Below, one piece after another: positions 1 to 64,000 of a stretch of DNA of 64,000 nucleotides. Position 1 is the stretch's first letter. Each line of letters starts with the position of its first letter. The translations under genes and the position numbers were made by a program. The notes under the pieces are model-generated. The model searched no databases, had not been told where the DNA came from, and saw only the letters and a program-made list of their open reading frames with translations. The stretch is from Roseibacillus sp. (GTDB taxonomy: Bacteria; Verrucomicrobiota; Verrucomicrobiia; Verrucomicrobiales; Akkermansiaceae), in NCBI GenBank assembly GCA_051251855.1, contig JBPOGI010000001.1:1152001-1216000 (forward strand), read 5' to 3'.

Positions 1-1923
1 TATCCTTCCGATACCGTCTTCGAGCTCGAGGTCACCCCCAACCGTCCCGACTCTCTTTCTCATCGAGGCGTCGCACGCGAGCTCTCTGTTCTTTCTAAGC
101 GCGAACTCAAAAGCCCCGCCCCATCTCAAATTCAAACCCAATCCGCAGCGGTCTCTCTGCAGTCAGGCACTTGCCCCTATTACACTGCCACTCGCATCAG
201 CGGCGTTCAGGTGACCGATTCTCCTGCTTGGCTCAAGTCCAAGCTCGAAGCCATTGGTCTTCGCCCCATCAACAACGTCGTTGATATCACCAACTACATT
301 CTCCACGACCTCGGCCAACCCCTACACGCCTTCGACGCTGCCAAGGTCACTGGTAATCTCGTCATTCGCAATTCAACCGGAGGCGAAGTCTTCAAAGCGC
401 TCGACGAAGCCGACTACACCCTCCTCACCGAAGATTGCGTGATTTCCGACGAGAGCAACGCCCTTCTTGCCCTCGCCGGCGTCATGGGAGGACTCGATTC
501 CGGAGTCACCGAGTCCACCACCGACCTCATTCTCGAGTCCGCTTGGTTCACTCCCTCTGAGATTCGCAGCACCTCCCGTCGTCTCATTCTCACCTCGGAC
601 TCGTCGTATCGCTTCGAACGCCAAGCCGATCCCGCCATGGTTCTTCCTGCCGCTGCTCGAGCCATCGAGCTCATCCTCGAACTCGCAGGAGGCACGGCCG
701 AGCCAGTCAGCGTAGCGGGAGAAATCCCAGCTCGCTTTCCCTCCGTCGCCTTCCTCCCCGAGCAACTTACCCAAGTCAGCGCCGACAGTATCTCCGTTGA
801 AGAAGCCAGCGCCTGTCTCACTCGACTCGGCCTCATCGACAACGGCGATGGCACTTGGAACATCCCCTCCAACCGTCCCGACCTCACTCGACCTATCGAC
901 CTCATCGAAGAAGTAGTGCGCGTCATTGGCTTCGACCGCATCCCTGTTTCCACCCTCGCCCACACCGTCCCCAGCTCCGAAAGCGACCGATTTTACGATG
1001 CAGAGATTTCCGTAAAAAAACAACTCAGCTCATTGGGTTTCTATGAGTGCCAGACCATCAAGCTCATTTCCGAGAGTCAACTCGCAGATTTGCTCCCACT
1101 CAAGCCGTTGCAAGAAGCCGACTTCATTCGGGTCGCCCTTCCTCTCTCCGAAGATCACTCCGTGATGCGTCCGTCGATGGCACCCGGCCTCATCGCCTCC
1201 GCCGCCAACAACGCGCGCCAAGGCTCCAAAGCCATTCGTCTCTTCGAGGCCGGCCAATGCTTCCGCCACTTCGGCGGTGGAAAGAAAAAGGACAACGAGT
1301 TCCCTGTTCTCGGAATTCTCCAAACCGGTCAACTCACTCCTCCCACCTGGGCTCAGACAAATCCTGCCGAAAGCGACATCTTTGACCTCAAGGCCGTCCT
1401 TCAATCACTCGCCCCCAACGAGCCTCTCAGCTTCAAACCCAAGGACCTCGGCAACGACTATCTTCTCACCGCCACCATTCATCTCGGCGAAGCGAATGTC
1501 GGCGTGATTGGACGGCTTGCTCCTGCCCGATGCCGCGAACTCGACCTCCCTCTCGAAACCCACATTGCCGAACTTGATTTGGCAAAAGTAGTCAAGCTGG
1601 TCCAACAAGAGACCCCCGTCACCGACCTTCCGCAATTCCCTGGTTCCAGCCGTGATATTGCGATGGAGCTCCCTCTTGAACTACCGGCCGCAGACGTTGA
1701 GAACGCTCTCGCTAAATTCAAGGAACCGCTTTTGGTCTCCAGTCGCTGCGTGAGCCTATTCAGCGATGCTTCAGGCGAAAAAATCGCTGCTGACAAGAAG
1801 TCAGTCGCTTACAGTTTCCTCTATCGCTCCCCCGACAAAACCCTCAAGACCAAGGATGTCGATAAAGCACACCAAGCCCTGTTAGAGCATTTACAAAAGA
1901 GCCTCCCCGTCACCTTCCGTTAA
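1..1923 (+). CDS. pheT: Phenylalanine--tRNA ligase beta subunit (5' partial)
   Basis: Frame is open from base 1 (YPSDTVFELEVTPNRPDSLSHRGVARE); INNVVDITNY, GQPLHAFD, RPDL..PIDLIEEV motifs; C-terminal anticodon-binding domain (FPGSSRDIA). Confidence 0.97.
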   Translation, partial: YPSDTVFELEVTPNRPDSLSHRGVARELSVLSKRELKSPAPSQIQTQSAAVSLQSGTCPYYTATRISGVQVTDSPAWLKSKLEAIGLRPINNVVDITNYILHDLGQPLHAFDAAKVTGNLVIRNSTGGEVFKALDEADYTLLTEDCVISDESNALLALAGVMGGLDSGVTESTTDLILESAWFTPSEIRSTSRRLILTSDSSYRFERQADPAMVLPAAARAIELILELAGGTAEPVSVAGEIPARFPSVAFLPEQLTQVSADSISVEEASACLTRLGLIDNGDGTWNIPSNRPDLTRPIDLIEEVVRVIGFDRIPVSTLAHTVPSSESDRFYDAEISVKKQLSSLGFYECQTIKLISESQLADLLPLKPLQEADFIRVALPLSEDHSVMRPSMAPGLIASAANNARQGSKAIRLFEAGQCFRHFGGGKKKDNEFPVLGILQTGQLTPPTWAQTNPAESDIFDLKAVLQSLAPNEPLSFKPKDLGNDYLLTATIHLGEANVGVIGRLAPARCRELDLPLETHIAELDLAKVVKLVQQETPVTDLPQFPGSSRDIAMELPLELPAADVENALAKFKEPLLVSSRCVSLFSDASGEKIAADKKSVAYSFLYRSPDKTLKTKDVDKAHQALLEHLQKSLPVTFR

Positions 1924-1964
1924 AGGGAGTGAGTGACCTCTTCATTCTTTAAAAGGGACTGACC

Positions 1965-1998
1965 AAAAAGCCCCACCACTTCGTAAAGTGGCAGGGCT
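1965..1998 (-). terminator. Probable intrinsic terminator between convergent pheT and the cytochrome b562-like gene
   Basis: Imperfect stem AGCCCCACCACTT-CGTA-AAGTGGCAGGGCT preceded by an A-run (U-run on the minus strand). Confidence 0.55.
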
Positions 1999-2032
1999 AG
2001 AAATTGCTCTGAAAGCTTATCAGGGTTGAAGC

Positions 2033-2449
2033 TTACTCTCCCTCCTCAATATACTCTTCGTGACCGTCCTTGCGGGATTTCTTCACGAGGTCCATCGCAT
2101 CGTCAATCTTATCCTGGTCCTCAGAAAGATAGGCTATCTCTAAACCACAGAGGGTCTGGTAAGAAGCCGCGAGGGTCTTCTTGTAATTCGCTAAAGCAAC
2201 TTGCTTCTCTTTTCCATCCGGCATCTTTTCAATCAGAGCAGGGACAAAAGCAAAGGTCTCCAGCAACTGCGTCTGCGCTTGGCGCACGAGTTCCAAGCAT
2301 TTGGCAAAGTCACCATCGGCGCGGCGTAGCATCTTCAATGAGCCACTCACTTCGTCCATTTTCTCAGCAAGAGGGGTATCGTCAGCCGAGCCCACTCCGG
2401 TTGCGAGAAACGAACTAGCTACAATTGCGTAAAAGTATTTTTTCATCAT
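2033..2449 (-). CDS. Exported cytochrome b562-like four-helix protein
   Basis: Signal peptide (MMKKYFYAIVASSFLATGVGSA), Met near the mature N-terminus (ADDTPLAEKM) and C-terminal His (RKDGHEEY), matching b562 heme-ligand placement; no CxxCH. Confidence 0.65.
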   Translation of the reverse strand: MMKKYFYAIVASSFLATGVGSADDTPLAEKMDEVSGSLKMLRRADGDFAKCLELVRQAQTQLLETFAFVPALIEKMPDGKEKQVALANYKKTLAASYQTLCGLEIAYLSEDQDKIDDAMDLVKKSRKDGHEEYIEEGE

Positions 2450-2485
2450 CGAGGTGCATATACGAAGCCATCGCACATCGATCTG

Positions 2486-3466
2486 TCAACCTTGTCGCAA
2501 GAAAAGCCAGACAAAATAGATAAGGTAGCCCGTCACAAGAATTCCCCCCTCCAATCGCGAAAGAGACTTACGGGAAAGCATAAGAGGAAAGGCCAGAAGA
2601 GTCACCCCACCCATGACAGCCAAATCAACATTCTGCAGCGAACCCGCATCCAAGGGAGCAATCGTCGCTGTAATACCAACCACTGCCAAAATATTGAAAA
2701 TACAGGACCCTACCACGTTGCCCGTAACCAAATCTCCCTCCCCCTTGAGCGAAGCGACCGTTACCGTCGCAACCTCAGGCAAAGAGGTTCCGAAGGAAAC
2801 CAAGGTCAGCGCGATCACTGCCGGCGGAATTCCCATCACCATCGCAATCTCACTTCCTCCAAAAACCAATCGATCGGCACCAAATCCCAGCGCTGCCAGC
2901 CCCAACAAAATAAAAGCCAAGTCCTTCAAGAAGAGTCCCGGACCAGCCTTCTTCAGGGCCGCAATTTCTTCCTCAGTGATATCGAGGTCAATTTCCACCT
3001 CTTCACCCTTTTTTCCCCGTCGTATGCTACTCACCGTATAAAGCACGACCCCTGCAGCCAGAAGCGCTCCTTCCCAGCGAGCAATCGCTCCGTCCAAGAG
3101 CATCACGACAAAAACAATCGACGCGCCAATCAAAATCGGCATCTCACGCTTCAACACCTGACGATGAATCCCCAACGGCTTAATCAGAGCGGCAATTCCC
3201 AGCACCAAGGCAAGGTTGCAGATATTAGAGCCCACCACATTTCCCAGCGCAAAATCCCCTTGTGGAGGAGTTTTCATATTCGCGCTCACACTCACTAACA
3301 GCTCAGGAGCACTTGTCCCAAAGGCCACTACTGTGAGTCCCACAACAAGTGGGGAGATACCCACTCGTAGCGCCAACTCGCTACTGCCCTTCACCAGCCA
3401 TTCTGCCCCGTAATACAAAAGAACGAGTCCCAAAATAACCCAGCCACTATAGACAAGAATTTCCAC
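2486..3466 (-). CDS. Calcium/sodium antiporter (YrbG, CaCA family)
   Basis: Two alpha repeats: GTSAPE..GNVVGSNICN and GTSLPE..GNVVGSCIFN. GTG start at 3466 preferred over 3517. Confidence 0.93.
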   Translation of the reverse strand: MEILVYSGWVILGLVLLYYGAEWLVKGSSELALRVGISPLVVGLTVVAFGTSAPELLVSVSANMKTPPQGDFALGNVVGSNICNLALVLGIAALIKPLGIHRQVLKREMPILIGASIVFVVMLLDGAIARWEGALLAAGVVLYTVSSIRRGKKGEEVEIDLDITEEEIAALKKAGPGLFLKDLAFILLGLAALGFGADRLVFGGSEIAMVMGIPPAVIALTLVSFGTSLPEVATVTVASLKGEGDLVTGNVVGSCIFNILAVVGITATIAPLDAGSLQNVDLAVMGGVTLLAFPLMLSRKSLSRLEGGILVTGYLIYFVWLFLRQG

Positions 3467-3526
3467 GGCAGTAGTCTTCGCACCCTTTCTACTGCTCGCA
3501 ATGGTAAAGGATGGCAAAGCGAAAAA

Positions 3527-4438
3527 TCACCGCGCCGAATCCAGCACTACAATCTTCTCATACAAAGCCCTCATCCGAGGCACCTCCACACCTGCAGCCT
3601 CCGCCCGTCGAACAGGCTCTCCCCAAATCGCCTCCACCTCCAGCGGCAATTCCCTCACGTAATCCAACATACTTGACGGCTTGTAGGGCCCCATCGGGCG
3701 CGTGATTTCAATCTGATTCACCAAAAAATCATCTGAAATCTCGTGACCCAGCGCCGAAGCTGCGGCCTGCACCTCCTTCATCAACATCATCACCTCATCC
3801 TCTTTCCCCGGCAGCGATAAGAGCTTTTCGGTGTCAATCCCCCCTTCGGCCACGCAAAGACCATTGAAGGGGATATTCCACACGAGCTTTCGCCATTGCG
3901 CTTCTGACAAATCAGCGGCCAACCGCACCTCGACCTTTTCCCCAAAAAGATCCGGCATTTCATCCAGTATTCCCGTTGGCGAAGGTTCTCCAATCGACAC
4001 CATTCCCCCGCCACTATGAACAATCGTCCCAGCTGCAGTCCGATTAATACAGACAAAACAAAGCCCACCCAGCACGCGCCCCCTTCCAAAGAGATTCTCC
4101 AGAAGCTCCACGTTACCCAGCCCATTTTGCAACGTCAGGATCCGACTCTCTTCGTGTAACAATGGAGCGATTACCGCCTCTGCATTCTCATTGGCCGTCG
4201 CCTTCCAAGCTAACACCACCAAATCAACGGGCCCCATCTCTTCCGCACTTTGAAAAATCTGAGGCGACTCCACTACAAAGTCCCCCGCCACACTCTGAAT
4301 CTCAAACCCCTTTCTCTTTACCTCCTCAAAATCGCTTCTCAGCAAAAACCGCACATCATACCCCGCCTGCACCATTCGGCAGCCATAGTAGCTTCCCACC
4401 GCGCCAGCGCCCACAATTGCAATAGATCCAATCCCCAT
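3527..4438 (-). CDS. panE: 2-dehydropantoate 2-reductase (ApbA/PanE family)
   Basis: GAGAVG Rossmann motif, LQNGLG, WRKLVWNIPFN, SSMLD, LEVEAI. Confidence 0.9.
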   Translation of the reverse strand: MGIGSIAIVGAGAVGSYYGCRMVQAGYDVRFLLRSDFEEVKRKGFEIQSVAGDFVVESPQIFQSAEEMGPVDLVVLAWKATANENAEAVIAPLLHEESRILTLQNGLGNVELLENLFGRGRVLGGLCFVCINRTAAGTIVHSGGGMVSIGEPSPTGILDEMPDLFGEKVEVRLAADLSEAQWRKLVWNIPFNGLCVAEGGIDTEKLLSLPGKEDEVMMLMKEVQAAASALGHEISDDFLVNQIEITRPMGPYKPSSMLDYVRELPLEVEAIWGEPVRRAEAAGVEVPRMRALYEKIVVLDSAR

Positions 4439-4550
4439 CCCCGAAGAAGAACCAATCCCCTTCGAAAATCAACCACCCTAACCCCAAAATTTTCAGATCG
4501 AGAGTAGACGTGCCCTCTCTCCTATTCAAAATTCCCTTCACTCCCGAATC

Positions 4551-5774
4551 ATGACCTATTCCGAAGCAATCGACTGGCTCTACTCCACCCAGAGCTTCGG
4601 CATTAAACTCGGGCTCGATAACCCCACTCGCCTTCTCCGCGAATTTCTCGCCTTCCCCAAGCACACCACCAAGGTCATTCAAGTCGCCGGTACCAACGGC
4701 AAAGGCTCCACCTGCGCCTTTATCGATTCTCTCGCCCGAGCCACCAGCGCGCGCACCGGTCTCTTCACCTCTCCTCATCTCGTCAGCTATCGCGAGCGCA
4801 TCCAAGTCATCGGCCAACAAATGCCCGAAGAAGAGATCGCAAAGGGCCTCACCGAGCTCAAAGAACTGGTCAAGGGCTGGAAGCATCATCCCACCTTTTT
4901 CGAACTCACCCTTGCCCTCGCCATGCGCTACTTCCGTGAGCAGGACTGCGAGCTCATCATTCTCGAAGTAGGCATGGGAGGCCGCTTTGACGCCACCTCC
5001 GCCGTTCCTGCCGACGTCACCGTCCTGACGCCCATCGACCTCGATCACCAGCAATGGCTCGGTGACACTCTCGCAAAAATCGCCTCTGAAAAGTCCGCCA
5101 TCTTCCGCGAGGGCAAGCCAGCTGTCACTTCCTCACAAGCTCCCGAAGCCACCACCGTCATCGAGCAAACCGCTAATCAAACTCGTGCACCACTTACATG
5201 GGTGCATAAACCTCTCCTAGGCTATCCTCTCGGAATCCTAGGCGAGCACCAAGCGCACAACGCCGCCCTCGCCCTCGAGGCCCTGCACCGTGCCGGTTAT
5301 CAGCTCAACTACGACACCGTCCTCACCGGAGTCTCCAAAGCCACTCATCCCGGACGCTTCGAAGTCGTAAAAACTGTCGAAAACCAGACCTTCATCTTCG
5401 ACATTGCTCACAATCCTCATGCTATTAGGAGTCTCGTCTCAAGTCTGAGGCAGCTCTATCCACAATCGAACCCTACTCTCATCTTCGGAGCCGCCGGTTC
5501 CAAAGAAATCGCACCCATGCTCGGAATGCTTTCCGAAGTCGTCGGCGACATTCACTTCACTCCCATCAACTCCCCTCGCAGCACACCTACCGAGGAACTT
5601 CTCGCCGCCCTACCTGAAAATCCTCAAGCAGAAGCAACTCAGCATACTTCTCTAAAACAGGCGCTCGAAGCATGCTCGCAAAAGCCTCTCATCCTCATCA
5701 CCGGCTCCGCCTTCCTCGTAGGCGAAGCCAAAGCAAGTCTCTCATCCGAACCACACCATGCATCAAGCCAATAG
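4551..5774 (+). CDS. folC: Folylpolyglutamate synthase/dihydrofolate synthase
   Basis: VAGTNGKGS, FTSPHL, EVGMGGRFDATS, PGRFE, DIAHNP, ITGSAFLVGE. Confidence 0.96.
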   Translation: MTYSEAIDWLYSTQSFGIKLGLDNPTRLLREFLAFPKHTTKVIQVAGTNGKGSTCAFIDSLARATSARTGLFTSPHLVSYRERIQVIGQQMPEEEIAKGLTELKELVKGWKHHPTFFELTLALAMRYFREQDCELIILEVGMGGRFDATSAVPADVTVLTPIDLDHQQWLGDTLAKIASEKSAIFREGKPAVTSSQAPEATTVIEQTANQTRAPLTWVHKPLLGYPLGILGEHQAHNAALALEALHRAGYQLNYDTVLTGVSKATHPGRFEVVKTVENQTFIFDIAHNPHAIRSLVSSLRQLYPQSNPTLIFGAAGSKEIAPMLGMLSEVVGDIHFTPINSPRSTPTEELLAALPENPQAEATQHTSLKQALEACSQKPLILITGSAFLVGEAKASLSSEPHHASSQ

Positions 5775-5813
5775 CGAACGAAAGTTTTCTAGGGAGCGTC
5801 GATTTCGACAGCG

Positions 5814-7436
5814 CTACTCCGCCTGATGAATTGTCACCTGGGTGAACGGAATGCCCCATTCCTTCTCATTACACACCTCAACACAAATCCGCTGAATCGC
5901 TCTCTTCAGCTTCTCATAGCGGTCCGCAGCCTCTCCTTTAAAGTCCGCCATAATGGCGTAATCCAGCGATGATGCCCCAGCAGACGCAAATTCAACATTC
6001 ACCGAGTTCAACTGCTCGCGGTCTGCTAATACCTCAACCAACCCTGCCGCTAACTTAGCCTTAAAAATCGCCGCGACCTCCGTCGTCGCGATTGCTTGAT
6101 GCGCATAGTCGATCCCGAATATCGCTTTCACTCGAAAACTCTTCGAAAGATTGGCCGGCGCCAGCGCCAGAAAGTCGGGAGTAAGATACGTCTCCCGCGT
6201 TCCTCCCAGTCGCACCAGCTGCACATACTCCGGAGTCTGCGTCACCACCTTACCCATCGCATCATTCGCCAGAACCCAATCTCCCGTCTTCGTCGGAAAC
6301 CACGATTCAGAAGGATCATGCGGACGGGAGCGAAGCGTGCTCAACCTCTTAATCGACATCCGAATCAATCCCCCCGTGAGTTCACAATTTCTCAACTCCG
6401 TATAAATCCCTATTGTTCCCACCTCCCACGGAACTCCCTCAAAGGTCAGTCGCTCTCCTTTTCTAACAGGACCCAAATTCAAGAGCATCTTCGTCTGCTC
6501 AAACGTCTTCGGAATCGTGCTCTTCGCCGTCCATCCCAGTCCCACTAGCAAGACGATCGCCAGAGTCAGCAGCAGCCAATCACCACTAAAATAGAGCACA
6601 AACAGAGCCGCTACCGCCGCCAGACCCCCCGAAATCACCACCGCGCTCAATTCCAGCAATCGCCAACCAAAGGCCCCATGATTCTGCTTTCGAACCAGAG
6701 GCAGCTTGCCAATCATACGCCACAACCAACGCAAGAAGAGCCAAGTTCCCGCCAAGGCGCCCACCGCCTTCAGAAGATTCAACCCTCGCCCTTTAAAGAA
6801 ACTCTCAAAAGCATCACTGACGGGCTTCAACACCGGCTCCTTCTCTGCCTCCTGCTGCTCCATCTGAACCGCCAAGGCTTCTAACTGCCCCTCGGCATCG
6901 TTCTGTCGTCCCTTCCACAATTCCCTCAACTCCTCGATCCGCTGCCCCGTTGACGACTCCGTGCCCCCGTTCCATCGAGAAAGACGTTCTAGGGCATTCT
7001 TGGCTAATTCAGCCTGTTCGCTCAGCCTTTGTTCGCGTGCCCTGAGCATCTCTGTTTCGCGTGGACGCTCAGTAGCCTTCTTCATCGCCCTCACCCCGGG
7101 TCGCAGAATTTCCTTCACCTCTTCTGCCAAATCTAAATTGGCCTCTTCCGCTGTTTTTAAGTCCTCACCCCGCACCCCCGTTGCCAGCTCATCGAATTGA
7201 TTCTTCAGCTCGTCGAGCCGGGCCGCCAACTCCGTCTCTCGCCCTTGGGCCGTTTCCACATCTTCCTGAGTGGTCTTCCCTCCCAACTTCACATCCCTTA
7301 CCAACGAAAGAGCGCTACTCGTGTCATCGATTACTCCCGCGAGTTTCACCAATGTCTCCGCCGTCTTATCATCAACCTCACTATCCGCCCATAGGAGCGC
7401 AAAGCTGAGAAACCAAAGGAAAAAAGGGACACGCAT
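5814..7436 (-). CDS. MscS-like mechanosensitive channel with a large coiled-coil N-terminal region
   Basis: Signal-like N-terminus, coiled coil, TM helices, GPVRKGERL, IFGIDY and GIPFTQVTIH C-terminus. Start uncertain (7436 or 7535). Confidence 0.7.
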   Translation of the reverse strand: MRVPFFLWFLSFALLWADSEVDDKTAETLVKLAGVIDDTSSALSLVRDVKLGGKTTQEDVETAQGRETELAARLDELKNQFDELATGVRGEDLKTAEEANLDLAEEVKEILRPGVRAMKKATERPRETEMLRAREQRLSEQAELAKNALERLSRWNGGTESSTGQRIEELRELWKGRQNDAEGQLEALAVQMEQQEAEKEPVLKPVSDAFESFFKGRGLNLLKAVGALAGTWLFLRWLWRMIGKLPLVRKQNHGAFGWRLLELSAVVISGGLAAVAALFVLYFSGDWLLLTLAIVLLVGLGWTAKSTIPKTFEQTKMLLNLGPVRKGERLTFEGVPWEVGTIGIYTELRNCELTGGLIRMSIKRLSTLRSRPHDPSESWFPTKTGDWVLANDAMGKVVTQTPEYVQLVRLGGTRETYLTPDFLALAPANLSKSFRVKAIFGIDYAHQAIATTEVAAIFKAKLAAGLVEVLADREQLNSVNVEFASAGASSLDYAIMADFKGEAADRYEKLKRAIQRICVEVCNEKEWGIPFTQVTIHQAE

Positions 7437-7532
7437 CAGCAGAAGAATAGAACCGAGCTCAATCAGCAACAAGACCCCAACCGAAAAAAAAGAGGCCGTC
7501 CTCCAACCGGAAGACGACCTCAGAAATTTAAA

Positions 7533-7555
7533 CACTGGCCGACCGGCCAGAAGTG
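7533..7555 (-). promoter_or_regulatory. Candidate SECIS hairpin for the YlbF-family gene
   Basis: Minus strand CA-CUU-CUGGCC-GGUC-GGCCAG-UG; the apical loop starts 22 nt after the TGA at 7566-7568. Confidence 0.55.
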
Positions 7556-7556
7556 A

Positions 7557-7997
7557 TTAGCAGCCTCATCCGCCGCCGCCGCCTTCGGCATCACCGCCAC
7601 CGCAGCAGCCGTCATCTTGAGAAGCAAAGTCCTCACTTGTCGGAACCCGCCCAAGCTCAAGAGTCATCCCCACATACTTGCCAATACTTCCCTGCAAAGT
7701 CTGCAGCGCCTGCTGAGCGTTCAAAAAGCTGGTCGCTACCGGATTTTGGAAAAGAGCTTCGCGAGCGGTCTCGAACTCCTTAATCTCAGTCTCTGCTAAC
7801 TGAAGACCAGCCTGCTGCTTCTGATTGAGTTCGTCGCCCCACTCCTGCACTTTGCGAAAGCCGTCACGAGCCGTATCATCCGCAAAAAATGCCTCTACAT
7901 CCTTCTGCAAAGCACTGAATTCGGCATCTCCAGCAATCGCCGCGCAAAGCTCGCGCGTCTTCTCCATAACAGGTGAACTGTCTTCCAAGATATTCAT
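7557..7997 (-). CDS. YlbF/YmcA-family regulator, candidate selenoprotein with C-terminal U-G-C
   Basis: Helical YlbF-like body with Gly/Cys tail DDGCCGGGDAEGGGGG-TGA-GGC-TGC-TAA. The ORF track stops at the TGA (7566). Confidence 0.8.
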
Positions 7998-8005
7998 CGG
8001 GCGGG

Positions 8006-8034
8006 ACGCTAACGGGCATCCTCGCCCCCCGCAA
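8006..8034 (-). promoter_or_regulatory. Putative sigma70 promoter, near-leaderless
   Basis: TTGCGG-N17-TAGCGT, 8 nt before the ATG at 7997. Confidence 0.5.
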
Positions 8035-8127
8035 CCCGCGATTTCGCCAATTTCTGACCATTTTGAGGCAAACTTTTCGGATGCGAAACCGAGAAGAAAC
8101 GCTATTCTTTGCGCGTAGGACTATATC

Positions 8128-9438
8128 ATGAACTCGAAGCCCATCGCCATCGCCTCAGTTTGGGGAATCTCCGTCGCCGCCGCTTTCTTTGCTGGCAAAG
8201 CCATTTCTCCCTCTGCCAACGAGTCCGTCGAGACCATTCAGGCGGCAAAATCTACTGCCAGCATCGGCAATGAAGGTTCATCCAACCTCGTCTCCACAGG
8301 AGGAAGCACCACCAGTATGGCTTCCGCCCGAGCCCGTCTCGACGCCGCTCCCATGATTGAGCGCGGCTCGACTCCCGAGCAAATGATTGAGGACATCGCC
8401 CGTTTTGATGATGCCATCGAGCGTAATAACGCCCTCCTCGCCCTCATCGATAGTCTCTCTCCCGACGAATTTCTCTCTGTTGTCGACTCCTTCAGACAGT
8501 TAGGCATCACCGACGAGCGAAGAGGCGAATACGAGATGCTCCTAACCGCATGGGCTAAGGTCAATCCTTCCGAAGCACTCGCCTACGCCTCCGAGAACAC
8601 CCGTGGTGGTTTCGCGCGCAACACCATTCTTTCCACTTGGGCAGCCACCAATCCTGACGCTGCCATTGCTTGGGCAGAATCCAACCACGACAATCCCGAC
8701 CGCGCAAATCCTTGGCTTGTAGGAGTCATCGAAGGCATCGCTCCCTACGATATCAGCCGGGCAACCGATCTCATGGAGACCCTTCCCCGTTCTGAGCAAC
8801 GAGGTGAAGCCCTCCGCAGTGTCCTCTCTCAACTCATGTCCAAGGACCCCGAAGATGCCAAAAACTGGACCTCCACCATTGAAGACGACTACCTTCGCTC
8901 TGGTGCCGCAGCCTACACCGCCGAAGCCATTGCTCGCAAAGACCCCGCCGATGCAGCCCAGTGGCTCGCAAGTCTTGGCGATGTCGATGCCCTTAATCGC
9001 GCTGGTGAGGACATTACCGAGGATTGGTATCGCGACAATCCGGAGGAAGCTACCGCATGGATCAGCACGCTGCCCCCCGAAGCCATGAGCGAAGCAGCCG
9101 AAGGAGTCGTAAGTAATATTGTTCGCGAAAATCCTGTCGAAGCTGCCGAGTATCTTTCTCAACTGGCTACTTCCAACCCCGATGCCAACTTCGACAGCGC
9201 CATCCGCGACCTCGTGCGCGGAGCTGGCCGCAGCGATCCAGAACTCGCCGCCATTTGGGTAGGTGGTCTCAGCAACAGCGACGACCAGAGCCGATACTAC
9301 CACCGCGTCTTGGGTGATTGGAAAAATAGGGACTCCGGAGCGGCCGAACAATGGATGATACAAAATGAAGCCAGCCTTCCCGAATCCATCGGACGCCGCT
9401 TCCTTGGCCGCCCTGACCAAAACAACGGAGGCCAGTAG
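8128..9438 (+). CDS. Membrane-anchored helical-repeat hypothetical protein
   Basis: N-terminal hydrophobic anchor and repeated W-x3-(D/N)P-x-AA-x2-W units. Confidence 0.8.
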   Translation: MNSKPIAIASVWGISVAAAFFAGKAISPSANESVETIQAAKSTASIGNEGSSNLVSTGGSTTSMASARARLDAAPMIERGSTPEQMIEDIARFDDAIERNNALLALIDSLSPDEFLSVVDSFRQLGITDERRGEYEMLLTAWAKVNPSEALAYASENTRGGFARNTILSTWAATNPDAAIAWAESNHDNPDRANPWLVGVIEGIAPYDISRATDLMETLPRSEQRGEALRSVLSQLMSKDPEDAKNWTSTIEDDYLRSGAAAYTAEAIARKDPADAAQWLASLGDVDALNRAGEDITEDWYRDNPEEATAWISTLPPEAMSEAAEGVVSNIVRENPVEAAEYLSQLATSNPDANFDSAIRDLVRGAGRSDPELAAIWVGGLSNSDDQSRYYHRVLGDWKNRDSGAAEQWMIQNEASLPESIGRRFLGRPDQNNGGQ

Positions 9439-9563
9439 CCGCTTGTTGGGGACCGTCTTCCACGGTAAGTATCAAAAAAAGAGGTCATCACTCGACCTCC
9501 GCTTGCCAGAACTCCTCTTGCCCATCATCTCTCTTCAGTTCCTAGTTGTTCTTCTCATCAAAA

Positions 9564-11057
9564 ATGAAAATCCTTTCGCTCTCCGCCCTCACTCTTGCCG
9601 TCCTCTCTCTTCCCCTTGTCGCTCAAGACAAAGATAAGAAAAAAGAAGAGAAGGGCGACAAAGAAGCTATCAGTCTCGAAACAGTCGAAGCCGAAGTCAC
9701 CATCGACGGCCAGACTATTAACTACACCGTCACCGCCGACACTCTCATGCTCAAGGCCGATGATGGCAAAGAGCGCGCCTCCGTCTTTCACGTCTCCTAT
9801 CTCAAAAAAGATACCGAGGCCAAAGACCGTCCTGTGATGTTCGCCTTCAACGGGGGGCCCGGTTCTTCCGCCGTTTGGCTTCACCTTGGCGCCCTTGGCC
9901 CCAAGCTCGTCCCAACCACCACCGATGGCACCGAGACTCTGCCCCCACCCATCACTCTCATCGACAATCCCCACTCCATTCTCGATGTCACTGACCTCGT
10001 TTTCATCGATCCAGTATCTACCGGCTACTCACGTGTCGAAGGCGACGCCAAAGGTGCCGAGTTCCACGGGCTCAACGGCGACATCGAGTCGGTTGGAGAC
10101 TTCATCCGCCGCTGGGCCACCGAACACAAGCGCTGGAGCTCGCCCAAGTATCTTCTTGGCGAATCCTACGGCGGCATCCGAGCAGCCGGCTTAGCGGAAG
10201 AGCTCCAGTCCTCTTACGGCATGAGCCTCAATGGCGTCGTCATGCTGTCCTCCCTTCTCGACTTTCGCACCCTACGCGGGAGCCAAGGCGACTACCTTGT
10301 CAACCAAGTCTACCTCCCAGTCATGGCGGCGGTGGCTCATTACCATGGGAAAATCGACCGCAATCGCGACGAACTCCTCACCGAGGCCCAACTCTTCGCC
10401 AACGGCCCCTACACCAGAGCCCTCTTTGCGGGAGCCTCTCTCACCAAAGCCGAAATCCAAACCCTTGCCAACAAACTCGCAGAGCTTACCGGCGTCTCTT
10501 CCGAACTGTGGGTCGAGACCAGCCTCCGCCTTTCACCCACTCGATTTCGCCGCGAACTTTTGCGCGACGAAAATAAAGTGCTCGGGCGCTTCGATGCACG
10601 TGTCGCTTGGCCAGCTCAATCAAAAGACAGCGACTACCCTTCCTACGACCCATCCTACGCCGTCGCTTACGGAGCCTTCTCCACCGCCATGCTCGCCTAC
10701 CTCACCGACGACTTAGGTGGCAACGAGATTCATCATCCCTATCGCATTCTTACCGGTAAGGTTCACCCTTGGAAATGGAACTCCGAGAACCGCGTCGTCA
10801 ACGTCTCTGGCCGCCTTCAAAGCGCCATGACCGACAACCCCAATTTGCGTGTCCTCATCATGGGTGGCTACACTGACTTCGCTACCCCGCCGAGCGGCAT
10901 CGAATACACCCTCAACCAACTCATCGACCTCCCCAAGCAAAGCCGTGATCGCATTAGCTACGTCTACTATGAAGCCGGCCACATGTTCTACCTCAACGAA
11001 CCCGACATCATCAAGATGCGCGTAGACCTCGTCGATTTTCTTAAAGCCGGCGAATAG
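9564..11057 (+). CDS. Secreted S10-family serine carboxypeptidase
   Basis: Signal peptide, FNGGPGSS, FIDPVSTGYS, GESYGG nucleophile, GYTD, EAGHMFY. Confidence 0.93.
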   Translation: MKILSLSALTLAVLSLPLVAQDKDKKKEEKGDKEAISLETVEAEVTIDGQTINYTVTADTLMLKADDGKERASVFHVSYLKKDTEAKDRPVMFAFNGGPGSSAVWLHLGALGPKLVPTTTDGTETLPPPITLIDNPHSILDVTDLVFIDPVSTGYSRVEGDAKGAEFHGLNGDIESVGDFIRRWATEHKRWSSPKYLLGESYGGIRAAGLAEELQSSYGMSLNGVVMLSSLLDFRTLRGSQGDYLVNQVYLPVMAAVAHYHGKIDRNRDELLTEAQLFANGPYTRALFAGASLTKAEIQTLANKLAELTGVSSELWVETSLRLSPTRFRRELLRDENKVLGRFDARVAWPAQSKDSDYPSYDPSYAVAYGAFSTAMLAYLTDDLGGNEIHHPYRILTGKVHPWKWNSENRVVNVSGRLQSAMTDNPNLRVLIMGGYTDFATPPSGIEYTLNQLIDLPKQSRDRISYVYYEAGHMFYLNEPDIIKMRVDLVDFLKAGE

Positions 11058-11152
11058 TTTTCACCGGTTCTCTCCTTTACCTTTACGGGGGTAGAAGCCC
11101 CTTCGAAATCAACTTCGGAGTCCACGAAAAGCTAAGAGTTTCTGCAACTAGC

Positions 11153-11419
11153 TCAGCGCAGTAAGATGCCGACAACTACCAGAGTCGCCCCAAATAGAGT
11201 GAGAACAACTTGAGGGAACTGAGACATTCTAGGTCCCTTGATACCCGCAAGAAACCCAAGGAAGAATCCTCTGAGAAGCCCCCAAAACCCTTGGGTGATT
11301 CCATCTGCGATTCGGTCTCCTGTATTCTCAGAGTCAGGACTAGAGAGAGCTAAGGCAAAGGCTCCAGCAAAGAAAAACACCCCACCAAACGCCAGCAGGA
11401 TTATTCCAATGATTTCCAT
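11153..11419 (-). CDS. Small hypothetical membrane protein
   Basis: 88 aa, 2-3 hydrophobic segments, fills the gap downstream of the HAD gene. Confidence 0.6.
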   Translation of the reverse strand: MEIIGIILLAFGGVFFFAGAFALALSSPDSENTGDRIADGITQGFWGLLRGFFLGFLAGIKGPRMSQFPQVVLTLFGATLVVVGILLR

Positions 11420-11477
11420 CTCAAAACTTGGACTCTATCGACACGAAAAGTAGCTATGAGCCTCGGGAACCCTGAGA

Positions 11478-12356
11478 CTAAAACTCCGGAGCCGCCACTC
11501 GTGAGTTCTCGCGTTCCTCACTCCGTCTTTGCAAAATCGAATCAGCAATTTTCAATACCGTCTCTTCCAAAATCAATCGTAAGTGACTCCCTGGCCGGTA
11601 GTCGGCCGGAGCAATGTGCTTCACTCGATCTGCGCCTGCAGAAAGCTGGAAACACTTCCGAAAGCTCCTCCGAGTATCATCATTGGGATTATAGACTGCC
11701 ACTGCATGGCCTCCATTCTTCTTCATCACCGTGAAGCAAGGAACGTCTGTAGGTCCATCGCCAATGTAAGTCATATTATGAAAGGGAATCGGACGCTGCT
11801 CCGGCGGCATGTGATCGTTCACATCCTGATCGTAGCCCAACATTCCCTTGTTAATCCTAAAGAGGAACTGCGTCTTTGTGGTGTGTGATATCGTCCGCTT
11901 GGGAAAAGAAATGCACCCATCGCTATTTTCTCCAAACTCACATCCGAAAATCGCCTTCACCTTCCCCTTGAGGCTGCTGCCGTCCAACAACGCCTTCAAA
12001 CCTGAAGAAATGATGTAGTGCTCGACCTTGATTCCCGCCGCTTCATGCTCTGGACGCAAAATTGTATTCAGTTGGTCAAAAAGCTCATCCACTCCCGGAA
12101 AGTAGTGTAGATCCTTTCCCAAGTTCGAAAGATCCGCGTTACTCACATTATCCATCCCCAAATAATCCAGTAAACACTTCATATAAGCCAGCTCCCCATC
12201 CCAGCTCTGCTCCTTCACCAGCGCATTACACTTCTTCCAAAACTGCTCCGGATCGATGCCAAAGCGCGGAAAAAGAACATCATCCTGCATATAGCTCGGA
12301 CTCAGTGTTTGGTCGTAATCGTAAACGAGGGCAATGGTATTTTGGGGTGCAGCCAC
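11478..12356 (-). CDS. HAD-family hydrolase
   Basis: DYDQTL motif I, IISSG motif [10 protein letters not shown] motif IV. Confidence 0.88.
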
Positions 12357-12470
12357 GCAAGGAGAGTCTCATTTTGCCTCCTTGCGAGCAAGAGAAAGCA
12401 ACAGGCCGAATTGCAGGACATTCTCCCTGCTCTTCAATTCTCCTGAAATCCCCTAAACTCTGGCATTCTC

Positions 12471-12992
12471 ATGACCGAACTCCTCCTCAACGAGCAAATC
12501 TATCACCGCGTGATTGAGGAGTTGGTGCCCGATACCCAGCGCTATCTCTGGATTGTTACCGCAGACCTCAAAGACCTTCATGTCAAAAAGGGCCGCCGCT
12601 ATGTCCCCTTCCTCGCAGTCCTCTCTGACCTCGTGGAATCGGGCGTCGCCGTCCGCCTCTTCCACGCCAAGGAACCAGGGCCTCGCTTCCGCAAAGACTT
12701 CGATCGCTACCCCGCTCTTTTAGAGAGCGAACTTTTCGAGCGTATCCTCTGCCCGCGTATCCACACCAAAGCCATCATCATCGACGGCAAAACCGCCTTC
12801 ATCACCTCCGCCAACCTCACCGGAGCCGGAATGGGCGCCAAGGGTCCGACTAAGCGTAACTTCGAAGCCGGTATCCTCACCGACGAGAAAGCTCACCTCA
12901 CCCCCCTCATCGAGTGGATCGACGAACTCTACTTGGGAGAACCCTGCCTCAAATGTGGCCGCCGTGACTACTGCCCTGATCCCATTGCTTAG
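12471..12992 (+). CDS. Single-HKD phospholipase D-like domain protein
   Basis: HTKAIIIDG..TSANLT..NFEAG; C-terminal CLKCGRRDYC. Confidence 0.85.
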   Translation: MTELLLNEQIYHRVIEELVPDTQRYLWIVTADLKDLHVKKGRRYVPFLAVLSDLVESGVAVRLFHAKEPGPRFRKDFDRYPALLESELFERILCPRIHTKAIIIDGKTAFITSANLTGAGMGAKGPTKRNFEAGILTDEKAHLTPLIEWIDELYLGEPCLKCGRRDYCPDPIA

Positions 12993-13065
12993 AAACACCC
13001 CGAGTCGGATTTACCGCCTTCCCACTTGATTCTTCTGCCCTCTTACGCCATTCCTCCCGCCTCCG

Positions 13066-14082
13066 ATGAACTCTGATCTCGCCGAAATCCAAACTGCTGC
13101 CCTTGCTGCTATCGCGTCTGCCTCCGATGGTCAAAGCCTCGAACAGGCCAAGATCGATTTTCTCGGTAAAAAGGGTCGTCTCACTGCCGCCTCGGCTTTG
13201 ATGAAGAGCCTTCCCAATGAGGAGAAACCCGCTTTCGGGCAATCCCTCAACGCCGTGCGCGGTGCCATCTCCGGTGCGTTGGATGAAAAGCAGTCCGCCC
13301 TTCAGAACATCGCCGACCGCGAAGCCATTGCCGGCATCGACATCACTCTCCCTGGCCGCGAGATCCACACCGGAGGCCTACACCCTCTCACCCGCATCAA
13401 AGACGACGCCATTCAGATTCTTCGTCGCATGGGCTTCGCCCTCGCCGAAGGCCCCGAAATCGAGGACGAATTCCATTGCTTCGATGCCCTCAATACTCCT
13501 ACCGATCACCCCGCTCGGAACGAGAAAGACACCTTCTACTTCGACTCCGGCAAACTCCTCCGCACTCACACCTCGTCTGTACAAGTGCGCACCATGGAGA
13601 ACCAGACCCCACCCGTTCGTATCATCGCCCCCGGCTCCGCTTACCGTCGCGACGAAATTGACGCCACTCACCTCTCTGTCTTCAACCAGTTGGAAGGCCT
13701 CTATGTTGCCGAAAACGTGTCCCTAGCCGACCTGAAAGGCACCCTTATCTACTTCTTCCAAGAACTCTTCGGCGCTGAGACCGAACTCCAATTTCGCCCT
13801 CACTTCTTTCCTTTCACCGAGCCCTCCTTCGAGATCGATATCAAGCTTCACATCGCAGGCCGCGCGCCCAAGTGGATCGAGGTTGCCGGTTGCGGCATCG
13901 TAGACCCCGCCGTTTTCGCCGCGATCAGCAAGTCACGTGGAGACGATGCCTTCGACCCAGCCAAAGTCACCGGTTTTGCCTTTGGGATGGGTCTCGACCG
14001 TCTCGCGATGATTAAGTGGGGAATCAAAGACATTCGTCTTCTTATTGAAAACGACACCCGCTTCCTCAAGCAATTCGCCTAG
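13066..14082 (+). CDS. pheS: Phenylalanine--tRNA ligase alpha subunit
   Basis: HPAR..DTFY, LRTHTS, FNQLEG, FPFTEPS, GFAFGMGLDR. Confidence 0.98.
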   Translation: MNSDLAEIQTAALAAIASASDGQSLEQAKIDFLGKKGRLTAASALMKSLPNEEKPAFGQSLNAVRGAISGALDEKQSALQNIADREAIAGIDITLPGREIHTGGLHPLTRIKDDAIQILRRMGFALAEGPEIEDEFHCFDALNTPTDHPARNEKDTFYFDSGKLLRTHTSSVQVRTMENQTPPVRIIAPGSAYRRDEIDATHLSVFNQLEGLYVAENVSLADLKGTLIYFFQELFGAETELQFRPHFFPFTEPSFEIDIKLHIAGRAPKWIEVAGCGIVDPAVFAAISKSRGDDAFDPAKVTGFAFGMGLDRLAMIKWGIKDIRLLIENDTRFLKQFA

Positions 14083-14279
14083 GCTAATACCCTTGCGTCT
14101 TCATCACGACGAATGCCGCCACAGCTAAGAGAGTTATCACAATCAGGCCAATTCGACCCGACCGGGTCTTGGCTGCTTTACATACCATTCAAATCATATT
14201 GGTAGTTTCGCCTGAATCTCAGAAAACTCAACAGAAGATAATCTGTCCTGTCGCTTGAAACTGTGGCTCAATACTTCAC

Positions 14280-14762
14280 GTGAAAACTGCCGTCTACGCA
14301 GGATCCTTCGATCCCCCCACCAATGGCCACCTCTGGATGATCGAACAAGGCCTCGCTCTTTTCGACCGACTCATCGTCGCCATTGGCAATAATCCCTCCA
14401 AAAGCTACACCTTCAGCGTCCCCGAGCGCCTCGAACTCCTGCGTGAGTCCACCGCCCAAAACGATAACCTTCTTATTGAGCATTTCGACAATCGCTACCT
14501 CGTCGACTACGCCAAGGAACAGGACGCCAAATACATCCTCCGCGGCATCCGCTCACCTGGTGACTACGAGTATGAGCGCGTCATGCGACACATCAACAAC
14601 GACCTCGCTCCCACCGTCACGACCTGCTTCCTGATGCCACCCCGCGAACTCGCGCAAGTTTCTTCCAGCATGGTCGAATCCCTCATCGGACCCAAAGGTT
14701 GGGAAGAAACCGTCGAGCGCTACGTCCCCCCACCGGTCTTCCGAGCTCTCAAGGCAAAGTGA
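14280..14762 (+). CDS. coaD: Pantetheine-phosphate adenylyltransferase
   Basis: [29 protein letters not shown]. Confidence 0.96.
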
Positions 14763-14846
14763 GACGAAAGAACATTTCTGCCTCTAGTGAGGAAGACTCA
14801 CGGACCAGTACAATCTCACTTCTCAGTTTCCATTTAAGGCCCTCCC

Positions 14847-15305
14847 ATGAAACTTGAAGAAACGACTTATCCCGAGGCAGTTAAGACCCACAGACCAGAG
14901 GTTTTCGAAAAACTGAAAACGAACACTCCCCGACATGTCGTAGCCATTCTCGAAAAGAAAGGTTGGTCCCGCGAGTGGGCGTGTCAAATTGTGGCTGGCA
15001 TCGAGCGGAAACGCAATCCCGCTGGCTTGATGAATGGCTCTGATGAGAACCAGAGGCTCCGAAAAAAATACGTCTTGAGAGCAATGCTTGGTGGGGTGTT
15101 TTTCTTGATTGGCTTGCTTGTGACTATTGGGACTCTCGTGATTTCCTTCGCTCAAGGCGGAATTGCCATCATTGCTTACGGAGCGATTATCTGGGGAGGA
15201 ATCACATTCTGGAGCGCATACCCGAACATTTCCCGTTACCCTGATCGGGAAATACCCGTCTATCATCCTCCCAAAGCGAAGGGTCATAATCCTCAAGACT
15301 ACTAG
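14847..15305 (+). CDS. Hypothetical membrane protein
   Basis: 152 aa with a C-terminal TM hairpin (GGVFFLIGLLVTIGT..IIAYGAIIWG). Confidence 0.7.
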   Translation: MKLEETTYPEAVKTHRPEVFEKLKTNTPRHVVAILEKKGWSREWACQIVAGIERKRNPAGLMNGSDENQRLRKKYVLRAMLGGVFFLIGLLVTIGTLVISFAQGGIAIIAYGAIIWGGITFWSAYPNISRYPDREIPVYHPPKAKGHNPQDY

Positions 15306-15359
15306 AAGAGCCGTCCGTTTGTTAGAAGGACAGTCTCTCTTCCAAGGGTAGCTCCAACC

Positions 15360-17129
15360 CTAAAGCTTCTCAACCTCCGCAAAATAGGCGCTCACCTTTT
15401 CTCCACCTTCGAGAACAAAGGTAGTCTCAAGCTCGACCTCGCCCTTCGTTAACTCGACTTCAAAGCTCACTCCGGCGTCATCGGCAGTCACTTCTTGCTC
15501 GCCAGAAAAGCCACCTATCTTCAAGAGAGCTTTTTTGACCGGAAGCGCTTTCCCCGGTGTTTCACGGAACGCCTTCAATCCAGGAACTGGTGCTCCCGGC
15601 TCCATGCCCGAAACAATCTTTGCTCCCGTTGACATCGGCCAACGACGAAGAGTAATACGATACTTTGCAGTCTCGGTCACATTGAGAGCCCACCATCCCT
15701 CTGTCAAAGGAGCGGCCCGCAACATCGAGTGATTCCATGGCACCATATTTGCCTTCGTTAACCAGTCATGCGAAGTCAGCACAGTTGGATTTTCAAACTC
15801 GGTTCCCACTTGAATACGAGCAAAGCGCTTGAACGCAGGCTGCAAACTCTCCCACCAAGCATCGTAGTCAGCACGTAACTTCTCGACCACTTCGGGATGC
15901 TCCTCGGCGATGTTCTTTGCCTGACCGGGGTCAGCCTCGATATCATAAAGTTCCTTTCCGTTCAGCAAGCGCCAACGCTCAGTCATCGTGCTCGAATTAC
16001 GCCACTTTTTAGGATCAACCACTCGTTGTGAGTCAGTAATGATCGTTCTTTCCTCCCACTCCGCATCCTCTGATTTCAAGAGAGGAACCAAAGAGCGCCC
16101 ATCCAAAGGGTAGTCTTCAGGAATCTCAGGCAGCTCGCACAATTCAACCAAAGTCGGCAGAACATCAATGTGCGCCGTCAGGGTGTCAATATCGCGCCCT
16201 CCGTCCAGCCCACCATTGGGCCAATGCATGAAAAACGGAACGCGATGTCCGCCATCGAAGTTAGAGCCTTTGCCCTTCTTCATGCCGCTGTTGTGAATAT
16301 TCACTCCGCGTGCACTTCCATTGTCGGTCATGAAAATGAAGAGGGTATCTTTCGCCAACCCTTCCTCTTCTAACCAACCCCGCAACTTAGCAACATTCTC
16401 GTCAATGTTCGCAATCATACCGAAAAAGATGGCCTGTTCCTGGCTCTTTTGGTCCTTCATTTTCTCGTCGTAAGGCTTCCAATACTTGTCTGGACAATGA
16501 TAGGGGCCGTGAGGTGCGTTAGGTGAAATGTAGGCGAAGAACGGCTTTTCCTCTTTCACGCTTTCTCCGATGAAGCGCTTGGCCTCTTGGAAGTAGACAT
16601 CCGTGCAATAGCCCTCGTATTTCTTGGGCTCACTATTGTGCATGTAGGTGTCATCAAAGTAGGCATTGTCCCAATGGTCAGGAGCTTGCCCCACCCCACC
16701 GGCAGCATGGCGCACCACCTCTTGAAAACCACGGTCTTCCGGACGGAAAGGATAGTTGTCACCCAGATGCCATTTACCGAACATCCCGGTGGAATATCCG
16801 CCATCTTCAAAGGCATCCCCCAAGGTCATCTCTCCCTCGAACAAGAAACAGCGCCCCATAATGGTGTGCCAAGGTCCAGCCCGGTTCGTGAAGTGACCGC
16901 TCATCAAGGCACCTCGGGTCGGAGCGCAAGTAGGGCTCACATGAAAGTCAGTCAAACGAACACTTTCCCCGTGGAGCTTATCAAGCGCGGGAGTCTCTAG
17001 GATTGGATTCCCGTGACAGGAGAGATCGCCATATCCTTGATCATCAGTAATCACTAGCACCACATTCGGGTGCGCGTTCGCCACGACAGCGAGTCCAACA
17101 AGGGCAAAAGTAGTTCGTATCAACGACAT
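15360..17129 (-). CDS. Secreted arylsulfatase (S1, formylglycine-dependent)
   Basis: PNVVLVITDDQG, CAPTRGALMSG, GKWHLG, TDNG, ELYD..DPGQ. Confidence 0.95.
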   Translation of the reverse strand: MSLIRTTFALVGLAVVANAHPNVVLVITDDQGYGDLSCHGNPILETPALDKLHGESVRLTDFHVSPTCAPTRGALMSGHFTNRAGPWHTIMGRCFLFEGEMTLGDAFEDGGYSTGMFGKWHLGDNYPFRPEDRGFQEVVRHAAGGVGQAPDHWDNAYFDDTYMHNSEPKKYEGYCTDVYFQEAKRFIGESVKEEKPFFAYISPNAPHGPYHCPDKYWKPYDEKMKDQKSQEQAIFFGMIANIDENVAKLRGWLEEEGLAKDTLFIFMTDNGSARGVNIHNSGMKKGKGSNFDGGHRVPFFMHWPNGGLDGGRDIDTLTAHIDVLPTLVELCELPEIPEDYPLDGRSLVPLLKSEDAEWEERTIITDSQRVVDPKKWRNSSTMTERWRLLNGKELYDIEADPGQAKNIAEEHPEVVEKLRADYDAWWESLQPAFKRFARIQVGTEFENPTVLTSHDWLTKANMVPWNHSMLRAAPLTEGWWALNVTETAKYRITLRRWPMSTGAKIVSGMEPGAPVPGLKAFRETPGKALPVKKALLKIGGFSGEQEVTADDAGVSFEVELTKGEVELETTFVLEGGEKVSAYFAEVEKL

Positions 17130-17278
17130 GTGTGCAGAACGCTACCGAACTTCCCCTTCTTTCGGTAGCAAATATTTCTGCTCAATTGTCTCTCATCGCT
17201 CACAGACAGATCCGTCAACATCACTAGGCGCTTCAAAAGGGCCTCGTAACCCGCAACATCTTGTCTCCAAAGAGCTTC

Positions 17279-18142
17279 CTACCGAATCTCCATCCCCGTC
17301 TTGGAGTGAATCCATTTATCCAGCTTGCCTTGCTTAAACATGGCCTTCGCTTGCAGAGTCTTTTCTCCCAAAATAGTCATCTCTTTGTAAGTCGCCACTC
17401 CTACTTGGAAATCTTGCCCATCGAAAGACTCATCACCGATAGCCTCCCAATTGATGACCTTGGAGGCGTCTAGCTCCTTAATTTTTCCTCCTTCTAAACT
17501 CTCCTTCATTGCCGCGATAATTTGCTCGTTGCTCAGGCTTGCAGGAGTTTCCGGCACTGGCGCTGGCTCAGGTTCTTCAGCTGGTTCAACGGGAGTATCT
17601 CCGGCCATGCCGCCACCCATTCCAGAATCAGGAGTGGGAGCTGCAACCGCAACCTCTGGCTTCGGTGGAGTTGGCTCTGATGGAGTCGCCACCGGTGGTT
17701 TCGCGCCTCCGCTCGCGGCATCAGCCATCGCCACTCGGCGTTCCATGCGCTTCATCGCAACGCCGTGGGCAAAATCGGTATCAAGAACTGAAATCTCGCC
17801 AGTCAAGTGGCTTGCCAAGGGCGAAGTGACCTCCAGAACCATCTCAGTAAGGAGGAGAGGCTTCGCAGGGCTCCCTGGATCAAGCTTTAGCGGGCTCAAA
17901 CCGTTTTTATCGGTAAGAACTGTCGCGTCAGACAAAGTCACCTTCTCAGGGTAGTCCTTAGGATCGATATCATGATAGTCGATCGTCTCTGTAATGGTTC
18001 CCATGGGAGACCTCACCTTAATCTCGACCACAGTCTCAGAAGTTGCACTTCCTGACTCTTCCTCCCCAAACAAGGGCGAATAAAGAACCTTCCCCAGAAA
18101 AAAAGCGGCAGGGATCATGAGAACGTAAAAGATAAATTTCAT
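17279..18142 (-). CDS. Hypothetical membrane-anchored protein with a Pro/Ala-rich linker
   Basis: N-terminal TM/signal and two domains separated by a Pro/Glu/Ala-rich linker. Confidence 0.75.
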   Translation of the reverse strand: MKFIFYVLMIPAAFFLGKVLYSPLFGEEESGSATSETVVEIKVRSPMGTITETIDYHDIDPKDYPEKVTLSDATVLTDKNGLSPLKLDPGSPAKPLLLTEMVLEVTSPLASHLTGEISVLDTDFAHGVAMKRMERRVAMADAASGGAKPPVATPSEPTPPKPEVAVAAPTPDSGMGGGMAGDTPVEPAEEPEPAPVPETPASLSNEQIIAAMKESLEGGKIKELDASKVINWEAIGDESFDGQDFQVGVATYKEMTILGEKTLQAKAMFKQGKLDKWIHSKTGMEIR

Positions 18143-18301
18143 AGAAAATCAGGTGGTTGCTCTTCTTAGAACGCCACAAAACGTCCTTTCTTCGCAATAC
18201 TTCCCGAAAATTTCCCCGTCAGCCACTCTCAAAACCAACAAAGTGCGCCTCCCGCAGAATTCGGTCTTCATACTTGGCTCGCCTTCCCCAATCCTCGCGC
18301 C

Positions 18302-21139
18302 ATGACCGAAGCACCCGAGCCCAACCGCCTCTTTCTCCTCGATGGTATGGCCCTCGTCTACCGCGCCCACTTTGCCCTCATTCGCAACCCCATCATGAAC
18401 TCCAAGGGCGTAAACACCTCCGCCCTCTTCGGATTCACCAATACTCTTCTCTCCATTATCCAAAACGAGAAGCCCACCCACCTCGCGGTTGCATGGGACA
18501 CCTCAGCCCCCACTCCTCGTCACGTAAAGTATCCCGAATACAAAGCCAACCGCGACGAGATGCCGGACGAGCTCCGCACCGCCATCCCTGCCTGCAAAGA
18601 ACTCTGCAAAGCCTTCGCCATCCCACTGCTCGAAATCGATGGCTACGAAGCAGACGACCTCATCGGAACCCTCGCCAAGACAGCAGACGACAAAGGCGAC
18701 TACCACACCTTCATGGTCACCCCCGACAAAGATTTTGCCCAGCTCATCTCTCCCAGAGCCACCATGTGGAAGCCCGGCCGCAAAGGCTCCGAATTCGAAG
18801 CCATCACACCCAAGCAGCTCCCCGAAATCTGGGGCGTGGAAGAGCCGCACCAAATCATCGACCTCCTCGGCCTCATGGGGGACGCCTCCGACAACATCCC
18901 CGGAGTCCCTGGCATCGGTCCCAAGACCGCAGTCAAACTCATCGCACAATTTGGTTCCATCGAGGAACTCCTCCAAAACACCGACAAGCTCAAAGGAAAG
19001 CAGAAGGAAAACGTCGAGAACAACAAAGAGAACGCGATCCTCTCCAAAGACCTCGCCACCATCATCCGCGACGCTCCCCTCGACGTCACTTTCGAAGACC
19101 TCGTCCTCAGTCCCTACAACGAAGAAGCCATTCAGAAAATTTTCGCCGAATACGAATTCCGCACCCTCGCCACCCGCCTCTTCGGCAAAGGAGCGCGGAG
19201 CACCAGCTCCGCCCCAGCAGAAACGTCCTCCTCCGAAGAACTCCCCACCCTCAAAACCCTCGCCGACACCAAGGCCAACTACATCCTCGTCAATTCCCCC
19301 GCCCTCGAAAAAGACCTCTTCGCCGCCCTCGAATCCGCCGACAGCTACTGCTTCGACCTCGAAACAACCTCCCTCGACCGCTTCGAGTCCAAAATCCTCG
19401 GCATCGCTTTCGCCCTCGAAACCGGCACCGCCTACTACCTTCCCTACAACCGCGTCCATCACGCGCGCCTGCAGGAACTTTTCTCCCAGCCCACCCAAAA
19501 GATCGGCCACAACCTCAAGTTCGATCTCCACATTCTCAACAGTCACGGCTTTACCGTCGCCGGTCCCTTCTTCGACACCATGATAGTCCACGCCTTGCTC
19601 TACCCCGAGCAGCGTCACACCATGGACCGCCTCGCCGAGAATCTTCTCAGCTATCAAACCATCAAGCTCACCGACCTCGCGGCCAAAGCCCAGGAAGAAG
19701 CCGAGGCCAAGAAAGCCAAAGAAGCAGCCGAAGAGGATCTCTTCTCTCTCGCCGCCACGAAGGAAAAGAAAAAGCCAGCCTCCAAGAAAGTCGAGATCGA
19801 CATGAAGGCCATCCCTCTGGAAGACCTCGCCGAATACGCCGCTGAGGATGCCGACATCACCCTTCAACTCGCTCATCTCCTCCGCCCACTGTTAGAAGAA
19901 AACAAACTCACCGAAGTCTACCAAACCATCGAAGCCCCTCTTCTCCCTGTCCTGGTGCAAATGGAAGCCGAAGGCATCGCCCTCGCGCCTGACCTCCTCG
20001 CCGAAGTCGGAGTCGACCTGACCAACCGCATCGACAATCTTTCCCAAACCATCACCGCCGCCGCAGGGCAAGAGTTTAACCTCAACTCCCCCAAGCAACT
20101 GGGCGAAATCCTCTTTGAAAAACTCAAACTGGTCGATAAACCTAAGAAGACCAAGACCGGTCAATACAGCACCAACGAGCAAACCCTTTCCCTCCTCGCC
20201 GTAGAGCACCCCATCGCCGCCGATATCCTCCTTTACCGTCAAGCCACCAAGCTCAAGTCCACCTACGTCGATGCCCTCCCCAACGACATCGCCCCCCACG
20301 ACAACCGCATCCACACCCACCTCCACCAACACGTCGCCGCCACCGGTCGCCTCGCCTCCAGCGACCCCAATCTGCAGAACATCCCCGTCCGTAGCGACCT
20401 CGGCCGCGAAATCCGCAAAGCCTTCGTCCCTCGCGACACCTTCACCCTCCTCGCCGCCGACTACTCCCAAATCGAGCTCCGCATCATGGCCGCCCTCTCT
20501 GGCGACCCCTCCATGATTGCCGCTTTCCAAAACGACCGCGACATCCACACCGAGACCGCCGCCAAGGTTTTCGGAGTTTCCAGCGAAGAAGTCACTAGCG
20601 ACCAACGCCGCACCGCCAAGATGGTCAACTTCGGCATCATCTACGGCATCTCTGCCTTCGGACTCTCCCAACGCCTCGCCATTCCCCGCGCTGAAGCCTC
20701 CGAAATCATCGAAGCCTACTGGAAAGAGTATCCCAGAATCAAAGACTTCATGAACGCCACCATCGAGTCGGCCAAAGAACTGGGCTACACCGAGACCATC
20801 AGCGGACGCCGCCGCTACTTCCCCGAAATCAACTCCGGCAACGGCACCGTGCGCGCCAATGCCGAACGCGCCGCCATCAACACTCCCATTCAAGGAACCG
20901 CCGCCGACATGATCAAGCTCGCCATGATCGAAACCGCCGAACTGCTCACCAAGCAAGAGACCCAATCAAAAATGCTCCTCCAAGTGCACGACGAACTCCT
21001 CTTCGACCTTCACGACAGCGAAGCCGAAACCCTCCCCGCCCAAATCGTCACCACCATGGAAGAAGCCCTCGTCCTCCCCAACGACGTCCCAATCAAAGTC
21101 GAAGTCGGCACCGGCCAAACATGGCTCGAAGCCCACTAA
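18302..21139 (+). CDS. polA: DNA polymerase I
   Basis: 5'-3' exo (LLDGMALVYRAHFA, EADD, GDASDNIPGVPGIG), 3'-5' exo (FDLET, GHNLKFD, YAAEDAD), polymerase motifs DYSQIELR, KMVNFGIIYG, QVHDE. Confidence 0.98.
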   Translation: MTEAPEPNRLFLLDGMALVYRAHFALIRNPIMNSKGVNTSALFGFTNTLLSIIQNEKPTHLAVAWDTSAPTPRHVKYPEYKANRDEMPDELRTAIPACKELCKAFAIPLLEIDGYEADDLIGTLAKTADDKGDYHTFMVTPDKDFAQLISPRATMWKPGRKGSEFEAITPKQLPEIWGVEEPHQIIDLLGLMGDASDNIPGVPGIGPKTAVKLIAQFGSIEELLQNTDKLKGKQKENVENNKENAILSKDLATIIRDAPLDVTFEDLVLSPYNEEAIQKIFAEYEFRTLATRLFGKGARSTSSAPAETSSSEELPTLKTLADTKANYILVNSPALEKDLFAALESADSYCFDLETTSLDRFESKILGIAFALETGTAYYLPYNRVHHARLQELFSQPTQKIGHNLKFDLHILNSHGFTVAGPFFDTMIVHALLYPEQRHTMDRLAENLLSYQTIKLTDLAAKAQEEAEAKKAKEAAEEDLFSLAATKEKKKPASKKVEIDMKAIPLEDLAEYAAEDADITLQLAHLLRPLLEENKLTEVYQTIEAPLLPVLVQMEAEGIALAPDLLAEVGVDLTNRIDNLSQTITAAAGQEFNLNSPKQLGEILFEKLKLVDKPKKTKTGQYSTNEQTLSLLAVEHPIAADILLYRQATKLKSTYVDALPNDIAPHDNRIHTHLHQHVAATGRLASSDPNLQNIPVRSDLGREIRKAFVPRDTFTLLAADYSQIELRIMAALSGDPSMIAAFQNDRDIHTETAAKVFGVSSEEVTSDQRRTAKMVNFGIIYGISAFGLSQRLAIPRAEASEIIEAYWKEYPRIKDFMNATIESAKELGYTETISGRRRYFPEINSGNGTVRANAERAAINTPIQGTAADMIKLAMIETAELLTKQETQSKMLLQVHDELLFDLHDSEAETLPAQIVTTMEEALVLPNDVPIKVEVGTGQTWLEAH

Positions 21140-21226
21140 AAGAAGGACCTCAAATGCCCACACTCGCCGCTACGTCATGCCCCACAGCCTTCTGGACTTC
21201 AAATCCCGAAATGCCATCCTCGCGGA

Positions 21227-23386
21227 ATGACTCTCCGCAACATCCTCCCAACCATCACTCTCATAGTCGGGATTGCTTTGGGACTCATGGGAGCAAGGAC
21301 CTTCCCTTCCTCCGGACAAACCTCCAACACCTCCGCTCACACCAAATCTAACGCACAAAACTCCTCGAGATTCAGAAATCCTTCTCACGCCCAAGCCAAC
21401 AAAACCTCCCCTTCAAGCAATATCTTTACCGGTTCCGCAGAAGATCTTCTCGCCCTCCTTCCAGCCAACAACACGTGGATTCCGACTGTTCGGTTTCTCT
21501 CCACCGTCGAAAGACTGCCCCAAGAACAGGTCGAAACTTTGTTAGAGGAACTGCAAAGCGCCTCCCGTTCGGAGGGGGTTAGGATGGCTGAAAACACCCT
21601 CATCCGTCGCTGGGCTCAACTTGATCCCGAAGGGGCATTTACTGCTACCCAAAGCTTTGACCCTAAAAAAATCAGATTCGATCTCATTGCGACCGTCACG
21701 ACAGAGATGGCTTCACAGAATCTCGAACGATCCATTTCCTATGCGGACACTCTCACCAACAAGCTTGAGAAAAAACTCTTTTTGGAGGGGATAGCAAAGG
21801 CCATCACCGAGCAAGACGCTGAACGGGCCCTTAAACTTTTCGCGCAGGCAATCAAAGAAGATTCATCTACCGGAACCATGTCTCAGTCCTCTTCGCACTA
21901 CTCTAACATGACCTATTTAGCTTGGCTAAAACAGGACCCAAACGCCGCTATCGCAGCAGTCGCAGGAATTGAAGACCCTGCCAAACGTTTTCAAAATCAG
22001 AAGAATTTTGCACGCGCACTTGCAACAAGAGATCCGGAGAAAGCTCTCTCTTTAGCTTTGAGTTTGAAAGGAACTGAGCGACTTGAATTGCTGGATGGTG
22101 TGATTACAAATACGGCCCGTAAGGACCCTCAGAAAGCTCTCACTTTTCTCAAGGAAATTCCTGACGGCCCGAAGAGAGACGACGCTCTCAACAGTCTGTA
22201 TAATAGTTGGTTAAAAAAAGATCCCGAACAGGCCCAGGCTTGGATGCAAGCGCTCCCAAAAAAGGAACAAGCAAAGGTTCTTCGAGAAAGTATCAATCAT
22301 CTGGCCAAGCACGATATCGAAGGAGCGCTCGACCTCTTGGATAGCTTTCCTCCCAGCGCTGATACTCCGGGCCATTATTCAAGTCTCATTGACCGCTGGG
22401 CTGATTCTGATCCTGTGGCAGCTCAAGCATGGGTTGAGCAACTGCCTCCCGGGCCGGCCCGAGAATCAGCCTTGGATGAACTCGTAGAGCACCTCACGAT
22501 AAAGAAGCCTTCTCAAGCCGCCTCTCTCCTCGCGGGAGAACTCATCAATAGCGGGAATAGCCGCGATGTCTCCCAAATCGCCGAGAAGTGGGTTCTCACC
22601 GATCCAGACGCCACCTTAGCTTGGTTAGGCTCTCTGAAAGCCTCCGGAACGACCCGACAAACCTTCATTGCAGAAACCATCTATCACCTCGCTGAGAAAG
22701 AACCCGCAAAAGCCGCGGCCTATACCCTCGACATCGAGGATCCTAAAGTCCGTGAAGGAGCAATCAAGTCACTTGTCTTTGGATGGGGGGAGCAAGATTT
22801 GGAAAGCGCCAAAACTTGGATCAAAGCCCATCTCACAAAATCCGAACAAGCGAGCGCTCATAGCTCCTTGATCAGAAAACTCAGTTACAAGGAACCAGCC
22901 AAAGCCCTCGCGCTTCTCGAAGAAGCATCTCGAGGGCTCGCCCCTGAGGAAATTAGAACGCATTTCAGTCGTAACATGAGTGCTATTGCCACTTCTTGGG
23001 CCGGGACCGATCCTGCCGCTGCAGCCTCATGGGCACAGGGCCAAACTGACCCCAAGGACCGGCAAACATTGATAGCCAAGGTGGTCGACAAGTGGGCTCG
23101 ATATGACACCACTAGCGCCGCCAATTTTGTGCTCACTCTCGACGAAGGCGGGGAACGCGATTCCGCGATCAAGAACTTAGCTAAGGATCTCGCTCGGTGG
23201 GATCCCGAGTCAGCCTTCCTCTGGGCGGATAGTGCCGCAGATGAGAAAGCCCGCGAAAGCATCATCCGTTCCACTATCAACACTTGGAAGCAATCCAATC
23301 CCGAAGCCGCCCGAGAGGCCGTTCTCGGAGCCAACATCACCGAGGAGCAAAGAGCCAGCATCCTCAAAGGATTCAAATCGAACTAA
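21227..23386 (+). CDS. Large membrane-anchored helical-repeat hypothetical protein
   Basis: N-terminal anchor and more than ten W-x3-DP-x-AA repeats, same style as 8128-9438. Confidence 0.8.
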   Translation: MTLRNILPTITLIVGIALGLMGARTFPSSGQTSNTSAHTKSNAQNSSRFRNPSHAQANKTSPSSNIFTGSAEDLLALLPANNTWIPTVRFLSTVERLPQEQVETLLEELQSASRSEGVRMAENTLIRRWAQLDPEGAFTATQSFDPKKIRFDLIATVTTEMASQNLERSISYADTLTNKLEKKLFLEGIAKAITEQDAERALKLFAQAIKEDSSTGTMSQSSSHYSNMTYLAWLKQDPNAAIAAVAGIEDPAKRFQNQKNFARALATRDPEKALSLALSLKGTERLELLDGVITNTARKDPQKALTFLKEIPDGPKRDDALNSLYNSWLKKDPEQAQAWMQALPKKEQAKVLRESINHLAKHDIEGALDLLDSFPPSADTPGHYSSLIDRWADSDPVAAQAWVEQLPPGPARESALDELVEHLTIKKPSQAASLLAGELINSGNSRDVSQIAEKWVLTDPDATLAWLGSLKASGTTRQTFIAETIYHLAEKEPAKAAAYTLDIEDPKVREGAIKSLVFGWGEQDLESAKTWIKAHLTKSEQASAHSSLIRKLSYKEPAKALALLEEASRGLAPEEIRTHFSRNMSAIATSWAGTDPAAAASWAQGQTDPKDRQTLIAKVVDKWARYDTTSAANFVLTLDEGGERDSAIKNLAKDLARWDPESAFLWADSAADEKARESIIRSTINTWKQSNPEAAREAVLGANITEEQRASILKGFKSN

Positions 23387-23388
23387 GG

Positions 23389-23513
23389 CGAGCTCTTTCG
23401 TAGTTGAATTGGCCGCAAACTCAGCAGCCCTTGCTAACGCTCAACTTCCAAGAAGGCATTTACGATAGAAAGAAGCCACAAGTAAGGAACTTGTCCCAAC
23501 TACGAACAGCTCG
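23389..23513. repeat. 125-bp element bounded by imperfect inverted repeats
   Basis: CGAGCTCTTTCGTAGTTG (23389-23406) vs CAACTACGAACAGCTCG (23497-23513); internal hairpin ACAAGT-AAGGA-ACTTGT. Confidence 0.5.
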
Positions 23514-23681
23514 ACTGAACCCACGAAAATCACAACTTGCTAGTTTCGCAAAGGGGTCAGATCTAACATTTCTAGAAATGCTGAGCTCTATATCATGATC
23601 GAAATGCGTTACGAAAACCATGCTGACAAAGCTTGAAAAGGCGGCTTGTTTGGGGGGGGGAATACTTGATATGAATCAGCC

Positions 23682-24986
23682 ATGACCTCATTCCAATTTC
23701 TACGCTCATTGTGCACTCTCTGTAGCATAGGCCTCGCCACCCAATTGACCCTTCTTGCCGCAGATCCTACTCCAGAGCGGGACTGGAACTCCAAGGCTGG
23801 CACGACGATCAAAGCGGTAGCTCAGACGGTTGAAAAGAAGACTGTTTCTTTGGTTACCACTGATGGCCGGACTCTGAAGGTCCCACTCGACAAGCTTACC
23901 AATGAGGACCAAGCGTTCCTCATTGAGCACTTTTCCATTGCGATGCCCAAGCCAGGTGAAGCCTTTGGCAGTGATTTAGCCCCAGCCAGTGGACTCCCGC
24001 AAGATTTGGGTGAATCGGCAGCTCCGATTGTCGCGAGCAGCACTTCCAAATACCTTATTTATTTACCGACTACTCTTAAGGAAGGCCGCTCTGCGCCTCT
24101 CCTCTTTTGGACTCATTCTGGCGGTGGCAGCCCCAAAATCTTGAACCACATGAAGCGCGGTGCAGAGTTCAATGGTTGGATCGTCGCCTGTTCAATGGAG
24201 TCTCGAAATAACAATGGTTTCGAGCAGAACCACGAGAACACGAAAGACTGTCTCAAGCACATCAAAGAGAACTTCCCCATCGATCCAGACCGCATCTATT
24301 TCACGGGATCGTCGGGTGGTGCCGCAACCGCGTTCTACAACGCAGTTCATCTTCCCCATGCCGGAGTCCTTTCCTCTGTCGGCTATCTCAATGGAGGAAC
24401 CCCTTCCGGCGGCGACTACTTCATTTCGGGAGGAGCTTATGACTTTAACCGCTATATTTCTGCACGTGCCGGGAAAATGGTCGGAGAAAGAAAGAGCACT
24501 CTTCGCTATCACCCAAAAGGACACGGTGTCGTTCCCGATTGGCTCATCAACGACGGAATGCTCTGGCTCAATCTTCGCTATCTTGAGGGCAAAGAGAAGA
24601 AGATGACCGCCGAGTGCCAAGACTTTGAGTTCCAAACCTTAGCTTGGCTTAACGAGCGCCGCGCCGAACACCCTCACCGAGCATACCATGCCGCCTTACA
24701 AATAACTCAGGCGCTTGAGATTTCGGACCACAACGCCCCCTTCTTCGAAAAGATGATGTCTGAGCTAGGGACGGAGCTGAATAAACGCTACGTTGAGGGC
24801 CTTGAAGAAATGGAAGATTTTGGACGTTCCAAGTTAGAACCTTATGGGGATTCATCTCAGATGAAGCATACCACTCCTCAGCTAGAAGCTGCTGCTCAGA
24901 AACTCTCCACAAAATACGCAGGCGTCCCCGAGATCGAAGAGCTCGCCCTCTTGCTAGGCCGGATCACTGATAAGCTTGGGAAGTAA
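23682..24986 (+). CDS. Secreted SHD1-like domain plus alpha/beta-hydrolase protein
   Basis: RDWNSKAGTTIKA..VPLDKLTNEDQAFL (SHD1-like); IDPDRIYFTGSSGGA nucleophile elbow; HPKGH. Confidence 0.75.
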   Translation: MTSFQFLRSLCTLCSIGLATQLTLLAADPTPERDWNSKAGTTIKAVAQTVEKKTVSLVTTDGRTLKVPLDKLTNEDQAFLIEHFSIAMPKPGEAFGSDLAPASGLPQDLGESAAPIVASSTSKYLIYLPTTLKEGRSAPLLFWTHSGGGSPKILNHMKRGAEFNGWIVACSMESRNNNGFEQNHENTKDCLKHIKENFPIDPDRIYFTGSSGGAATAFYNAVHLPHAGVLSSVGYLNGGTPSGGDYFISGGAYDFNRYISARAGKMVGERKSTLRYHPKGHGVVPDWLINDGMLWLNLRYLEGKEKKMTAECQDFEFQTLAWLNERRAEHPHRAYHAALQITQALEISDHNAPFFEKMMSELGTELNKRYVEGLEEMEDFGRSKLEPYGDSSQMKHTTPQLEAAAQKLSTKYAGVPEIEELALLLGRITDKLGK

Positions 24987-25046
24987 GCCGTAAGCTCAAA
25001 GTGAATCTACTCCCCTTGACGACGTAACTCGGTGAGGGACAACCCC

Positions 25047-25077
25047 AAAAAAACCGACTCCACAAATCGTGGGTCGG
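25047..25077 (-). terminator. Intrinsic terminator of the TlpA-like gene
   Basis: CCGAC-T-CCAC-AAATC-GTGG-GTCGG with A7 on its left (U7 on the minus strand). Confidence 0.7.
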
Positions 25078-25125
25078 CTCCCCTTCTTCTCCTCAATGAG
25101 GCCGGAGAGACCGGTTACCTCTGGG

Positions 25126-25620
25126 TCACTTCTTGCCAGAAGTAGCCGCTTTTAGAGCTTTATCGAAAGCTCGATCCATAATCCCTTGGAAGATTAAAAC
25201 TCCTGCTTCGTCGATGATCATGACCTTAGGTGACTTTCCTCCATCCAGAAATTCTCCAAACTTCTCTTTGTCGTATTTAATCCCTTTTTCGTGATAGACG
25301 GGGAGCCTCAAGTCTAAGGCTTCAGCGGTAGCCTTTCCCTTGGCTGGCTTGTCTGCTTTGTGAGCGACAAGAAAGGTCGCGCCACTGCTCTTCTTCCGAC
25401 GGGCCAGTTTCTCAAACTGAGGAAGGCCCGCGTTGCATGCTTGTCAGTGCGAAGGCCATGAGGCCAACACGACGACTTTCCCGTCAATATCCGAACGCTC
25501 CAACTCAGGGCCAAACAGGTGCTGCTTAAGAGTAATATAGGAATTCTTCCCTTCGACATTTTCCTCTGCTGAAATCGAAGCAGATAGAAATGCGAATACG
25601 AAGATGGGTAACAATTTCAT
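25126..25620 (-). CDS. Secreted TlpA/ResA-like thioredoxin-fold protein, candidate selenoprotein (UxxC)
   Basis: ORFs 25444-25650 and 25126-25311 share a frame and join through one TGA (25444-25446): GKVVVLASWPSH-U-QACNAGLPQFEKLARR..SPKVMIIDEAGVLIFQG; 164 aa from ATG 25620. Confidence 0.85.
25399..25431 (-). promoter_or_regulatory. Candidate SECIS hairpin inside the TlpA-like CDS
   Basis: GCGGGC-CUUCCU-CAGUUU-GAG-AAACUG-GCCCGU beginning 13 nt after the TGA; apical loop starts with G at +31. Confidence 0.55.
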
Positions 25621-25736
25621 TAACTTCATCTTCTTTAAAATAGGCCGCATCCCCCTACTGAAAAGCTTAAAATGAGTTCAACCTCGATACCTAGACCACC
25701 ATCCGTATTCGAATTTGGCGTAGCGCCAATTTCAAA

Positions 25737-26855
25737 GTGACGATAGTTCGATCTTCGACGAAACCAACCCTCGCTTTCTCACCAATTCCAAAATGCGTTC
25801 TCGATTCTCATTGCGAAAATACGGGAAGGGCTGACTCTGTGGACATCGTGAAAGACGTCGTCGACATCAACCGCCCTTCCCCGCAGGCCCTTCTGCAGAA
25901 AATTGCCCGATTCGGGTTCATTCCCGTGGCCATCATCCTTCTTGGCCTTATCGCCATTTTCACCTCCATTTACCAAGTTCCGGCCGACTCCAATGCGGTC
26001 ATCCTTCGTTTTGGAAAGTATACCAAGACCGTCGACCGCGGACTCCATTTCAAGATGCCCTTCGGCATCGACCGTAAATACGTCATTCCCGTCCGCCGCC
26101 AGCTTAAGATGGAATTCGGATTCGGCACCGCAGGTTCAACGAATCGCTACCAATGGGCTTCGCGTCAGGTGCAGGCCGAAGAAATGTCCATGATCACCGG
26201 CGACCGCAACGCCGCCCTCGTCGAATGGGTAGTGCAATACCGCATCGATGACGCTCAGAGTTACCTCTTCCGGGTCCGCAATCCTGAAATGACCTTGCGA
26301 CATGCTTCTGAATCCGTGATGCGTGAAGTAGTCGGCGACCGCACCGTCGACGAAGTCATCACCATCGGCCGCCAAGGCATCGAAGTTGAAGCAGTGGAAA
26401 AACTACAAGCCCTCGTCAACGATTACGGACTCGGCTTCGGCATCACCCAAGTGCAGCTCAAAAACATCAACCCTCCCCGCGCCGTTCAAGCCTCCTTCAA
26501 CGAAGTCAACCAAGCGCAGCAAGAACGAGACCGCATGGTCAACATTGCTCGTGGTGAATACAACAAGAAGGTCCCCCGCGCCAAGGGTGTGGCCGACCAA
26601 AAGGTGGCCGAAGCCGAGGGCCAAGCCACCCAGCGAATCAACGAAGCTACCGGTGATGCCGAGCGCTTCCTCGCTCTCTTTACCGAATACGAAAAGGCCC
26701 CCGACATTACCCGCGAGCGCCTTTACCTAGAACGCATGAAAGAAGTGCTTCCCAATATCAAAAGCAAAATCATTATCGACGGAGAAACCGGCAACGCCCC
26801 TCTCCCTCTTCTCCACCTCGGCGGAGAAGCAACTCAACTGAAAGGAAATCAATAG
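25737..26855 (+). CDS. hflK: FtsH modulator HflK
   Basis: SPFH domain, MITGDRN, VQASFNEVNQAQQE, YEKAPDITRERLYLE. True start is probably downstream (GTG near 25848). Confidence 0.95.
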   Translation: MTIVRSSTKPTLAFSPIPKCVLDSHCENTGRADSVDIVKDVVDINRPSPQALLQKIARFGFIPVAIILLGLIAIFTSIYQVPADSNAVILRFGKYTKTVDRGLHFKMPFGIDRKYVIPVRRQLKMEFGFGTAGSTNRYQWASRQVQAEEMSMITGDRNAALVEWVVQYRIDDAQSYLFRVRNPEMTLRHASESVMREVVGDRTVDEVITIGRQGIEVEAVEKLQALVNDYGLGFGITQVQLKNINPPRAVQASFNEVNQAQQERDRMVNIARGEYNKKVPRAKGVADQKVAEAEGQATQRINEATGDAERFLALFTEYEKAPDITRERLYLERMKEVLPNIKSKIIIDGETGNAPLPLLHLGGEATQLKGNQ

Positions 26856-26856
26856 A

Positions 26857-27933
26857 ATGAAACGAGGACTCTACGCCTTCATCGGCCTCATTGTTGTGCT
26901 GGTGCTCTTAGTCGCAACTGGCTCCTTCTTTACTGTTCGAGAAGACCGTCAGGTCATCCTGACTCAGTTTGGAAAACCCATGGGCGATCCTATCGTCGAG
27001 CCTGGGCTCAAATTCAAGCTCCCCTTCATTCAGGTCGCCAACCAAATGGAAAAGCGCGTGCTCGAGTGGGACGGTCAAAGCACCCAGATGCCCACTCGGG
27101 ACAAACTGTATATCAAGGTCGACACCTTCGCTCGTTGGGAGATTGAAAACCCGCTCGAATACTTTGAGAAACTGCGAGACGAGCGAAGCGCCAAGTCTCG
27201 TCTTGATGACATTTTGGGAAGTGAAACTCGCAACATGGTCGCCAAACACGACCTCATCGAAATCATCCGAAGCACCAAAGGTCGCGAACCTCAGCAGCAA
27301 GAGGACATCGGGGAAATTCTTGGCGAGCAAGGAACTCTCGAGCCCATTCGGATCGGCCGCAGTGCCATCGAAAAAGAAATTCATACCGCAGCGAAGGGGA
27401 AGCTCGAAGACTTCGGCATCCGCTTGTTAGATGTTCGCTTCAAGCGCATCAACTACACCTCTGCCGTGGAGAGCCGCATCTTCGAGCGCATGATTTCTGA
27501 GCGTCAGCAAATCGCGGAGCGCTTCCGCTCCGAGGGAGCTGGTGAAGCCGCCCGTATTCTCGGAAACATGGAAAAAGAAGTTCGCACCATCGACTCCGAA
27601 GCTTACAAGCGCATTCAAACCGAACTCGGTCGTGCTGATGCCGAGTCCACCCGCATCTATGCCGAAGCCTATGGCGCCACTTCCCAGCAGGAAGAATTCT
27701 ACAGCTTCACCAAAACCCTGGAAGCCTATCAGGAAATTCTTGGTAAAGATACTTCGCTCATTCTCTCCACAGACAGCGACCTTTTCCAAATGCTCAAAGG
27801 GCATTCGAAGAAGCCCGAGGTCAAAGCGGTTTCTGCCCCCGCCCCTGTGAAAAAGAAAGCTCCGCGACCTCCAGCGGTTGTTCCTCAGCCCCAAGTGGAA
27901 GACACACCTCCACTATCGATTAGCGAAGAGTAA
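26857..27933 (+). CDS. hflC: FtsH modulator HflC
   Basis: QFGKP..PGLKFKLPFIQ, FERMISERQQIAERFRSEG, FYSFTKTLEAY; immediately follows hflK. Confidence 0.95.
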   Translation: MKRGLYAFIGLIVVLVLLVATGSFFTVREDRQVILTQFGKPMGDPIVEPGLKFKLPFIQVANQMEKRVLEWDGQSTQMPTRDKLYIKVDTFARWEIENPLEYFEKLRDERSAKSRLDDILGSETRNMVAKHDLIEIIRSTKGREPQQQEDIGEILGEQGTLEPIRIGRSAIEKEIHTAAKGKLEDFGIRLLDVRFKRINYTSAVESRIFERMISERQQIAERFRSEGAGEAARILGNMEKEVRTIDSEAYKRIQTELGRADAESTRIYAEAYGATSQQEEFYSFTKTLEAYQEILGKDTSLILSTDSDLFQMLKGHSKKPEVKAVSAPAPVKKKAPRPPAVVPQPQVEDTPPLSISEE

Positions 27934-27973
27934 TTCAATTGAACGTAAGTCAGGCCTCCGGCCAACAAGTATG

Positions 27974-28001
27974 AATCCGGTCGTCCTCGACCGGATTTTT
28001 T
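27974..28001 (+). terminator. Intrinsic terminator after hflKC
   Basis: Perfect stem AATCCGGTCG-TCCT-CGACCGGATT followed by a T-run. Confidence 0.85.
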
Positions 28002-28047
28002 ATGAGCGGCTATTCGCCTCCCCCCCCAGGCAGCCTAGAGAGCAGCG

Positions 28048-29418
28048 CTACTCCTCGTCGTCCAACCGAATCTGAAGATCCGAGAGAGCATTCATAAAAT
28101 ACAGATAAGCATCGTAAGGAGTCTCGTAAGGACGAAGTCGATCGTGAACTTTGCCAGCCTCCCCTTCAATGGTGCTCATGTAGTAGAAATGCTCCGCGGT
28201 CTGCATCTTCCGCCATTGGTGTAATAGTTCGGGATTGTTCTTCGACTTCACCAAATCTTCGATCACGAGAATCTTACGCCGGGCTTCCTCCTGCATCGCA
28301 TTCCCCTTCCATGCGGAAAGGTCCTTGGCTTCATGAGCCCAAGAGGTCGGTTCGTGGCAATCATACTCTCCCACTACCGGAAACTCCTCAGCAGCTTCCG
28401 AGACAGTCAAAAAGCGGCCTCCCAAGTCTTCCCATGCTCCTGGGAAGGCTTTGAAGAAATCGAAAATGCCCGTATCAACATCCTGATGCTGCCCAATGCT
28501 CTCGTAATCCATGAACAGATTGATCACTGCGCCACCGTTATCGTGGCACCAGCTCGCAAAAGTTTCTGCCATCAGCGGATGCTGCGGCCAAGCGTGGTTA
28601 CCAAATCGGAAAGCGAGATCATCAGTAAGGATTCCATTGCGGAGATGAGCCTTAATGGTTTCGCAGTTGGGCGAACGGTAAAGATAGTTTGCTTCGCGAC
28701 CACCAAGAACACGACCAACAGCCTCACCTAACATAGACTCGAACCCAAGACCTTCAACGTAAGCGGCCAACTCGTTATAATAAACACAGGCGGTGTGGCG
28801 GAAGGCTTTGGGAGTCGCTCCAAAAACCTCTTTCAGTTTCTCCATCTGCTTCTCAACTTGAGCAGCAAATTCCTTCTTGCTGCGGTGAAAACCAAGAGAG
28901 TGATAGTAGGTCTCCGCTACCATCTCAACGCCTCCCGTGGCATGGAGTTTTTGGAAACTTTCTAGAACATCGGGGCGCATCACCTCCAGTTGTTCAAGGA
29001 GCACCCCACTGACCGATAACGAAATCTTAAACTGTCCTCTTCCTTCTTCGATGAGCTGGGTCATCATTTTGTTTGCAGGAAGATAACACTTCTCGCAGGC
29101 CTCATCGAGAAGACGGCGATTGAGTTCGCCGTCCTCATAGAAAGGATCGTTGCCGATATCGAAGAAACTATATTCCTTGAGACGATTTGGCTGGTGGGCC
29201 TCAAAGAAGAAACAAATGGGCTGTAAATCTGGATTTGCTTTCACTGGTGTTTTTCTCTTTGAAGCTGACTGAGACTCTTTCTTTTCTGTAAAAGAGTCTT
29301 TTGATAACGAGGCTGGCTTGGTTGCCACCTTGTCCTTAGATGATGTCGAAACCTCTTCTGAAGAGGAGGAGCCTTGAGCAATGACCTTGCTCAGTCGTTT
29401 AATAAAACTTTTCATCAT
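28048..29418 (-). CDS. Glycoside hydrolase family 57 (alpha-amylase-like)
   Basis: FEAHQP, CYLPAN, ETYYHSL, LFMDYESIGQHQ, PYDAYLYFMNALSD. Confidence 0.88.
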   Translation of the reverse strand: MMKSFIKRLSKVIAQGSSSSEEVSTSSKDKVATKPASLSKDSFTEKKESQSASKRKTPVKANPDLQPICFFFEAHQPNRLKEYSFFDIGNDPFYEDGELNRRLLDEACEKCYLPANKMMTQLIEEGRGQFKISLSVSGVLLEQLEVMRPDVLESFQKLHATGGVEMVAETYYHSLGFHRSKKEFAAQVEKQMEKLKEVFGATPKAFRHTACVYYNELAAYVEGLGFESMLGEAVGRVLGGREANYLYRSPNCETIKAHLRNGILTDDLAFRFGNHAWPQHPLMAETFASWCHDNGGAVINLFMDYESIGQHQDVDTGIFDFFKAFPGAWEDLGGRFLTVSEAAEEFPVVGEYDCHEPTSWAHEAKDLSAWKGNAMQEEARRKILVIEDLVKSKNNPELLHQWRKMQTAEHFYYMSTIEGEAGKVHDRLRPYETPYDAYLYFMNALSDLQIRLDDEE

Positions 29419-29422
29419 GGTT

Positions 29423-30775
29423 CTAGTTGTTGATTCCAAGTTGGTCACGATAGAGTTCAATAATACGCTCCGTGGCCGCTTCCCAAGTGCAGTTCTTTTG
29501 ATCCTCTAACGAGTGCTGAATCGCTTCTTCCCTCGCTTTAGGATCTGTCAAAAGCTCGTTAATATGGTCGGCCATCATGTTGACGTCCCAAAAATCAGCG
29601 TGACGTGCATGGGTCATCACTTCCGCAACTCCGGACTGTTTGGAAATTACCGCCGGGATGCCATATTGAGCCGCCTCAATGGCAGAAAGACCAAAAGGCT
29701 CACTCACTGAGGGCATACAATAAACATCCGTCATCGAGAGGAGTTTGTTCACCTTCTCTTTATTAAGGAAGCCCGTGAAATGAAGCCGATCACCCACATC
29801 TTTGAACGCTCCGTATTCGATAAGTTCCTTCATCCTCTCCCCTGTTCCCGCCATCACGAAATAAACTTCAGGATTCTTCTCGATCACCTTCGCCGCAATC
29901 TCGAGGAAGAATTTCGGCCCTTTCTGCCCAGTCAAACGACCGAGAAAGAGGACCAAACCATGCTTGAAGGGACTCTCACTTCGGAACGTATCTACCGGAT
30001 CCGCGCCATTGTGAACGAAGTGAACCTTCGCGGGGTCAATGCCGTAGTGCCCGGTGCAAATGGTTCCTGTATAGCGACTCACCGGAATCACGAGGTCGGC
30101 AGCTTCCATGGCGCTCTTTTCAATATCAAAAATCCATCCCCGAGCATCCGGGCCGCCACGGTCATAGTTGAGAGAATGAACATGAAGCACGAGCGGTTTA
30201 CCGGTGCGCTTCTTAATTTCCATTCCCGCCACAAAGGTCATCCAGTCGTGGGCATGAACAATATCGAAGTCCATATCTTCAGCGAGTGATGCTGCCACCT
30301 GCGCATAGGCCCAAACTCGCTCCCCCACATCTTCCCCATAAAGAGTGTCCTCACGGAACATCGCCAGACGCTCGTCGAGCCCCACAGCCTTGAGTCGGTC
30401 GATGACCTTTTCTCCTGCCAGCGTCTTCTTGGTCTTTTCAACCGTTTCCTTCGAGACCTCATCGCGTCCAACCGCTTTCTCAACCTCTTCCAATTGATAA
30501 GGCAAAAGTCGCGAAGCAACCTCCCCTTCGATCCACTTTACGTTAGCGACATCGGCGAGACTCTTTTCAACGCGGTCTCGATCCACCGAGCGATCATCGA
30601 GATGATTCAGACCAATGAGTTCCAGTTGATCCACTAGAAAAGCCGGGTCCACTTTTGGCAAAATAAAGCTGAGTTCCACCTGCTGTGCCATCGCTCGACC
30701 AAGCCCTAAACAAGCAATGCCAAGACCTCCGTTAATCAATGGGGGGAATTCCCAACCCAACATTAGTACTTTCAT
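29423..30775 (-). CDS. GT4 glycosyltransferase (glycogen-synthase-like)
   Basis: MKVLMLGWEFPP..GGLG, HAHDWMT, GRLTGQKG, PSVSEPFGLSAIEA. Confidence 0.92.
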   Translation of the reverse strand: MKVLMLGWEFPPLINGGLGIACLGLGRAMAQQVELSFILPKVDPAFLVDQLELIGLNHLDDRSVDRDRVEKSLADVANVKWIEGEVASRLLPYQLEEVEKAVGRDEVSKETVEKTKKTLAGEKVIDRLKAVGLDERLAMFREDTLYGEDVGERVWAYAQVAASLAEDMDFDIVHAHDWMTFVAGMEIKKRTGKPLVLHVHSLNYDRGGPDARGWIFDIEKSAMEAADLVIPVSRYTGTICTGHYGIDPAKVHFVHNGADPVDTFRSESPFKHGLVLFLGRLTGQKGPKFFLEIAAKVIEKNPEVYFVMAGTGERMKELIEYGAFKDVGDRLHFTGFLNKEKVNKLLSMTDVYCMPSVSEPFGLSAIEAAQYGIPAVISKQSGVAEVMTHARHADFWDVNMMADHINELLTDPKAREEAIQHSLEDQKNCTWEAATERIIELYRDQLGINN

Positions 30776-30941
30776 AGTTCCTTTGCGCTTAGTGCGTCGC
30801 TGCACTGTCGTCGTCCAACGCAGTTTCCGCGCCAGCCGCTTGATCCTATGTCAAAATATTTGCAAACCTTTTTCGAGATTTATTACGTTCGCATGTCTCG
30901 ACACTGGCCTAGCTCATGCTAATGCCTTCTCCAGAAACTGT

Positions 30942-33386
30942 ATGAGCGACAATTACGAAGCAGAGCAGGAAGAGCCCCAAGCCTTCGAAAAGGAGAACTA
31001 CATGGACTCCGCCAAGAAGGAAGAAGCGAGAGATCTCTTTCCTGGCGAGGTGCTTGAAGTTGCCCAGAGTGAAGGTCGCACGATCCTTTCCTGTGACAAC
31101 AAAGTGAAGATGTCGGTCAGTGCTTTCACCGACGAAATTCTTCACTTTAAATTCGCTCCCGATGGTCATCTCGGCGACGGCTTTTCCTATGCAGCCTTGC
31201 CCGAAAATTTCCCGAAAAAAACAGCTCCCGAATTGTCAAAGAAGGATGACTTTTTCCATCTTTCAACCAAGTCTCTCCAAGCCAAAATTTCACAGAAAGG
31301 ACTCCTCTTAACTATTTCCGATTCCGAAGGAAATGTCATGAGTGAGGATGATGAAAAAGGATTCCATTGGGAGCCTAATCAAGCCTTCGGAGGCAACATC
31401 GTGCAATGCTCTCGCCGCATCCAGCCTCGTGAGCATTTCTATGGCTTGGGCGACAAGTCTTGCCACCCCGAAATTCGCGGACGTCGCTTCGAGCTCTGGG
31501 GCTCGGACACCTACGCCTACGGCTCCGAAACAGACCCTCTCTATAAGAATGTCCCCTTCTTCATCGGCATTCACCATGGCCGCGCATACGGTATCTTTTT
31601 TGACAATACCCACCGCTCCTTTTTTGACTTTGGTAAGGAGCGTAAGGACACCTCCACCTTTTGGGCTCAAGGAGGCATGATGGACTACTACTATCTCCAT
31701 GGACCCACCGTCGCGGACGTGGTGCGTAATTTCGCCAAACTCACAGGTGTTCCCGAGCTGCCACCGCTTTGGTCCCTAGGCTTCCACCAATGCAAGTGGT
31801 CTTACAAAACGGAGAAGGAGTTCACCGAACTCGCCAAAGGGTTCCTCGACAACAAGATCCCCTGCGATGCCCTCTATGTCGACATCGACTACATGGACGG
31901 CTTCCGCTGCTTCACATGGAACCTCGAGTCCTTCCCTAAGCCCGGAGAAATGATTCGCGACTTAGAAGAAAAAGGCTTCAAAACCGTCGCCATCATCGAC
32001 CCCGGTATCAAGGTCGACCCCGGCTACTTCGTCTATGACGAAGGCATCGCTGGCGACCACTTCTGCCGTCAAATGGATGGCGATGTCTACACCGGCCAAG
32101 TCTGGCCTGGCGACTGTCATTTCCCGGATTTCACCAAACCTTCCGTGCGCGATTGGTGGTCCGGCTTGTTCGGCGGCCTCATTAAAGAGGACGGTATTGC
32201 GGGCATTTGGAATGACATGAACGAGCCTGCCGACTTCAACGAAGATAAAACCTTCCCTCGGCACATTCGGCACGACTTCGACGGCCACCCTTGCTCCCAT
32301 CGCAAGGCCCACAATATCTACGGCACTCAGATGATTCGAGCGACCCGCGAGGGCCTTATGAAATTCAACGATGGCAAGCGTCCCTTTGCCATCACCCGCT
32401 CTGCCTACGCGGGAGCTTGGCGCTACGCATCTGCTTGGACGGGCGACAACATTTCCACTTGGGAACATTTGCAAATGGCCAACATCCAGTGCCAGCGACT
32501 CAACCTTTCCGGATACAGCTTTGTCGGCTCAGATATCGGCGGCTTCCTCGACAAGACCAATGGCGAGCTGTTCACGCGCTGGATTCAGCTCGGCATCTTC
32601 CACCCCTTCTGCCGCGTTCACTCTTCTGGTGAGCATGGCAACCAAGAGCCTTGGTCCTTCGGCGAGCCCTACACCTCCATCGTTCGTAAGTTTATCGAGC
32701 TCCGCTACCGACTCCTTCCCTACTTCTACACCGCCTTCCATCAGCATATCGAGACCGGCGATCCCATCCTTCGCCCCCTGCTCTACCTCGATCACCTCGA
32801 CACCGAGACCTTCCACCGCGCTGACGAGTTCGCCGTGGGTGACAATATCTTTGTCTGCCCAATCTCTGAAAAAGGAGGAGTGGGCCGCTGGATGTATCTC
32901 ACCAAAGGAAATTACTACAACTACTGGACCGACGATCTCGTTCCGGGAGGCGAAGAGATCTTCTGCGCTGCTGAACTCGACCAAACCCCCTTCTTCATTC
33001 GTGCTGGTGCCGTGATTCCCATCGATCCAGTCCGCCAATATTCTTGGGAAGAAGTCGACGAGCCCCAAGAGCATCACTTCTACCTACCCACTGAAGACTG
33101 CGGAAAAGTAGAGTCCAAGCTCTATGCCGACTCAGGAGACCACTACGAGTATCAAAAGGGAGTTTATGCCTTGGCGACCTTCACTGCCGAAAGAACATCG
33201 GCAGAGGCAGACAAAGTCTCTCTCACTGTCACCCGCGAAGGCGACTTCCCTCTTCCTCCCACCAGACTCCACCTTCATGGGCTCGCAAAAGAGCCCAAAT
33301 CCATCACGATCGACGGAAAGAAGTGCCCCGTGGGAGACGTGGTCGAACTCCCCTCAAACTATACTCTTGTTGAGATCACGTTCTAA
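30942..33386 (+). CDS. Glycoside hydrolase family 31 alpha-glucosidase
   Basis: DIDYMD, WNDMNEP nucleophile, WTGDN, GSDIGGF. ATG 30942 preferred because the 30717 start overlaps the GT4 gene. Confidence 0.95.
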   Translation: MSDNYEAEQEEPQAFEKENYMDSAKKEEARDLFPGEVLEVAQSEGRTILSCDNKVKMSVSAFTDEILHFKFAPDGHLGDGFSYAALPENFPKKTAPELSKKDDFFHLSTKSLQAKISQKGLLLTISDSEGNVMSEDDEKGFHWEPNQAFGGNIVQCSRRIQPREHFYGLGDKSCHPEIRGRRFELWGSDTYAYGSETDPLYKNVPFFIGIHHGRAYGIFFDNTHRSFFDFGKERKDTSTFWAQGGMMDYYYLHGPTVADVVRNFAKLTGVPELPPLWSLGFHQCKWSYKTEKEFTELAKGFLDNKIPCDALYVDIDYMDGFRCFTWNLESFPKPGEMIRDLEEKGFKTVAIIDPGIKVDPGYFVYDEGIAGDHFCRQMDGDVYTGQVWPGDCHFPDFTKPSVRDWWSGLFGGLIKEDGIAGIWNDMNEPADFNEDKTFPRHIRHDFDGHPCSHRKAHNIYGTQMIRATREGLMKFNDGKRPFAITRSAYAGAWRYASAWTGDNISTWEHLQMANIQCQRLNLSGYSFVGSDIGGFLDKTNGELFTRWIQLGIFHPFCRVHSSGEHGNQEPWSFGEPYTSIVRKFIELRYRLLPYFYTAFHQHIETGDPILRPLLYLDHLDTETFHRADEFAVGDNIFVCPISEKGGVGRWMYLTKGNYYNYWTDDLVPGGEEIFCAAELDQTPFFIRAGAVIPIDPVRQYSWEEVDEPQEHHFYLPTEDCGKVESKLYADSGDHYEYQKGVYALATFTAERTSAEADKVSLTVTREGDFPLPPTRLHLHGLAKEPKSITIDGKKCPVGDVVELPSNYTLVEITF

Positions 33387-33573
33387 GGTGTATGGCAGGC
33401 TAGGAGGCCCTCGTTCTTGTAGGATTTGGGCTCTCGCCCTCTTCTTTTTTAAAAAAATCGCATATTAGTTAAGGTTCCCTAAAAAGGTTAAGACTCGAAA
33501 CCCCCGCATTCCTTGGCTTTTTCCATAACAAGTCGCCAAATGCCCCCGAGGCTTGCTTTAATCAGCATAGATT

Positions 33574-33666
33574 TGAGTTCAACCTGAACTAAGGAAAGCC
33601 AGCTTTAGGCTGATTTCCTCCCAAATCAGTCCCCAATCACCAGCCCCCCTGTTTGTTCACCCATTT
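33574..33666 (+). promoter_or_regulatory. Conserved leader, copy 1
   Basis: TGAGTTCAACCTGAAC, stem GCTGATTT/AAATCAGT and AATCA..GCCCCCC..TTTGTTCACCC shared with 38509-38608. Confidence 0.55.
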
Positions 33667-36600
33667 ATGAAAGCAATCACTGCGTATTGTAGGCACCTCC
33701 TGTTCGCGAGTTGCCTTTTCCTCCCTTTGGCTCAAGCACAAGAGGTCGTCTGGACTTCCGGAGTCACCGCCAAGGTCTTCGACATTCAGGAATCGATGGA
33801 CCGCGTCTATGAACTCGTTCCCAACCAGACTCCCAATGTCGACCAAGTGCGGCCCACCATCGACTTTGGTAACGGCTCCTTTGTCGATCCCACCATCGGG
33901 CAAGATTACGCCGACTTCTTTCTGGTAAAGATCTCCGCTGAAGTCTTCGCCGCCACCTCGGGAACCTACACCTTCGAGCTCGAAAGTGATGACGGCAGCA
34001 TTCTCTATTTTGACCAAGAAATCGTCTGTGACAACGATGGCACCCACGGCCCCGAGACCGTCAGCGGCACTCGCTACCTCGATGCCGGTTGGCACGAGTT
34101 TAATATCACCGCTTTCAACGATGTCGGCGACTTCAAGCTTCAGCTGCGCTGGATTCAACCCGGACAGTCGAACGCGAGCATCATTCCCCAATCTGACTTA
34201 CGCACCGACAACAACGTCGTTCGAGTGATAGCCCCGGGAAAAAAATTCATTCTCAACAACGGTGACCTCAGCCCCGGCACCAGACTACCCGTTTCGGACA
34301 TTCACCCTTCATGGGAGCTCACCACCATTCGTCCCGACGACTTCGAGCCCCAAGTGGGAGCGATGACTCTCGCTAACGAGGACACCCTCTACCTTGGCAC
34401 CTTCGAGCCCAACCAGCAGGACGACACTGGCTTCGATGCCAAAGCCAAGGTCTGGCGTGTCGACAATGTCAACGGCGATCCTGCCAACGTCACCTACACC
34501 CAAGTTGCCGGGTCCCAGCTTGCGGGCACCACTTCTCTCACCGAAGTGACTGGGCTCGAGTGGTTCAATGGCGAGCTCTTTCTCGCCGAGCGCACCGGCA
34601 TCTTCCGCATGGTCGATGACAACGGGGACGGACTCTTCGAAGACAAAGAACTCATCGGCGATTCCTGGGACTGGGACAACTTTCACCAATTCCCCTTCAG
34701 CCTGAAACATCGCACTGAAGAAGACGGTGACTACCTCTACGGAGCCCTCTCCGTCGCCATCAGTTTGGGCGGCAACAGCGACTCCAATCGCGACGACTAT
34801 CGCGGTTCCGTCTTCCGTCTCAAAATCCCAGCACGCGGCCAAGGTAACGACGTCGAGTATCTCGCAGGAGGCTTCCGCACCCCTAACGGAGTCGGCTTCG
34901 GCCCTGAGGGCGGACTCTTTGTGACCGATAACCAGGGCGCATGGAATCCCTCTAACAGCCTCGTTCATGTCGTGCCCGGCCGCTTCTACGGCCACTTCAA
35001 CCCCACCGATGTTTGGCCGCAACCAGACGACTATGTCCCAGTCCCTGGGCGCTTCGAAGACCAGCCGATTTCACCCAAGACAGTTCATTTCCCTCAAAAC
35101 GAAGTCTCCAACTCCCCCAGCGATATTCTTGCACTCGAAGAAGGTCCTTTCGCCGGACAACTTCTCGTGGGCGAACTCACCGCGGGAGGTATTCGCCGTG
35201 TCTTTCTCGAAGAAGTCGGAGGCGAGTTTCAAGGAGCTCTCTTCCGCCACTCTCAAGGATTCGAAGCTGGGGTCAATCGTCTCCGTCTTTCCGACGATGG
35301 TTCCATCTACGTGGGCTGTATGGGCTCCAACGGTGGCTGGTCTTACCAAGATTTAGTTTACGGCCTGCAACGAATGCAGCCAAAAGCAGATGCACCAACA
35401 GTCTTCGAAATCAAAACGGTCAAAGCACTGAAGACTGGCATTGAGGTCGAGTTTACCAAGCCCGTCCCTACCGCCCTCCTCGGCAACGTGGATAGCTACT
35501 TCGTGCAACAATGGCGCTATCTCCCCACCGAAAATTACGGCGGCCCCAAAATTGATCTAAAAGAACTCCCCATCACAGCCACCGCAATCTCCGGTAATCG
35601 TCAGCGGGTCCAGCTCACTCTGCCCGAGATGGAAGCAGGCCATGTCATCTACCTCCGCACCGGCATTCGCGATGACTCCGGCGAAAACCTCTGGAGTGGA
35701 GAAGCCTGGTATACCATGAACCAAATCCCCGACACGGCGCCGCCATCCCTCGGTGTTGGCGAATGGGTCGACCTCTTCAATGGAGAAAACCTTGATGGTT
35801 GGCGCGCCTTTAAAGGAGGAGCCCTTCCTGAACGTTGGACCGTGCAGGATGGAGTCCTCACTCTTGACCCCGACCTACCCGGCGAAGTCACCGACATCGT
35901 CACCGAGCAGAGCTATGACGACTTCGAATTCGAGATGGAGTGGAAAGTTGAGCCCGACCAAAACTCAGGACTCTTCATCCGTTTGAGCGAGCAATACAAT
36001 CAAATCTGGGAAGGCGGACCCGAGATGCAAATCGTCGATGACGAACTCAATATCGACGGTCAAAACGACATCACTCGCGCAGGTGCCATCTACAACCTCT
36101 ACCCCTTCCCCGCTGGTTCCTCCAATTCCGCTAATACTTGGAACCAGGTGCGCATCATCGCCGATGGAACTCAGACCAGCTACTACCTCAATGATGACCT
36201 AGTCGCCTCCTTTGACGTGGAGAGCGCCGATTACTGGAGCCGCGTGCAAGCCTCCAACTTCAATTACATTCCCGACTTTGGTCGCCTCCCATCGGGGCCA
36301 ATCGGCTTTCAAGACTACAATAACCACGTTCAATACCGAAACATTCGTATCCGCTCCCTGAATGGCATTATTGTTCCAGATCCCGATCCCAATCCTGACC
36401 CCAATCCAGATCCCGACCCCGATCCAGATCCAAATCCAGATCCTAACCCCGACCCAGATCCGGAGCCCAATCCAGACCCCTCCACCTTGACCGATGGCTT
36501 CTTGCGCTTCGAGCTCGAAGAAGGAGTGCTCGCCAACGGGGCAGAGTTCAGCAACGAAGACCCAGGCTTCAGTGCCGACGGCTTTGTGGGCAGTTGGGAC

Positions 36601-38265
36601 GGAATCGATGACAACGAGACAGTCACGGCCACGATCGACATCACCGTAGCTGGCCTCCATCAAATCGTGCTTCGCTATGGTCGCGGAACCTGGTCTGGTT
36701 TCGGTCAGCTCATCGGTGAAGGACAGATCGAACTTCTCGTTGATGGCGCTCTCCTCGAGACCGTCATCCTGAACACCTCCCCCGAGTGGACTGATTGGCA
36801 AGACTCGGCAACCATCCCCCTCCAGTTGGAGGCAGGAACCCACACCATCACCTGGCGCAATCCCTACTCCACCTCTTCCGACAAAGGCCTAGGTATAGCC
36901 AACTTAGATTATTTTGACCTCAGCTTCTTAGAAGGCTCAAATCCCGACCCCGACCCCGACCCCGACCCAGATCCAGATCCAGATCCCAACCCTGATCCTG
37001 ATCCAACCCCCGACCCAGATCCGGAGGCTCCCGCTCTGGTCGATGGCTTTTTACGCTTCGAGCTCGAAGAAGGAGTTCTTTCTAACGGGGCTCAGTTGAG
37101 CGACGGAGATCCCGGCTTCAGTGGCAGTGGTTTTGTCGCCAGTTGGGACGGTATTGGTGACAACGAAGAAGTCTCGGCAATCTTCAACGTTATTGAAGCT
37201 GGCTCCCATCAAATTGTTCTTCGCTACGGTCGCGGCACTTGGTCAGGCCTCGGTCAGCTCGTTGGCTCAGGAGAAGTCGAACTCTTGATCGACGGTGTCC
37301 TGGCTCAATCCGTCGCCCTCAACACCAGCGCTGAATGGACAGATTGGCAAGACTCCGCAGTCGTCCCTCTGCAACTGGAGGCAGGAACCCACATCATTAC
37401 TTTGCGAAATCCCCATTCTTCCTCAGCCGACAAAGCCCTTGGGGTCGCCAACTTCGATTACTTGGACATCACTTTCGATGGCGAGATTCCCCCTCCGCCA
37501 CCCGAACCAGAGCCTAACATCCTCCGCCTCGAATTCGAAGACGGCACACCAAGCAACGGAGCCACGGTGAGCAGTATCCACCCCGGCTACAGCGGCTCTG
37601 GCTTCATCACAGGATGGGAGCAAATCGGTAGTAACGAAGAGGTCGCGCTGACTTTTTCTGCCCCCTTCACCGGAAATTACCAATTTCTATTTCGCTATGC
37701 CCGTAGTTCTGACTCTTTGGTAGGCCCCCTCACCGGTGACGGTGAAGTGGATCTTCAAATCGATGGCAATTGGGCTCAATCCTTTACCTTAACCACGCAA
37801 GCAAGCTGGACGGACTGGCAAGAAAGCGCGGTCAGCACTGTTCATCTCACCCAAGGAAGTCACGTCATCACCTTCCGCAATCCTTACGATGCAGCCCCAA
37901 ACAAACAAAAAGGAGTAGCCAATTTCGACTACCTGCAAATCACCTCCCCGGATGAAAACGAAACCCTTCCCTTTTCAGGACCGCTTGTTCCTACTTTGGA
38001 GAGCATTTCCATGACTCAGACCGATTCCGCCCCCCTTCCCCCGTATTCGGTTGAGATCCTGCGAGGAACTCTTTCCGCCAACATCCTGACTGAAGCAGGG
38101 ATCTCCTATGACCTGCTCTACTCAACAGACCTCTCGAACTGGTATACCCTCGCCAGTTTTGTGGGAGATGGCACTCGCAAAGAAGCCCAAGTCGCCAACT
38201 TCCTCCCTGACGCCTCTGAGGCCTTCTTCTCTCTCCGTTTGCAACCGGCCAGTGCCTTTGAGTAG
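33667..38265 (+). CDS. Secreted multidomain protein: PA14, beta-propeller, DUF1080, 3 CBM35/CBM6-like modules, C-terminal domain
   Basis: Signal peptide; GTYTFELESDDGS (PA14); GFRTPNGVG..TDNQG.W (sugar-dehydrogenase-like propeller); LFNGENLDGW..NSG..GPEMQI..GPIGFQD..YRNIRI (DUF1080); three E.E.G..G.SG.GF..LRY..LEAG.H..N.DY modules. Confidence 0.88.
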   Translation: MKAITAYCRHLLFASCLFLPLAQAQEVVWTSGVTAKVFDIQESMDRVYELVPNQTPNVDQVRPTIDFGNGSFVDPTIGQDYADFFLVKISAEVFAATSGTYTFELESDDGSILYFDQEIVCDNDGTHGPETVSGTRYLDAGWHEFNITAFNDVGDFKLQLRWIQPGQSNASIIPQSDLRTDNNVVRVIAPGKKFILNNGDLSPGTRLPVSDIHPSWELTTIRPDDFEPQVGAMTLANEDTLYLGTFEPNQQDDTGFDAKAKVWRVDNVNGDPANVTYTQVAGSQLAGTTSLTEVTGLEWFNGELFLAERTGIFRMVDDNGDGLFEDKELIGDSWDWDNFHQFPFSLKHRTEEDGDYLYGALSVAISLGGNSDSNRDDYRGSVFRLKIPARGQGNDVEYLAGGFRTPNGVGFGPEGGLFVTDNQGAWNPSNSLVHVVPGRFYGHFNPTDVWPQPDDYVPVPGRFEDQPISPKTVHFPQNEVSNSPSDILALEEGPFAGQLLVGELTAGGIRRVFLEEVGGEFQGALFRHSQGFEAGVNRLRLSDDGSIYVGCMGSNGGWSYQDLVYGLQRMQPKADAPTVFEIKTVKALKTGIEVEFTKPVPTALLGNVDSYFVQQWRYLPTENYGGPKIDLKELPITATAISGNRQRVQLTLPEMEAGHVIYLRTGIRDDSGENLWSGEAWYTMNQIPDTAPPSLGVGEWVDLFNGENLDGWRAFKGGALPERWTVQDGVLTLDPDLPGEVTDIVTEQSYDDFEFEMEWKVEPDQNSGLFIRLSEQYNQIWEGGPEMQIVDDELNIDGQNDITRAGAIYNLYPFPAGSSNSANTWNQVRIIADGTQTSYYLNDDLVASFDVESADYWSRVQASNFNYIPDFGRLPSGPIGFQDYNNHVQYRNIRIRSLNGIIVPDPDPNPDPNPDPDPDPDPNPDPNPDPDPEPNPDPSTLTDGFLRFELEEGVLANGAEFSNEDPGFSADGFVGSWDGIDDNETVTATIDITVAGLHQIVLRYGRGTWSGFGQLIGEGQIELLVDGALLETVILNTSPEWTDWQDSATIPLQLEAGTHTITWRNPYSTSSDKGLGIANLDYFDLSFLEGSNPDPDPDPDPDPDPDPNPDPDPTPDPDPEAPALVDGFLRFELEEGVLSNGAQLSDGDPGFSGSGFVASWDGIGDNEEVSAIFNVIEAGSHQIVLRYGRGTWSGLGQLVGSGEVELLIDGVLAQSVALNTSAEWTDWQDSAVVPLQLEAGTHIITLRNPHSSSADKALGVANFDYLDITFDGEIPPPPPEPEPNILRLEFEDGTPSNGATVSSIHPGYSGSGFITGWEQIGSNEEVALTFSAPFTGNYQFLFRYARSSDSLVGPLTGDGEVDLQIDGNWAQSFTLTTQASWTDWQESAVSTVHLTQGSHVITFRNPYDAAPNKQKGVANFDYLQITSPDENETLPFSGPLVPTLESISMTQTDSAPLPPYSVEILRGTLSANILTEAGISYDLLYSTDLSNWYTLASFVGDGTRKEAQVANFLPDASEAFFSLRLQPASAFE
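36376..36480 (+). repeat. (Pro-Asp/Asn)n linker repeat
   Basis: Degenerate 6-bp units encoding PDPDPNPD; a second tract lies at about 36941-37026. Confidence 0.9.
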
Positions 38266-38508
38266 CAATTTCCCTTGGCCCGATGCCATCGGTTTTCCTT
38301 CGGACAGTTCACCACTCGAAATCGAACAAGAGCCTTCAAATAGGAACCCTCGTTAGTGGAAAACCGACGGAACAGCACTGAATTATAAAAAAAACGCAGT
38401 TTAGTTCGGAAAACTTTATTAAACAGAACCTGAAATTCGGCCTTATCCTTAGGATTTTTAAACATTACTCCAAAAATGGATAGTTCTTTAATAAGGTAGG
38501 CCTCGATG

Positions 38509-38608
38509 TGAGTTCAACCTGAACGGAGAAATTGTTGCTGCTTCGGCAGCGGCCTTTGCCCGCCAAGGCCCATAATCATCGCCCCCCTTTTTTGTTCACC
38601 CCCTTTAT
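38509..38608 (+). promoter_or_regulatory. Conserved leader, copy 2
   Basis: TGAGTTCAACCTGAAC, GTTGCTGC-TTCG-GCAGCGGC, GGCCTT/AAGGCC, AATCA..GCCCCCC..TTTGTTCACCC. Confidence 0.55.
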
Positions 38609-41600
38609 ATGAAAGCAATCGTTATCGCGCGTTGCAGGAAACTCTTGTTTGCCTGTTACCTCTTCTTGCCTGTCGCCCAAGCACAGGAAGTCGTATGGAC
38701 CTCCGGCGTCACCGCCCAAGTCTACGACATTCAGGAATCGATGGACCGCGTCTATGACCTTGTTCCCAATCAAACTCCCAATGTGGATCAGGTACGGCCC
38801 GTCATCGACTTTAGCAACGGGTCTTTTGTCGATCCCACCATCGGGCAGGACTACACAGACTTCTTTCTGGTAGAAATTTCAGCCGAAGTCTTCGCCGCCA
38901 CTTCAGGAACCTACACCTTCGAGCTCGAAAGTGATGATGGTAGCATTCTCTACTTCAACGAAGAAGTCGTCTGCGACAACGACGGCGCCCACGGTCCCGA
39001 GACCGTCAGCGGCACCCGCTATCTCGAAGCCGGCTGGCACGAGTTCAATATCACCGCCTTCAACGACGTCGGCGACTTCAAACTCCAGTTGAGATGGATT
39101 CAGCCCGGACAATCCAACGCCAACATCATCCCTCAATCAGACCTACGCACCGACGACAACGTCGTCCGCGTGATCGCTCCGGGAAGAAAGTTTATCTTGA
39201 ACAATGGCGACCTTAGCCCTGGCACGGGACTCCCCGTATCTGACATTCACCCCGGATGGGAGCTGAGCACGATTCGCCCCGATAGCTTTGAACCCCAAGT
39301 AGGAGCGATGGCCCTCGCTAACGAGAACACCCTTTACCTCGGCACCTTCGAGCCCAACCAGCAGGACGATACCGGCTTCGATGCCAAGGCCAGAGTCTGG
39401 CGCGTCGATAACGTCAATGGCGACCCCTCGAACGTGACTTACACCCAAGTCGCCGGCCATGACCTGAACGGAACCGCGTTTCTCAACGAAGTGACCGGTT
39501 TGGAGTGGTTCAATGGCGAACTCTTTCTCGCCGAGCGCACCGGTATCTTTCGCATGATTGATGACAATGGCGACGGGCTGTTTGAAAACAAGGAACTCGT
39601 CGGCGACTTGTGGGATTGGGACAACTTTCACCAATTCCCCTTCTGCCTCAAGCATCGCTCCGAAGAAGATGGCGACTACCTCTACGGAGCCCTTTCGGTC
39701 GCCATTGGTTTGGGTGGCAATAGTGACTCCAATCGCGACGATTTCCGCGGCTCCGCCTTCCGTCTTAGAATCCCCGCTCGCGGACAGCGCAATGATGTTG
39801 AATATCTCGCGGGTGGCTTCCGCACCCCTAACGGTGTTGGCTTCGGGCCCGAAGGCGGACTTTTCATCACCGACAACCAGGGAGGTTGGAACCCTTCAAA
39901 CAGCCTCGTCCATGCCGTTCCCGGTCGCTTTTATGGTCACTTCAACCCCACCGACGTCTTCCCCCCTCCTGCGGACTACACTCCTGTGGTGGGACGCTTT
40001 GAGAACGAGCCCATCTCTCCTAAGACGGTTCACTTCCCTCAGAACGAAGTCTCTAACTCCCCTTCTGATATTCTAGAACTCCAGGAAGGCCCCTTCGCCG
40101 GACAACTCTTGGTGGGCGAACTCACCGCTGGAGGTATCCGCCGCGTTTTCCTCGAAAAAGTGGGAGGCGAATTCCAAGGAGCCCTCTTCCGTCACTCACA
40201 GGGATTCGAAGCCGGCGTCAACCGCCTCCGCCTCTCCAATGATGGTTCCATCTACGTCGGTTGCATGGGCTCTAATGGAGGATGGTCTTACCAAGACCTC
40301 GTCTACGGTCTCCAAAGAATGCAGCCCAAAGCTGACGCCCCGTCGGTCTTTGAAATCAAAACCGTCAAAGCCCTCCAGACCGGTATCGAAGTCGAGTTCA
40401 CCAACCCCGTTCCTACTGCCCTTCTCGACAACGTCGATAGCTACTTTGTCCAACAATGGCGCTACGTCGCCACTGAAAACTATGGCGGTCCCAAAGTCGA
40501 TCTCACTGAACTTCCCATCAGTGCCACCGCAATCTCCGCCGACCGCAAAACCGTTCAGCTCACTCTTCCTGGAATGCAAGCCGGCCACGTGATCTACCTC
40601 CGTACCGGCATTCGTGACGACGACGGCGACAATCTCTGGAGCGGCGAAGCATGGTATACCATGAACCAGATTCCTGACTCCACTCCCCCCATTGGCAACG
40701 GCGATTGGGTCGACCTCTTCAACGGAGAAAACCTCGATGGCTGGCAAGCCTTTAAGGGCGGTGCTCTTCCTGAGCGTTGGACAGTGCGCGATGGCGTGCT
40801 CACCCTGGACCCCGACCTTCCCGGCGAAGTCACCGACATCGTGACGACCCAAAGCTTCGGCGACTTCGAATTCGAGATGGAGTGGAAAGTGGAGCCCGAC
40901 CAAAACTCGGGAATTTTCATTCGTCTCAGCGAGCAATACAACCAAATTTGGGAAGGCGGCCCCGAGATGCAAATCGTCGACGACGAGCTCAACATCGACG
41001 GCCAAAACGACATCACCCGCGCCGGCGCCATCTACAACCTCTACCCTTTTCCTGCAGGTTCCTCCAACTCCTCTAACAGCTGGAACCAAGTCCGCATCAT
41101 CGCCGACGGAACCCAGACAACCTACTACCTCAATGGACAACTGGTTGCCTCCTTCGATGTCGAAAGCGAAGATTACTGGAACCGGGTGCAGGCCTCCAAC
41201 TTCAATTACATCCCCGACTTCGGTCGTCTCACCTCAGGACCGATCGGATTTCAGGATTACAATAACAAGGTGCAGTATCGAAATATTCGCATCCGCGATC
41301 TCAATGGCATTATCAACCCCGAACCTGAGCCCGAACCTGAGCCCGAACCTGAGCCCGAACCTGAGCCCGAACCTGAGCCCGAGCCTGAGCCCGAGCCCGA
41401 ACCGGAACCTGGCACACCCACTCTTACCGATGGCTTTGTGCGCTTGGAACTCGAAAACGGCAATCCCTCCAACGGTGCCGTGGTCAGCAACGAAGACCCC
41501 GGATACAGTAGCACTGGATTTATCGCAGGATGGGATGGCATTGGCCAAAACGAAGAACTCAGCATCGAGGTCAACATTCCAGAGGCTGGCTCTCACGAAT

Positions 41601-43654
41601 TCCTTCTTGGCTATGGCCGTGCCACTTGGTCGGCGGTGGGACAACTCATCGGAGACGGAGAAGTGCAACTCCTCATCGATGGAAACCTAGCCGCTACACT
41701 CGCGCTGCCCACCTCTAGCGAGTGGAGTGAGTGGCAAGTGACGACAGCCCTCTCGCTTCAACTGGATGCCGGGGTTCAGACTATCACTCTCAGAAACCCC
41801 TATTCTTCCGAAAGCACCAAAGGACAAGGAGTCGCCAACTTCGACTTTCTTGACCTCTCTTTCCAAGGCTCCCCCCCCGAACCGGAACCGGAACCGGAAC
41901 CGGAACCCGAGCCCGAACCAGGCACCCCCACTCTCGAAAACGGCTATGTGAGACTTGAGCTTGAAGAAGGCTCACCCAGCAATGGCGCACGCCTGAGCAA
42001 CGAGGACCCCGGTTACAGCGGCACAGGTTTCATCGCTGGCTGGGACGGTATCGGAAACAACGAGCAGACCCAGATTTCCGTCAACATTCCCGAATCTGGC
42101 GTCCACCAACTTGTTCTCTCCTACGGTCGCGCAACCTGGTCAGCGGTAGGCCAACTGATTGGTGAGGGTGAAGTCGAGCTGATAGTCGATGGCACCTATG
42201 CTCAAACTCTGGCCCTCCAAACATCGACCAACTGGGACGAGTGGCAACAGGTCGAGATATCGCTTAACTTGGAGGCAGGTTTCCGCTCCCTCACCCTGCG
42301 CAACCCTCATTCTTCAGAAGCCGACAAAGGAAGAGGAGTCGCTAACTTCGACTTCATTGACCTCACTTTCGGAGGAACAACTCCTCCAGAACCTGAGCCC
42401 GAACCCGAACCGGAACCAGAGCCAAGCGTTCTTCGTATCGAATTCGAAGATGGCACCCCAACCGATGGGGCTTTCGTCAGTTCCGATGACCCCGGCTATA
42501 GCGGCAGCGGCTTCATCGCCGGATGGGACGGTTATAATCGCAACGAAACAGTAACAGTCCCATTTTCCATCGTCACCTCGGGAGATTACGAAATCACTCT
42601 TCGCTATGGACGCGCCAATTATTCCGGAGTGGGACCACTCTCTGGCTTCGGACAAGTCGACATGGCCCTTGATGGGGTTTACCTCGACTCCGTTCTTCTC
42701 TCGACAAACGGTGATTGGAGCGTGTGGCAGGACTCACCCACAACCGCCGTTTACTTGGAGGCTGGCAACCACAGTATCACCTTGCGTAACCCCTTCTCGA
42801 GCGAAAGCGAAAAGGCCCTTGGAGTCGCCAACTTCGACTTTCTGGAACTCACATCTGTTGGCGGTCCCGTTACTCCTCCACCCGTTGGCAATGACATCCA
42901 GCGTCTTGAACTCGAGAACGGCACCCCTGCCAAGGGAGCCGAAGTCAGTAACGAAGGCCCTGGATTCAGCGGCACAGGCTATATCAGCAATTGGGATGGC
43001 ATCGACACCAACGAAGAAGTAGCCGTCCCATACGAAGCAGCCACCTCAGGGAACTATCAGTTCACCGTGCGCTACGCCCGTGGCCCGGACTCAGCAGTGG
43101 GCCCTCTCACTGGAACTGGTGAAGTCGAACTACAAATCGATGGTCGCTGGGTGCAAACATTCAAACTACAAACTCAGACGACTTGGGATGACTGGCAACT
43201 AACGGAGACTCTTACCGTCTACCTTGAAGCAGGTCTTCATAATTTGATTTTAAGAAATGCCTTCGGCAACGTAGCCGAAAAGCCTGAGGGAGTTGCCAAC
43301 TTTGACTACTTAGAAGTGGAGGCCCCTCGCGAAGAAATTGCGGCTTCTGCTATCGAGGGCGCTTTCGCGAACGCCTACCAAGATTTTTCATTGTCGTTCG
43401 ATGAACCAGATGAGGAAACCCCCTACTCATCCTCACTTTCGCGCGGCATTCTATCTGCTCGCATTCTCACCGAACCCGGAACCACCTATTACGTCGAATA
43501 CTCTCGTGATTGTAGTGTCTGGCAACGTGGACTCACATTCGTGGGAGAAGGCTCGATTCAATCATCAGAAATCGCGAACATACTTGTCGACTCGCCACAG
43601 GGGTTCATGCGCATCCGCTCGGTCCCGACTCCTTCTGATGAAGCTCCTCAATAA
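38609..43654 (+). CDS. Paralogue of 33667-38265 with 4 CBM35/CBM6-like modules
   Basis: First ~900 aa nearly identical to the upstream paralogue; PE linkers; four CBM-like modules. Confidence 0.88.
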   Translation: MKAIVIARCRKLLFACYLFLPVAQAQEVVWTSGVTAQVYDIQESMDRVYDLVPNQTPNVDQVRPVIDFSNGSFVDPTIGQDYTDFFLVEISAEVFAATSGTYTFELESDDGSILYFNEEVVCDNDGAHGPETVSGTRYLEAGWHEFNITAFNDVGDFKLQLRWIQPGQSNANIIPQSDLRTDDNVVRVIAPGRKFILNNGDLSPGTGLPVSDIHPGWELSTIRPDSFEPQVGAMALANENTLYLGTFEPNQQDDTGFDAKARVWRVDNVNGDPSNVTYTQVAGHDLNGTAFLNEVTGLEWFNGELFLAERTGIFRMIDDNGDGLFENKELVGDLWDWDNFHQFPFCLKHRSEEDGDYLYGALSVAIGLGGNSDSNRDDFRGSAFRLRIPARGQRNDVEYLAGGFRTPNGVGFGPEGGLFITDNQGGWNPSNSLVHAVPGRFYGHFNPTDVFPPPADYTPVVGRFENEPISPKTVHFPQNEVSNSPSDILELQEGPFAGQLLVGELTAGGIRRVFLEKVGGEFQGALFRHSQGFEAGVNRLRLSNDGSIYVGCMGSNGGWSYQDLVYGLQRMQPKADAPSVFEIKTVKALQTGIEVEFTNPVPTALLDNVDSYFVQQWRYVATENYGGPKVDLTELPISATAISADRKTVQLTLPGMQAGHVIYLRTGIRDDDGDNLWSGEAWYTMNQIPDSTPPIGNGDWVDLFNGENLDGWQAFKGGALPERWTVRDGVLTLDPDLPGEVTDIVTTQSFGDFEFEMEWKVEPDQNSGIFIRLSEQYNQIWEGGPEMQIVDDELNIDGQNDITRAGAIYNLYPFPAGSSNSSNSWNQVRIIADGTQTTYYLNGQLVASFDVESEDYWNRVQASNFNYIPDFGRLTSGPIGFQDYNNKVQYRNIRIRDLNGIINPEPEPEPEPEPEPEPEPEPEPEPEPEPEPEPGTPTLTDGFVRLELENGNPSNGAVVSNEDPGYSSTGFIAGWDGIGQNEELSIEVNIPEAGSHEFLLGYGRATWSAVGQLIGDGEVQLLIDGNLAATLALPTSSEWSEWQVTTALSLQLDAGVQTITLRNPYSSESTKGQGVANFDFLDLSFQGSPPEPEPEPEPEPEPEPGTPTLENGYVRLELEEGSPSNGARLSNEDPGYSGTGFIAGWDGIGNNEQTQISVNIPESGVHQLVLSYGRATWSAVGQLIGEGEVELIVDGTYAQTLALQTSTNWDEWQQVEISLNLEAGFRSLTLRNPHSSEADKGRGVANFDFIDLTFGGTTPPEPEPEPEPEPEPSVLRIEFEDGTPTDGAFVSSDDPGYSGSGFIAGWDGYNRNETVTVPFSIVTSGDYEITLRYGRANYSGVGPLSGFGQVDMALDGVYLDSVLLSTNGDWSVWQDSPTTAVYLEAGNHSITLRNPFSSESEKALGVANFDFLELTSVGGPVTPPPVGNDIQRLELENGTPAKGAEVSNEGPGFSGTGYISNWDGIDTNEEVAVPYEAATSGNYQFTVRYARGPDSAVGPLTGTGEVELQIDGRWVQTFKLQTQTTWDDWQLTETLTVYLEAGLHNLILRNAFGNVAEKPEGVANFDYLEVEAPREEIAASAIEGAFANAYQDFSLSFDEPDEETPYSSSLSRGILSARILTEPGTTYYVEYSRDCSVWQRGLTFVGEGSIQSSEIANILVDSPQGFMRIRSVPTPSDEAPQ
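41318..41410 (+). repeat. (Pro-Glu)15 linker, five perfect CCCGAACCTGAG units plus degenerate copies
   Basis: Read directly; shorter PE tracts at about 41875-41920 and 42385-42424. Confidence 0.92.
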
Positions 43655-43670
43655 AGCAAACTTGATATAG

Positions 43671-43690
43671 GGCACCTCGCCCGAGGTGCT
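43671..43690. terminator. GC-rich hairpin between convergent gene and rnpB
   Basis: GGCACCTC-GCCC-GAGGTGCT; no clear U-tract. Confidence 0.4.
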
Positions 43691-43768
43691 AACAAGGAAC
43701 TCAATAGACAGGGGTTCGTCTCATCCTTCTGCAGAGCGACTCTGAAAAGTCGCTAAAAAAAGGGGGGC

Positions 43769-44122
43769 GGCCGCTCTCCTGTAAGCCGGATTCTGTTCCG
43801 TTGGCCCTGCGCCAACTTCGATGACCATTTCTCTGTGCGACTAGTACCCGGGGATCAACGGACGGGTCGCCCTTTCCCCTGTTCTGTCTTGCACCACGTG
43901 GGGTTTGCCCTGCCACCTCAGTTGCCCTTGGCGCGGTGGGCTCTTACCCCACCATTTCACCCTTACTCTGGCGAACCAAAGCGGTATATTTTCTGCGGCA
44001 CTTTCCGTCCAATCTCGCTTGCACGACACTGTCCCCCGTTTTCACGAGGCACGCTACCCTATGGAGTCCGGACTTTCCTCACTGAAGCAGAAGCCTCACT
44101 GCGGTCATCCGGAGAGCGGACG
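43769..44122 (-). ncRNA. rnpB: RNase P RNA (class A)
   Basis: Minus strand has GAGGAAAGTCCGGACTCC, AGTGCCGCAGAAAA, GGTGGGGTAAGAGCCCACCG and ACAGAATCCGGCTTAC; P1 pairing CCGCTCTCC/GGAGAGCGG. Confidence 0.97.
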
Positions 44123-44134
44123 CGCAGTAAGCCC

Positions 44135-44635
44135 CTAAATCCAGAAAAGATCGACTACTAAATAGCCAGCCATCGCGAGGGCCAGTCCGAGCTTGATGGA
44201 GAGCCCCATCAAGGTGCCAACCGCAGATCCGACGCCGGAACGGGTAGCTTCGGGGACTTCCTTTTTTGCAAAGAGATACTCGAAGGCAAAGGCGCCCGCG
44301 AGTGGGCCTAAGATGAAACCCCAAGGAGCAAAGAAGAGCCCTACGATCCCTCCTAAGATTGCCCCTCCTACGCCCCACTTGCTTCCGCCAAAATACTTAC
44401 TTCCGACGGCGCCGCTGATATAGTCCAAGGCCATGGAGATGGCGAGGAGCACACTCAAGATAGCGAAGGTCCACCAGCCGAGGTGCGAATCATCTCTCTT
44501 GACCCACCAGTGTGCTCCTGCTGCTACGATGATGAGCACTTGACCAGGAAGAATAGGCAAGAAGGTTCCGATGAGCCCAATAGCGATCAGGAGCCACGTG
44601 ACGATCCAGATACCGTTGTCCTGCAGCCAGCTCAT
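44135..44635 (-). CDS. DUF456-family membrane protein
   Basis: GLIGTFLPILPG, GSKYFGGSKWG..GAILG..GPLAGAF. Confidence 0.85.
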   Translation of the reverse strand: MSWLQDNGIWIVTWLLIAIGLIGTFLPILPGQVLIIVAAGAHWWVKRDDSHLGWWTFAILSVLLAISMALDYISGAVGSKYFGGSKWGVGGAILGGIVGLFFAPWGFILGPLAGAFAFEYLFAKKEVPEATRSGVGSAVGTLMGLSIKLGLALAMAGYLVVDLFWI

Positions 44636-45288
44636 GAGTCCTTGCTACTGTCTTTGTCAGCCTGTTCTTCCTCGAGATTTTCCAGCTTTTTCTTGAGCTC
44701 ACGTTCGCGGTCGTTGAGCCCAGTGATCACTTCACGCAGACTCGCGCTCTCGCTCTTTTCCTTGTTGATTTGAGACGTCAATTGGCGTTCTTTTTTGGAC
44801 CATTCTTCACCGCCAACCTCGTTCTTTGCTTGTTCCTCTTGAGCCTTTTTGACCTTTGCCACCACTTCGTCGTGTTCACGATTTAGATTTTTCAGATCGT
44901 CCTTCAACTCCGTTAGTAGGGTTTCCGTTTTTTCTGCATTGGACTTAATCTCTGCTGCTTCGGCTTCCACTTCGGATGCCCGTTTTTCAACCTTCTCCAT
45001 TTTTTCCAGCTCTGCGCGAGAAGCCTTGAGATCAGCGCTCAAAGTCTCGCGGTCTTTCTGAAAGCTTTCTTCATTCTCGAGATTGTTTTCGCGCAGACGA
45101 GCAGCATCGTCGGCCAAAAGTCCAACTTCTCGCTCGCTTTCGGCGAGACTGCCTTTGACTTTGGCTAACTGCCCCTTGAACTGACCCCACATCCAGTGGC
45201 CCATAAGAAGGCCAAAGAGAAAGGCAAGGGTGGCAAGGAGGATATTCCAGAGTGCCAAGGAGACGAAAAAATGGGTGAATGCGTCCAT
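44632..45288 (-). CDS. Membrane-anchored coiled-coil hypothetical protein
   Basis: N-terminal TM (LAFLFGLLMGHWMWG) then E/K-rich heptads; 4-bp overlap with the next gene. Confidence 0.8.
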   Translation of the reverse strand: MDAFTHFFVSLALWNILLATLAFLFGLLMGHWMWGQFKGQLAKVKGSLAESEREVGLLADDAARLRENNLENEESFQKDRETLSADLKASRAELEKMEKVEKRASEVEAEAAEIKSNAEKTETLLTELKDDLKNLNREHDEVVAKVKKAQEEQAKNEVGGEEWSKKERQLTSQINKEKSESASLREVITGLNDRERELKKKLENLEEEQADKDSSKDS

Positions 45289-45292
45289 AAAA

Positions 45293-46273
45293 CTAACGAA
45301 CTAGTAGCTCAACTTGCCCTCCCAACCCGCCTCTATCCTCCGTCATCTCGAAAGGAACAGCTTCTAGCCGAACGGCAGGGACTCCGTTCTCGGTGAGGAA
45401 GACTTTGACCTTCTCGGCTCTTTGTTGGCCCAGCCCGTCTCCAAACTGGTCAGGATGTCCGCCGAGCACGAAGGTGACTTCGGGGGGCGATTGGAGAATT
45501 TGAGCCAAAAGCCGATGAGCCGTGGCCCGGCCTTCTGGAGTGAAATTCGAGCTCTGGGACTCAAATACCAAAGTACTATCGGCGAGCTTTTGAGAAAGGG
45601 AGCGCAGAGGCTCTCCCTCGATGGGAGAAGTGAGGACTCGGGAATCGAAGTGAAAGGGTGAGGGCCAAGCTTTCATTTCGCTTTCAAAGTTGATCGTTGT
45701 CCCCAGAGCCATACTTTTCTTGCGAAGAGAAGACAACTGGCTGGGAGTGACTTCACCGGACACGAGAAGTCGATTGCCAGAAAGGTTAAGAGAGCGGTCT
45801 CCTTCGGGGCGAAGAAAGTCGTCAATAAACAAGCCCCAAGCGACCGCGCTTTTTCCGGCCAATTGAATGGAATCACGCCAGTCGAGGTGATTGGTATCTG
45901 CCGTAGACTGCCCCTTCAAGAGCTCGCTCTTCCAGTGACTGGGAACGACCCCTTTCACCAAAAGCGCGCCTCCAACCCTTTCCACAGTCATCCAGCCTTG
46001 GACGATAAGCTCATTTTTAACGGAGCTGACGCCCCGAATCCGACCCACTTCCGCGACCACAGCCTCTGCTTCAGCTTCGCTTGTCACCGAGCCTGCAATG
46101 GTGGCCTCCAAATAGGATATCGAGACAATTGGCTCGATGACGTTCCTCTCCTTCAAGACCTCACTGACTTTTTGAGCTGTCTTGGGATTACTTTGGGCCA
46201 GAATGGTCTGCGCTTGAAACTTCATCATGATCGGCACCAGCATGGCCGTCGCGAGAATGATGAGAATTTTCAT
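45293..46273 (-). CDS. BON plus degenerate OmpA-like domain protein
   Basis: ATIAGSVTSEAE..RIRGVSSVKNEL (BON); FVLGGHPD..LGQQRAEKVKVFL..GVPAVRL (OmpA-like). Confidence 0.75.
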   Translation of the reverse strand: MKILIILATAMLVPIMMKFQAQTILAQSNPKTAQKVSEVLKERNVIEPIVSISYLEATIAGSVTSEAEAEAVVAEVGRIRGVSSVKNELIVQGWMTVERVGGALLVKGVVPSHWKSELLKGQSTADTNHLDWRDSIQLAGKSAVAWGLFIDDFLRPEGDRSLNLSGNRLLVSGEVTPSQLSSLRKKSMALGTTINFESEMKAWPSPFHFDSRVLTSPIEGEPLRSLSQKLADSTLVFESQSSNFTPEGRATAHRLLAQILQSPPEVTFVLGGHPDQFGDGLGQQRAEKVKVFLTENGVPAVRLEAVPFEMTEDRGGLGGQVELLVR

Positions 46274-46478
46274 GAGCAAAAGGCTGACAAGGCAGACTCC
46301 TTCCGCAAACTGCTAATTCTGTCCTGACCGATTGTGTTCACTTTGAGAAATCGAGCTGCATTTTCCTTAGGAAGTGCGAGAATACCTGTGAAGGAGGCTG
46401 TCTGGACGAAAATTGCTTACCCAATTTTCCCGCTGGCGCACGCTCGGCTTCTTTGAGAACCTTTCCTGAATCGAAATC

Positions 46479-49154
46479 ATGGCAGAATCTACCGGTAACG
46501 ATACCTCAGCACCTGAGATCCCAGCTGAATTGCAGAAGCAACTGCAAGACTTCCGGAAACACCTCTGGCGCACCAAGTTGGTTGAGGCAGTTCTCGCCGG
46601 TTTCTTTGGCCTCCTGTTCTCGTTCCTGCTCGTCTTTCTCCTCGATCGCTTGATGCCAACTCCAGGGTGGTTGCGATTGATGATCCTCGTGGCGGGAACC
46701 TCGCTTTTCACCTTTTTTGCCCCCTATTGGATTCATCGTTGGATTCTTAAGAATCGCCGGGAAAACCAACTTGCACGGATGATTTCGCGGAAATTTCCTC
46801 GCTTAGGCGACCGCCTGCTTGGTGTTTTGGAGCTTTCGGGCCAGACAGAGTCAAAGACAACTCTCTCCCCTGCTCTGCGCGCGGCGGCGACTCGTGATGT
46901 CGCAGCGGCGGCGGCTAAGCGTGACTTCACGGATGCCTTGCCCTCCAATCGCAATCGACTAGGTCTTACAGTAGTTGCTTCATTGGTGATTTTAGCGGTA
47001 GGAGCTTTCGTTTTTCTTCCCAAGGCGGGGCTCAATGCATTGCAGCGTTGGTTGATGCCTCTCTCGGATACCCCGCGCTATACTCTCACCAAATTTGATA
47101 AGAACCTCCCTGGGCAAATCGTGGTCCCATTAGGGGAACCTTTCGAGGTCGAGGTCGCGTTAGCGAAAGACTCTGAGAAGCGCCCGGGGACCGCTCGCGC
47201 GCGTTTTGGTGCTCAATCTTGGATGGAGACGAAGCGCAGCGACAATCGGTATCAGTTCCAATTTGCGGGGCAACAACAAGAGGGACGGATTTCCCTCGCA
47301 GCCGGAGATGCTCGGGCGCGGATGCGCGTAGTGCCAACTCTTCCGCCTACTTTAGAGTCAGTAGACGCGACAATTGAGTTGCCGGCCTACCTTCAATTAC
47401 CTGAGCGGCAGCTTGATGTTCGGTCAGGGACTCTCAGCATTCTCTCGGGTTCTCACGTGAGCCTGCATGCCAACGCATCGCGAACGCTGGAATCTGGAAA
47501 AGTGGAGGTAAAGGATATTCCCCTCTTTGATCTGGCTCCAGCGGAGGAAGAGAGCGTCGCGCCACCCGAGCCTATTACCCAAAGATTGGTGGCGACTGCT
47601 CAAGGGCGCCGCGCAAGTTATCCCGCGCTTGAGGTCAAGGATGCGACAAGAGAAGTGAGACTCTCATGGAAAGATGATCTTGGCCTGGAAGGGACGGAGA
47701 CCTTCCGCCTGCGCTTGGAGCCACGCCCTGATGAGGCACCCTCAGTCTACATTCAAGATGCCCAGCGCCAGATCGCAATCCTCCCCGAAGAGACGGTAGA
47801 ATTTGAAGTAGCGGCTCAGGACGACTTTGGCCTCAAGAGCTTTGGACTCGAGTGGCAAGGCGAGTTTACGAAACCCAGCCCTGATAGCCCTGCCCAAGGC
47901 GAACTCGAACTTGCTCCTGGTGGCCCCTCGGAAAGCCAGCTCATGTCCCCTGCCTCCTTCTCTCCGGTGGTCTTTGATATCAAACCCCAGAAGCTGACCT
48001 TGCGCGCCTTTTGTGAGGACTACCTCCCCAACAGAGAGCGCGCGTATTCTCAGGCGATTGAGGTCTTCATCCTTACTCGTGACGAGCATGCTCAGATGCT
48101 TAAGGATCGTTTCGACCGAGTGATTGGAGAGCTAGAGGATGCCGCGCGAGAGGAACAGAACAATTTGGACGAGAATAAGCGCCTCGAGCGCTTGGAAGAC
48201 GAGGAGTTGAGAGCTTCCGAAAATGAAGAACGACTGGAGAAGCAACGGGCAGCCGAGCAAGAGAACGTTGAGAAAATGGAGAAGCTCAGCGAGGAAATGG
48301 AGAAGCTTTTCCAAGATGCCCTGCGCAATGGCGAAATCGAGGAAGAAACGATGAAGAAGCTTTCGGAAACCGAAAGTAAGCTACAAGAACTCGCTGACGA
48401 AGACCTCCCAGAAGTGGAGGAACAGTTGCAGAAAGCACAAGACCAGCGGTCGACTCCTGAGCAATCGAAGAAGGACCTTAAGGAAGCAACCAAGAAACAG
48501 GAAGACGCGCTCGAGAAGATGAAAGAAACGCTCGAACGAGCCAACAAAGCGAATGAGGATTTCGAAGCCGCCACCTTCGTTAATCGACTCAAGAAGGCTG
48601 CTACTGAGCACGATGGTATTGCAGGGGCCCTCACCGGTTCGATGGAAAAGTTGATTGGATTACGGAGCAACGAGGTCGACCCCGTCGAAGAACGCTTATT
48701 GGGCGAACTTACTTTACAGCAAAAACGGACAGCCTCCGATGTGCGCTGGATTCGGGAAGACTTGGGTCACTTCTACTCCCGCACCGAGAAGGAGATCCAC
48801 AAAGAGCTGCTGGATAAAATGAATGAGTCCAAAATTGAGGAAGGGCTCGAGATCAACCGCGACCGCTTGGCGCGTAATCTCACCTTCCGCAGCATTGTCT
48901 TTTCCAAGCAATGGGCCAATCAGCTGCGCGAATGGGCTAAAGAACTAGAGGGCTCCAATGAGGATCAAGGCGGCGGTGGTGGTGGTGGTGGCGGAGGGGG
49001 TGGTGGCTCTCCCGAGGATGAAGATTTCGAGTTTATGTTAAAGGTGATGCGGATGATTCAATCTGAGCAAGATATTCGCGCTCGCACCCGTGCAATCGAG
49101 CAGCTTCGCCGATCCACCCTTCCCCGCTCACGACAACGCCCCCGCCTCCCCTAA
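46479..49154 (+). CDS. Large membrane protein with Ig-like and coiled-coil regions (DUF4175-like)
   Basis: Three N-terminal TM segments, PAYLQLP, DEAPSV, AQDDFGL, long E/Q/K coiled coil, Gly12 tract. Confidence 0.75.
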   Translation: MAESTGNDTSAPEIPAELQKQLQDFRKHLWRTKLVEAVLAGFFGLLFSFLLVFLLDRLMPTPGWLRLMILVAGTSLFTFFAPYWIHRWILKNRRENQLARMISRKFPRLGDRLLGVLELSGQTESKTTLSPALRAAATRDVAAAAAKRDFTDALPSNRNRLGLTVVASLVILAVGAFVFLPKAGLNALQRWLMPLSDTPRYTLTKFDKNLPGQIVVPLGEPFEVEVALAKDSEKRPGTARARFGAQSWMETKRSDNRYQFQFAGQQQEGRISLAAGDARARMRVVPTLPPTLESVDATIELPAYLQLPERQLDVRSGTLSILSGSHVSLHANASRTLESGKVEVKDIPLFDLAPAEEESVAPPEPITQRLVATAQGRRASYPALEVKDATREVRLSWKDDLGLEGTETFRLRLEPRPDEAPSVYIQDAQRQIAILPEETVEFEVAAQDDFGLKSFGLEWQGEFTKPSPDSPAQGELELAPGGPSESQLMSPASFSPVVFDIKPQKLTLRAFCEDYLPNRERAYSQAIEVFILTRDEHAQMLKDRFDRVIGELEDAAREEQNNLDENKRLERLEDEELRASENEERLEKQRAAEQENVEKMEKLSEEMEKLFQDALRNGEIEEETMKKLSETESKLQELADEDLPEVEEQLQKAQDQRSTPEQSKKDLKEATKKQEDALEKMKETLERANKANEDFEAATFVNRLKKAATEHDGIAGALTGSMEKLIGLRSNEVDPVEERLLGELTLQQKRTASDVRWIREDLGHFYSRTEKEIHKELLDKMNESKIEEGLEINRDRLARNLTFRSIVFSKQWANQLREWAKELEGSNEDQGGGGGGGGGGGGGSPEDEDFEFMLKVMRMIQSEQDIRARTRAIEQLRRSTLPRSRQRPRLP

Positions 49155-49157
49155 CAG

Positions 49158-49832
49158 ATGAAATTGTTTTCTTACCACCTCTTAATTACTTCTATTCTCG
49201 TCACTCCGGCACTGGCTCAGGTGAAAGACACCGAGGTCTCCAAGCTGTCATCAAAAGACGCCGCAACCCAAATCCTCGAAAGTTCTGAGGCCTTGGCGGA
49301 GGCGCAGGACGAACTGTCTGCTGATGTCATGGAACTGGTGGAAAGCCAAACCGTGCCCGACGTGATCAAGCTCTTGGAAGAAGTCGAACAAATCATGGCC
49401 GAAGTGACCGACGACCTTATTGAAGGTGAAACGGGAGGCCCCACGATGGCTGCACAAACTGAAATCATCGAAAAAATTCTCGCGGCCGCAAAAAAGAAAC
49501 AGCAATCCTCAGAGGAAGAATCCGAACAATCCGAAGAATCAAAGGAAAGCATGGGAGCGATGCTCGACATGATGGAACGAATGATGGGAAAGGAGCCGGG
49601 CGAGCAAAAAGGTCCTCCCCAAGAAGGCGGCGAAGAGCCCAGCGACCAAGGTGACGGCGGCGGGGTCACGGGAGACTCCGACACCCAGAACGGGCAGGTC
49701 CAAGGCAAGATGGACGAAGACTCTAACGAACGGGTGATTCCAAAAGGAAGTGCTCCCGCCGGACGCAGCCTCCCCAACGAATTTCGCAAGCTGCTAGACG
49801 CCTACAACACCAACCCCTCGACTAGCCAATGA
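49158..49832 (+). CDS. Exported acidic helical hypothetical protein
   Basis: Signal peptide; C-terminal LPNEFRKLLDAY; translationally coupled to neighbours. Confidence 0.75.
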   Translation: MKLFSYHLLITSILVTPALAQVKDTEVSKLSSKDAATQILESSEALAEAQDELSADVMELVESQTVPDVIKLLEEVEQIMAEVTDDLIEGETGGPTMAAQTEIIEKILAAAKKKQQSSEEESEQSEESKESMGAMLDMMERMMGKEPGEQKGPPQEGGEEPSDQGDGGGVTGDSDTQNGQVQGKMDEDSNERVIPKGSAPAGRSLPNEFRKLLDAYNTNPSTSQ

Positions 49833-50812
49833 AATTTCTCCTCTCCGCTATCGTAATTCTTTCCCTTGGCTCTGCCTTGGGACAAAGCCTACCTCGACGC
49901 GAGGCCAACCCTATCTCCCCGCAAGTGGAGGCCATGTATACGAAAGGGCTCCGTTTTCTGGCCAAGGAGCAACTAGACACCGGAGCTTGGAATGGACGCT
50001 ATAGCGCTGAACCAGGTGTGGTCGGCCTTTGCGTTCTCGCCTTTCTTGCCCATGGTGAGGATCCCAACCACGGTCCCTATTCTGACAACATTTCAAAAGC
50101 CTTAAGTTACATTTTGGAGAAGCAAAACTCGGCCAATGGCTACATTGGGAACAGTATGTATAACCATGGCTTTGCCACGCTAGCTCTCGCCGAGTCTTAT
50201 GGAGTGGTGAACGACCCTCGTCTCGCCCCGGCACTGTCACAGGCTGTGGAGTTAATTCTCTCGGCTCAAAAGCGAAACCGACTGGATGCTTGGCGCTACA
50301 CTCCCGACAGCCATGATGCCGACAGCACTGTTGCCGGTTGCCAGATTGTGGCCTTGTTAGCTGCTCGCAACGCTGGAATCGCCATCCCTGATGAAGCCAT
50401 TGAGAAGGGACTAGCCTACTTGAAGCGGTGCCGTTCGGCTCGCGGCGGAATAGGTTATACCTCACCGTCGGGAGAGAAGCCTACTCTCACCGCGATCGGC
50501 GTCACTTGCTTTGCGCTTGCCAAGCAAAAGGAAGGCAAGGGATTCGCAGCCAGCGTCCAGTATCTACGGGAGAACCTAACTTACCGCGACCGCTACTACC
50601 CCTACTACTTTGAGTATTATATGTCTCAAGCCCTCTTCCATGCAGACCAAGAACTATGGGAGAGCTGGAACGCCAAAAATATTCGCTACCTCTCAGCTTC
50701 TCAAAGCAGGGATGGCTCATGGCCTGACAACAAAGGCGCCCACTTTGCTACCTCGGGGGCTCTTCTTTCGCTCGCTCTGAACTATCGCTTCCTTCCCATC
50801 TACGAAAAATAA
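49829..50812 (+). CDS. Exported prenyltransferase/squalene-oxidase-repeat (alpha/alpha barrel) protein
   Basis: QW-type repeats (GLRFLAKEQLDTGAW, QSRDGSW), MYNHGFATLALAE, YYFEYYMSQALF. Confidence 0.85.
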   Translation: MKFLLSAIVILSLGSALGQSLPRREANPISPQVEAMYTKGLRFLAKEQLDTGAWNGRYSAEPGVVGLCVLAFLAHGEDPNHGPYSDNISKALSYILEKQNSANGYIGNSMYNHGFATLALAESYGVVNDPRLAPALSQAVELILSAQKRNRLDAWRYTPDSHDADSTVAGCQIVALLAARNAGIAIPDEAIEKGLAYLKRCRSARGGIGYTSPSGEKPTLTAIGVTCFALAKQKEGKGFAASVQYLRENLTYRDRYYPYYFEYYMSQALFHADQELWESWNAKNIRYLSASQSRDGSWPDNKGAHFATSGALLSLALNYRFLPIYEK

Positions 50813-50815
50813 TTC

Positions 50816-52420
50816 GTGAACACTCTTCCTTTCTTCCTCCTTCTCTTTTTGGCAGCGGTCCCGCTGGTGGCCGAACCTGCTCAGGATTTTTTACGATTCA
50901 AGAACGGTGACACCTTGCACGGTCAGTTCAAAGGACTCGATGAGGGACCTCTTGTGAAATGGCAGAGCGACGAATCCCAAGACCCGATCCATTTCGAAAC
51001 CCAGAATCTGCGTAAACTCAGCCTCAACAACGGACGCTCGCAAAACCATTTGGAAAGCCCTGGACTTGTGATTCTCAACAATGGGGATCGCATCCCAGGG
51101 TCACTTATTGGAATGGGCGAAGACTCAGTCAGCTTACAAACTGAGTTTGCAGGCCTTCTCACTATCCCACGCGAGAACATCGAGCGAATCTCCCCCAATC
51201 GACATGGCGGCGGAGTTCTCTATGCAGGCCCCTTCAACGATGAGGATTGGAGCATTCCGGGAAAGACGCTCACGGCTCGGGGAGAAGAAGCCCCTCAAGA
51301 AGATGATGAGGAAGTCGCCCCCCCTCCTCCGAAAAGTTGGGTTCATGGCTCTGCGGCTTGGTATAGTAACTCCTCAGAGATCCTTCGTCTCAATAAGAGT
51401 CTTCCCAACCAAGTTTCCATCCGGTTCCGTCTCGCTTGGCAATCCCCGCTCAATGCCACCATTGCAGTCTTCGGCGACTTCCAGAGGCCCTTTCGTATAG
51501 ACTCACCACGAGTTCACCGGGTGGTCCCTCTGGCACAAGAGGTAGAACCCAACGCAGAAGAAGCAGAAGAAGCAGAAGAAGCAGAAGAAGCAGAAGAAGC
51601 AGAAGAAGCAGAAGACGCAGAAGAAGAGCCCGAAGAAGCTCCTCCCAAATTTGTCGATATTATGACGGAGGGAGTGGGTTCATCTGAGGCAGAGTCCTAT
51701 GGTAGCGGTTATCTTCTCTCAATTCTCTCAAGTTACTCCAGACTACAACGTCTCGGCTTCGACGATAAATTGCAGGGAAAGAAAACGTCGTTCCCGAATT
51801 CAGGGGGGCGCCTCAATCTAGGTGACCTCTATTCAGCTGATTTCGAGATTCGCGCCAATCGTGAAGAGGGAACGATGACCCTCTTTGTGAACGGTGTGTT
51901 TTACTCAGAATGGCAGGACTTGGCTGAACCTCTCGAAGAGGCTGAGCGCTATTTTGCTATTTCCGCCGGTGGAAAGTCCCGCATCCGAATCAGTGATGTG
52001 GTCATCGCAGAGTGGAATGGCATGCCAGATTCAGCCCGCAGTATGCAGACCAAGGACCGTGACGTGCTCCTCCTCACCAATGGCACTGATCGATTCTCGG
52101 GAGATATCTTAACCCTTGAAGAAGATGTCATTCGCCTCGAGTCCGACTATGGAGTGTTTCAAATCCCGTCTTCCGAGATTACCGATATCCAACTTGCTAC
52201 CAATTCAGTTTCTGAACCGCCGGAGTTCGAAGACGGAGAAATTAAGATCAGTTTTCAACCTAACGGACTTCTCACTCTCGTGCCCAAGGAAGGCCGCACA
52301 GAGACGCTCCAAGGAACCCACTCGATTCTTGGAGAACTTTCGCTCGACTTAACCTATGCCTATCTTCTGGAATTCGATGCGATAGGTTCAATTTTTGACA
52401 ACTGGGATGATGAATTTTAG
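50816..52420 (+). CDS. Exported hypothetical protein with repeated L-x-NGD-x-(L/I)-x-G modules
   Basis: Signal peptide; FKNGDTLHG, LNNGDRIPG, LTNGTDRFSG. Confidence 0.78.
   Translation: MNTLPFFLLLFLAAVPLVAEPAQDFLRFKNGDTLHGQFKGLDEGPLVKWQSDESQDPIHFETQNLRKLSLNNGRSQNHLESPGLVILNNGDRIPGSLIGMGEDSVSLQTEFAGLLTIPRENIERISPNRHGGGVLYAGPFNDEDWSIPGKTLTARGEEAPQEDDEEVAPPPPKSWVHGSAAWYSNSSEILRLNKSLPNQVSIRFRLAWQSPLNATIAVFGDFQRPFRIDSPRVHRVVPLAQEVEPNAEEAEEAEEAEEAEEAEEAEDAEEEPEEAPPKFVDIMTEGVGSSEAESYGSGYLLSILSSYSRLQRLGFDDKLQGKKTSFPNSGGRLNLGDLYSADFEIRANREEGTMTLFVNGVFYSEWQDLAEPLEEAERYFAISAGGKSRIRISDVVIAEWNGMPDSARSMQTKDRDVLLLTNGTDRFSGDILTLEEDVIRLESDYGVFQIPSSEITDIQLATNSVSEPPEFEDGEIKISFQPNGLLTLVPKEGRTETLQGTHSILGELSLDLTYAYLLEFDAIGSIFDNWDDEF
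51554..51625 (+). repeat. 9-bp tandem repeat (GCAGAAGAA) encoding AEE
   Basis: Six perfect units, one GCAGAAGAC, one more perfect unit. Confidence 0.93.
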
Positions 52421-53756
52421 ACCACTTCTTTTTACTTTAGCCACTTCGATCTGCATGGGCGAAGTCCTCACCCTCACCTCAGGCGCTCGCTTCGAGGGCG
52501 AGCTCCTGTCCATCAGCTCAGAGGAAGGAATTCTGCTCGATAGTCCGCGCGCACCAGAACCACTTGCGCTAAAGCTTGATTCTTTTTCTCTCTTGGAAAT
52601 GGATGGCCCAGTGGAGGCAGACCCATTTCAAACAGAACGCCTCGTTCTCGCTAACGGAGACATCTTACCAGGCAATCTTCGCTCGCTAGACAAAGAGGAA
52701 ATTGTTTACGAAGGACTCGTAGGAGGCAGCCTCATTTTGAACCGAAACAAAGTCAGCACCCTTCGCTTCGGAATCAAACCTCAATCCCTCCAATATGAGG
52801 GTCCTGCTCCTCTCAGTGAGTGGGCTGGCAATGGTCCTGAAAAGTGGATCATGAGCGAAGCCTCTTCAGATGGCCTACTGATGCTCGAGCCGGGTAAGAT
52901 GGAAAAGAACGTAGACCTAGGCTCTCAGTTCATTCTCAAGTTTGATCTCAAATGGCAGGAACGTCCTGCTATCCGTATCTACTTTGGCGCCGAAGCTTCC
53001 GAAAAGGCGCAACAGGACCGCTATTACATCGATTTGAACAGTGGAGGAATTCAGATCCGACGAGAGCGCTCGGTCGAGCCTCGCTGGCACATGCTGGTTT
53101 CCCTCAGTCAACTGGAGGCCTTCGATGATGACCAAGTGAGTGTCGAGCTGAGGGTCAACCGTTTGATTGGAACTCTCGACCTCTATCTTGATGGCAAACT
53201 AGTACGTCAGATGCTGGATTCGGCTCCTCCGACCCAAGGTGATTGCATAATTATCGAAAGAAGTCGTAGTGATAATTCGGCCTCATACCTATCGAACCTT
53301 CAGGTCTTTTCTTGGGATGCGGTCTCCCAGCTAGAACTGATGGAAGAACCCGGCGAGGGCCAAGTGGATAGCGTGGTTGATGCAGAAGGCAAAAGAATCT
53401 CCGGCCAGCTGATGGGACTATTCTCGCCTAAGAATGAAGGCAAGGAGGAAACAGAAAAGACGCCCGCTTCGTCTCACTTTCTACTTCAAAGCCCTTTTGC
53501 TGATGAGCCAGTTGAGATCCCCACGCAGAAGACTCGCATTATCTATTTTCAAAATACCATCAAGAACGCCCCTCCCAGCGTCTTCCCCAAATATGAACTC
53601 GACCTTGCCAACGACGGCATTGTTTCGGCCACCACCCTTTCGATGAACGACGATCAAATCACTCTGGAGCATCCGCTCTTAGGAAACTTGCAAGTCGCTC
53701 GATCAGCCGTGAAGCAGATTCGATATCTCCAAGAGTTGACTGACGAAGACGAATGA
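52407..53756 (+). CDS. Exported hypothetical protein, distant paralogue of 50816-52420
   Basis: LTSGARFEG, LANGDILPG, DAEGKRISG, HPLLGNL; ATG overlaps the upstream gene end. Confidence 0.78.
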   Translation: MMNFRPLLFTLATSICMGEVLTLTSGARFEGELLSISSEEGILLDSPRAPEPLALKLDSFSLLEMDGPVEADPFQTERLVLANGDILPGNLRSLDKEEIVYEGLVGGSLILNRNKVSTLRFGIKPQSLQYEGPAPLSEWAGNGPEKWIMSEASSDGLLMLEPGKMEKNVDLGSQFILKFDLKWQERPAIRIYFGAEASEKAQQDRYYIDLNSGGIQIRRERSVEPRWHMLVSLSQLEAFDDDQVSVELRVNRLIGTLDLYLDGKLVRQMLDSAPPTQGDCIIIERSRSDNSASYLSNLQVFSWDAVSQLELMEEPGEGQVDSVVDAEGKRISGQLMGLFSPKNEGKEETEKTPASSHFLLQSPFADEPVEIPTQKTRIIYFQNTIKNAPPSVFPKYELDLANDGIVSATTLSMNDDQITLEHPLLGNLQVARSAVKQIRYLQELTDEDE

Positions 53757-55120
53757 AAACTACCCTCCCTCTCTTAATACTCGCGCTCGCAGCTTATAGC
53801 TCTTCCGCAGAAGAAAACTCAATCAAAGGTGAGCTCGTCTTTCCTGATGGGGATGCTTTCCCAGGAATTCCGGCAGGAGTTTCTGAGGAAGGTTTTCTTC
53901 TTTGGAAAAGCCCCCTCTTTATGAAGGACAAAGGCTCCTTCCTCACAACAGAAGTCGACACCATCAAATTGAGCGGACAGCGACCTGCTAAAAAAAATAA
54001 AACAGTTGCGACGATTACCTTTCAAAACCGAGTGGATAAAGCCTTCGATGTCATGGAAGCGGATCTCTTGGGCTTCGATGATGAATCAGTAAAACTTCGA
54101 ACGTGGTATGCGGGAGATCTGACCCTCAAGCGTTCAATGCTTCACATGATTGAGGTCTCTACCGAGTCCCCCGCTATCATTGATGGTCCGGGACGGATAG
54201 ATGAGTGGCAAACACTCGAAAGCGCTAGTGCCTGGCGTATCGATGGCAGAAACCTAGTGTCATCTGCGCGCGGTTCTATTGCTCGAGAGCTTCCGCAACT
54301 CCCGGATCAAATCCATATTGAGTTCGACCTATTTTTCGATTATTCCCCCTATTTGAGGCTGCACTTGTTTGCAGATTCAGGGGACGAAATCATTCCTCGC
54401 ACTGGCTACTCAATCTCGATTCAACGAGGCACGATGCAATTCCTTAAGAAAGTCGACAATCGCAGCGTCCCGATACAGATGGACCACTTTGGACGACGAC
54501 ATGATTTTCAAGAAGATGATCGCACCCACGCGGAATTGTTTGTTGACCGAACCAAGGGTAAGTTTCACCTCTACCTCGACGATGAACTAGTCAGTGCCTC
54601 AACCGATCCAGAACCACTTACAGAGGATCACTGGTTTCACCTTGCGACTTTGCGCGGTCTCGAACAAACAATCTCTAACTTTGCGATTCGAGCTTGGGAT
54701 GGAAAGCTCCCCGAACGCCGAGACTTTCTTGATTTCCGCCAAGAGCTTCCCATGCAAGGAGAGCAAATCGAGTTGCAAAACGGAGACACCATTATCGGCA
54801 AAGCAACCTCGATTTCAGAAGGAAAACTCAAAATCAATACCGAATATGTGCCCGTATCTGTCCCTATTGAGCGCCTGAGTTCCTTTCAAGTCACCAGCAA
54901 AGAAAACCGTGAAGAACCTCGGCTCTACCGCGGGGACGTTCGGGCATACTTCCATCATGGAGGACATGTCACTTTGCAACTGAAAGGTTTTACCGAAACA
55001 AGTATCACGGGATACTCACAGGTCTTTGGAAATGCCACTTTCGAACTGCAAGCCTTCACACACATCGAGTTCAACCCCTACGACCCAGAGTTTAGGGCGC
55101 GCAGGGGTCTGCCTTTCTAG
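53753..55120 (+). CDS. Exported hypothetical protein, third member of the NGD-module set
   Basis: FPDGDAFPG, LQNGDTIIG, SQVFGN; ATGA overlap. Confidence 0.78.
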   Translation: MKTTLPLLILALAAYSSSAEENSIKGELVFPDGDAFPGIPAGVSEEGFLLWKSPLFMKDKGSFLTTEVDTIKLSGQRPAKKNKTVATITFQNRVDKAFDVMEADLLGFDDESVKLRTWYAGDLTLKRSMLHMIEVSTESPAIIDGPGRIDEWQTLESASAWRIDGRNLVSSARGSIARELPQLPDQIHIEFDLFFDYSPYLRLHLFADSGDEIIPRTGYSISIQRGTMQFLKKVDNRSVPIQMDHFGRRHDFQEDDRTHAELFVDRTKGKFHLYLDDELVSASTDPEPLTEDHWFHLATLRGLEQTISNFAIRAWDGKLPERRDFLDFRQELPMQGEQIELQNGDTIIGKATSISEGKLKINTEYVPVSVPIERLSSFQVTSKENREEPRLYRGDVRAYFHHGGHVTLQLKGFTETSITGYSQVFGNATFELQAFTHIEFNPYDPEFRARRGLPF

Positions 55121-55180
55121 GAAAGACGACAGACCTTTTCCTGTTCGCTGGCAGTAAGACTTTGTCTACTCAGGCCAACG

Positions 55181-56173
55181 GTGACGGTCCCTTTCAAATT
55201 CGCAATTCCTCTCCTCTTCATCATTCCACTCGTGATGTGGTTGTCGGGTATTCGCAAATACGACTTTATGACTCCTCGGGACATTCCTGCGAGCGAGCTC
55301 CGACCTGAATTTGCTTCGCCAGTGGAAATCGAACTTGGCGAACTGGCGAAAGGGCAAGACCCGTCAGCAAACGAGATGGAAGCGCCTGCAATGCCTGAAA
55401 TCGATCTCGGAGACTTCCAGACGGCACCGGGACTCGACGAATATCGTGATAGTGCGGAGCTGGGTGCCTCTTCCCTTTTGAAGCTCGCCCAAAAACTACA
55501 GAATGCAGGCCAGGTGCAACGGGCAGTATTGGCTTTTGAGCGTATTCTGGATTCGACCCCCACTGGAGGCTCAGCAAACATAGAAGCCGAAAGAGCACTC
55601 GCGAATTTAAAGGCTAACCTCCCCCTTTGGAACTCGGATTCTACAGCCGCAGTTCCCTTAGAGATCCATTTTGACACCGCGAGGGACCCCGACTCGTTGA
55701 ATGGCGCGATAGCGACCCTATCCGAGCTCATTTCAGTTGGTAGTGGAAACCAATGCCAACCAAACTTTCAAATCCGAGTTTCGGCAATGCCCAGCGAACA
55801 GCTCCCCTCCTTACCCGTAGCTATTTGGATGACGGTTCCTGGAGAAGACCCCGACAAGCCCTCTCTTGCTGTTGTCACCTTGGCTCCAAAGTCTGATGAG
55901 AACCTCAACGCTCGTCTCACTCATGGACTTTATCGTCTTCTCTCGCGACGAATCACCTCTATCGGCCAGCTAACCCCTCTCCCCCCACTCCTCCAAGGGG
56001 AAGACCCTGAGAACGCCGTGGTCAACAAGGTGACTCGACTCGCTTGGAAACAAATCCTCGCCACCCCCTTTCAATCTCTTGAGGCAGGACCGCCCAGCGA
56101 AGGCACCAACGATGACTCCTCCGAGAGCTCCGAACCTGCTGATGTATCAGAAGGAGAAGAAATCGCACAGTAA
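55181..56173 (+). CDS. Membrane-anchored hypothetical protein with a TPR-like segment
   Basis: N-terminal TM; LLKLAQKLQNAGQVQRAVLAFERILD. Confidence 0.72.
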   Translation: MTVPFKFAIPLLFIIPLVMWLSGIRKYDFMTPRDIPASELRPEFASPVEIELGELAKGQDPSANEMEAPAMPEIDLGDFQTAPGLDEYRDSAELGASSLLKLAQKLQNAGQVQRAVLAFERILDSTPTGGSANIEAERALANLKANLPLWNSDSTAAVPLEIHFDTARDPDSLNGAIATLSELISVGSGNQCQPNFQIRVSAMPSEQLPSLPVAIWMTVPGEDPDKPSLAVVTLAPKSDENLNARLTHGLYRLLSRRITSIGQLTPLPPLLQGEDPENAVVNKVTRLAWKQILATPFQSLEAGPPSEGTNDDSSESSEPADVSEGEEIAQ

Positions 56174-56224
56174 TGACGATTTTCCAAAGACAGCGACCTT
56201 TTGGGACGTTACGGTGGAGAAGAT

Positions 56225-56917
56225 ATGAAACTGATTTGTGTTCTTGTTGCTTTCTTACTCAACAGCACCCCTGTGTGGGGCGACAAGCCCGAGGTCATTG
56301 AGCTAGGTGAGGGCAAATACAAGTTAGGCCAAGTCACCTTTGACGAAAATACGCGGCGAATCAGTTTTCCTGCCGAAATCAACCAACAAGAAGGCATCAT
56401 CGAGTACGCCATAGTACATGAAAAAGGGAAAATTCATGAGTCCCTGCTCATCACCACCACTTCCGCTTTTCATCTCAATGTCGCTTTGCAACTGCTCCGC
56501 TATCAAAGCTCACCCGAACTCTTTCCTATTCTCAACGACGACTTCGAGAGCACAGGCAAGTATCCTCAGGTTCCAGAAGCTCAGAAGACGGCCTCTCGCC
56601 TGCAAGTGCTAGTCAGCTGGGAGATTGACGGAAAGAAGGAAGAAGCCTCCCTAAACGACCTCATTTACCACGTCGGAAACGAGAGCGCGATGGAACCCTT
56701 ACCATGGATCTACCAGGGCTCATACATCCACGAGAACTCCTTTAAAGCGGAGACCTCAGGAGATCTCGCTGCCATCTATATCACACGCTCATCGCTCATT
56801 AATTTTTCAGGGAAAGATAACGAAATGGACGAGCCATGGATACCCAACCGAAAACGAATTCCTCCCGTCACCACCCCCGTCACCGTCACCTTCGCTCCTC
56901 TTCTTGAGAAAAAATAA
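56225..56917 (+). CDS. Exported YdjY-like domain protein
   Basis: Signal peptide; IEYAIV..GKIHESLL, WIYQGS, IPPVTTPVTVTF. Confidence 0.65.
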   Translation: MKLICVLVAFLLNSTPVWGDKPEVIELGEGKYKLGQVTFDENTRRISFPAEINQQEGIIEYAIVHEKGKIHESLLITTTSAFHLNVALQLLRYQSSPELFPILNDDFESTGKYPQVPEAQKTASRLQVLVSWEIDGKKEEASLNDLIYHVGNESAMEPLPWIYQGSYIHENSFKAETSGDLAAIYITRSSLINFSGKDNEMDEPWIPNRKRIPPVTTPVTVTFAPLLEKK

Positions 56918-56939
56918 TCGTCCCATTAGTCAACTCACC

Positions 56940-58094
56940 ATGAAAACACTCCTCACTCTCCTCTGCATCACGGCAAGCCTCGCTGCCCAGCAAGTCACCG
57001 AGAACAAAGAAGTCGCTCACCCGTATCTCTCGCTCAAACTCGAGTCCGAACGGACGATCTCCACCGGCATCGCTTTCCTGAAAAGCCAACAGCAGCCTGA
57101 AGGAAATTGGGGAGACCCGAAAACTCCAGCGATTACCGCTCTCGCTCTCACTGGCGTCTTAAGGGACCCAAATTTTGATAATAAAGCCGAAACGCCTGAT
57201 TGGCTGGCACGAGGATTTGAATTTCTACGCGCCAATCAAAAATCTGATGGTGGGATCTACGGAAAAGGAATGGCTACCTACAACACTTCTACCTCCATGA
57301 TGGCCTTTCTCGCGCTGGGAAAGAAAGAGGACGAGCCTTTACTACTCAAGGCGCGCGCCTTCCTCATCAATCAGCAAACAGACTGGGGAAACAAGGGAGA
57401 GTCAGACGATCAGTTCGATGGTGGCATCGGTTATGGAGGCACCTATGCCCACTCCGACATGTCGAACACTTACCTTTCTTTGGAAGCGCTTTATCACACC
57501 AAGCAATTGGCAACCGATTCTGAACACGGCAAACAACCTAAACTCGACTGGGAAGCAGCGATGACCTTCGTATCTCGCTGCCAAAACCTTCCTGAAACCA
57601 ACGACCAAGAATTTGCCTCTGACGACCCAGACAACAAGGGAGGATTCGTCTACTTCCCCAACGATAGTAAGGCCGGCGAACAGGAACTCGCTGATGGCAC
57701 TGTTGCGCTTCGCTCCTATGGCTCCATGTCCTATGCAGGTCTCCTATCTTTCATCTATGCTGATGTCGAAAAAGATGACCCTCGCATCGTCGCTGTCATT
57801 AATTGGCTAAGCAAAAACTACACCCTCGATGAGAACCCCGGCTTGGGAGAACAAGGCCTCTACTACTACTACCAGACCATCGCTAAAGCCTACTCCGCTG
57901 CGGGAATTGACAAAGTTCAGTTGCCCAATGGCAAGGAAGTAGACTGGCGGATGGACCTCACCCGCAAACTCCTTTCCACTCAGCGAGAAGATGGGTCATG
58001 GATCAATGCCAATTCACGTTGGTGGGAGAACGACCCTGTGCTGGTCACTTCCTACACTCTCCTTTCTCTCGCTCAGTTACACGCTGTGATGTAG
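56940..58094 (+). CDS. Second exported prenyltransferase/squalene-oxidase-repeat protein
   Basis: FLKSQQQPEGNW, QKSDGG, QREDGSW, YGSMSYAGL, GLYYYY. Confidence 0.85.
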   Translation: MKTLLTLLCITASLAAQQVTENKEVAHPYLSLKLESERTISTGIAFLKSQQQPEGNWGDPKTPAITALALTGVLRDPNFDNKAETPDWLARGFEFLRANQKSDGGIYGKGMATYNTSTSMMAFLALGKKEDEPLLLKARAFLINQQTDWGNKGESDDQFDGGIGYGGTYAHSDMSNTYLSLEALYHTKQLATDSEHGKQPKLDWEAAMTFVSRCQNLPETNDQEFASDDPDNKGGFVYFPNDSKAGEQELADGTVALRSYGSMSYAGLLSFIYADVEKDDPRIVAVINWLSKNYTLDENPGLGEQGLYYYYQTIAKAYSAAGIDKVQLPNGKEVDWRMDLTRKLLSTQREDGSWINANSRWWENDPVLVTSYTLLSLAQLHAVM

Positions 58095-58118
58095 CCTCTC
58101 TCCTGGCCATTCCGTCTG

Positions 58119-60125
58119 ATGACTGTTCGTGATTACGCCGAGAAGATTCTTCTTTCCGAAACTCTAGAGGAAAAGCTCGCGCCACCCCCTCAAGGGCTAT
58201 CTCTAGATCCACCTCGCAAAGGAAGCTATCGCTCCCCCGACCTCCCCGGACGTCCAGAGCTGCTTCGCCCGAGGAGTTCCAAAGAAACAAGAACGAAGAT
58301 CCCCTCCGTCGAGCAACTCGGCAACGAAGAACACCGTTCCGTCCTTCTCCACTTCTTTTGCAATCATGAGCTCCTTGCCGTCGAGCTCATGGCGCTCGCG
58401 CTCCTCAAGTTTCCCGATGCGCCAGACGCCTTTCGTCGTGGCCTACTCCATACTCTCCAAGAAGAACAGGAGCATACTCGGCTTTATCTCGACCGAATGG
58501 CGGCTACAGGCACCCAGTTCGGTGACCACAGCCTTTCTAGTATGATCTGGGACCACATCGCAACGATGACTTCTCCCTTGGAGTATGTCTCACGGCTTTC
58601 CCTCACTTTCGAGCAAAGCAACCTCGACTATGCAAACTACTATTCGAAGGCCTTCGCACGTGTTGGTGACGAAACCACTTCTGACCTCCTCGCCAAAATC
58701 TATAAAGATGAGATTGCCCATGTCGGTTATGGGCTCAAGTGGCTTCGTCGCTTCAAACAGGAAAAAGAATCGGACTGGGATGCTTGGCATCGCTCTTTAG
58801 CACACCCCTTGAGCCCAGTGCGTGCCAAGGCTCCAGAGCGCACCGTCCCTTTCAACACCCAAGGACGCGAAAAGGCAGGGCTCGACTCTGACTTCATCGA
58901 CAACCTGAAAATCTATCAGCGTTCACGAGGTCGGACCCCATTCGTCCATTTCTTTAATCCCAATGGAGAGGCACACACCGCGGCCGCCCTTCAGCAGAAA
59001 CAATATCAACCGAATAAGTCGGCCTCCCATTTAGAACAAGACCTCGAAGCACTCATTCTTGCAAATGGACATCCGGACGACCTCGCTTTGATGAGAGTCC
59101 CTCCCTCCGCCCAGCATCTTGCAACATTAAGAGACGCAGGCCTACCTCTTCCCGAAGTAGCCTCTCTTGAAGACGTGTCGCTCTTGTCTCAACGCAAGCT
59201 GGGAGGGTTTCAGCCTTGGGCTTGGACTCCCGATTCGAGCCAGCTCTTTGCTCCCCTGCGAAATAATCCAACTTCGAATTCTATTCACTCTTGGAGAGCC
59301 CCTCTCGCGCCTGAACTACTTTCGAAATCTCTCACAACTCAAGCAACTCAACATCTAGGATTAGCCAACAACGAAAGCTTCTTCTTTGATTCGGCTTACA
59401 ACGCTCACGCCTTCATTGGGCAGGAAAGGAAGAAGGGGCCCCTTCTCTTGAAGCCCAACCTCGGTTGTGCAGGCCGTGGACATCTCACAGTAGACGATAA
59501 TACATCTGAAGAGACCCTATCCTCGTGGATTCAGCAAACGATCAAGGCTCAAGGGGCTTTCGTTATCGAACCCCTACTCGATCGGTGTTTCGACTTTTCA
59601 GCTCTCTACGATATCAATTCGGAGGGAGAGAGCCGCTTCATCGCCTTCACTCAGCTGATTACAGACTCGCGTGGAAAGTATCTAGGCACACGCGTCGCAC
59701 CTAAAATTGGAAACCTTTTCCCGACTAACCTTACCGTTCTCTTCCATCAGGAATGTATTGAAGCCGAGGGAGAGCAGATGTCAGGCCCCCATTTCTACAA
59801 AAAAATACTCCCCCGCGCCCTTTCTCGCCTCTTGCCGGACTACTCCGGACCGGTAGCGGTGGACGGACTCTTTTACAAGAACCGCTCAGAAGATATCCAA
59901 GTCCGACCCATTGTCGAAATCAACGCTCGTTGCTCCATGGGCCGCATTGCCCACAATTTGCGACGTAAGCTTGCCCCCAATTCAGTGGGAGAGCTGACGA
60001 TTCACAGTGTTAAAAAGCAGAAAGGAAAGCTTCCTGCGGGCCTCCCCATTAACGACCCCTCCACCGCGCAAAGCTTCCTTGCTGTTTGGAGCACCGACGA
60101 GAACATCCCCTCTAAAGAGCACTAA
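58119..60125 (+). CDS. Ferritin-like (DUF455-type) domain fused to an ATP-grasp-like domain
   Basis: NHELLA, EEQEH, FEQSNLD, DEIAH; then LLKPNLGCAGRG, IEPLL..DFS, GPVAVD, VEINARCSMG. Confidence 0.78.
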   Translation: MTVRDYAEKILLSETLEEKLAPPPQGLSLDPPRKGSYRSPDLPGRPELLRPRSSKETRTKIPSVEQLGNEEHRSVLLHFFCNHELLAVELMALALLKFPDAPDAFRRGLLHTLQEEQEHTRLYLDRMAATGTQFGDHSLSSMIWDHIATMTSPLEYVSRLSLTFEQSNLDYANYYSKAFARVGDETTSDLLAKIYKDEIAHVGYGLKWLRRFKQEKESDWDAWHRSLAHPLSPVRAKAPERTVPFNTQGREKAGLDSDFIDNLKIYQRSRGRTPFVHFFNPNGEAHTAAALQQKQYQPNKSASHLEQDLEALILANGHPDDLALMRVPPSAQHLATLRDAGLPLPEVASLEDVSLLSQRKLGGFQPWAWTPDSSQLFAPLRNNPTSNSIHSWRAPLAPELLSKSLTTQATQHLGLANNESFFFDSAYNAHAFIGQERKKGPLLLKPNLGCAGRGHLTVDDNTSEETLSSWIQQTIKAQGAFVIEPLLDRCFDFSALYDINSEGESRFIAFTQLITDSRGKYLGTRVAPKIGNLFPTNLTVLFHQECIEAEGEQMSGPHFYKKILPRALSRLLPDYSGPVAVDGLFYKNRSEDIQVRPIVEINARCSMGRIAHNLRRKLAPNSVGELTIHSVKKQKGKLPAGLPINDPSTAQSFLAVWSTDENIPSKEH

Positions 60126-60129
60126 AAAA

Positions 60130-60966
60130 TTAGTAACTACGGTCCCAACGCTCGATACCGGCAAGGATCGCTCTTGCAGCGGCATCTTGAAAGGAAGAAG
60201 TATTACAACGACTTCGCTCGCGAGAATTACTAATAAAGCCGCATTCGACGAGAGCGGCTGGGCAATTCGTATTTCTCAAGACAGAGAAACGTCTATATTG
60301 CGAACCACGATTTTTCACCTTGCAGTAGCTCACCAGATTTCGCTGTAACGAAGACGAGAGATAACTACTCGACCTCGACCCTCCGTGAAAAGTCTCGGCT
60401 CCGTGGACATAAGTTTCGCGAGTCGCATTATAGTGAATACTCACGAAAACAGCATTTCGATACCGGTTGGCGATCGCGGCCCGACCAGTGAGAGAAACGT
60501 AACGGTCGCTTCGGCGGGTCATTACAACCCGGTAACCAGCCCGCTTAAGATAGTATTCCAACTTAAAGGCTGTTTTAAGATTAAGGTCTGATTCACGCAC
60601 CCCTCCCCAAACCGCTCCTTTGTCACGTCCTCCGTGGCCAGGGTCGATGATAACGGTTTTGCCCTTGGAGCCAAAAGACCGAGTCACTGTGGTTGCCTTG
60701 AGCGATACCCTCGAAGTCTTCTTCGAACTCGCAGCAGAGGAAGACTTACTCGGAATTGTAAGGCGCTTGCCGATGTAGAGCTTGCTGGCATCCTTGATTC
60801 CATTAGAGCTCATTAAACTTTGGACGCTCACCCCTTTCGCTCGGGATATTGAATAGAGGGTATCCCCTTTCTTCACGGTATGGGACGCTCCCTGAACCTC
60901 GGCCAAAACTGCCACCAGACAGATACCACAGAGAAGAAAAGAACGGATGACACGATAAACACTCAC
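60130..60966 (-). CDS. LysM plus N-acetylmuramoyl-L-alanine amidase (Amidase_3)
   Basis: HTVKKGDTLYSISR (LysM); IDPGHGGRD, ESDLNL, FVSIHYNA, ALVECGFISN. Confidence 0.93.
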   Translation of the reverse strand: MSVYRVIRSFLLCGICLVAVLAEVQGASHTVKKGDTLYSISRAKGVSVQSLMSSNGIKDASKLYIGKRLTIPSKSSSAASSKKTSRVSLKATTVTRSFGSKGKTVIIDPGHGGRDKGAVWGGVRESDLNLKTAFKLEYYLKRAGYRVVMTRRSDRYVSLTGRAAIANRYRNAVFVSIHYNATRETYVHGAETFHGGSRSSSYLSSSLQRNLVSYCKVKNRGSQYRRFSVLRNTNCPAALVECGFISNSRERSRCNTSSFQDAAARAILAGIERWDRSY

Positions 60967-61205
60967 TGGATCAACGTTATGACAAACAAATTAAGTTTTG
61001 TAAATATCTTTGTCACATTTACCTTAAATTAAACCAAACCTCTTGCCGCGAGTGTTATTTTTAAAATAAAAAGAGTGAAACGTACCCGTTACAGCCTCTT
61101 TTTAATATTAAGGCCGATTCCCAGCTAAGAGAGAGCTCTAAATCTCATCAGTCTTTACCCACTCGAGGGAGAAGCTCGCAGTAGCTTACTACTTCGTTAA
61201 AACAC

Positions 61206-61243
61206 AAAAAACGACATCAACACCGTAAAGGCGCTAGATGTCG
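61206..61243 (-). terminator. Probable terminator downstream of cysK
   Basis: CGACATC..GATGTCG stem with A6 on its left. Confidence 0.5.
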
Positions 61244-61311
61244 CTTTGTTGAACCGCTCTCCCTATCGAATTTCAGAAACGCCTTCGCGAAACCTTCCTC
61301 TTTGGGAATGA

Positions 61312-62265
61312 TTAAATCTCGTGAGTGGGTAAATTGCTGACCTCTTCTTTAACCGCTTCGGCCAATGGGGTGCTGAGATAGCGTTCCGTTGAGGAACACC
61401 CAATCGTCACAATACGGCCGCCTGGGAACTTCTTAGCAACCTGCATCGCAGCCCAAACATTTGCTCCCGTGGAAATACCAGCAGGCAAGCCTTCTTCCTG
61501 AGCAAGACGCTGCGCAGTCGCAAAAGCATCTTCGTTGCTGACCTGCACCACCTCGTCGATGACTTCGGTATTCAAGTTTCCTGGAATGAAGCCAGCGCCA
61601 ATGCCCTGAATCTTATGCGGACCAGGTGCGCCGCCCGAGATGACCGGACTTGCCACCGGCTCAACCGCCACAATGTGCGTGTTTCCACGAGCCTTAAGAA
61701 CTTCACCAACCCCCGTGATCGTTCCACCCGTTCCGACACCTGCCACAAAGGCATCCACTTTCCCATCGGAGTCCTTCCAGATCTCTTCGGCAGTAGTCTC
61801 TCGGTGAACTTGTGGATTCGCAGGATTGTCAAATTGACTCGGTCCAAAAGAACCTTCTCCATACTCTTCCAGAAGCTGCTTCGCTTTCGCAATCGCTCCC
61901 CCCATCCCCTTTGGTCCGGGAGTGAGAACAATCTCTGCTCCCAAAAGTCGCAACAAGACCCGACGCTCCATCGACATCGTTTCTGGCATCGTAAGGATAC
62001 AGCGATAACCCTTGGAACGAGCAACGAAAGCGAGCGCGATTCCAGTGTTGCCAGAGGTTGGCTCGATAATCGTCCCGCCCGGCTGTAACTTTCCATCACG
62101 CTCGGCGGCCTCGATCATGGCCTTGCCGATCCGATCTTTCACGCTAAAGAGCGGATTGAAAAATTCCGCTTTCACGAAAATTTCCGCACCCACCTCCGCT
62201 GAGATTTTAGGGAGCTTAATCAAGGGCGTGTTGCCCACGGTATCAACCATACTATTTGCAATCAT
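61312..62265 (-). CDS. cysK: Cysteine synthase A
   Basis: VGNTPL, SVKDRIG (PLP lysine), EPTSGNTG, GVGTGGTITG, PHKIQGIG. Confidence 0.96.
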   Translation of the reverse strand: MIANSMVDTVGNTPLIKLPKISAEVGAEIFVKAEFFNPLFSVKDRIGKAMIEAAERDGKLQPGGTIIEPTSGNTGIALAFVARSKGYRCILTMPETMSMERRVLLRLLGAEIVLTPGPKGMGGAIAKAKQLLEEYGEGSFGPSQFDNPANPQVHRETTAEEIWKDSDGKVDAFVAGVGTGGTITGVGEVLKARGNTHIVAVEPVASPVISGGAPGPHKIQGIGAGFIPGNLNTEVIDEVVQVSNEDAFATAQRLAQEEGLPAGISTGANVWAAMQVAKKFPGGRIVTIGCSSTERYLSTPLAEAVKEEVSNLPTHEI

Positions 62266-62313
62266 GTCTCTTAGTTCTTAGTCCAAATTAAAAATTTCTA
62301 AATCGAAAAGGCG

Positions 62314-63048
62314 CTAAATCTGAAAATCGTTCACACCTGAAGAAAGGTGTAAGCCGCACTCATACTTTTCGCCTTGGAAACGCGTCTCTTCAGCCGAGTC
62401 AGCATCAGAACGCTTCTTGGTCGAATGCCAATCCCCCATCGTCACGTATTCCCCAGCCAAGGGGTGGCGAGGTAATTCGGAGTCTCCGAGGTAGCGCTCC
62501 ACCTGCTCATCATCCCAATCAAGAATGGGATAGGCTTTGATTGTTTTGGATTGTTGCTCAGCGAAGGGGCGAGCAACTCGGGTTTTGGAATGACTGCGAC
62601 GTAAACCACTCAGCCACACCTTAGCTCCCGTTTCCTCGATTGCTCGATTCATGGGTTCGACCTTATTGAGTAAAGAATACTTCTCCATCTCCTGCTCGCC
62701 TTGTTCCCAAAGTTTACCATAGATGGCTTCCTGCCAAGCGGGACTCCACTGTGAACGATAGACTTTCACATTCAGCCCAAGTCGCTCAGTGAGGTCCACC
62801 GCATACTGGTAGGTTTCATCAAAGTGGTAACCAGTATCGATGAAAACAACCGGCACTTCGGGAGCAAAATCTCGCAGTAACTTTAACATCACAGCGGCCT
62901 GTAGCCCAAAGCTAGTACTCGCTACCACCTGTCCAGGATAGCGCCGTGACAATTCGGCAATGCGTTCCCCCGCAGATTGATCTGCTAGGAATGAAGAAAG
63001 TGAGTCCGCGTTTTCAGCGGCTTTCACAACTGATGCTGCGCTGCTCAT
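62314..63048 (-). CDS. cysH: Phosphoadenylyl-sulfate (PAPS) reductase
   Basis: TSFG, FIDTGYHF, KVEPM, SGLRR, ECGLH; lacks the CC..CxxC cysteines of APS reductases. Confidence 0.93.
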   Translation of the reverse strand: MSSAASVVKAAENADSLSSFLADQSAGERIAELSRRYPGQVVASTSFGLQAAVMLKLLRDFAPEVPVVFIDTGYHFDETYQYAVDLTERLGLNVKVYRSQWSPAWQEAIYGKLWEQGEQEMEKYSLLNKVEPMNRAIEETGAKVWLSGLRRSHSKTRVARPFAEQQSKTIKAYPILDWDDEQVERYLGDSELPRHPLAGEYVTMGDWHSTKKRSDADSAEETRFQGEKYECGLHLSSGVNDFQI

Positions 63049-64000
63049 GCTTCAACAGGCTTATCCTTCACGTTGAATTGAGTGCAATCCGTAAGCTCTT
63101 TAACATGACCCTTACGAATCACGAAATCACCGAACTTCTCACCTTCATTACGGTCCTTGGCATACTCTTCAAAAAGAGGAGCCAAGGTCGCAGCCAACTC
63201 ATCACCAGGAACCATCTCCTTCCAAAGACGGTTGAGACGGTTACCCACAAAACCTCCGCCGAGAAAAACGTTATACTTGTTAGGAGCTTTACCCACCATC
63301 GCAATTTCAGCGAGATAAGGACGAGCACAGCCGTTCGGGCAACCCGTCATGCGCATGGTAATTGCGTCGTGACGAAGTCCAGTCGACTCCAAGGTCGTTT
63401 CCAACTCTTCAATTACAGAGGGAAGAAAACGCTGCGCTTCAGCCAAAGAAAGACCGCAAGTGGGCAGAGCTACACAAGCCAACGCATTTAATTTCACTCC
63501 GCTCAATCGCTTCCAGCTATCCAACTCATATTGCTCAAGGAGAGCCTCGATTTCAGGCTTCTTCGCCTCACTGATGTTGCTGACCATCACGTTCTGATTT
63601 CCCGTCAGACGGAAATCACCTTCGTGAATTTTTGCGATTTCAAGAAGGCCTTCACGCACCTTATCCATCACACGGCCGCTCTCAACATACAATCCGCAGT
63701 GCCAAGCACCGGTCTCATCTTGAACCCATCCATAGGCATCACCATTTGTGTCGAATTCGAAAGGTCGCGCTTCTTCCAGAGAGAATCCTTGATACTTCTC
63801 AAGCTCGCTGCGGAACCAGTCCACTCCACGATCATGGATGGTGTATTTCAAACGGGCCTTCTTGCGGTTACTGCGGTCACCATTGTCACGCTGAACCTTC
63901 ACCACATTCTCGGCAACATCGACCACCTTGTCAGGAGTCACGAAACCGATAACATCAGCGAGACGTGGGAATGTGGCCGCTTGACCGTGATGCATTCCCA
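63045..64000 (-). CDS. cysI: Sulfite reductase hemoprotein subunit (5' partial)
   Basis: RKKARLKYTI, ACVALPTCGL and MTGCPNGCARP siroheme/Fe-S ligands. Confidence 0.94.
   Translation of the reverse strand, partial: GMHHGQAATFPRLADVIGFVTPDKVVDVAENVVKVQRDNGDRSNRKKARLKYTIHDRGVDWFRSELEKYQGFSLEEARPFEFDTNGDAYGWVQDETGAWHCGLYVESGRVMDKVREGLLEIAKIHEGDFRLTGNQNVMVSNISEAKKPEIEALLEQYELDSWKRLSGVKLNALACVALPTCGLSLAEAQRFLPSVIEELETTLESTGLRHDAITMRMTGCPNGCARPYLAEIAMVGKAPNKYNVFLGGGFVGNRLNRLWKEMVPGDELAATLAPLFEEYAKDRNEGEKFGDFVIRKGHVKELTDCTQFNVKDKPVEA

What the first reader, a model, noticed from the sequence alone, without database searches (positions are those of the whole stretch)
7533..7997. YlbF-family regulator with a hidden C-terminal selenocysteine (GGGGG-U-G-C-stop) and a 3'-UTR SECIS-like hairpin
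Seen: the predicted stop TGA (7566-7568) is followed in frame by GGC TGC TAA, so read-through gives DDGCCGGGDAEGGGGG-U-G-C. A hairpin CUGGCC-GGUC-GGCCAG with bulged pyrimidines follows, its loop 22 nt after the TGA. Known: YlbF-type proteins often end in a Gly-rich tail with C-G-C, the Bacillus RicAFT complex binds Fe-S clusters, and the E. coli fdhF SECIS loop contains GGUC. Inference: TGA replaces the first Cys of CGC, giving a Sec-containing metal or redox tail. Gene callers would miss it because only three residues are lost. I do not recall YlbF being described as a selenoprotein family.
Basis: partly seen in the sequence, partly recalled or inferred. Interest (0 to 1): 0.85.

Follow-up and report, generated by a model that had tools for sequence, protein, structure and literature searches.

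The report
Hidden selenocysteine tail in YlbF proteins
In a group of Verrucomicrobia, the apparent stop codon of a small YlbF-family protein almost certainly codes for the rare amino acid selenocysteine three residues from the true end, which points to an apparently unlisted selenoprotein family that standard gene calling cuts short.

Summary
Confirmed. The Com_YlbF gene (7997-7557, minus strand) reads GGA-TGA-GGC-TGC-TAA, followed by a GGUC-loop hairpin and a separate terminator. The genome has selA, selB, selD and tRNA-Sec, and uses TGA as an ordinary stop elsewhere. Of 170 genomes whose tail I read, 31 have TGA-Gly-Cys-(X)-stop, 137 end in a Cys motif, mostly C-G-C, and 2 end otherwise. All 31 have Sec machinery: 29 have selB; 2 drafts have selA and tRNA-Sec but no selB hit. 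None of the other 86 genomes without a selB hit has the TGA form. A hairpin at fixed spacing follows 30 of 31 TGA forms against 9 of 115 Cys controls, with compensatory changes. A metagenome scan blind to the hairpin found it in 20 of 20 ylbF hits and 1 of 31 others. YlbF is not among the 119 families in a 2026 inventory. RicT and RNase Y were not found in 41 Verrucomicrobiales genomes, so the Bacillus Y-complex role does not carry over. Most likely the CC...U-G-C tail binds a metal or Fe-S cluster. No experimental proof.

The parts
7557..7997 (-). Com_YlbF/YheA-like gene: 146 aa when UGA is read as Sec, 143 aa as usually called
   Evidence: fold
7662..7970 (-). Com_YlbF helical domain, residues 10-112; includes Cys18, at least 90% conserved in 96 hand-picked homologues
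7602..7607 (-). Cys131-Cys132 pair that opens the flexible tail
   Evidence: C131 invariant in alignment A2
7569..7601 (-). 11-residue acidic Gly linker; 8 or more residues in 29 of 31 Sec forms against 5 of 106 Cys forms
7566..7568 (-). In-frame UGA, inferred Sec144
7557..7565 (-). GGC TGC TAA: Gly145, Cys146 and the true stop
7535..7550 (-). Bacterial SECIS-type hairpin: 6 pairs, GGUC loop, 21 nt after UGA, wholly in the 3' UTR
7484..7521 (-). Intrinsic terminator-like site (13 pairs plus T run), separate from the SECIS

Best explanation
The gene encodes a 146-residue selenoprotein. SelB carrying Sec-tRNA binds the GGUC hairpin just past the true stop and inserts Sec at the UGA; translation then adds Gly-Cys and ends. 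This step is inferred from comparative genomics and is not shown by experiment. The protein is a stand-alone YheA/RicA-like helical protein, probably a homodimer by homology, with a flexible CC-(linker)-U-G-C tail. Function is inferred: most likely (about 0.5) the tail's four thiol/selenol groups bind a metal ion or an Fe-S cluster, as the C-terminal Cys of Bacillus RicF and RicA do, but without RicT or RNase Y. A redox-switch role is about 0.3 and other roles about 0.2. The confidence below is for Sec recoding.
For: selA E 1.8e-112, selB over cut-off, tRNA-Sec with anticodon TCA, and selD with its own in-frame TGA. Tails read in 170 genomes: 31 TGA-GC(X)-stop, 137 Cys endings, 2 other; 0 of 60 true TGA stops are followed by GC. 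29 of the 31 are selB-positive, and the other two have selA and tRNA-Sec. None of the other 86 genomes without a selB hit has the TGA form. A stem of 5 or more pairs with a G-loop starting at 19-24 nt occurs in 30 of 31, against 9 of 115 Cys controls. All 6 pairs show two-sided changes; covariation 0.589 against 0.203 shuffled, 0 of 500 shuffles as high, slid controls at most 0.211. A metagenome pattern holding no hairpin information gave 51 hits: 20 are ylbF genes, all 20 with a 6-9 pair stem; 1 of 31 other hits has a stem of 5. The Gly and Cys codons after TGA vary synonymously (GGC/GGT/GGA, TGC/TGT) and all three stops follow. For metal binding: RicF C134/C146 and RicA C141 ligate a [4Fe-4S] cluster (PMC6751060, passages); distant homologues end in Cys/His-rich tails.
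Against: No protein or RNA evidence. G192 and G207 have the TGA form but no selB hit (94-96% complete drafts). The hairpin alone is not more stable than shuffles. Under a looser SECIS rule, 21 of 70 Cys genes also passed. Genomes are related, so the counts are not independent; TGA forms lie in 5 genera of one family plus one unplaced lineage. 53 selB-positive genomes keep Cys, so Sec is not required. In RicF, the Cys at the analogous first position of the terminal C-x-C (C144) was not needed for cluster binding, which weakens a direct-ligand role for Sec. The tail is low-confidence in the model (mean pLDDT 51-55 from residue 131 on).
Confidence: 0.95

Rival explanations
1. UGA is a true stop: the lineage lost the terminal C-G-C by a TGC-to-TGA change, and the hairpin is a terminator or stabilising stem.
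For: TGA is a normal stop in this genome (633 of 2812 long ORFs). One base turns TGC into TGA. The consensus scan lists the hairpin as terminator-like.
Against: Gly-Cys-stop is kept with synonymous changes in all 31 genomes and in a 34%-identical homologue. The form is confined to genomes with Sec machinery. The hairpin has fixed spacing and a G-loop, and here a separate terminator follows it.
Confidence: 0.03
2. UGA is read as another residue (Trp by a changed genetic code, or Cys) without the Sec machinery.
For: The abstract opening of PMC13462651 says UGA-to-Trp recoding is known in some Verrucomicrobiota (search listing).
Against: Ordinary genes here end in TGA (3 of 10 window ORFs checked). 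The only TCA-anticodon tRNA is called tRNA-SeC, and both tRNA-Trp are CCA. The aligned residue is Cys, never Trp.
Confidence: 0.02
3. Function rival: Sec is inserted, and U-G-C acts as a redox switch or mobile reductant arm (selenenyl-sulfide between Sec144 and Cys146, or with the CC pair) and not as a metal ligand.
For: Sec forms have a longer, acidic linker: 8 or more residues in 29 of 31 against 5 of 106; Glu/Asp in 30 of 31 against 14 of 106. The analogous RicF C144 is not a ligand. Most selenoproteins are thought to be redox proteins (PMC13188914, section 7).
Against: No oxidoreductase fold and no conserved redox partner among neighbours. His-rich endings in homologues favour metal binding.
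Confidence: 0.3
4. Function rival: the protein works as in Bacillus, in a RicAFT/Y-complex that activates RNase Y.
For: Same Pfam family and fold as YheA, RicA and RicF.
Against: PSP1 (RicT) in 0 of 41 and RNase Y in 0 of 41 genomes, while both searches found 6 of 14 control genomes over cut-off. Only one Com_YlbF gene in the genome.
Confidence: 0.05

Closest known systems
Com_YlbF family (PF06133): YheA/DUF964 (PDB 2OEE, 2OEQ), Bacillus RicA (YmcA) and RicF (YlbF)
   Same: Same helical fold (top Foldseek hits, TM about 0.5-0.55 by query length; YheA E 4.6e-5). Cys-bearing flexible C-terminal tail; RicF has four tail Cys ending C144-x-C146.
   Different: Sec in the tail; single copy; RicT and RNase Y not found; far below the NCBIfam YlbF/YmcA cut-offs (about 20 bits against 130-200).
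C-terminal bacterial selenoproteins SaoC (NF040734) and KCU-star (NF033934)
   Same: Sec at the extreme C-terminus, hidden as a stop; for SaoC the G-loop hairpin lies after the stop codon (10.1101/2022.07.06.499078, passages).
   Different: Unrelated families with a Cys-Sec-COOH ending; here Sec is third from the end, as U-G-C, on a YlbF fold.
UGC-motif selenoproteins (DUF1573 protein; TlpA-like disulfide reductase)
   Same: Listed with a U-G-C motif (PMC13188914 Table 1).
   Different: Different domains; not Com_YlbF.
halo-CC-star protein HcsL (NCBIfam NF041416)
   Same: The NCBIfam model matched by most homologues (65 of 96 at E up to 0.01). By its name it is a Cys-Cys-stop family of halophilic archaea (my reading of the name).
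   Different: It did not match this protein at E 0.01 and is not in the selenoprotein table. None of the 10 listed of 72 search hits concerned it.

Membership tests
Bacterial selenoprotein (SelB/SECIS-decoded UGA) | Host has selA, selB, selC, selD | tested here: met
Bacterial selenoprotein (SelB/SECIS-decoded UGA) | UGA aligns with a conserved Cys, always TGA, at least ten examples, similarity continuing past U (criteria of Haft and Gwadz) | tested here: met
   31 genomes and 20 metagenome loci; only 2-3 residues lie past U, all conserved
Bacterial selenoprotein (SelB/SECIS-decoded UGA) | [quoted passage not shown] | tested here: met
   Here: loop GGUC, 6 bp, 21 nt, -10.9 kcal/mol. 31 of 31 pass my script version of the rule, which is loose: 21 of 70 Cys genes also pass. 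The stricter test gives 30 of 31 against 9 of 115.
Bacterial selenoprotein (SelB/SECIS-decoded UGA) | TGA form confined to Sec-using genomes | tested here: met
   29 of 31 selB-positive; 2 with selA and tRNA-Sec only; none of the other 86 genomes without a selB hit
Bacterial selenoprotein (SelB/SECIS-decoded UGA) | Selenium shown in the protein | not testable with these tools
   needs 75Se labelling or mass spectrometry
Com_YlbF (PF06133) | Profile score over the gathering cut-off, and helical YheA/RicA fold | tested here: met
   57.8 against 23.9 bits
RicAFT / Y-complex | RicT (PSP1) partner, two Com_YlbF paralogues and RNase Y in the genome | tested here: not met
RicAFT / Y-complex | Tail Cys ligate a [4Fe-4S] cluster | not testable with these tools
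   analogy only
NCBIfam YlbF/YmcA equivalogs and HcsL | Score over the curated cut-off | tested here: not met
   about 20 bits against 130-200; HcsL not matched by this protein

The most novel reading that the evidence does not exclude
The first Sec-bearing Com_YlbF family, and a natural switch. Because the SECIS lies wholly outside the coding region and only three residues depend on read-through, selenium supply would set the ratio of a full CC...UGC form to a stable CC-only form, making this RicT- and RNase Y-independent protein a selenium- or metal-responsive regulator. The freedom of a non-coding SECIS would explain the many Sec/Cys exchanges (13 changes on the tree) and the decaying SECIS left behind in one Cys gene.
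Probability: 0.2. Interest if true: 0.82.

Novelty: new variant of a known kind. Interest (0 to 1): 0.64.

Why it matters
It adds a fold that is not an oxidoreductase to the bacterial selenoproteome, in a lineage (Akkermansiaceae) for which my two searches turned up no selenoprotein survey. It exposes a blind spot: a Sec three residues from the end costs gene callers almost nothing, so such families stay hidden; at least three representative database proteins (P0002, P0005, P0096) are cut at this Gly run. Natural Sec and Cys versions in sister species, with a matching change in linker length, allow a direct test of what selenium adds. They also give a handle on what YlbF-like proteins do in bacteria without RicT and RNase Y. 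The 3'-UTR hairpins form a SECIS set free of coding constraint, useful for refining SelB-recognition rules.

Tried and rejected
Single-sequence folding against shuffles: not significant for the SECIS. Conserved gene neighbourhood: none across 76 loci, only genus-level synteny. Wider spread: model R1 over 150 other genomes of the phylum gave 2 weak hits, neither a ylbF tail; that search scored only 40 candidates per genome. A class-wide search of 401 genomes gave 118 matches; of 30 loci read outside the family, 0 had the Sec form and one (L296) gave an odd frame. The '1 TGA' flag in genome searches is unreliable both ways: it flagged true stops and missed G001, G062 and G167, so all tail counts come from reading the DNA. 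My genome-wide script for C-terminal Sec missed this very gene, so its silence on other tails means little. No RNA holder listed. Earlier scan notes: nothing. How sequence databases name these proteins stays open. No complex prediction was run, since a homodimer pass would follow from solved homologues. The BSepDB supplement was cut when read, so its Table S2 may not have been searched.

Full report
Observation. The minus strand holds a 143-codon ORF (7997-7569) that ends in TGA at 7568-7566, followed in frame by GGC TGC TAA. Read as Sec it gives a 146-aa protein ending CCGGGDAEGGGGG-U-G-C. Pfam places residues 10-112 in Com_YlbF. An AlphaFold model (mean pLDDT 91, tail 51-55) matches DUF964/YheA, RicA and RicF structures best. 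A 6-pair hairpin with loop GGUC starts its loop 21 nt after the UGA, wholly past the true stop, and a separate 13-pair terminator-like hairpin with a T run follows. Alone, the small hairpin is no more stable than shuffles. The closest named relatives are Roseibacillus records, at 78-90% identity for the top five.

Host machinery. The genome has selA, selB, tRNA-Sec with anticodon TCA, and selD. selD has its own in-frame TGA in a CAG-U-ASK context, with a GCA-GGUCU-UGC hairpin downstream. Two thioredoxin-like genes (W-U-PPC) and one peroxiredoxin-like gene (TPG-U) also have a TGA at the active-site position with a hairpin at 23-25 nt; those family labels are my reading of the motifs. TGA is otherwise a normal stop: 633 of 2812 long ORFs end in it, and both tRNA-Trp are CCA, which excludes a UGA=Trp code.

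Homologues. The gene was found in 217 of 221 family genomes and 38 of 41 relatives across the order. I read the DNA of the tail in 170 genomes: all 38 plus the remaining 132 of the 150 rows listed. The 67 weaker matches were not listed, and most were not read. Result: 31 end TGA-Gly-Cys-(X)-stop, 137 end in a Cys motif, 2 end otherwise; none of 60 true TGA stops is followed by Gly-Cys. Of the 31, 29 have selB. G192 and G207 gave no selB hit but have selA and tRNA-Sec; they are 96% and 94% complete. None of the other 86 genomes without a selB hit has the TGA form, while 53 selB-positive genomes keep Cys. One search scored only 5 candidates per genome, so a few selB negatives may be wrong. The TGA forms lie in five genera of one family, and related genomes are not independent observations.

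The hairpin. A perfect stem of 5 or more pairs around a G-bearing loop starting 19-24 nt after the UGA occurs in 30 of 31 TGA forms; the remaining one has it at 32 nt. The same test from the first Cys codon passes 9 of 115 controls. On an alignment of 29 of these tails, with several rows off register, all 6 pairs show two-sided changes; covariation is 0.589 against 0.203 for shuffles and at most 0.211 for slid partners. The structure was chosen from these same sequences, which favours it over the slid controls. The cleanest control is: a 21-nt pattern covering only the Gly-Gly-Gly-TGA-Gly-Cys-stop codons gave 51 metagenome hits. Twenty are ylbF genes, and all 20 have a 6-9 pair stem with the loop at 20-23 nt; 1 of the 31 unrelated hits has a 5-pair stem. 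Some of the 20 are near-duplicates. Two of them (L255, L261) are only 34% identical to the query and could not be placed in a sampled genome. The element fits the published bSECIS model (PMC13188914, section 5 read).

Evolution. On a tree of 101 protein cores without tails, the Sec state needs 13 changes, at least 9 forced by well-supported branches, and 0% of bootstrap trees make it one clade (few columns, midpoint root, sample enriched for TGA forms). The overall direction is not established. One Cys gene (L125), grouped with Sec forms, keeps a partly broken copy of its sister's hairpin, which suggests a recent reversion. Sec forms also differ in protein sequence: the linker from CC to U is 8 or more residues in 29 of 31, against 5 of 106 Cys forms, and holds Glu/Asp in 30 of 31 against 14 of 106. 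The length difference holds within genera g1, g11 and g12, but in only 1 of 3 Sec forms in g33. GGA precedes the TGA in 26 of 31, against 8 of 115 before the Cys codon. Outside the family, 0 of 30 further loci read had the form.

How it works. Shown by sequence comparison: a conserved UGA at a Cys position with a SECIS-type hairpin, in Sec-using genomes. Inferred: SelB-dependent insertion of Sec144. Inferred with less support: function. In Bacillus, C-terminal Cys of RicF (C134, C146) and RicA (C141) ligate a [4Fe-4S] cluster together with RicT, and RicF C144 is dispensable (PMC6751060, passages). Here RicT and RNase Y were found in 0 of 41 genomes, the genome has one Com_YlbF gene, and neighbours are not conserved. 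The protein therefore works like a RicA/RicF tail-ligand protein at most, and is not a Y-complex member. Four tail thiols or selenols per chain and His-rich endings in distant homologues make metal or Fe-S binding my lead (about 0.5). A Sec-Cys redox arm is second (about 0.3).

Novelty. Full-text searches found no paper with both YlbF and selenoprotein. None of the 8 listed of 9 hits for selenocysteine plus family names contained selenocysteine. Searches for selenoproteins in Verrucomicrobia gave 0 and 4 papers, none on this family by listing. Table 1 of the 2026 review, 119 families, read in full, has no Com_YlbF entry. BSepDB's main text has no mention (passages); its supplement was cut, so its family table may be unseen. 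NCBIfam release 20 has no selenoprotein model that matches this protein or 95 homologues. Subscription journals are mostly not covered. C-terminal Sec with a hairpin past the stop is known for SaoC (10.1101/2022.07.06.499078, passages), so the mechanism is known and the family is new. For 10.1101/2024.11.14.623514 I saw the abstract and outline only.

Verdict. Real, about 0.95 for Sec recoding; an apparently unlisted selenoprotein family on a regulator-type fold; function open. Interest 0.64.

Noticed in passing
G000:C1:1584111 (+) and G000:C11:42440 (+): Two paralogous thioredoxin-like genes with an in-frame TGA in a W-U-PPC motif and the same hairpin at 25 nt; likely selenoproteins of a known kind.
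   Followed up: partly
G000:C8:303832 (+): Peroxiredoxin-like gene with TPG-U and an 8-pair GUC-loop hairpin at 23 nt.
   Followed up: partly
L125 (G185), just after the stop: Cys-form gene (CGA TGT GGC TGC TAA) that keeps a degraded copy of the SECIS seen in its sister L117; looks like a recent Sec-to-Cys reversion.
   Followed up: partly
L212, L217, L129: Cys-form genes with G-loop hairpins at the same 21-22 nt spacing; possible older SECIS relics, or chance.
   Followed up: no
L255 and L261: Distant (34%) Sec-form ylbF with a GGUC hairpin; L255 is from a marine metagenome contig; lineage not placed.
   Followed up: partly
G192 and G207: selA and tRNA-Sec present but selB not found; G207 selA matches in two pieces, suggesting a frameshift or assembly error.
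   Followed up: partly
window 5814-7535 (-): 573-aa membrane-protein-like ORF with no Pfam hit, kept downstream of ylbF within the genus. Its listed GTG start overlaps the SECIS and terminator, so the real start is probably further in.
   Followed up: no
window 8128-9438 (+): 436-aa divergently transcribed protein with repeat-like helical segments and no Pfam or NCBIfam hit.
   Followed up: no
window 7944-7946 (-): Cys18 in helix 1 is at least 90% conserved in 96 hand-picked homologues and could join the tail site.
   Followed up: no

Follow-up and report, generated by a model that had tools for sequence, protein, structure and literature searches.

A predicted exported thioredoxin-fold selenoprotein with a U-x-x-C active site in Roseibacillus sp.

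Introduction

In thioredoxin chemistry a nucleophile attacks a disulfide and a second cysteine resolves the mixed bond. Among bacterial selenoproteins, Table 1 of PMC13188914 lists a ‘Prx-like thiol:disulfide oxidoreductase’ (PF00578, UxxC/UxxU) and a ‘Redoxin family protein’ (PF08534, UxxC), and a PF00578 UxxC class is also listed in the accessible text of PMC9312934. According to the accessible text of PMC13188914, selenoproteins are rarely retained by aerobic bacteria and Cys-to-Sec is the common direction of conversion in bacteria. The bacterial SECIS rules of the same paper specify a loop of 3–9 nt with G[G/U] in the first loop positions, 16–37 nt from the UGA, a stem of at least 4 pairs and an MFE of at most −7.5. 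In Caulobacter, ScsB-TlpA-PprX constitutes an envelope peroxide-reduction pathway (PMC3322552, accessible text).

The window analysed here, a stretch of 64,000 nt of the Roseibacillus sp. assembly GCA_051251855.1 (contig JBPOGI010000001.1, 1,152,001–1,216,000), contains a minus-strand gene with an in-frame TGA, referred to as the UQAC gene. Its read-through product shares with the Prx-like and Redoxin classes, as tabulated in PMC13188914, the same Pfam domains over cut-off, the UxxC motif and a TGA with a SECIS-type hairpin; this match is by domain and motif criteria, and the protein differs in belonging to a small separate clade, among whose known members there is no other Sec form. The gene adds one clade to the catalogued UxxC Prx-like/Redoxin selenoprotein class, not to the named TlpA/ResA families, and the gain from this gene alone is modest. 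TlpA, ResA and CcmG (DsbE) resemble it in fold, N-terminal hydrophobic stretch, first-strand W-x-x-x-[C/U]-x-x-C motif and a later Pro, but it has an inferred Sec as attacking residue, only 15–27% identity to solved members, no ResA-type Glu and no adjacent cytochrome maturation genes. NF041054 (ResA-like WAxxUGC motif protein) likewise has a ResA-like fold with Sec, but carries a UGC rather than a U-x-x-C motif, and the UQAC protein is half its length. Compared with the Caulobacter pathway (accessible text of PMC3322552), the genome has an analogous DsbD-family transporter, TlpA-like protein and PrxQ-like ORF; here, however, the TlpA-like and PrxQ-like parts both have a TGA, the genes are unlinked, and the transporter belongs to the DsbD family without being classed as ScsB or DsbD proper. 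Literature searches, largely confined to openly available main texts, listed nothing published about this clade or about the selenoproteomes of Verrucomicrobiales. The main texts of BSepDB and deep-Sep make no mention of Verrucomicrobi- or TlpA, although the gene may be listed in their supplements or database.

Results

Reading frame and sequence features

An earlier note on this DNA had interpreted two short ORFs, 25444..25650 (minus strand, 68 aa) and 25126..25311 (minus strand, 61 aa), as one gene interrupted by a single TGA. The two lie in the same frame, and with the TGA read as U a protein of 174 residues results, with a single internal TGA (U69, 25444-25446) and no other stop, in agreement with that interpretation; all motifs quoted in the note were recovered letter for letter.

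25126..25650, minus strand: UQAC gene, read-through coding sequence, 174 aa plus final TGA stop
25444..25446, minus strand: in-frame TGA, inferred Sec U69, aligned to the first Cys of the relatives’ CxxC
25435..25446, minus strand: U-Q-A-C active-site motif (U69-Q-A-C72)
25567..25620, minus strand: predicted signal peptide or membrane anchor, residues 11–28, cleavage site uncertain
25228..25230, minus strand: Pro141, thioredoxin-fold cis-proline position by alignment, conserved in 10/11 rows
25047..25078, minus strand: intrinsic-terminator-like hairpin with one bulge and a 7-T run (z −2.44; 0/200 shuffles as stable)

The proposed U-x-x-C active site is thus found as U69-Q-A-C72, preceded by L-A-S-W-P-S-H, and C72 is the sole Cys of the protein. 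Three ATG starts are possible (25650, 25629 and 25620), the last being the database gene call. The only strongly hydrophobic stretch is at the N-terminus (11-residue mean 2.54 at residue 13, by hydropathy only) and lacks a lipoprotein Cys. In the public protein collection the gene is stored as two fragments, one of 58 residues ending at His68, which is found on 2 contigs and comes from both NCBI and Logan, and one comprising the C-terminal 61 residues; rejoining them into one gene repairs the annotation. The terminator noted after the gene is present as a bulged hairpin followed by a T run (25078-25047), of which a strict scanner gave the inner 5 bp only (1 site vs 1.1 expected), while a search for a sigma-70 promoter found no match.

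Domain, fold and coding signal across the TGA

With U scored as C, the read-through protein passes the Pfam cut-offs for both AhpC-TSA (PF00578; 41.8 bits vs 26, E 1.2e-10, residues 47–152) and Redoxin (PF08534; 35.9 bits vs 26.6, E 7.9e-9, residues 51–156), the check that had been suggested for it, and both matches span U69. An AlphaFold2 model built from an 11-row alignment has a mean pLDDT of 81.9, exceeding 90 over most of the domain, with low confidence at residues 8–34. It shows a thioredoxin fold with a TlpA-type N-terminal extension and insertion, and its best solved fold matches are of ResA/DsbE/TlpA type (Foldseek E 8.7e-9; Z 13.7, rmsd 3.6, 132 aligned) and include CcmG.

The label TlpA-like given earlier holds for the fold, but not for family membership: the protein misses the NCBIfam cut-offs for TlpA (21.4 vs 230 bits), ResA (35.4 vs 170), StoA (19.9 vs 210) and DsbE (11.7 vs 123) by a wide margin, and that for NF041054 (WAxxUGC; 19.6 vs 300 bits, E 4.5e-4). 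Since these cut-offs are missed, we describe it as a protein that would work like TlpA without filing it as one.

Residues 3′ of the TGA stay conserved in an alignment of the nearest relatives. The hexamer coding score downstream of the TGA is 16.9, compared with −12 to −47 in the other five frames, but this test is weak because 11/43 of the long read-through frames that follow other TGA codons do equally well. Coding scores were also screened genome-wide for TGA read-through, without discriminating power: hits were about as frequent in TAA and TAG contexts.

Sec machinery of the genome

The machinery on which a selenoprotein reading depends was located: selA, selB, selD and tRNA-Sec (selC) all exceed curated cut-offs in this 95%-complete genome, and its selD itself holds one internal TGA. 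As a separate observation on its tRNA genes, ten are arrayed within 1.5 kb at C10:114076-115599, apart from the scattered core set.

TGA/Cys pairing in homologues

Sixty-four homologue loci were examined, of which 59 had readable active sites (five were dropped because they had no motif or fell below threshold). The active-site codon is TGA in 17, TGC in 37 and TGT in 5; after duplicate removal 14 TGA forms, including the UQAC gene, and 36 Cys forms remained. In the alignment check proposed by the earlier note, the TGA aligns with the conserved first Cys of CxxC. Homologues from 13 other genomes likewise have TGA in this column; all 13 genomes are selA-positive, and these are distant homologues, not orthologues. 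Among 55 chosen genomes, a selA match is missing from 23, and in these 23 the matched homologue never shows a stop. Three more genomes, with a TGA seen in the match, are all selA-positive. Cys is kept in several selA-positive genomes. As kin are not independent, this pairing is to be taken as a pattern rather than as a p-value.

A parallel is provided by a wider group of WG-x-x-[U/C]-x-P-C TlpA-like proteins of Verrucomicrobiales (37 loci), in which this column is Sec or Cys. The SECIS loop of the UQAC gene is also built by Pro-Gln-Leu/Phe codons in 6 further TGA forms, but identity to the UQAC protein is only ~25–35%. Grouping the UQAC gene with the TGA forms of this WG-x-x-[U/C] group was rejected (p-AU 8.7e-5), so simple orthology with them does not account for it. 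A WG-x-x-U-x-x-C TlpA-like group is widespread in Verrucomicrobiales (L023, L033, L034, L044, L045, L061, L064, L072, L077, L078 and L080). Two SECIS layouts recur in it, one based on Pro-Gln and one on Pro-His codons, and Sec and Cys forms alternate across the tree, at least 7 changes being forced by supported branches.

The UQAC clade and its origin

The nearest relatives of the UQAC protein (30–48% identity) form with it a small clade (support 100/100, 18 rows) with the signature WxAH-CxxC and FEKxARRKK; one of them, P0181, is named ‘TlpA family protein disulfide reductase’ by NCBI. Among the 17 other members found, CxxC is present in 16 and one has lost both Cys; none has Sec. Intact TGA forms cannot appear in protein databases; the four distinct members read as DNA all have TGC or TGT. 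The clade is rare (4/401 family genomes): among the 400 other genomes of the family three have a member, all Cys forms, and one of the three (G357) is selA-positive. A search of 8 congeneric genomes gave no orthologue. The possibility raised earlier, that close relatives all have TGC/TGT with the TGA unique to this assembly, proved partly true: the nearest relatives found all carry TGC/TGT, except where the Cys has been lost.

Searches for further relatives were extended to DNA and to protein fragments. Single-sequence scans of genome and metagenome contigs gave 383 and 576 pattern matches, with no relative confirmed, and alignment-based scans gave 2 loci each, all Cys. No split-gene relative was seen among 11 candidates of 30–57 residues, and a search of fragments of 58–403 residues recovered both pieces of the UQAC gene, whereas no relative was seen to stop directly ahead of the active site.

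Most relatives have an extra N-terminal SHD1-like domain that is missing from the UQAC gene, which lies on a long branch (0.85 changes per site) without a second lesion. Within the clade it is basal in one tree, with weak support, and one step inside in another (36 rows drawn from the first set together with six new hits), neither placement being rejected (p-AU 0.47 and 0.45). The tree does not give the direction of change, but as Cys-to-Sec is the common direction according to the accessible text of PMC13188914, gain is favoured and a Cys-to-Sec switch in the UQAC gene is plausible. The gene and its Cys relatives constitute a natural Sec/Cys pair for asking what Sec adds in an oxidising envelope. 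A chimeric origin from two homologue groups was also considered, with only blocks 57–66, 147–156 and 167–174 leaning clearly toward the other group; it was set aside because most ten-residue blocks (9/14, including all of residues 67–146) score better against the gene’s own clade.

A SECIS-like hairpin within the coding sequence

Downstream of the TGA a two-part hairpin with a G-initiated loop is found as described in the earlier note.

25397..25432, minus strand: SECIS-like hairpin with lower stem, internal loop, 4-bp upper stem and GUU loop (25417-25415)
25414..25422, minus strand: Pro77-Gln78-Phe79 codons, building the apical stem and loop

The 6-bp lower stem begins 13 nt past the TGA (in the minimum-energy fold it is extended by two pairs, from 11 nt) and the G of the GUU loop lies 26 nt from the TGA, with an energy of −17.1 kcal/mol, or −17.4 kcal/mol when evaluated under the SECIS rules. 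Stability alone is unremarkable (z = 0.00, −1.45, −2.76 and −0.28 for four window choices). In our own implementation of the PMC13188914 rules, the hairpin meets the bacterial SECIS model (GUU loop, 26 nt, 4-bp upper stem), as do only 43/2000 synonymous recodings of the downstream codons, 7/2000 being also as stable. The model with the G[G/U] condition is passed by 12/14 TGA forms vs 1/36 Cys forms; the rule is nevertheless permissive, with background passes by 27/222 true TGA stops and 42/600 Cys codons.

Gln at the position of residue 78 is present in 7/14 TGA forms and in 0/36 Cys loci, and in none of 16 database proteins counted from the gene’s own clade, the 17th member (L051) having Glu; the Pro-Gln-Phe codon string that builds the loop is found within the clade only in the UQAC gene. 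The loop recurs, in the same register and at the same distance, in two further TGA thioredoxin genes of this genome. These comparisons support a SECIS-type hairpin specific to TGA forms, and this bacterial SECIS has apparently been written into the protein at the cost of amino-acid changes.

Proposed function

Residue 69 is very probably selenocysteine. The earlier choice of a selenoprotein over a pseudogene is favoured because the genome has the full Sec machinery and both domain and fold span the TGA, and because the TGA/Cys pairing tracks selA and the SECIS-type hairpin is specific to TGA forms. The gene likely encodes an exported Sec-containing thioredoxin-fold reductase that is re-reduced by DsbD. 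As a first step, SelB would, with high confidence, bind the hairpin and deliver Sec at codon 69, failed recoding releasing a fragment of 58–68 residues. Hydropathy predicts, with good confidence, that the N-terminal hydrophobic stretch would direct the protein to the periplasm, where it would be cleaved or remain anchored. The Sec69 selenolate would then attack a substrate disulfide and Cys72 would resolve the mixed bond, leaving a ring selenenylsulfide, and the DsbD-family protein of the genome would probably re-reduce it, as suggested by the presence of that gene and the rule for the family. As to substrates, the precedent of the Caulobacter ScsB-TlpA-PprX relay (accessible text of PMC3322552) tentatively suggests, by analogy, that these might be envelope antioxidant enzymes, e.g. 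a PrxQ-like protein (L099) or an MsrA (C1:1613901) of the same genome.

A more inclusive reading would make the gene a lone Cys-to-Sec convert in a non-Sec clade, with its SECIS loop, the one used by unrelated TGA thioredoxins, rebuilt by convergent Pro-Gln-Phe codons. It would then be among some eleven thioredoxin-fold selenoproteins that are predicted to be exported, and part of a DsbD → Sec-TlpA → Sec-PrxQ envelope relay in an oxidase-bearing bacterium; taken together, this combination is doubtful.

Alternative explanations

The protein could be a selenoprotein but act as an isomerase, oxidase or direct peroxidase instead of a DsbD-fed reductase. A hydroxyl residue before the cis-Pro is a feature of DsbC/DsbG, and the UQAC protein has Ser before Pro141 where its clade has Trp, as well as a Gln-Ala dipeptide unlike the Gly-Pro or Pro-Pro of most homologues. 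Some TlpA-fold proteins, e.g. DsbE/DsbF of M. tuberculosis, which are among the fold matches, are oxidases, and Sec enzymes can directly reduce peroxides. The model, however, lacks a dimerisation or helical insertion domain, and the redox potential of an Se-S ring is usually low, favouring reduction. The peroxiredoxin active site PxxxTxxC, as given in the accessible text of PMC3322552, is also absent. We regard such an activity as improbable.

A dedicated maturation reductase, either of CcmG/ResA type acting on apocytochrome c or of TlpA type acting on the copper sites of cytochrome oxidase, would have all steps up to re-reduction in common with the DsbD-fed reductase and differ only in substrate. 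The best fold matches include ResA, CcmG and DsbE, cytochrome c assembly proteins and heme-copper oxidases are encoded in the genome, and the relative L051 adjoins an ORF that we take to be an oxidase subunit II look-alike. On the other hand, the ResA, TlpA and DsbE cut-offs are missed; Gly75 is found three residues past the second Cys, where ResA has a Glu (C77 and E80 in the numbering of PDB titles); and the clade is present in 4/401 family genomes, vs heme-copper oxidases in 9/9 congeners. A role of this kind is also unlikely.

The remaining alternatives concern the TGA itself. A recent pseudogene, in which a nonsense mutation turned the TGC/TGT of an ordinary CxxC gene into TGA, would suit nearest relatives that are all Cys forms or have lost the Cys, and a gene that is missing from 8 congeneric genomes and sits in a variable block. 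Yet the stop falls exactly on the catalytic codon, which just 1 of the 78 single-base changes able to create a stop in this gene would hit, no second lesion has accumulated despite the long branch, and the Sec machinery is complete in a genome that has further TGA thioredoxin genes. A nonsense mutation would moreover leave the loop-forming Gln/CAG-TT change (7/14 TGA forms, no Cys form) unexplained, because it does not bring this change along, and a pseudogene is accordingly very unlikely. A single-base sequencing or assembly error at the TGA is even harder to credit: the TGA form is known from one genome, but the 58-residue fragment ending at His68 occurs in both NCBI and Logan, on 2 contigs (the second assembly being probably from the same sample), and a base error leaves the SECIS-specific features unexplained. 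Reading of TGA as tryptophan (code 4 type), with Trp at residue 69, can be dismissed despite the listing of UGA-to-Trp recoding for Verrucomicrobiota in the abstract of PMC13462651, because TGA ends 430/1951 long ORFs and release factor 2 is present (over cut-off), and also given that the only tRNA with a TCA anticodon is tRNA-Sec and that the residue-69 column is Cys, not Trp, in relatives.

Gene neighbourhood

Between polA and hflK the window contains a block of three ORFs (21227-25650), encoding a 719-aa helical-repeat-like protein, a 434-aa hydrolase-like protein and the UQAC protein.

23682..24986, plus strand: 434-aa ORF, convergent with the UQAC gene, weak SHD1 and hydrolase matches, part of the polA-hflK block
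25737..26855, plus strand: hflK, divergent neighbour, no sign of a functional link
26857-27933: hflC, following hflK

In synteny comparisons with 8 congeners hflK was matched in 4/8, with different DNA upstream and no orthologue of the UQAC gene: polA abuts hflK in G006 and different genes are found there in the other three. As polA adjoins hflK in G006, the block occupies a variable insertion site. The gene context is not common to relatives of the UQAC gene, and its neighbourhood contains nothing pointing to DsbD or to a substrate.

Other TGA-containing and redox genes of the genome

The TGA screens supplied ten more ORFs in which the N-terminus is hydrophobic and the TGA lies in a U-x-x-C/U-like or TPGU context. 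Eight of the ten match thioredoxin-fold Pfam families at E <0.01, and six are over a cut-off. The eight are:

L092, C11:42440
L093, C1:1584111
L094, C11:99365
L095, C10:234380
L096, C9:31937
L097, C6:141969, with two TGA (UPSU)
L099, C8:303832, the PrxQ-like ORF, with its own TGA and a lipoprotein-type leader
L100, C1:1812084, over the NCBIfam cut-off for VPGUxxT type 2 selenoprotein

The other two, L098 (C7:209947, minus strand) and L101 (C10:209784, plus strand), have hydrophobic leaders and the motifs T-T-U-G-P-C and E-T-U-E-D-C, respectively. Neither matches a Pfam or NCBIfam family at E 0.01 or passes the SECIS rule; they possibly represent an uncatalogued selenoprotein family.

The genome encodes a protein with DsbD_N, DsbD_TM and thioredoxin domains (DsbD family). 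It also pairs heme-copper oxidases with many predicted exported TGA-thioredoxin genes, against the rule for aerobes in the accessible text of PMC13188914.

Several further TGA ORFs were noted. In a long Gly/Gln-rich frame at C1:1073661 (minus strand), ~3 kb from the DsbD-family gene, the sequence on either side of a TGA scores well as coding and a SECIS-type hairpin is present; the TGA may be either a true stop or an unrecognised Sec site. An MsrA at C6:461829 (plus strand) has TGA in G-U-F-W-G and is over the Pfam cut-off, with no clear leader, and the second MsrA, at C1:1613901, is Cys-type with a hydrophobic leader. An ORF at C6:486626 (minus strand), presumably DUF3179-like, has G-V-Y-U-T-L-C without a SECIS-type hairpin, while a small ORF at C9:35000 (minus strand), which we take to be SelW-like, has C-x-x-U with such a hairpin.
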